Of a stretch of DNA of 24,000 bases, positions 1-24,000 are shown one piece after another (position 1 is the stretch's first letter; each line of letters begins with the position of its first letter). Under the pieces are notes generated by a model that did not search any database, was not told where the DNA came from, and worked only from the letters and a program-made list of their open reading frames with translations. Location of the stretch: contig CBDCJY010000018.1 in NCBI GenBank assembly GCA_965217985.1, forward strand, positions 32,634-56,633, in the 5' to 3' direction. This DNA comes from Pyrinomonadaceae bacterium (lineage in GTDB: Bacteria > Acidobacteriota > Blastocatellia > Pyrinomonadales > Pyrinomonadaceae). A program made the translations under genes and the position numbers.

Positions 1-939
1 GTTCAAATCATCAACTAGACCGAGTTTTATTTTCACATAAACCAAAGTGCCTTTCCACTTATTCTCCAATTCTTTGCTAATAATTCTTGCGGGCGAAATA
101 TGAACAAAACCGTTTCCCGAAATGATAAACATATCCGCATCTAATCTTTGAGTGATATTACTCGAAATATACAAGCCGACACCGGCATTATTTTTTACTT
201 CATATCCTGTTGACGATTTCCCGAAAGTTCCTGAAATCTGCGGTTTTATTGCGTGTAAAATTGCCTCGCTATCCGTTGCTAAATTTGGATAAGTTTGGCG
301 TAAGTGCTTTTTTATGCCAACACCGACATCAGCAATTAAAAACGAGAGTTCATTAGATTCTTCCATCCAAACAAATTGTAAGAATGATGGAATATCGTGT
401 CCGTTTCTGCCGTGTTCAAGAGTATTATAAAGAATTTCGTTAATTATATAACGAACAGTTTTTTCATACTGGACATCCAGAAATTTTGTAAATTTTTCAA
501 CGAATTTTAATGCTTTTGCCCTGTCTTTCGAATCAGTTATTACTATCGGTAGAATATTCTTTCCGATCAACTCACGCAATTCATTTTTCGAGTCGAATAA
601 TTTTTCAAAAGATTCGGCATTTGTTTTTCTTGGAACTGGCGACGCTTCTAATATAAACCCATTCTCATTTCCATCTATGATCTGGCAATTATCGAGTAAA
701 AGATATTCACGATAAAGAATATACAAAATCAATAAGGATTTTTTTCTTGTAACATTAATGCTGTTATCAAACTCAATTCTTTTACCTTTCAAAGACCAGT
801 CAAAAAAACTTAAAAATCTATCAAAATCATCCGAACTTAAATCGCCAAAATTAAAGGATTCGGGAATTTGAATTGTTATGAGTTCTCCTTCATCACTCAC
901 ATTAAACTTCAATGTTACGATTGTTTTTTCATCACTCAT
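1..939 (-). CDS. GHKL (histidine-kinase-like) ATPase-fold protein with an uncharacterised N-terminal domain of about 150 aa; partial, the C-terminus runs off the left edge
   Basis: Absent from the ORF track because it is open at the window edge. My hand translation of the minus strand from the ATG at 939-937 gives 313 uninterrupted codons (MSDEKTIVTLKFNVSDEGELITIQIPESF...). It contains an N-box-like NEILYNTLEHG, a G1-like LIADVGVGI and a G2-like NNAGVGLYISS, in the order expected for a Bergerat ATP-binding fold. Confidence 0.6.
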   Translation of the reverse strand, partial: MSDEKTIVTLKFNVSDEGELITIQIPESFNFGDLSSDDFDRFLSFFDWSLKGKRIEFDNSINVTRKKSLLILYILYREYLLLDNCQIIDGNENGFILEASPVPRKTNAESFEKLFDSKNELRELIGKNILPIVITDSKDRAKALKFVEKFTKFLDVQYEKTVRYIINEILYNTLEHGRNGHDIPSFLQFVWMEESNELSFLIADVGVGIKKHLRQTYPNLATDSEAILHAIKPQISGTFGKSSTGYEVKNNAGVGLYISSNITQRLDADMFIISGNGFVHISPARIISKELENKWKGTLVYVKIKLGLVDDLN

Positions 940-1237
940 ATCAAACTGCTATCTTCCAAAAGTTTTTCGATTAATTCTTCCGTCGTCATCAGAGGAATTT
1001 TTTTATATTGTCAGCAAACAGGGCGATTTTAGCAAAAGGCGATTTTCTCATTTTTCCGCCCTTTTGCAAAGGAAAGCGTCTGAAAAGCCGTTTTTCATAC
1101 ATTTATCTCGTTTCGTTTTAATACAAAATGCCGTTCTTTTTTTTTGTTTCCGTCACATTTAACACATAAACAACTTAAAATAAAAGGTTTAACCAAATGG
1201 CACAGACTTTGCTTTTGCGAAATCTCGAGGAGATCAG

Positions 1238-1837
1238 TTGATTATGAAAAACATTAAATTTACGGCGACAAACTTTTTGGCGATTTTGCTTTTATCGGTT
1301 TCTGCAATTTATGCGGGTAATTTGACGGTCGAAAATGACAAAGCTCTCGAGTTGGTCGCAAAAAATCTGTCCGTAAAACTCAAAACCGATTTAGTATCAA
1401 ATAATCTTTCCGTAAAATTCGTAACAATTGAAAGAAATAAGGTTTCAAATAATGAAATAGTTTTGAGCGGCGATGCTTTTGCGGTTTTACCGAATGAAAA
1501 AACCGAACTTCCTATCAAATTTGAAGCCACTGTCAATCCGGTCAAAGAAACCGTAAATACGGTCGAATATACTTTTATCGAAGATGCCGCGCCCGTAAAT
1601 ACAGAAGAAATTTTGATGAATAATCTTTTGAAAAAAATCGCCGCCGACTACAAAACTGAAAATGTCGTTATTTCGATTGACGGTTTTGCTACGGACGAAT
1701 TAAAGGCAAGCGATAAACAATATAAAGGCGCGGCGGAAGTCAGAGTCGGTGAATTGGAATGGAAAAAAATTGATTTCGATATTGTTTTGAATGCGGAAAA
1801 TAACGCCGAGAAAATCGAGTATAAAGTAAAAAATTAG
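1238..1837 (+). CDS. hypothetical secreted protein with an N-terminal signal peptide
   Basis: 199-aa ORF. A hydrophobic N-terminus (NFLAILLLSVSAIYAG) follows basic residues. GAGGAG at 1227-1232 is a plausible SD. The tracked start at 1238 is TTG, and the ATG at 1244 is an equally plausible start. An intrinsic terminator follows. I recognise no family. Confidence 0.6.
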   Translation: MIMKNIKFTATNFLAILLLSVSAIYAGNLTVENDKALELVAKNLSVKLKTDLVSNNLSVKFVTIERNKVSNNEIVLSGDAFAVLPNEKTELPIKFEATVNPVKETVNTVEYTFIEDAAPVNTEEILMNNLLKKIAADYKTENVVISIDGFATDELKASDKQYKGAAEVRVGELEWKKIDFDIVLNAENNAEKIEYKVKN

Positions 1838-1854
1838 TTTTTATTTCATAATCT

Positions 1855-1898
1855 GCAAAAAAAAAGGTGAGCGTCTAAATTAAACGATCACCTTTTTT
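1855..1898. terminator. bidirectional intrinsic terminator between convergent genes
   Basis: A-run, then GGTGAGCG (1866-1873), an 11-nt loop, CGATCACC (1885-1892), then TTTTTT (1893-1898). The stem is 8 bp with one mismatch. It sits between the stop of the 1238..1837 (+) gene and the stop of the 1907..4384 (-) gene. Confidence 0.55.
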
Positions 1899-1906
1899 CT
1901 TTATGA

Positions 1907-4384
1907 TCACCTCACAACTTCTGTAATTATCTTACCCGGAAAATTTCTAAATCCTTTCTCATATAATTCGTGAGACGGCTTTCCGTCATCATCTAGTTTT
2001 CCCGTCAAAGCCAGAACTGTCGGCACCAAACTCAAACCGTCATAAGGTTTTTTAACGGTTAAGCCCTGCGGAATGCCGGTTTTTTCGCCGCCGGCAAACA
2101 TCAGAGTCGAAATCGTCGAAACGCGGAAAAACGAACCGTGATTGCCGCCCGGATTAAAACCCCGGACATCGAAATTCCAGTGATTATTGGCTAAGACAAG
2201 CACATCGGTTTCGGTAAGTGCGCGTTGTCTCTGCCGGAAACGAACGAGCAGTTTCTCGTCGGCAGACAAATTTACTTCGTCTTCGTCTAAGATCGGATGC
2301 TGGTCCATCTGCTCATTTAATCCGATGACAGCGTTAGAATAAAAAGTTTTGTGTGTCGCGTTCAGCCATTCATCTTCGGTGTGCCACGAATCGAGCCATT
2401 TCGATCTGTCGGCGGACGGAACATTCAAGTTTTCATCTTCAAGGATTTTTAGCGGAAATCCGCTGCTCCAACGATTTATTTGAAATGAAAATTTGCCTGT
2501 GGAATCCTGCGTTAAACCTTTAATCGGCAAATATCTGTAACTCTGATTTCCGTTTTCGTCTTCACGAGTTAAAAGCAACGCCTGTTTTCCGTTTTCGCTC
2601 GAAAGCCAGACAGGTGATTCGTCCGGTTTCAATTCACTTGAAAACTCCGCTGCAATCAAATCGAGCGGAATGCGTGTCGCGGTAAAATCTATCGGACGAT
2701 TGCTGATTTCCGGCTGGACATTATTGCGGACAGATTGGCTGTCGAGCAGTTTGAAATAATCTACGCGTCGAAAACTTTTCTCCAAGTCAATTTTATTATT
2801 TGCACCCAAAACAAAGCCGTTCGGAGATAACCCGGCGACGTAATTCTGCATTTGATAAACCGAATTATTTTCGCCCATCGCGCCTTTGGCGATATAATTT
2901 TCGATCTTGAGATTTTTCGGCTCGAAATTATCCTTTTCAAGCGCGAGCAGATTAGACAAAACTCTGATGTATTCGCGGTATTCCGTTTCCTGTCTCGCCG
3001 CAATATCATTCTGAACGGCGGTTCGGCGGTTTTCACGATTTAAGCCTTTTTCGTATTCTTCGGGCGTGTATTCTTTCGGAAACGTGCTGATAATTTTCGC
3101 CTGCGCCTCGATCCGGCGATGCAGCGCGTCCATTTCTGCGCCCGCTTCATTAACGGTTTTCGTCCAATCGGCGCGATGTTTTTCAATCGTTTCAAAAAAC
3201 AAATCGTTTGCCGCAACTTTCATCTGCGCGGAAAATTTCCCTTTTTGAAATTGCTGAAAAAGAATATGTAAAATATTCAGATCGCTGTTGCGAAGATGAA
3301 AAGACGTGCGTTCATTGCCGTCAAAATCTACGAGTGCGGTCGGATATTCGTCTTCCTGACCTTTGAGATAAAAAGATTCTTTCGCCACGGTCGTGTTGAG
3401 CGGCACGAGCGGATAGATTCCTTTGACCGAATAATCGAGCATCAAACGACGTTTCGTTACGACGTGATGCGCTCCGCCTTGTGCGCCCGACAAAAGTTTT
3501 ACGATATTAAATCCCTGACTGTAAACTTTTTCGTCGGAATTAAAACCGTGATCGGAAACGACGATTAGAACAGTTTTTTCGGCATCCGGCGAAGATTGAA
3601 TCGCCGTCCAGATTCTGCCAATGGCGCGATCCAACTCCTGCAATGCGGCAAGTTGAGTTTTTACGTCGTTATTATTGTGCGATGCGTGATCAACAACGCC
3701 CGTGAAATAATCGAAGTATTCGACTTCGGGACGATTATTTAATTTGAAAACAATGTCGCGCTCGTTTTGATTTAAGATCATATTGCGGTAATCGAAACCG
3801 AGCGTCCATTCATCAATAAAATCCGCCGCTTTTTTGGGATAAAATTTTACAAAACTGTTTCCCATCACCTTCCAGCTCAAACCTTTCTGGAGGATTTGCG
3901 GACTCGTATATTTTTTATCGTAATCGAAAGCATCGCTGAGAAGCGGAATTCCCAGATCATTCATTACTTCAGCCGCCGGCATATCAGCCGTTTTGTTAAA
4001 TCCGTAATCAATATAAAACGGAAAAATACTGAGATAATCGTAAGTATGCAGAGTAAAGCGGTCAAACTCTACATTTCCCTTTATTTGCAGATGCTGTCCG
4101 GTATCGAGCATACTCCAGGACGGACCGGAAAGACTCATTCCGCGAACGTAAAAATTTTCAAGGCGAGTTCCCTTTTTATAAAACACTTCTTCAAACCAAG
4201 GCAGAACGCTTTTGCCTGTCGCCGGATCGCGCTCTTTGACAAAACGGTCAACGAGATCGCCGGAAGTTCCGTCGGTTTTTATAATGACGACGCGCCTGAC
4301 CTTTTGCGCCTGCACCTGAAAGACAAAAAGGCAGAAAGCAACGATTAGAAAATTAAACTTTAGAAAAATTGATTTGAAATTCAT
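1907..4384 (-). CDS. secreted alkaline-phosphatase-superfamily enzyme (type I phosphodiesterase / nucleotide pyrophosphatase-like) with a large internal insertion
   Basis: 825-aa ORF with a signal peptide (FLIVAFCLFVFQVQAQ). Metal-ligand and nucleophile motifs appear in AlkP/NPP order: IIKTDG (aa ~35), SLSGPSWSMLDTGQH (aa ~84), VVDHASH (aa ~231), VVSDHGF (aa ~276) and NPGGNHGS (aa ~745). Confidence 0.7.
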   Translation of the reverse strand: MNFKSIFLKFNFLIVAFCLFVFQVQAQKVRRVVIIKTDGTSGDLVDRFVKERDPATGKSVLPWFEEVFYKKGTRLENFYVRGMSLSGPSWSMLDTGQHLQIKGNVEFDRFTLHTYDYLSIFPFYIDYGFNKTADMPAAEVMNDLGIPLLSDAFDYDKKYTSPQILQKGLSWKVMGNSFVKFYPKKAADFIDEWTLGFDYRNMILNQNERDIVFKLNNRPEVEYFDYFTGVVDHASHNNNDVKTQLAALQELDRAIGRIWTAIQSSPDAEKTVLIVVSDHGFNSDEKVYSQGFNIVKLLSGAQGGAHHVVTKRRLMLDYSVKGIYPLVPLNTTVAKESFYLKGQEDEYPTALVDFDGNERTSFHLRNSDLNILHILFQQFQKGKFSAQMKVAANDLFFETIEKHRADWTKTVNEAGAEMDALHRRIEAQAKIISTFPKEYTPEEYEKGLNRENRRTAVQNDIAARQETEYREYIRVLSNLLALEKDNFEPKNLKIENYIAKGAMGENNSVYQMQNYVAGLSPNGFVLGANNKIDLEKSFRRVDYFKLLDSQSVRNNVQPEISNRPIDFTATRIPLDLIAAEFSSELKPDESPVWLSSENGKQALLLTREDENGNQSYRYLPIKGLTQDSTGKFSFQINRWSSGFPLKILEDENLNVPSADRSKWLDSWHTEDEWLNATHKTFYSNAVIGLNEQMDQHPILDEDEVNLSADEKLLVRFRQRQRALTETDVLVLANNHWNFDVRGFNPGGNHGSFFRVSTISTLMFAGGEKTGIPQGLTVKKPYDGLSLVPTVLALTGKLDDDGKPSHELYEKGFRNFPGKIITEVVR

Positions 4385-4420
4385 CGAGTAATGCTTGTAT
4401 TTTATGCCGAAAAAACCACT

Positions 4421-6490
4421 TTATTTTGCTCCGGCTGAAGAAATTTGTTTTTCACCGACGGGCGCGAGTTTCAGATATTGAGCGGACATATTTCGCCATT
4501 GCGGTTCGATTTTCCGGTTTTCGTAAATAGCGAGTAGATTCTTTTTGGCAGCCGTATTTTTTATTCGGTCAAGACCGCTTAAAGCAAGCAGACGTATTTC
4601 ACGGTCTTCGCTAATCATAAATATTTTTGAAACGGCGGCGGCGGTTTTTGCTCCGGCATTTTCACCGTTTTCGGCAATAAAAGCGAGCGATTTTTTGACT
4701 GCTTCAACGTCGCTGTCAATTTCCGGTCGGGCGGAATCACGCGCCGTTTCGCGCAGGAATCTTTCGTGAAATTCGAGTTGTCGGCGCAGGTCTAAACTTT
4801 CGTAAAGTTCGGGCGTAGCGGTTTCGCGGTGCGTATAAATACCGAATGAAAAAAGATGCGCCGCCGCATAGAGCATCCGGTCTTTGCCGCCGTGTCTGAG
4901 GCGAACCATTTCTTCGCGGCGGTCGTTTTCGATCTTTTTCGCCAAACCGTCGGGACGTTTCGCGTAAGCGATGAGATTTTCGTATTGCTTGCGGGCGATT
5001 CTTATTTCCGCATCGAAATCGTTTTCCAACGGATTGACGGCGACTTTTTCGAGCCGCGAATTTATCCGGTCTTTGAAATTTTCATCTATTGATTCGTTCA
5101 GCAACAGCAACAGTTTGAGCTGCGAATAAGAGTTCAGCCGCGAAGCCTGATTGTAATCAATCCCGCGCCGCGCGAGAACGAAATCGTAAACATAACGTCC
5201 GAAAAAATACGGCAGATTGCCGAACTTTGAAACCGAAAGAACATTTCGCGTCACGTCGTCCAAAACGCGTTTTGAAAGTTCGCGCATTCGCGGATTTTCA
5301 TTACTGCGAAAATCAACCAGAATCGCCGGAATTTTCGGGTAATCGAGACCGTAAAGCGCGAGCGGAATTAGAGTTTTCGCCTTCGCATTCGGTGTTTCCG
5401 GCGCGACTTCGCGGTCGTTTTCGTCATAAAAACGAATTTCTTTATAACCTTTCCATTTCGTCAGACGTTTGTCTCTCCACGGATTTTTGAAATTTAAAAA
5501 ACGCGAATCGAATTTTTTGTTTCGATTGTTTTTTAAGTCCGATTCGGCAACCCAGACGAGCGCGTGTGTCGCGCTGCCGTCAGGCATTTCAAGCGGCTCG
5601 AAATAAAGTCCCTGTTCTTCCGTATATTGACGAAGCAATTCCCAGTTGTGACCGCGATAATCGCGTGTTTTTTCGAGATTTTTGTGATAGACGCGGCTCA
5701 GATTTTCTTTCTGTAAAAACGATCCGGTGAAATTATCCGAAAGCATTACGCGCGCCTGTATGTCCTGAAGTTCGGTTTCGCTGAGAATCTTTTCGCCTTC
5801 GAGCGATTCGTAGAGCGTCAAAACGGCGAGCGCGCGCGTCATCGCCGCCTTTTGATAATTCATTTTGTTGCCGCTGTATTGAAGCGTCGAAGACCTGACA
5901 ACCGCGTCGAACTGTGACAGAACGAGACTTTTAAAGGCGATCCAAAAAATCTTGTTCCACATATTTTTGTCCGACGGCTTCAAATCCATTACCGCCGGCG
6001 GCGGATCGTTGCCGACTTTGCCTTTGTTGGAAAGTTTTTTATAAAGAAACGGAACGCCGGAAACTAATTTCTGAGCAAAAGAAGGATCGGTGTAATTCAG
6101 CATCCAAACATAACGCAGACGGTCGTTTTCAGCAATTTCATCGCCGAGCGTATCACGCAAAACGCTGACCAGCGGAACATCCTTTCCGTTTTCACCGCTT
6201 GCCCGATTCGCTCTGCTTAAATCGGCGAAAATCGTGATGAGTTCCGCGCCGCCCGCCACGCGAAATTTTTCGACGCGAAAATCGCGCCCGACTTCAAAGG
6301 CTTCGACGATTTTCGAATCATCGCTTTTCACCTTTGCCGCGCCGTTTTGAGAATTTTTTAACGTCTGCTGTTCGGCGGTGTTCTGCGCCGGCGTTAAATA
6401 TGGAAATATCGCCGTCATCAACAGACAATAAATTAACGCGAAACACGCCGGTTTCTTTTTGTATTTAAGGTTTATAAAATTCATAAACAT
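4421..6490 (-). CDS. large secreted hypothetical protein with a possible HEAT/ARM-like C-terminal end
   Basis: The ORF track calls 4421..6721, but the first 77 codons translate AT-rich DNA and run across a terminator hairpin (6695-6730). The ATG at 6490 (or 6484) gives MFMNFINLKYKKKPACFALIYCLLMTAIFPYLTPAQ, a convincing signal peptide. The gene is 36 bp upstream of the AlkP-like gene on the same strand. I recognise no family. Confidence 0.6.
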   Translation of the reverse strand: MFMNFINLKYKKKPACFALIYCLLMTAIFPYLTPAQNTAEQQTLKNSQNGAAKVKSDDSKIVEAFEVGRDFRVEKFRVAGGAELITIFADLSRANRASGENGKDVPLVSVLRDTLGDEIAENDRLRYVWMLNYTDPSFAQKLVSGVPFLYKKLSNKGKVGNDPPPAVMDLKPSDKNMWNKIFWIAFKSLVLSQFDAVVRSSTLQYSGNKMNYQKAAMTRALAVLTLYESLEGEKILSETELQDIQARVMLSDNFTGSFLQKENLSRVYHKNLEKTRDYRGHNWELLRQYTEEQGLYFEPLEMPDGSATHALVWVAESDLKNNRNKKFDSRFLNFKNPWRDKRLTKWKGYKEIRFYDENDREVAPETPNAKAKTLIPLALYGLDYPKIPAILVDFRSNENPRMRELSKRVLDDVTRNVLSVSKFGNLPYFFGRYVYDFVLARRGIDYNQASRLNSYSQLKLLLLLNESIDENFKDRINSRLEKVAVNPLENDFDAEIRIARKQYENLIAYAKRPDGLAKKIENDRREEMVRLRHGGKDRMLYAAAHLFSFGIYTHRETATPELYESLDLRRQLEFHERFLRETARDSARPEIDSDVEAVKKSLAFIAENGENAGAKTAAAVSKIFMISEDREIRLLALSGLDRIKNTAAKKNLLAIYENRKIEPQWRNMSAQYLKLAPVGEKQISSAGAK

Positions 6491-6690
6491 TTTACAGATG
6501 AATAAAATAATGCAAATATTAATGTTATTCAAATTTTCCGTATCGGCTGTATTACAGATTTCAATTTTCGTTAATACGTTGTAAAGAAAGAATTTGTTTT
6601 TTCGGCTGAAACGGAAAAAGTAAAAAACAAATCGGTAAATAACTATCTTACCCGAAAGATTATTAATCACGACCGAAAGAATCCAAAGCA

Positions 6691-6730
6691 GAAAAACGGA
6701 TGAACCTAAAAAATCTAACATTCATCCGTT
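6691..6730 (-). terminator. intrinsic terminator closing the radical-SAM operon
   Basis: The minus-strand RNA reads AACGGATGAA (6730-6721), a 16-nt loop, TTCATCCGTT (6704-6695), then TTTC. This is a perfect 10-bp stem, 85 nt downstream of the stop of the 303-aa radical SAM gene. Confidence 0.6.
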
Positions 6731-6814
6731 ATTTATTATACAGTTGTCTGATGTCTGTTTGACGCTTGCTTTTGCCGTTACAAACCGAACTTTTTAAGCC
6801 GATCAGCCTAAGAA

Positions 6815-7726
6815 TTAATTTTTTCCCGCAGCTTTTTTGAACGCTTCTTTCACCAAGAGTTTGGGCGAATTCATCGTCGCCATATAAAACGGCACGACGC
6901 AGCCGCATTTGTCGCAGTCGGCGTTGTCGCCCATCATACATTTGCCTTTATCTTTGCCGTCCGCACTAAGCGTAAACGCCTTTTCCTTGAACAGGCAATT
7001 ATCCGTAACTTTCTTAGAATTATGCGAACGCATCAGATCGAGCGTCGAATCGAGCATATTGATTTTGCGCTGATATTTCTTTTTAAGCTCGAAGATTTTA
7101 TCAATCATCGCATCGCGCTCGTCCCAATCGAGCCACAATGCTTCGTCGAGTTTATTGACCGGCGTAAAGAAATCGAAAATAATTCCGCCGCTCGCCAGGT
7201 CTTTCCATTCTTCGACCAAATCTTCGATGCAGTCTTTCGTCAAACTCGTGATGACGCACGAAATCTGGATTCGCAAATTCGGATGACGTTTGATGTTTTC
7301 CTTGATCTTGTTGTAAATGCCCGGTGCGCGCATTTTCTCGAACGCTTCTTCCGTGCCGTCAATCGAGATCACCCAAGTAACGTCCGTCCAGTCCGGCAAT
7401 TCCATCGTGCCGTTGGTGACGACCGTGTTATGTTTGAAATACTTGCGCCCGATGTCAATCAGAGGTTTTCGCACCATCGGTTCGCCGCCGACCCAAGTGC
7501 AGAGCAGCATCGGATCGCCCGCCGCTTTCATCGCTTCAAATTTTGCCGTCCATTCTTCGATGGTCAGTTCGCGCTCTTTATGTTCTTCGGCGAAAAAATA
7601 ACAATGCTCGCACCGCAGATTACAGCGTTTCGTAACATCAATCGAACCGACGGCGTTATCCGGCATTCCGAAAGCCATCAACTTTGCGAGACTGCCGATA
7701 TTATTTAAAGTTTTTTTAACTTTCAT
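6815..7726 (-). CDS. radical SAM enzyme with a C-terminal Cys-rich (auxiliary Fe-S, SPASM/twitch-like) motif
   Basis: 303 aa. It has the canonical CxxxCxxC in DVTKRCNLRCEHCYF, a GGEP motif (WVGGEPMV), and TNG and SIDG strands typical of the partial TIM barrel. The C-terminal cluster is CMMGDNADCDKCGC. Confidence 0.8.
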   Translation of the reverse strand: MKVKKTLNNIGSLAKLMAFGMPDNAVGSIDVTKRCNLRCEHCYFFAEEHKERELTIEEWTAKFEAMKAAGDPMLLCTWVGGEPMVRKPLIDIGRKYFKHNTVVTNGTMELPDWTDVTWVISIDGTEEAFEKMRAPGIYNKIKENIKRHPNLRIQISCVITSLTKDCIEDLVEEWKDLASGGIIFDFFTPVNKLDEALWLDWDERDAMIDKIFELKKKYQRKINMLDSTLDLMRSHNSKKVTDNCLFKEKAFTLSADGKDKGKCMMGDNADCDKCGCVVPFYMATMNSPKLLVKEAFKKAAGKN

Positions 7727-7800
7727 AAATTTTGATTCGATCTGAAAATTAATTTATTTATTTTTAAGAAAATTTCGAGTCGTATTTTCTAAATCGAATA

Positions 7801-8013
7801 TTACTGCTCGTCGTCGTCATCGTCAGTTTCTTTTTCGTAAATTAAATTTCCGCTTTCATCAATCGCATCTTTATCAACGTGTTCCTGCGGCGTTTTTTTG
7901 CCCGCAATCGGCGCGTGTTCGGGGTGTTCGCCTTCGATCTCGGCGGTTATTCCCTGTTTTTCGTTCTGCTCCAACGCTTTTTTATCCTGAGCAATATCTC
8001 TCTCGTCCGGCAT
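7801..8013 (-). CDS. small, highly acidic hypothetical protein (70 aa) ending in a poly-Asp tail
   Basis: The ORF has host-like codon style (CCG/GCG/ACG-rich third positions). GGGAGAG lies about 8 nt (8020-8026, minus sense) upstream of the ATG. The gene sits between the two radical SAM genes on the same strand. The sequence ends ...YEKETDDDDDEQ and contains no Cys. Confidence 0.5.
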   Translation of the reverse strand: MPDERDIAQDKKALEQNEKQGITAEIEGEHPEHAPIAGKKTPQEHVDKDAIDESGNLIYEKETDDDDDEQ

Positions 8014-8151
8014 AATTTTCTGTCTCTCCCTTTGTCTATTTTTATAAAATTCAGCCGCAGATTTCGCGGATAAACGCAGATGATTTTTTAAATTCCAAAT
8101 CCGCGTTCATCCGCCTTCATCCGCGGCTAAAAACTCTTTCAAATTTATTTA

Positions 8152-10113
8152 CTAAACCCCGACTGTTTCGTTTTCTTCTTCTTCGATTAAATAAGGCGTA
8201 ACCGTCGGTTTATCCAAATCTTCCTGCAAAACTTTGGCGATAATCGGAAGCGATAAACTGCGCGTTTTCGCAATGTTCGGAACTTCCTTGCCTTTCGCAT
8301 AAACGTCGTGCCGACCGTTATCTTTATACCATTCGGCAAGCGACGCGGTTTTGTTCATTTCCTCGACAATCTGCCGCCAGCCGACTCCGGTATTATACGC
8401 GCAAAATGAAATCTCGCCTTCCTGCGTGCCGTATGGAATGACGCACATCTCTGTGCGGCGAAAATCGTAGTTGAATAAATCCTGAAACCACATTCCTTCG
8501 ACGCACAGAACGCGCCATATATCATCGGTTTCGTTTTTCGGCTGTGCTTTCATTCGATCATTACGGTCAGAATTTGAATCAGCCGACGACGGTTTGAATA
8601 AGTTTAGAATCTGCGAAACGGGAAAGCCGTCGGGCGCGTTCGATGCGTCGTAATTACGCATAATCGCCATTCCCAACTGCGCCATCGTCAGCTTTTTGCC
8701 GCGAGCCGTGTCGGTAATCGTCGCCACGTCTCTCGTAAATTGCTCGTAGTTGAAAAAGTCGAACAAGGATGTCATCGCGCCCGTGTTTTTATTAACGACA
8801 ATCAAGGTGAAAATTCCGCAGTTCGGATGACAGTTGCAAGACGACCAACCCCACGGAGCGTCCGCGCCTTGCAGCATATCCATCACGCTTGTAAAAGCCG
8901 AATAGGACGAAAGCGGAAACCAATCGCGCAGCGGTTGAAGCGTTCCATCCAATTGATCTTTCAAATCGTGCGTCATTCCGGCGAGCGTGTAGCGTTGCTG
9001 GATGCGGTCTTTGTCGGAAACGTCTTCGTCGCGTCCGGTGAACGAAACGGGTTGAAAAGCAATGGTCTGAACTTTATCAATGTTCTGCGCGGCAAATTTC
9101 ACGATGTCGCCGATGGCATCGTTATTTATCGTATTAACAATCGTCGTCACGAGCGTAACTTTTATTCCAACGCTGGCAAGATTTTCAATCGCTTTTAATT
9201 TTACGTCGAACAAATTTCCAACGCCGCGATGTTTATTTTTCTCTTCCGATGTGCCGTCAAATTGCAGATAAACGCCGTGTTGTCCGGCTTCTTTTGCCGC
9301 TTTGCAAAACTCGATGTCTTCGGCGTAACGAATGCCGTTCGTTGCGGCTAAGATGCGGTAAAATCCGATCTTCTTCGCATATGCGACCGATTCCAAAAAA
9401 TGCGGCGCAATCGTCGGTTCGCCGCCCGAAAACAAAATGATAATTTGTCGTCGCGGTTTGAACGAAATCGCGTTATCAAGAATTTGTTTCGTATCTTCAA
9501 ACGTCGGTTCGTGAACGTAGCCGACTTGATTCGCGTCCATAAAACACGGGTTGCACATCATATTGCAGCGGTTCGTCAAATCAACCGTCAACACCGCGCC
9601 GCGTCCGAATTTGATGTCGGAAGTTCCGTGATGATGAACGTGCTTGTCTTCCGCCGCTTTGAAATCGCGCCCGTAAAAAAGCGATTCGATGCGTTCCAAA
9701 AACTTCGCATCGGTCGCCATCACGTCAACAAAATCGCCGTGCGTCGGGCAGGTTTTCTTCATCAGAACTTGCCCGTTTTCTTCGACAATCTGCGCTTTAA
9801 TCTCGCCCGGATGCGAGTTCATCAAAATCTCCAGCGGAATCGTTTTATCAATTACGCCGTTGCGAACATTTTTCACGCACGTCGGGCAAAGCGAATCCGT
9901 TTCGCGCGGAAAACCGAGCGGCGGCGCAGTGCGTTCATACGATTTCAAAAGCGGTTCAGCCGCCCAATTCGGCGTAATCGATTCGCCTTCGGGCAGAGAT
10001 TTATTAACGGCTTGAAACGCCTTCCAACCGATGTCGGCAAGTTTTGAAGCGGCTTTCGAGCCGGTTTTTCCTTTACCTTTTCCCTCACCGCGCCTGAAGT
10101 TATCACTAAACAT
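8152..10113 (-). CDS. large radical SAM enzyme with an N-terminal zinc ribbon and a C-terminal Cys-containing domain; resembles the Tes (tetraether lipid synthase) / MJ0619-type radical SAM family
   Basis: 653 aa. Motifs seen: CPTC...CPTHGDF (zinc ribbon), DLTNRCNMMCNPCF (CxxxCxxC), FSGGEPT, LQFDG, SSCNCHPNCG, and C-terminal MWFQDLFNYDFRRTEMCVIPYG...ISFCAYNTGVGWR. Radical SAM membership is secure. The Tes-like subfamily call comes from my recollection of the architecture and was not searched. Confidence 0.8.
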   Translation of the reverse strand: MFSDNFRRGEGKGKGKTGSKAASKLADIGWKAFQAVNKSLPEGESITPNWAAEPLLKSYERTAPPLGFPRETDSLCPTCVKNVRNGVIDKTIPLEILMNSHPGEIKAQIVEENGQVLMKKTCPTHGDFVDVMATDAKFLERIESLFYGRDFKAAEDKHVHHHGTSDIKFGRGAVLTVDLTNRCNMMCNPCFMDANQVGYVHEPTFEDTKQILDNAISFKPRRQIIILFSGGEPTIAPHFLESVAYAKKIGFYRILAATNGIRYAEDIEFCKAAKEAGQHGVYLQFDGTSEEKNKHRGVGNLFDVKLKAIENLASVGIKVTLVTTIVNTINNDAIGDIVKFAAQNIDKVQTIAFQPVSFTGRDEDVSDKDRIQQRYTLAGMTHDLKDQLDGTLQPLRDWFPLSSYSAFTSVMDMLQGADAPWGWSSCNCHPNCGIFTLIVVNKNTGAMTSLFDFFNYEQFTRDVATITDTARGKKLTMAQLGMAIMRNYDASNAPDGFPVSQILNLFKPSSADSNSDRNDRMKAQPKNETDDIWRVLCVEGMWFQDLFNYDFRRTEMCVIPYGTQEGEISFCAYNTGVGWRQIVEEMNKTASLAEWYKDNGRHDVYAKGKEVPNIAKTRSLSLPIIAKVLQEDLDKPTVTPYLIEEEENETVGV

Positions 10114-10561
10114 AATGTTTTAATTTAAAATACTGAATAAAAATTTTCGTTCTTTGATGCAGAAAATCAACGTCAAGGCTAACAAATAATTACTTTTTTT
10201 CCAAGTTTTATATGCAAAAGATTTAATTTTGCAGTGAAAATTTTATTTCTCCGAAAATTTTCTAAAAACTATTCATATTATTTAGAAGTTATCGGCACGT
10301 TAAAATGTGGATTTTCACACAAGATGACAAAACTAAAAATTGAGAAAAATTGAGATTTTTTGAAGACTTTGCTTTTCGGTTCTTATACTTTATTAATGCC
10401 CAAGTAAAGAACTCGGAAATTATTATAATTACATTATTTCAATCTTGCGTTCTTAACTAATGTATCGTTCTATTCAGGCTGATTTCGCCAGATTGAAAGT
10501 GGTAAAGAAAAACGGCGTAATAAAATAAATTCGAGAAAATATCAAAGGAAAATTCACATAA

Positions 10562-12832
10562 ATGAAAGAGAAATATTTCGTTAAAAGCATTATTAAAAAC
10601 ATCCCGACAATTTTAAGACGGATAATACCGTTAATGATTTTAGTGGTTTTATCAGCGATTGCTGCTGACGCGGCTATTCAGACCGCAATCATTACTAATT
10701 CGGGCGCGGCGCATCAGGTTAATGCAGTTGCCAATACGGATTTGTCGGTCTCAATTGCCGATTCGCCCGATCCGGCGATGCGCGGCGAAAATGTTACTTA
10801 TACATTTACCGTGCTTAATCTGACCGGCGTTGACGCGCAAAATTTTACACTTACAGCTTATGTGTCAAATTATTCGAGTTTTGTTTCGTTTAGTGCGCCG
10901 AACGGCTTTAACTGCACGACACCGAATGTCGGGGAAACCGATCCGGTTAATTGTTCGGCGGCAACTGTCGCGGGAGGTTCGACAAATATTTTCACTTTGG
11001 TTTTAAAAATCGCCAATGACGCTCCGATTAATGCTTCTCTATATGAGCCGGTAAACATCGCCGCATCGAACGATACGAACGGACAAAATAATTCGGCGGC
11101 GGAAGTTACTGATCTGACCGGCGGTGTTTTTGTCTCGACCGTCAACGGCGATTACCAGACGACTAATATCAACACGCCGTTTGCGACAAACTTAAAAGTG
11201 CGGGTAACTGACGGCAACAATAATCCGCTGTCCGGTGTAACGGTAACTTTCACTGCGCCGACAAATGGAGCAAGCGGAACATTTACGGGCGGAGTAACCA
11301 CCGTAGATGTTCAAACGGATCAGAACGGTTACGCGACCGCACCTGTTTTTACCGCAAACGGCATCGCCGGAAGTTATACGGTGACGGCGACGACGCAAAA
11401 CGCAAACGGTTCGGCGAGTTTTAATCTGACTAACGTCGCGCCGATGACTTATACCGTTACCAATACGAACGACGACGGCGCAGGCAGTCTGCGGCAGGCG
11501 GTCGAAGATGCCAACGACAATTCGGGCAACGACACGATTGTTTTCGAGCAGGCGGTTTTCTCTACCAAGCAATCCATCTTTTTAACGAGCGGAGAAATAG
11601 AGATTTTCAACAATGGAAGTTTAACCGTTAATGGACCGGGCGCAAATCTATTAACGATTTTCGGCTCGACGCAACCGGGTAACGAAAGCCGCATTTTTAA
11701 CATTCATTCTGCAAACAGCATACTAAACGATCTCAGTTTAGAAGGCGGATTTGCCAACGAAGATGTAGGCGGTGCGATACTCGCTTCCGGCGGAAAACTG
11801 CAAATAAATCGCTGTGTCTTTAACGGAAATACCGCAGACGACGGCGGCGGCGCGATTGGCTCTGTGGCAACAAATTTAACGATCAGCCAAAGCACTTTTT
11901 CAAATAATAATTCGTTAAACTCTGTCGGCGGCGCGATATTTATTTTTTCAGTCGAAGGTTTTTCGACAACGAAAATTATAAATTCGACTTTTAATCAAAA
12001 TTCAGCCGCACAAGGCGGAGCGATTTACAAGGGCAGACCGATTTTCGGCGGCGATCCGCTTCAGTTGAATATGACAAGCGTCACAATTGCCGGAAATACG
12101 GCAAGCGGCACAGGCGGCGGCATTTTCGTCGAAGAAGGAAATTTTAACGTCATAAATACGATCATCGCCGGAAACACGGGCGGCGATATAAACGGTGAGG
12201 TAAATTCGCAGGGTTATAATCTGATTCAATCAACCGCCGGAACGACATTCAGCGGCGGACAGCCGAAGACGACCGACATCATCGGTCAATCTCCTCTGCT
12301 TGAACCGCTCGCCGACAACGGCGGCACAACTCGAACAATGAGACCGATGACGAACAGCCCTGTGATTGATAAAGGAACTGCGGCTGACATCCAGTTTAGT
12401 TTCGTCAAAAACGGGAAAATCTCAAAAAAATCTCAAACGGATATATCTAAAATCTCCAATATCGCCGCCGTAACAACCGACCAGCGCGGAGTAATGCGTC
12501 CGATTGACAATCCGAATGTGACAAACGCTGCCGACGGCGCGGACATCGGTGCATTTGAAACACTTTCGCCGACCGCCGCCGGAACGGAAATTTCCGGCAG
12601 AGTTTTGATAAACGGCGGCAGAGGTTTGAATAATGCCAAAGTTTATTTGACTGACGGAGCCGGACGCAATTTCGTCGTCATAACGAACGCCTTCGGCTAT
12701 TTTCGATTCCCGGATATTGCAGCGGGACAAACCTGTATCTTGCAAGTCGGAGCAAAAAATTACCAATTTGCTCCTCAAGTCGTCAACATATCGGAAAACT
12801 TGACCGACTTGATAATTACTGCGATACGATAA
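10562..12832 (+). CDS. secreted mosaic surface protein / putative adhesin (DUF11-like repeat, Ig-like domain, right-handed beta-helix region, C-terminal carboxypeptidase-regulatory-like domain)
   Basis: 756 aa with an N-terminal hydrophobic anchor or signal. DLSVSIADSPDPAMRGENVTYTFTV is DUF11-like. VRVTDGNNNPLSGVTVTFTAP...GSYTVTAT is bacterial Ig-like. TYTVTNTNDDGAGSLRQAVEDAN resembles the cap of choice-of-anchor-Q/beta-helix proteins. Repeated GGAI/GGGI turns are Pmp-like. ISGRVL...AKVYLTD...TNAFGYFRF is CarboxypepD_reg-like. Confidence 0.75.
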   Translation: MKEKYFVKSIIKNIPTILRRIIPLMILVVLSAIAADAAIQTAIITNSGAAHQVNAVANTDLSVSIADSPDPAMRGENVTYTFTVLNLTGVDAQNFTLTAYVSNYSSFVSFSAPNGFNCTTPNVGETDPVNCSAATVAGGSTNIFTLVLKIANDAPINASLYEPVNIAASNDTNGQNNSAAEVTDLTGGVFVSTVNGDYQTTNINTPFATNLKVRVTDGNNNPLSGVTVTFTAPTNGASGTFTGGVTTVDVQTDQNGYATAPVFTANGIAGSYTVTATTQNANGSASFNLTNVAPMTYTVTNTNDDGAGSLRQAVEDANDNSGNDTIVFEQAVFSTKQSIFLTSGEIEIFNNGSLTVNGPGANLLTIFGSTQPGNESRIFNIHSANSILNDLSLEGGFANEDVGGAILASGGKLQINRCVFNGNTADDGGGAIGSVATNLTISQSTFSNNNSLNSVGGAIFIFSVEGFSTTKIINSTFNQNSAAQGGAIYKGRPIFGGDPLQLNMTSVTIAGNTASGTGGGIFVEEGNFNVINTIIAGNTGGDINGEVNSQGYNLIQSTAGTTFSGGQPKTTDIIGQSPLLEPLADNGGTTRTMRPMTNSPVIDKGTAADIQFSFVKNGKISKKSQTDISKISNIAAVTTDQRGVMRPIDNPNVTNAADGADIGAFETLSPTAAGTEISGRVLINGGRGLNNAKVYLTDGAGRNFVVITNAFGYFRFPDIAAGQTCILQVGAKNYQFAPQVVNISENLTDLIITAIR

Positions 12833-12897
12833 ATTCTAAAACATCGTTTTTTCTTTTTGGAAAAAAGCGGTGACAGATTTTCCAAACGCAAAAAAGA

Positions 12898-12936
12898 AGA
12901 CGTGCGCCGAAGAGACATCGAACGCGCGTCTTTTTC
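12898..12936 (+). terminator. probable intrinsic terminator of the surface-protein gene
   Basis: AGACGTGCG (12898-12906) pairs with CGCGCGTCT (12923-12931) with one G-U pair, and TTTT follows. The loop is long (16 nt), so confidence is moderate. Confidence 0.45.
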
Positions 12937-13180
12937 CGTCTGCTTATCTGAGAGCAAACGTCGCCTGCCTCCGTCAGAACAACTCGTTGCAGTGCTTCTA
13001 GAAAAATCGCTGCAACGAAAATGGTTTGAAAAATCCGATTTTCGAGGGAATTAATTATCTCTTCAAAAGGAAAACGCGAAATTTACAAAATGTTGGACAT
13101 TACTTTTTAATAATCGCTCTCTAACATTTGTTTTCAAATCAATTTGTCTAAACGGCTCTCAAACTGCGAAAATAAAAATA

Positions 13181-14731
13181 ATGAAATTAAATCTCAAAGA
13201 TACTTTCAACACTGAACTTCCCGCCGATCCGGTCGCGGAAAATTTCGTCCGCCAAGTTTCGAGTGCCGCTTTTTCTTACGCCGCGCCGACGAAACCGAAA
13301 AATCCGACGCTCGTGCATTATTCTCCGCAGATGCTCGAAGCGGTCGGTTTGACGGCAGAAGATGCGAAAAGCGCAGAATTTTTAAATGTCTTTTCGGGCG
13401 CGGCAATTTACGAAAATACGAAACCGTTTGCGATGTGTTACGCCGGACACCAGTTCGGCAATTTTGCCGGACAACTCGGCGACGGTCGCGCGATCAATTT
13501 ATTTGAGGTTGAAAACGGCGGCGAGCATTGGGCATTGCAGTTAAAAGGCGCGGGCAAAACGCCGTATTCGCGCGGCGCGGACGGACTTGCGGTTTTGCGT
13601 TCTTCGGTTCGTGAATATCTCTGTTCGGAAGCGATGTTTCATCTCGGCGTTCCGACAACTCGCGCTCTGTCTTTGATTTTGACGGGCGACGATGTTTTGC
13701 GCGACGTGCTTTACAACGGAAACGCCGCGTATGAAAAAGGCGCAATCGTCTGCCGCGTTGCGCCGACATTCGTTCGTTTCGGCAATTTTCAGATATTTCT
13801 CGTGCGTCAGGATTTGGAGAATCTCAAAAAATTAACCGATTACACGATTCGACATTTTTATCCGCATTTGGGCGAACCTTCAAAAGAAACTTACGTCGAA
13901 TTTTTCCGCGAAGTCTGCGAACGGACGCTCGACCTGATGATTCACTGGGAGCGCGTCGGCTTCGTTCACGGCGTGATGAACACCGATAATATGTCAATTT
14001 TGGGTTTGACGATTGATTACGGACCTTACGGCTGGCTCGAAAATTACGATCCGAACTGGACACCGAACACGACCGACGCGGGACAAAAACGCTATCGCTT
14101 CGGCAACCAATCGGCGGTCGGCGTGTGGAATCTGATGCAGTTGGGAAACGCGCTTTATCCGCTGATCGAAGATGCCGAACCGCTCGAAGAAATTCTCGAA
14201 AATTATCAAGTATCATATTTGCCGAAACACGTCCGAATGATGTCCGACAAACTCGGTTTTGTTGAATCAGCCGACGCGGAATTTGTCACCGAACTCGAAC
14301 ATCTGATGTTCAAAAGCGAAATGGATTTGACGCTGTTTTTCCGCAATTTGAGCAAGTTTGACCTAGAAAATCCGAACGAATTCTGGACGCTTTTGGAAGA
14401 ATCGAGTTATTCCGAAACGCTCGAAAAATTCAAATCGGAATGGAACGTCTTTCTCGAAGATTACGCGGAAATTTTGAAATCTGAAAACCGCAAAACGTCC
14501 GAACGAATCGCCGCAATGAACGCCGCAAATCCAAAATACGTCCTGCGAAATTATATGGCACAAATCGCCATTGACGCGGCGGACGCGGGCGATTATTCAA
14601 TCGTTGATGAGCTTTTCAACTTGCTTTTAAAACCTTACGACGAACAACCCGAATCTGAAAAATGGTTTGCAAAACGTCCCGATTGGGCGAAAACAAAAGT
14701 CGGCTGTTCGATGCTTTCGTGCAGTTCGTAA
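13181..14731 (+). CDS. selO: protein adenylyltransferase SelO (YdiU family pseudokinase-fold AMPylase)
   Basis: 516 aa with family hallmarks: YAGHQFGNFAGQLGDGRAINL, LQLKGAGKTPYSRGADGLAVLRSSVREYLCSEAMFHLGVPTTRALSL, and HGVMNTDNMSILGLTIDYGPYGW. The C-terminal ...SCSS is the Cys counterpart of the eukaryotic Sec-containing tail. Confidence 0.9.
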   Translation: MKLNLKDTFNTELPADPVAENFVRQVSSAAFSYAAPTKPKNPTLVHYSPQMLEAVGLTAEDAKSAEFLNVFSGAAIYENTKPFAMCYAGHQFGNFAGQLGDGRAINLFEVENGGEHWALQLKGAGKTPYSRGADGLAVLRSSVREYLCSEAMFHLGVPTTRALSLILTGDDVLRDVLYNGNAAYEKGAIVCRVAPTFVRFGNFQIFLVRQDLENLKKLTDYTIRHFYPHLGEPSKETYVEFFREVCERTLDLMIHWERVGFVHGVMNTDNMSILGLTIDYGPYGWLENYDPNWTPNTTDAGQKRYRFGNQSAVGVWNLMQLGNALYPLIEDAEPLEEILENYQVSYLPKHVRMMSDKLGFVESADAEFVTELEHLMFKSEMDLTLFFRNLSKFDLENPNEFWTLLEESSYSETLEKFKSEWNVFLEDYAEILKSENRKTSERIAAMNAANPKYVLRNYMAQIAIDAADAGDYSIVDELFNLLLKPYDEQPESEKWFAKRPDWAKTKVGCSMLSCSS

Positions 14732-14760
14732 AAAAAGGACGAAGCCGAAACTTCGTCCTT
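14729..14760. terminator. intrinsic terminator hairpin between convergent selO and the 215-aa gene
   Basis: AAGGACGAAG (14735-14744), loop CCGAAA, CTTCGTCCTT (14751-14760); a perfect 10-bp stem. The U-tract exists only on the minus-strand transcript (TTTTTTA, the complement of 14729-14734 running into the stem). A near-identical copy lies at 19793-19830. Confidence 0.6.
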
Positions 14761-14774
14761 GCTTGAAATAAAAA

Positions 14775-15422
14775 TCACCAAAACTTCCACGACGGTTTTA
14801 TTTCTTTGGGCGGGCTGTTTTTTATCTGCTCGTTATATTTTCTTTGTTCTTTCTCAAGCGTCCCCATATCTTCATAAATTTTCCAAATATCGGTGTCCTG
14901 ACCAATATGAATTACTCTGTCCCGATGCGTCGTCACGACAAAACCGTGTTCAATGTCCCAAGCGCACTGGAAATGCCATTCGAGATATGCGATGTCATCC
15001 TTGTTCTTTTCGGTGAAACCAATGTTCAGAGGTTCAATAAAGGGTTTGAAATCAAAATCGGCTCGCGTTTCGGGCGTAATATTTGGAACAAATGAATCGT
15101 TCGGATCCAAGTATTGAGTGAACCTGTCAACTTCCTCGATCAAAGACTTAAGAATATTATCTCTAATTTCGTATTGATGTTGCAGCAAATAATGATAGGC
15201 ATTTATCTCCGCCCGCCAATCATGGTGAATGCCTCTGTTATAACTGCCGAAATCTAATGTAATCTTTCCGTCCGCGATTTCTTTACCGTTTTCCCGATGC
15301 TTATAAAGGTAGCCGTCCCAGGCTTCTAAAAATGTCCGCGCCCGGATAAATTCCAGTAGATTGTATTTTGTTCCAAAATTTATGGTTGGGACGTTCGGGA
15401 TTCCGCTCTCGAATATGTTCAT
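14775..15422 (-). CDS. hypothetical protein
   Basis: 215-aa ORF with no signal peptide and host-like composition, followed by a terminator. The C-terminal half has a YLEWHFQCAWDIEHGFVV motif. It vaguely recalls small immunity-type DUF families, but I cannot name one with confidence. Confidence 0.55.
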   Translation of the reverse strand: MNIFESGIPNVPTINFGTKYNLLEFIRARTFLEAWDGYLYKHRENGKEIADGKITLDFGSYNRGIHHDWRAEINAYHYLLQHQYEIRDNILKSLIEEVDRFTQYLDPNDSFVPNITPETRADFDFKPFIEPLNIGFTEKNKDDIAYLEWHFQCAWDIEHGFVVTTHRDRVIHIGQDTDIWKIYEDMGTLEKEQRKYNEQIKNSPPKEIKPSWKFW

Positions 15423-15493
15423 TTTCAGACTTTCAGGTTAAAAATTTACACTTTGTAAATGTATGCGCCAATAAACGCGGATAAAAATCCAGT

Positions 15494-15910
15494 TTAATCA
15501 CAAATCAACTCGAATGTTCTCTGATCTTTCGCGCCGTTAAAATATTTGTCCAAAACCTTTTGAAAAACCGGATTAGTTTTGTCCAACGCCGCAAACAAAG
15601 TCATCGAAGACTTCAGTTTCATATTATCAGGACTGCCGAAAATCTCGTGCGCCGTTTTGTCTTTGATTTGGAGCAGCGCGTTTGAGATTTCGATCAATCG
15701 TTCGCCCAAAATGGGATGTTCTAAATATTCTTCAGCTTCGGAAATATCTTTGATCGCGTAAAATTTCGATGTCGGACTAAATCCCAAACCGGCTATTTGC
15801 GGGAAAATATACCACATCCAATGACTGCGCTTTCTGCCCGCGCGGATTTCCGACAAAGCCTTTGCGTAATCATCTTCCTGCGCTTCTAAAAATCTATTTA
15901 AATTGTTCAT
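15494..15910 (-). CDS. DUF1810 family protein
   Basis: NRFLEAQEDDYAKALSEIRAGRKRSHWMWYIFPQIAGLGFSPTSKFYAIKDISEAEEYLEHPILGERL matches my memory of the DUF1810 signature (SHWMWYIFPQ..GLG.S). The tracked TTG start at 15928 would overlap the U-tract of the katG terminator, so I prefer the ATG at 15910. Confidence 0.8.
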   Translation of the reverse strand: MNNLNRFLEAQEDDYAKALSEIRAGRKRSHWMWYIFPQIAGLGFSPTSKFYAIKDISEAEEYLEHPILGERLIEISNALLQIKDKTAHEIFGSPDNMKLKSSMTLFAALDKTNPVFQKVLDKYFNGAKDQRTFELICD

Positions 15911-15928
15911 CAATGTTAAGAATAACAA

Positions 15929-15962
15929 AAACGGCGAACGAAAATAATTCCGTTCGCCGTTT
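15929..15962 (-). terminator. intrinsic terminator of katG
   Basis: AAACGGCGAACG (15929-15940), a 10-nt loop, CGTTCGCCGTTT (15951-15962); a perfect 12-bp stem. The minus-strand transcript continues with a U-rich tail (TTGTTATT). It lies 31 nt after the katG stop. Confidence 0.7.
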
Positions 15963-15992
15963 GAGTTTTCGGTGTTGCCAGACGATTTGAAA

Positions 15993-18335
<2,343 letters not shown>

Positions 18336-18472
18336 TTACAAGAATTGATTTGCGCTGTTTGTCGCAATTTATTTAGCTTCGATATTTCGACAGCCTACAA
18401 TCGAAATATTTATTTCAACACGATTAATTTTTCGGAACTGTTTAATTTTTTCGATTTCAATTCCGGTATTTT

Positions 18473-18874
18473 TCAAATTTTCTGTTTACTGCATTCGGGA
18501 CACAAACCGCGCAAAGTCAGTTCGATTGTTTCCGGCTGAAATTGCGAACGATTTGCCGCTTCTTCGAGCAGTTTTTTCGGAATAGATAATTCCAGATCAA
18601 CCAGTTTTCCGCAGTTGTTGCAGATCGCGTGGTCGTGGCGCGTCAGTTTGCGGTCATACAAATTCGCGTCCGTGCCGAGTTTGATTTCGCCGATCAACCC
18701 TTCTTTTTTCAGATAACTCAGCGAATTGTAAACGGTCGCAAACGAAATTCCGGGCAGCAGCAAACGGGCATTATCAAAAACCTCGTTCGCCGTCAGATGT
18801 TTTTCCGACTCACGAATCACGCGCAAAACCGTTTCGCGCTGTTTCGTCAATCCTAAATCTTCTATATCTTTCAT
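18473..18874 (-). CDS. perR: Fur-family metalloregulator, PerR-like by context
   Basis: 133 aa with a winged-helix N-terminal half (TKQRETVLRVI...LTANEVF...ISFATVYNSLSYLKKEGLI), then HDHAICNNCGKLVDL and GLCPECS (two CxxC pairs forming the structural Zn site). It lies immediately upstream of katG on the same strand. The PerR rather than Fur/Zur call is contextual. Confidence 0.8.
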   Translation of the reverse strand: MKDIEDLGLTKQRETVLRVIRESEKHLTANEVFDNARLLLPGISFATVYNSLSYLKKEGLIGEIKLGTDANLYDRKLTRHDHAICNNCGKLVDLELSIPKKLLEEAANRSQFQPETIELTLRGLCPECSKQKI

Positions 18875-18901
18875 TCGTGTATTTTATTACTAAACTTCGA
18901 T

Positions 18902-18916
18902 TTAGAATAATTCTAA
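18902..18916. promoter_or_regulatory. Fur-family-type 7-1-7 operator candidate upstream of the perR-like gene
   Basis: TTAGAAT-A-ATTCTAA is a perfect 7-1-7 inverted repeat, 28-42 nt upstream of the perR-like ATG (18874). It has the same architecture as, and 13 of 15 positions identical to, the B. subtilis PerR box TTATAATnATTATAA. Confidence 0.5.
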
Positions 18917-18928
18917 TTTGAACGAGTG

Positions 18929-19735
18929 TCAAGATTCGTTCAAATAATTTGAAACGAATAATTCCTTGCCGTTTTGGTCGGAATTTTCGGCGACGTTTCT
19001 CATGCCATATTTTAAATCAAATGGAACTATGCGGGCGAAGGAAAATAAATCTCGAACATAATCGCTGTCGTCGTAAGTGATGAGCCATTTGTGCCAACAG
19101 GTTTTCATAGTTTCCGCAAATTTGATGTGGTCGAATGATTTATGCAGATGTCCGTTTTTGCCGTAAAGCGCAGATTTTGTTGCGGAATGATACGGCGGAT
19201 CGAGAAAAATGAAGACGTTTTCGCCGTCGCGTTTTACTAATTCTTTGTAGTCAAAATTTGTGATCGTCGTGCCGTTGACGACATCGGCGAATTCGTTTAA
19301 TCGCTGAATACTGCTTTCGGTAAATCTTCCCGTAAACGCGCCTTCGCTGAAACCGCCGCTCAGACTTGTTCCCGAAAACGTGATGCGGTTGTAAATAAAA
19401 AATGCCGCCGCACGTTCTAAATCGTTAAAACCTTCAAGATTTTGATTTAGAAATTTGTGCAGTTCTTTTCCGATTGGGAATTGCTCGCGCCATTCATAGA
19501 TTTTTTCGATGAGCGCGTCAACGTCTTTTTGCGTCATTTCCCAAAACTTATAAAGCTCAAAATAAAGATCATTCACCCAAAATTTTTTGTTCGGAAAACG
19601 CTGCTTCGCGTAAACGAAAACCGAACCGCCGCCGACAAACGGTTCTCTGTATTCGTCAAAATCGGGAATCAGCGCGGAAATAAATTTCACCGCCCGACTT
19701 TTTCCTCCGGGATAACGCAAAGGGCTTTTTATCAT
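18929..19735 (-). CDS. Dam-family (D12 class) N6-adenine DNA methyltransferase
   Basis: 268 aa with N-terminal PLRYPGGKSR, motif I EPFVGGGSVF, and motif IV FLDPPY. Target specificity cannot be read from the sequence. Confidence 0.85.
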   Translation of the reverse strand: MIKSPLRYPGGKSRAVKFISALIPDFDEYREPFVGGGSVFVYAKQRFPNKKFWVNDLYFELYKFWEMTQKDVDALIEKIYEWREQFPIGKELHKFLNQNLEGFNDLERAAAFFIYNRITFSGTSLSGGFSEGAFTGRFTESSIQRLNEFADVVNGTTITNFDYKELVKRDGENVFIFLDPPYHSATKSALYGKNGHLHKSFDHIKFAETMKTCWHKWLITYDDSDYVRDLFSFARIVPFDLKYGMRNVAENSDQNGKELFVSNYLNES

Positions 19736-19792
19736 TTTGAAAATTTTAACTTGACGACGAATTTATTCTCAATCTTTTCGTTGAAAAGCAAT

Positions 19793-19830
19793 AAAAAAGG
19801 ACGAAGCCAAAACTTCATCCTTTTTATTTT
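19793..19830. terminator. intrinsic terminator after the nuclease-like gene; second copy of the 14.7-kb hairpin
   Basis: AAGGACGAAG (19797-19806), loop CCAAAA, CTTCATCCTT (19813-19822), flanked by an A-run and TTTATTTTT. The single mismatch is C-A on the plus transcript but G-U on the minus transcript, so the hairpin is intact for the minus-strand operon that ends at 19869. Confidence 0.6.
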
Positions 19831-19868
19831 TGCTATGAACGAATATGAATTTCCTCAGATGAGTCTTT

Positions 19869-20537
19869 TTAAGGTGTGCCAATATTTTCGATGAAATCAA
19901 ACATTAGATGATATATCTTCAATTCGTCGCCGTTATTGTCTAAGTGAGTTGAATGATATTGGTAATCAAAGTTCGGTATGAAAGAATCTTTTGTTAAATA
20001 TTTAGTTGTGACTGGCGTTCCAAAATCTTTTAATAACTTGTTTATTTTTTTTGTGTTTGAATGAATATCCATTTTCTCAACGATAAATCCGATCATACCG
20101 TTTACTCTGTAATGTGAAGCATAGTAATTTGTGGTAAATCGAGACATTCCGTGTTCGATATATTTTGCGTTTAATCCACTTGTGCCTTTTGTAGCTTTAA
20201 TATCTAATCTTTTACATTCTATAATATAATATGCTTCTGTATTCTCAAATGTGTTGTGTGAAATCACTTTAATGTCAGTTCTTCCAACGGTTGAATCCTC
20301 TAAAGCTTCTCGTATGAAATACCAATGACTGAGTTGTAGTTGCTCCTTTAATTTATTGTTATTCAGATATTGTAAAAACATCACATCTCGGATTTTATTC
20401 TCATCATTTACTACAATGATATTGTCTGACTTCATTAGCCTATAGCAAAGTGTGATTTTTGAGAGCAAATCTTCAAAGCTCTCTTCGTAGAATACTACCG
20501 AATTACGATAAATTGTTGCGTCTAACTTATCAAACAT
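19869..20537 (-). CDS. PD-(D/E)xK restriction-endonuclease-like protein
   Basis: 222 aa. FIREALEDS...VGRTDIKV(x14)YYIIECKRL gives an E...D...ExK arrangement with spacing typical of the restriction-endonuclease fold. The start ATG (20537-20535) overlaps the stop (20532-20530) of the upstream methyltransferase gene within ATGTTTGA. The call rests on this motif only. Confidence 0.5.
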   Translation of the reverse strand: MFDKLDATIYRNSVVFYEESFEDLLSKITLCYRLMKSDNIIVVNDENKIRDVMFLQYLNNNKLKEQLQLSHWYFIREALEDSTVGRTDIKVISHNTFENTEAYYIIECKRLDIKATKGTSGLNAKYIEHGMSRFTTNYYASHYRVNGMIGFIVEKMDIHSNTKKINKLLKDFGTPVTTKYLTKDSFIPNFDYQYHSTHLDNNGDELKIYHLMFDFIENIGTP

Positions 20538-23500
20538 ATGCCTTGTGGGATTTACCTGCGGTCAGAATGGCATCCATAAATTCGCTTACGTCCAGATGTG
20601 CCATTGCCTTATGCCAAAGTTTTTGCTCATTTGGTCTGATAAGATAAAATCCATCTTGCTCAAACCCTCTAATGTCCTTTTGAACAAAGAGTCTGTCAGT
20701 AATTCTTTCAGTTCCGATTGAAATTAAGAAATTAAGAATAGATGCGCTTTCTTCTGTTTTTAGACGAAACGGAATTCTATCAAAATCGTAGGCGACTGTT
20801 TTAAAGAAGAGACCAATTATTTGTTCGGAGTATTGAATTTCAACTGTTAGCTTTTGATTCATTCTTTCAAAAATAGGATTTAGCTGGTTGAAAAATATGT
20901 TTACATATTCTCCAAGTTCCAAACTATTAGAGGCTAAAGGCTTGAACAAATCTTCATAGCTATCGTGTTTCATTATTATCGGAATCGTTACATTAACAGA
21001 ATAATCGAGAATATCCTTTTCCATTTCAGAAAAAGAGAAAGCAGAAATTACGGCAGAATCTAATTCTTTAATTTTCCTATCAACTTCAAACAAAGTATTT
21101 GAAGCAAAAATCCGTAATTCAGAATGTTCTAATATCTTCAAATCATTGATAGAAGACACAACAGATGCTATTTCAATACTTTCAATAAATGGGACAGTAA
21201 ATTTCTCAGAGTCATGTGATTCTTCACGTTCGATTCCTAACGAACTGAAAGTTTGCAACCCATAATATGAAAAAAATGAGGAATTCAATATTCCGCAAAT
21301 TGATTTGAGTAGTCCAATATTATCTGAATAACTCTTTATTGCCGTTAAAGAACTTCTAAATACTGCGTCTTTCTCATTTACTGCTGATACTGAACGAAAT
21401 GAGGTGTCATTTCCTCCAGTAATTAAGACAACGGGAGCTTCAAATATCTTTTTAACATCTTTCTTTGGTCTATGTGCTGTTTTTAGTTTCCACTTATTTT
21501 CAGGATTGGGATTTACCCAAAACGATTCAATATCTTTTCTGGTGTTAAGAAATGGTTTGCCAAGCAAATGAGCCGCGTCATTATTATCTCCGCCACCAAC
21601 CATTACTCCTTGCTTAGCAAGAAATTCAGTTTCGTCGGCAATTATATCGCCGATAGTAAAATATGAATGCTTATCTTTTAACCGTTTTATTAAATTGAAG
21701 TCTAAATAACTACCGTAAACTAAAATTTTCCACAGATAATCATAATCTTTTAAATTTTTCTGAGATACTTTTTTATAGTCGCCTCGATTGATAGTAAATA
21801 CCTTAAACATCGAAAAAAAACGGCTTGGCTTTAGCGTAATATGTTCGACAGTATTTTCATCAGTATTTTTATTTTCAGAGTATTGATAAAATAAAACCGC
21901 AGGTGGACCAATCGCTTTGTCATTCGATTTGTTAAAAACTTCTTTTCTTACAGGAGCAAGTTCAAGTATTTTCCTGATCGAAAATCTGTCCAACAAATAC
22001 TGCCTAAATCTTTTAGCTTTATCACTTATATTGTAAAAAATCTTGCTTGTTACGATTAAACTAATGTTAGTTTTAGGCGATGAAAAGTCACTTGTTCTTA
22101 ATACGAATGCTTGAGCAATCTCGGCATTGCTAATTTCAATTTTCTTCTCTCTGTTTTCCTTTGCCTCTAATTTTTTTCGGTTGTTAATATACTCGACAAA
22201 CTGCGGCTTTTTATCTTTTCCTTTCCCTCGTTTCCACGGCGGATTTCCCAAAATAAAATCAAAATTTACTTCTTTAAAATGTTCATTGAATTTTGCGTCG
22301 GTATCAAAAAAGTCTGATACGAAAAAATTGTTCTCAAACAAAAAAGGAAACTTGAATGTTTCAATGTCAGAAGGTTTCTGATAATCCAAAAGCGTTAAAT
22401 AAATGGAAAATATGGCTACGTTTACGGCACTTCTATCTTTATCTATTCCAAAGAGATTATTAAACGCAAGATTTTTTAATTCCTCTTTGTATTTAGCTTT
22501 GTTTTTTGAGTAGTTTGGGTTAGATTTTTGATATTGTTCTATAATTTTTCTGAGCGTTTCTACCAAAAAAACTCCTGATCCGCAGGCAGGATCAAGAACT
22601 TTGCAATCGAAACTTTCTTGCTGCTGAAATTTTTTCTCAACGGTTTCGGCAAGAATATAATCAACTAAAAACAGAGGTGTATAATAAGCACTTTGTTCTT
22701 CCTGTCCGACTTCACCGATGAAAAGCTCGTAAACATTGCTGATAAATTCAACCGGAATAATTGAAAAATCATAAAATTCAAACAAAGACTTTTGACCTGT
22801 AGATATGTAATCACCGGAAAGTAAATCTTTGATTACCGATAAACAATCATCGGATATTGAAGCAAATTGTTCTTCTGAAATCGGAAACAAATCTCCGTTG
22901 AATTTTCCCGTGAGATATTTGAAAAAATCTTCAAATTGCTCTTTATTGGCTAGAACTTCGCAAAATTCTTGATTTGTCCATTTTCTTGATTTGCCCTTTT
23001 GTTCAAAATCTAGTTTAACTTCTCGATCTATCAGGTATCGAACGAAAATTACTTTGCCGATGAGAGAATTCGCAAGTTCCGATGAGATTAACTTGTTAAT
23101 AAGAACATCTCGTGTTGCTTTAATATTAGACAAAAGATGAAAGTCAATCCTATTTTCCGAATCGAAATCCGATTGATATTTCTCCCAAGTTTTACCTATT
23201 ACCAAGTTGAAATAGTTAAAGTCGTTTAACTTTTCTTCTTTGCCCAAAAGCCGCAGAGTGTTTTGTTCAGTAAGGAATTGAAAACCGTTATAAATTTCTA
23301 CCGAATCTTGTTGAACTATTATAACAATGGGTGATTCATTAAAATTCCAAATTTCTCTAAGTTTAGCTTTTTTGTTTCTTAAGTTTTCAAAAAAAAGGAT
23401 AAATGGTTTGTTATCTATACAAAAAACTGCGTCCGGCTTAATGACGTTTGTTAATAGTTTTTCTATGCGGTTTGAGAAAAATCTTTTTCTGTTATCACCA

Positions 23501-23607
23501 GAAAAAAAGAGACCATTCTCCTTAGAAAGGTTCAATTTTTCCAGTATTTGATTCAGATGACTCAATAGTTTTCTCCTCTGTCGCATAATAATAACATTAT
23601 TTTGCAT
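20530..23607 (-). CDS. large gamma-class N6-adenine DNA methyltransferase of the Eco57I / type IIG / PglX-like kind
   Basis: 1025 aa with SAYYTPLFLVDYIL (aa ~305), motif I VLDPACGSGVFLVE, FGIDKDRSAVNVAIFSIYL, and motif IV FILGNPPWKRGKG. A C-terminal region of about 550 aa is a presumed target-recognition/helical region. The N-terminal ~130 aa has a nuclease-like strand pattern (KPDAVFCIDNKPFILFFENL) but no clean ExK. Confidence 0.8.
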   Translation of the reverse strand: MQNNVIIMRQRRKLLSHLNQILEKLNLSKENGLFFSGDNRKRFFSNRIEKLLTNVIKPDAVFCIDNKPFILFFENLRNKKAKLREIWNFNESPIVIIVQQDSVEIYNGFQFLTEQNTLRLLGKEEKLNDFNYFNLVIGKTWEKYQSDFDSENRIDFHLLSNIKATRDVLINKLISSELANSLIGKVIFVRYLIDREVKLDFEQKGKSRKWTNQEFCEVLANKEQFEDFFKYLTGKFNGDLFPISEEQFASISDDCLSVIKDLLSGDYISTGQKSLFEFYDFSIIPVEFISNVYELFIGEVGQEEQSAYYTPLFLVDYILAETVEKKFQQQESFDCKVLDPACGSGVFLVETLRKIIEQYQKSNPNYSKNKAKYKEELKNLAFNNLFGIDKDRSAVNVAIFSIYLTLLDYQKPSDIETFKFPFLFENNFFVSDFFDTDAKFNEHFKEVNFDFILGNPPWKRGKGKDKKPQFVEYINNRKKLEAKENREKKIEISNAEIAQAFVLRTSDFSSPKTNISLIVTSKIFYNISDKAKRFRQYLLDRFSIRKILELAPVRKEVFNKSNDKAIGPPAVLFYQYSENKNTDENTVEHITLKPSRFFSMFKVFTINRGDYKKVSQKNLKDYDYLWKILVYGSYLDFNLIKRLKDKHSYFTIGDIIADETEFLAKQGVMVGGGDNNDAAHLLGKPFLNTRKDIESFWVNPNPENKWKLKTAHRPKKDVKKIFEAPVVLITGGNDTSFRSVSAVNEKDAVFRSSLTAIKSYSDNIGLLKSICGILNSSFFSYYGLQTFSSLGIEREESHDSEKFTVPFIESIEIASVVSSINDLKILEHSELRIFASNTLFEVDRKIKELDSAVISAFSFSEMEKDILDYSVNVTIPIIMKHDSYEDLFKPLASNSLELGEYVNIFFNQLNPIFERMNQKLTVEIQYSEQIIGLFFKTVAYDFDRIPFRLKTEESASILNFLISIGTERITDRLFVQKDIRGFEQDGFYLIRPNEQKLWHKAMAHLDVSEFMDAILTAGKSHKAYV

Positions 23608-23873
23608 GCAATTTCACAGATGAAACAAAAAAACTTTACCATAACTTGTTTTTTACTTTAAATTCAAGTAGACAGAGTTTGCACCCACTGAATTATAAAT
23701 GTTCTCGCTTAGCTAACATCTGTAAATATTTTTACCATTCTAATTTACGTTTTAATCAAAGTTGACTAGAATAGCGTTAATTAACTATTGTCTTTAATTG
23801 ATTTGTGTTTTAAACGCCAACTGTTATTCGGCGAGCAAAATTAATTCGATAAATATAATAATTCAAAATATGA

Positions 23874-24000
<127 letters not shown>

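What the first reader, a model, noticed from the sequence alone, without database searches (positions are those of the whole stretch)
6691..10113. Compact three-gene radical-SAM module: Tes-like 653-aa enzyme, 70-aa poly-acidic ORF, second 303-aa radical SAM
Seen in the sequence:
- Three co-directional genes run from a 448-bp AT-rich control region (10114-10561) to a perfect 10-bp terminator hairpin (6695-6730), which suggests one transcription unit (a weak 5-bp hairpin at 8101-8126 between the first two genes is unlikely to terminate it).
- The large enzyme has a CPTC...CPTHG zinc ribbon, a CxxxCxxC radical SAM core, and a C-terminal CNCHPNCG ... MCVIPYG ... FCAYNTGVGWR domain.
- The small enzyme has its own CxxxCxxC plus a C-x7-C-x2-C-x-C tail.

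From established knowledge, as I recall it, the zinc-ribbon plus radical-SAM plus C-terminal-domain layout is that of the archaeal tetraether lipid synthase Tes and the MJ0619-type pterin methyltransferases. Bacterial Tes homologues have been proposed, but not functionally resolved, as makers of membrane-spanning (brGDGT-type) lipids.

My inference is that this could be a bacterial C-C bond-forming lipid-tail or cofactor-modification module. I do not recognise a described system with this partner set (a second auxiliary-cluster radical SAM and an acidic mini-protein). No glycerol-lipid, polyprenyl or pterin genes are adjacent, so the substrate is open.
Basis: partly seen in the sequence, partly recalled or inferred. 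Interest (0 to 1): 0.72.

Follow-up and report, generated by a model that had tools for sequence, protein, structure and literature searches.

The report
Bacterial Tes-like lipid enzyme locus
A soil or freshwater acidobacterium (family Pyrinomonadaceae) carries a bacterial relative of the archaeal enzyme that fuses two lipid tails into membrane-spanning lipids, followed by a conserved 69-70-residue acidic protein and a small uncharacterised radical SAM enzyme; each partner recurs with the big gene in related genomes, but the three together are not a conserved module.

Summary

- **653-aa protein.** It is a full-length homologue of tetraether synthase Tes/GDGT-MAS (NCBIfam Tes 322 bits, curated cut-off 450; PDB 7TOL E=7e-69). 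All 26 bacterial relatives sampled lack the three Cys of the archaeal N-terminal [4Fe-4S] cluster. They keep the other metal sites, Met439 and Tyr459.
- **Prior knowledge.** Acidobacterial Tes homologues have been proposed as brGDGT or iso-diabolic-acid candidates since 2022 and remain untested.
- **The trio is not conserved.** Among 32 unbiased Pyrinomonadaceae loci, the 303-aa radical SAM follows Tes in 3, the small ORF in 3, and both in none.
- **The pairs are real.** The 303-aa gene co-diverges with Tes (r=0.98). The small ORF is under purifying selection and lies 35-53 nt after Tes elsewhere.
- **303-aa enzyme.** It has a Twitch-type fold (best match SkfB). It is not Gms and has no B12 domain. 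Its distant relatives lie in lipid and envelope clusters.
- **Hairpin.** The "weak 5-bp hairpin" is a 29-bp, -47.5 kcal/mol inserted hairpin, so a single transcript is doubtful.

Verdict: a known kind of locus with two undescribed, lineage-restricted partners. Interest is moderate.

The parts
10114..10561 (.). AT-rich (26% GC) divergent intergenic region upstream of the Tes-like gene. It presumably holds the promoters for the Tes-like gene (minus strand) and for the 756-aa surface-protein gene (plus strand).
   Evidence: Composition; sequence. The sigma-70-like matches do not exceed the shuffled expectation, so no promoter is demonstrated.
8152..10113 (-). 653-aa bacterial Tes/GDGT-MAS-family radical SAM enzyme (the 'type A' Pyrinomonadaceae clade).
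   Evidence: Pfam Zn_ribbon_HMPTM plus Radical_SAM. NCBIfam NF045702 Tes scores 321.8 bits over profile positions 2-482 of 486, with a cut-off of 450. PDB 7TOL matches at E=7e-69 over residues 105-597. Homologues in Pyrinomonadaceae are 85-98% identical.
9715..9912 (-). Rubredoxin-like zinc-ribbon domain (residues 68-133) with CPTC...CPTH. It corresponds to C9X2C12...C33X2H36 of GDGT-MAS.
   Evidence: Pfam PF23545 at 54.6 bits. C33 and H36 are invariant in the 26 bacterial homologues aligned; the CPTC pair lies upstream of the aligned 7TOL stretch and is read directly from the sequence. Ligand numbering comes from PMC9433317.
9091..9579 (-). Radical SAM core (residues 179-341) with CNMMCNPC. 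The segment just upstream of it (residues ~147-170) lacks the three Cys of the archaeal [4Fe-4S]N cluster.
   Evidence: Pfam PF04055 at 80.1 bits. A 10-residue deletion removes C73, C77 and C80 in all 26 bacterial sequences.
8323..8856 (-). C-terminal auxiliary-cluster and lipid-pocket domain (residues ~420-597). It carries CNCHPNCG, the GMWF Met, MCVIPYG and FCAYNT.
   Evidence: Positions aligned to 7TOL C338, M439, C455, Y459 and C470 are invariant. C438 is replaced by G and C456 by V or I.
8050..8131 (-). Long RNA hairpin (13 + 16 bp stem, including G-U pairs on the sense strand) followed by GAAUUUUAU. It is inserted between the Tes-like gene and the small ORF. It is a possible terminator, attenuator or mRNA-stabilising element.
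   Evidence: dG -47.5 kcal/mol, z -7.5, none of 200 shuffles as stable. Absent from L003, L004, L102 and L104, where the gap is 35-53 nt. No Rfam match. No second copy in the window or in the loci fetched.
7801..8013 (-). 70-aa acidic, Cys-free, strongly hydrophilic small protein (pI 4.2), preceded by an AGGGAGAG ribosome-binding site. It belongs to a conserved ~69-aa family restricted to Pyrinomonadaceae.
   Evidence: 225 clusters at 90% identity, all about 69 aa. 21 invariant columns. L002 versus L003 differ by 17 synonymous and 2 non-synonymous codons, 19 of 22 differences fall at third positions, and there is an in-frame 2-codon indel. The gene lies directly after Tes in L003, L004, L102/L103 and L104 and after the 303-aa radical SAM gene in L088. 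No Pfam or NCBIfam match.
6815..7726 (-). 303-aa radical SAM enzyme ('rs2') with CX3CX2C at residue 35 and a C-terminal auxiliary-cluster motif (C244, C263, C271, C274, C276 invariant). Twitch-type fold.
   Evidence: Pfam Radical_SAM only; no NCBIfam model comes near its cut-off. AF2 model pLDDT 88.6. Best PDB match is SkfB (TM 0.66), then anSME, SuiB and GDGT-MAS. The family is small: 87 clusters at E<1e-30 among 1.8 billion representatives. It lies downstream of the Tes-like gene in L008, L017, L024, L030, L082, L083/84, L098 and L100/101.
6695..6730 (-). Terminator-like hairpin (10-11 bp stem, 16-nt loop) followed by UUUUUC, 84 nt after the rs2 stop codon.
   Evidence: Sequence; fold. The stem is in the MFE and centroid structures, but the 130-nt region as a whole is not significantly stable (z -1.5).

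Best explanation
The locus belongs to a Pyrinomonadaceae (Acidobacteriota, class Blastocatellia) genome.

- **653-aa protein.** It is a bacterial member of the Tes/GDGT-MAS radical SAM family. By homology, it abstracts a hydrogen from the terminal carbon of a lipid tail with 5'-deoxyadenosyl radical. It parks the substrate radical on its C-terminal [4Fe-4S] cluster, whose three Cys, labile Met and nearby Tyr are all conserved. It then couples that carbon to a second tail. In this lineage the inferred substrates are iso-C15 acyl or alkyl chains of glycerolipids. The inferred product is an iso-diabolic-acid-type membrane-spanning lipid, the brGDGT precursor class.
- **69-70-aa acidic protein.** It is a genuine, selected gene that is normally translated from the same message, 35-53 nt after Tes. 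I infer that it is an accessory or regulatory partner of the enzyme.
- **303-aa Twitch-type radical SAM.** It is a lineage-restricted accessory enzyme that has co-diverged with the Tes gene at this locus. I infer that it performs a further radical modification on the same lipid class, on either tail or head group. The reaction is unknown.
- **This genome.** An ~85-nt hairpin has been inserted after the Tes gene. It probably terminates or attenuates transcription, so the two small genes may be expressed at a different level from Tes.

Shown here: homology, conserved ligands, gene linkage and purifying selection. Inferred: substrate, product, and the roles of both partners.
For: Tes family assignment:
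- Tes is the best family, matched over its full length. 7TOL matches at E=7e-69.
- The rubredoxin C33/H36 positions, the radical SAM Cys triad, C338, C455, C470, M439 and Y459 are invariant in 26 bacterial homologues.

Lipid context of bacterial Tes-like genes:
- lptD-lpxB-lpxD-lpxA lie divergently upstream in at least 16 Pyrinomonadaceae loci.
- A gene resembling phosphatidylinositol-phosphate synthase (a CDP-alcohol phosphatidyltransferase) lies directly downstream in L051 and L058.
- An HpnR-like B12 radical SAM gene is adjacent in L049, L056 and L079.

Organism:
- Blastocatellia have iso-C15:0 as their main fatty acid and make iso-diabolic acid (PMC12816986; PMC13159169).
- No mss homologues were found in Acidobacteria, so the tail-coupling enzyme there is still missing.

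Small ORF:
- (selection, family size, position after Tes).

303-aa radical SAM (rs2):
- It is adjacent to Tes in eight distinct contexts, ten loci in all.
- Tes and rs2 identities correlate at r=0.98 over those ten loci, two pairs of which are the same contig from different sources.
- Relatives at 47-49% identity sit in lipid and envelope clusters. One has an HpnN-like RND transporter, an MprF-like flippase, a PIP-synthase-like gene, an inositol-dehydrogenase-like gene, TolC and MlaC. The other has PagL, B12 radical SAMs, a PIM/lipid-A-type acyltransferase, ACP and FabD.
Against: - No bacterial Tes homologue has been shown to make any lipid (PMC11868695; PMC13459092).
- The protein scores below NCBI's Tes cut-off (322 against 450) and lacks one of the three archaeal [4Fe-4S] clusters.
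- Tes homologues were reported in only 3 of 14 iso-diabolic-acid-producing acidobacteria under stringent criteria.
- Most Pyrinomonadaceae Tes loci have neither partner (26 of 32), so neither can be essential to the enzyme.
- The slot downstream of Tes is variable. It also holds Uma2 endonuclease genes, an antitoxin fragment, secreted proteins and ABC permease genes. Adjacency there is weaker evidence than in a fixed operon.
- One rs2 homologue (L099) has no Tes gene within 6 kb.
- No lipid genes flank the trio in this window.
- The inserted hairpin may uncouple transcription.
Confidence: 0.45

Rival explanations
1. Only the Tes-like gene matters. The small ORF and the 303-aa radical SAM are unrelated passengers in a recombination-prone slot downstream of it, each with its own function, and the 'module' is a positional accident.
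For: - The trio occurs only in this window. In the unbiased genome scan, 26 of 32 loci have neither partner and none has both.
- The same slot holds Uma2 endonucleases, an antitoxin fragment, secreted proteins and MacB/FtsX genes in other genomes.
- Gene order differs between close relatives: Tes-small-rs2 here, rs2-small in L088, and Tes-Uma2-rs2 in L098.
- L099 has rs2 without Tes.
Against: - rs2 has stayed at this locus while both genes diverged from 96% to 78% (Tes) and from 89% to 69% (rs2), with r=0.98.
- In L083 only about 30 nt separate the Tes and rs2 genes.
- The small ORF is found next to Tes, or next to rs2, in every context examined, despite different outer flanks.
- Distant rs2 relatives are again in lipid clusters, and those clusters share gene families (c107 PIP-synthase-like, c46 B12 radical SAM) with neighbours of Tes-like genes in other phyla.
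Confidence: 0.27
2. The small ORF is a ribosomal peptide precursor, and the 303-aa radical SAM (whose closest solved fold is the RiPP maturase SkfB), and/or the Tes-like enzyme, modifies it.
For: - A short ORF next to radical SAM enzymes is the classic RiPP layout.
- The best structural match of rs2 is SkfB, and its weak NCBIfam hits include PapB, ScmE, WgkB and StsB.
- rs2 and the small ORF are directly adjacent in the window and in L088.
Against: - The small protein has no Cys and is conserved along its whole length rather than split into leader and core.
- It mostly occurs without rs2 (L002-L004, L102-L104), and rs2 mostly occurs without it (L008, L017, L024, L030, L082, L083, L100).
- No peptidase, transporter or RiPP recognition element is nearby.
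- All rs2 scores to peptide maturase models are 43-49 bits against cut-offs of 340-650.
- The Tes family has a lipid pocket.
Confidence: 0.07
3. The 653-aa protein is not a lipid enzyme but a cofactor (pterin) methyltransferase, as MJ0619 was first annotated and as JGI still names many of these homologues.
For: - JGI labels several homologues '7,8-dihydro-6-hydroxymethylpterin dimethyltransferase'.
- The Pfam domain name is Zn_ribbon_HMPTM.
Against: - The authors of the MJ0619 structure could not reproduce the pterin activity and showed lipid C-C coupling with bound lipids (PMC9433317).
- No pterin or methanopterin genes are adjacent here or in the related loci.
- The neighbours are lipid A, phospholipid head-group and HpnR-like genes.
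Confidence: 0.04

Closest known systems
Archaeal tetraether synthase Tes / GDGT-MAS (MJ0619; PDB 7TOL/7TOM)
   Same: - Same domain order: rubredoxin-like zinc ribbon, radical SAM core, C-terminal auxiliary-cluster and lipid-pocket domain.
- The match is E=7e-69 over about 490 residues.
[quoted passage not shown]
   Different: - It scores 322 bits against the equivalog cut-off of 450.
- A 10-residue deletion removes the three Cys of the N-terminal [4Fe-4S] cluster.
- C438 and C456 are replaced.
- It carries an N-terminal extension of about 70 residues.
- The host is bacterial and makes fatty-acid rather than isoprenoid lipids.
- Its activity is untested.
Bacterial (acidobacterial) Tes homologues proposed for brGDGT synthesis (Zeng et al. 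2022, PMC8941075; Halamka et al. 2022, PMC10087280)
   Same: - It belongs to the same bacterial clade. Homologues from Bryobacteraceae, Latescibacterota and Blastocatellia give the same Tes scores (298-323 bits) and have the same Cys deletion.
- The proposed role is the same.
   Different: - Those papers did not describe a 69-aa partner or a 303-aa radical SAM neighbour.
- The Pyrinomonadaceae clade is unusually conserved, with 89% mean column identity.
tes + gms gene clusters in Acidobacteria and Planctomycetes (Garcia et al. 2024, PMC11214058); GMGT synthase Gms (Li et al. 2024, PMC11186832)
   Same: A SPASM/Twitch-subfamily radical SAM gene sits next to a Tes homologue, which suggests a second radical step on the same lipid.
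   Different: - Gms is longer than 400-420 aa and has an N-terminal six-helix domain and a full SPASM domain with two auxiliary clusters.
- rs2 is 303 aa, its radical SAM motif starts at residue 35, and it has one C-terminal Cys cluster.
- It would have been excluded by the published length filters.
- It shares only the radical SAM core with the 449-aa SPASM neighbour of Tes in L066.
Membrane-spanning lipid synthase Mss (Thermotoga, Thermoanaerobacter; PMC13159169)
   Same: It is a bacterial radical SAM enzyme that couples fatty-acid tails, which is the reaction inferred here.
   Different: - It is a different family: no Tes homologue in Thermotoga and no mss homologue in Acidobacteria.
- I could not compare sequences because no Mss sequence was available to the tools.
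SkfB (PDB 6EFN), a Twitch-domain radical SAM
   Same: It is the best structural and sequence match of rs2 in the PDB (TM 0.66; E=2.6e-8). It has a radical SAM core plus a single C-terminal auxiliary cluster.
   Different: - Identity is 21%.
- SkfB has an N-terminal peptide-binding domain and acts on a Cys-containing peptide.
- rs2 has no such domain, and no suitable peptide partner co-occurs with it consistently.

Membership tests
Tes / GDGT-MAS (NCBIfam NF045702 equivalog) | Whole-protein score at or above the curated cut-off (450 bits). | tested here: not met
   321.8 bits, although the match covers profile positions 2-482 of 486. Three other bacterial homologues score 298-323 bits.
Tes / GDGT-MAS | Rubredoxin-like mononuclear iron site CX2C...CX2H. 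| tested here: met
   CPTC...CPTH, Pfam PF23545 at 54.6 bits. C33 and H36 are invariant in 26 bacterial homologues.
Tes / GDGT-MAS | Radical SAM CX3CX2C cluster. | tested here: met
   CNMMCNPC; PF04055 at 80.1 bits.
Tes / GDGT-MAS | N-terminal auxiliary [4Fe-4S] cluster ligated by C73, C77, C80 and a His. | tested here: not met
   The three Cys lie in a 10-residue deletion in the window protein and in all 26 bacterial homologues aligned. Only the His column is kept.
Tes / GDGT-MAS | C-terminal auxiliary [4Fe-4S] cluster with the labile Met439, plus the strictly conserved Tyr459. | tested here: met
   C338, C455, C470, M439 and Y459 are invariant. Which Cys residues ligate the cluster in 7TOL was not stated in the text I could read, so the match is by alignment only.
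Tes / GDGT-MAS | Catalyses Csp3-Csp3 coupling of two lipid tails. | not testable with these tools
The literature says bacterial homologues are unconfirmed.
Tes / GDGT-MAS | Overall fold and lipid pocket as in 7TOL. | tested here: inconclusive
   The AF2 model has pLDDT 52 because the permitted alignment is 86-96% identical. No fold search was made on it.
GMGT synthase Gms (for the 303-aa protein) | More than 400-420 aa, with an N-terminal six-helix domain before the radical SAM core. | tested here: not met
   303 aa with CX3CX2C at residue 35. Gms architecture comes from PMC11186832.
GMGT synthase Gms (for the 303-aa protein) | Full SPASM domain with two fully Cys-ligated auxiliary clusters. 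| tested here: not met
   There are only five invariant C-terminal Cys (C244, C263, C271, C274, C276). The best fold match is the one-cluster Twitch enzyme SkfB.
GMGT synthase Gms (for the 303-aa protein) | Direct sequence similarity to a characterised Gms. | not tested
   No Gms sequence or model was available. NCBIfam shows no Gms model among the hits.
B12-binding radical SAM lipid modifiers (Grs, Gmm, Ted, HpnP/HpnR) | N-terminal cobalamin-binding domain (PF02310). | tested here: not met
   Pfam finds Radical_SAM only in the 303-aa protein.
SPASM/Twitch radical SAM subfamily (for the 303-aa protein) | Radical SAM core followed by a C-terminal Cys-rich auxiliary-cluster domain. | tested here: met
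   The invariant motif is C-x7-C-x2-C-x-C. The confident model (pLDDT 88.6) matches SkfB, anSME, SuiB and CteB.
Mss (bacterial membrane-spanning lipid synthase) | Sequence homology to T. maritima or T. ethanolicus Mss. | not tested
   No Mss sequence was accessible. The paper reports no mss homologues in Acidobacteria.
RiPP precursor plus radical SAM maturase pair | Precursor and maturase co-occur consistently, and the precursor carries the modifiable residues. | tested here: not met
   In the unbiased scan the small ORF and rs2 never occur together, and overall they are adjacent only in the window and L088. The small protein has no Cys.
Conserved three-gene operon (the finding's 'module') | All three genes are co-conserved in related genomes. 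| tested here: not met
   None of 32 unbiased type-A loci has both partners, and none of 28 type-B or other-phylum loci has either.

The most novel reading that the evidence does not exclude
The 303-aa protein founds a new class of B12-independent, single-auxiliary-cluster radical SAM enzymes. These would modify bacterial membrane-spanning (iso-diabolic-acid or brGDGT-type) lipids made by the Tes-like enzyme. Candidate reactions are ring closure, chain bridging, or a head-group rearrangement. The 69-aa acidic protein would be a dedicated partner that bacterial Tes enzymes of this clade need for activity or regulation. Together they would explain part of the structural diversity of acidobacterial lipids used as climate proxies. 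They would also suggest why bacterial Tes homologues are still unconfirmed as lipid enzymes.
Probability: 0.2. Interest if true: 0.75.

Novelty: new variant of a known kind. Interest (0 to 1): 0.5.

Why it matters
Branched GDGTs are widely used proxies for past temperature and pH, yet the acidobacterial enzyme that joins two iso-C15 chains is still unidentified. Mss is absent from Acidobacteria, and bacterial Tes homologues remain untested.

This locus offers three things:
- It adds a very strongly conserved Tes homologue from Blastocatellia, a class that makes iso-diabolic acid.
- It shows that the whole bacterial clade has lost one of the three archaeal Fe-S clusters.
- It names two concrete, previously undescribed candidate partners to include in expression experiments.

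It also shows that the partners are optional. Their presence or absence across isolates could therefore be matched against known lipid differences.

Tried and rejected
- **AF2 model of the 653-aa protein.** It is unusable, so no fold search was made on it.
- **Foldseek against afdb50** for the rs2 model. The library was not available.
- **Metagenome scan with rs2.** It returned only 10 loci, mostly short contigs or a ~33%-identical subfamily next to KaiC-like ATPases. It was useless for adjacency statistics, apart from L088.
- **Rfam.** There was no credible match for the hairpin or anywhere else in the window. No tRNAs were found.
- **A second copy of the hairpin.** None was found in the window or the loci, and the repeat finder missed the hairpin itself.
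- **Supplementary table S21 of PMC13159169 and the 2014 subdivision-4 lipid paper (PMC4136120).** Neither is held. The statement that some subdivision-4 species have 5-methyl and ether-bound iso-diabolic acid therefore rests on my memory only.
- **The ~200-aa family (c15) that often follows Tes.** I considered it as a diverged relative of the small ORF and rejected that. It is a secreted protein with a C-terminal membrane segment and is unrelated.
- **rs2 as Gms, as a B12 methylase or as HpnH.** All three were rejected on architecture and scores.
- **Lipid genes flanking the trio in this window.** None was found.

Full report
**1. What is in the sequence**

Three minus-strand ORFs lie at 8152-10113 (653 aa), 7801-8013 (70 aa) and 6815-7726 (303 aa).

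- The upstream intergenic region 10114-10561 has 26% GC, against 42% for the window. It is shared divergently with a 756-aa surface-protein gene.
- Downstream of the 303-aa gene lies the hairpin AACGGATGAA/TTCATCCGTT plus a U-run at 6730-6695.
- The gaps are 138 nt between the Tes-like gene and the small ORF, and 74 nt between the small ORF and the 303-aa gene.

The 'weak 5-bp hairpin' between the first two genes is the core of a 29-bp hairpin spanning 8131-8050. It has dG -47.5 kcal/mol and z -7.5, and none of 200 shuffles is as stable. GAAUUUUAU follows it. Aligning this junction with four related loci shows that the ~85-nt element is an insertion. Elsewhere the Tes stop codon and the small ORF's ribosome-binding site are only 35-53 nt apart. 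The element has no Rfam match and no second copy in the sequence I hold. A single transcription unit is therefore plausible for the ancestral gene pair but uncertain in this genome.

**2. The 653-aa protein**

- Pfam finds the HMPTM-type zinc ribbon and a radical SAM core.
- The best NCBIfam family is tetraether lipid synthase Tes, at 321.8 bits over profile positions 2-482 of 486. This is below the equivalog cut-off of 450.
- The best solved structure is GDGT-MAS from M. jannaschii (7TOL), at E=7e-69 over residues 105-597.

MJ0619 is that same protein. Its crystallographers could not reproduce the earlier pterin-methylase claim (PMC9433317).

I aligned the 7TOL sequence with the window protein and 25 further bacterial homologues, 26 bacterial sequences in all. 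They come from Acidobacteriota, Gemmatimonadota, Latescibacterota and other lineages.
- Invariant: the rubredoxin C33 and H36, the radical SAM Cys triad, C338, C455 and C470, the labile Met439 and Tyr459.
- Lost: the three Cys of the archaeal N-terminal [4Fe-4S] cluster (C73, C77, C80). They fall in a 10-residue deletion in every bacterial sequence.
- Replaced: C438 and C456.

Three other bacterial homologues score 298-323 bits against the Tes model. The window protein is thus a typical member of a distinct bacterial subfamily that probably carries two rather than three [4Fe-4S] clusters. An AF2 model was too poor to use (pLDDT 52).

**3. Organism and prior knowledge**

The closest homologues are 85-98% identical and are labelled Pyrinomonadaceae, Blastocatellia or Chloracidobacterium MAGs. 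Within that clade the protein is extremely conserved, with 89% mean column identity.

- Blastocatellia have iso-C15:0 as their main fatty acid and contain iso-diabolic acid (PMC12816986; PMC13159169).
- Bacterial Tes homologues, including acidobacterial ones, were reported in 2022 and proposed for brGDGT synthesis (PMC8941075; PMC10087280).
- Mss, the confirmed bacterial tail-coupling enzyme, has no homologue in Acidobacteria.
- As of 2025-2026 the activity of bacterial Tes homologues is still unconfirmed (PMC11868695; PMC13459092).

The Tes-like gene itself is therefore a known kind of candidate.

**4. Is the trio conserved?**

A scan of one genome per GTDB species returned 80 loci with Tes-like genes at 98-49% identity. 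I searched them with all three proteins.

| Set of loci | Number | 303-aa radical SAM ('rs2') after Tes | Small ORF after Tes | Both | Neither |
|---|---|---|---|---|---|
| 'Type A' loci (at least 66% identity) with 1.5 kb or more downstream | 32 | 3 | 3 | 0 | 26 |
| More distant loci (a second Pyrinomonadaceae clade at ~52%, and other phyla) | 28 | 0 | 0 | 0 | 28 |

Two further type-A loci with shorter flanks also carry rs2. The three-gene module as such is seen only in this window.

**5. The pairs are nevertheless real**

Starting from rs2 homologues, the 66-89% identical ones lie downstream of a type-A Tes gene in L082, L083/L084, L098 and L100/L101. Only L099 is an exception. In L083 about 30 nt separate the two genes. 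Across the ten co-located pairs, Tes identity (78-96%) and rs2 identity (69-89%) correlate at r=0.98. This fits long vertical co-inheritance at this locus with repeated loss. Genomes with and without rs2 interleave along the identity scale.

The small ORF is a genuine gene.
- It forms 225 clusters at 90% identity, all about 69 aa, with 21 invariant columns.
- There is an in-frame two-codon indel.
- Third-position bias is strong: L002 versus L003 differ by 17 synonymous and 2 non-synonymous codons.
- It sits directly after Tes in L003, L004, L102/L103 and L104, although the outer flanks differ.
- It sits after an intervening Uma2 gene in L002.
- It sits immediately after rs2 in L088.
- It has no Cys, pI about 4.2-4.4 and GRAVY -1.5 to -1.8. 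It is probably disordered.
- The poly-Asp tail is specific to this copy.

**6. What is the 303-aa enzyme?**

- Its family is small, with 87 clusters at E<1e-30 among 1.8 billion representatives.
- No NCBIfam model comes near its cut-off; the best is PTO1314 at 53 bits against 306.
- Invariant features are CNLRCxHCYFF at residue 35, CTWVGGEP, and a C-terminal C...C-x7-C-x2-C-x-C motif.
- A confident AF2 model (pLDDT 88.6) matches the Twitch enzyme SkfB best (TM 0.66). anSME, SuiB, GDGT-MAS, CteB and BlsE follow.

This matters because Garcia et al. 2024 already reported that SPASM/Twitch-type Gms homologues cluster with tes in Acidobacteria (PMC11214058). rs2 fails the Gms architecture. Gms is longer than 400-420 aa, has an N-terminal six-helix domain and carries two auxiliary clusters (PMC11186832). 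rs2 has no N-terminal domain and one Cys cluster. It shares only the radical SAM core with the 449-aa SPASM neighbour of Tes in L066, which looks like the published type. rs2 also has no B12 domain, unlike Grs, Gmm, Ted and HpnP/HpnR.

Its 47-49% identical relatives in other phyla sit in lipid and envelope clusters.
- In L086 and the P0390 context, the neighbours are an HpnN-like RND transporter, an MprF-like flippase domain, a phosphatidylinositol-phosphate-synthase-like gene, an inositol-dehydrogenase-like gene, TolC and MlaC.
- In L085 and L087 (L087 is from a Desulfuromonadaceae MAG; L085 has no taxon label), the neighbours are PagL, three B12 radical SAMs, a SPASM radical SAM, a GT2, a deacetylase, a PIM/lipid-A-type acyltransferase, ACP and FabD.

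Two of those neighbour families also flank Tes-like genes elsewhere. The PIP-synthase-like gene does so in L051 and L058. The B12 radical SAM does so in L049, L056 and L079, where it is HpnR-like at 339 bits. This network supports a lipid substrate for rs2. It does not say whether the enzyme acts on the tail or the head group.

**7. Context of Tes-like genes in general**

In the ~80%-identity Pyrinomonadaceae group the gene lies next to lptD-lpxB-lpxD-lpxA. The window's own flanks are unrelated to lipids. They hold an alkaline-phosphatase-superfamily protein, an unknown 688-aa secreted protein, a surface protein, SelO and KatG.

The slot downstream of Tes is variable. In different genomes it holds Uma2 endonuclease genes, an antitoxin fragment, a secreted ~200-aa family and MacB/FtsX genes. 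This weakens guilt by association.

**8. Explanation and rivals**

| Reading | Confidence |
|---|---|
| Tes-family lipid tail-coupling enzyme making iso-diabolic-type membrane-spanning lipids, with a conserved small partner and an optional Twitch radical SAM that further modifies the same lipid class | 0.45 for the whole statement; about 0.65 for the Tes part alone |
| The partners are unrelated passengers in a variable slot | 0.27 |
| A RiPP system | 0.07 |
| A pterin methylase | 0.04 |

The RiPP reading is disfavoured because the small protein has no Cys and its co-occurrence with rs2 is poor.

**9. Verdict**

- The core enzyme is an already-known candidate class.
- What is new is modest but concrete: two undescribed, lineage-restricted partners, and the clade-wide loss of one Fe-S cluster.
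- It is best classed as a new variant of a known kind.
- Interest is 0.5. It is useful for people trying to prove how Acidobacteria make brGDGT precursors, but it is not categorically new.

Noticed in passing
window 8050-8131 (minus strand): An ~85-nt element forms a 29-bp hairpin (dG -47.5 kcal/mol, z -7.5). It is inserted between the Tes-like gene and the small ORF and is absent from four related loci. It contains G-U pairs only on the sense strand and tandem GCGGATGAA motifs. No Rfam family matches it and no second copy was found.
   Followed up: partly
window 9600-9680 (residues ~147-170 of the 653-aa protein); loci L002-L081: All 26 bacterial Tes-like proteins aligned lack the three Cys ligands (C73, C77, C80) of the archaeal N-terminal [4Fe-4S] cluster, through a shared 10-residue deletion. 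They keep every other metal site. I did not find this stated in the papers I read.
   Followed up: yes
L012, L013, L016-L018, L021, L023, L027-L030, L041, L083, L100 (upstream of the Tes-like gene): In many Pyrinomonadaceae genomes the Tes-like gene lies divergently next to lptD-lpxB-lpxD-lpxA, the lipid A synthesis and transport genes. The window's copy has lost or never had this context.
   Followed up: partly
L049:8052-9536, L079:7987-9504, L056:2239-3726: In Gemmatimonadota and Latescibacterota MAGs a B12-binding radical SAM gene sits next to the Tes-like gene. Its best hit is the hopanoid C-3 methylase HpnR (339 bits, cut-off 650). It is a candidate methylase of membrane-spanning lipids.
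   Followed up: partly
L066:8271-9620: A 449-aa radical SAM/SPASM protein with its CX3CX2C motif at residue 126 lies 222 nt after a 'type B' Tes-like gene in a Blastocatellia MAG. Its architecture fits the published acidobacterial Gms homologues and differs from the window's 303-aa enzyme.
   Followed up: partly
L051:7700-8590, L058, L086:6109-6882: The same phosphatidylinositol-phosphate-synthase-like CDP-alcohol phosphatidyltransferase family follows Tes-like genes in two MAGs. In another lineage it precedes a distant relative of the 303-aa enzyme, together with an HpnN-like transporter, an MprF-like flippase domain, TolC and MlaC.
   Followed up: partly
L002, L082, L088, L098 (between Tes and the 303-aa gene or small ORF): Uma2-family endonuclease genes recur in the slot downstream of the Tes-like gene, and gene order there differs between close relatives. 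This suggests a recombination-prone spot.
   Followed up: no
L098:850-2807: The Tes-like gene of this contig is split into three frame-shifted pieces that are 80-96% identical to the window protein. It is either a pseudogene or a long-read assembly error, while the adjacent 303-aa gene is intact.
   Followed up: no
window 4421-6721 (minus strand): The mechanical 766-aa ORF runs over the terminator hairpin. The real start is probably the ATG at 6487, which gives a signal-peptide-like N-terminus (MFMNFINLKYKKKPACFALIYCLL...). The 688-aa product has no Pfam or NCBIfam match.
   Followed up: partly
window 18929-23607 (and the low-GC stretch ~19500-24000, 31-36% GC): A D12-class adenine methyltransferase gene, a 222-aa ORF of unknown function and a 1025-aa Eco57I/MmeI-type restriction-modification fusion protein gene lie in a block of much lower GC than the rest of the window. 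The block is probably a horizontally acquired defence island.
   Followed up: no
L090-L096: A ~33%-identical subfamily of the 303-aa enzyme is always followed by a KaiC/GvpD-like ATPase of about 510 aa and a small gene on the opposite strand. This is a different and unexplained association.
   Followed up: no
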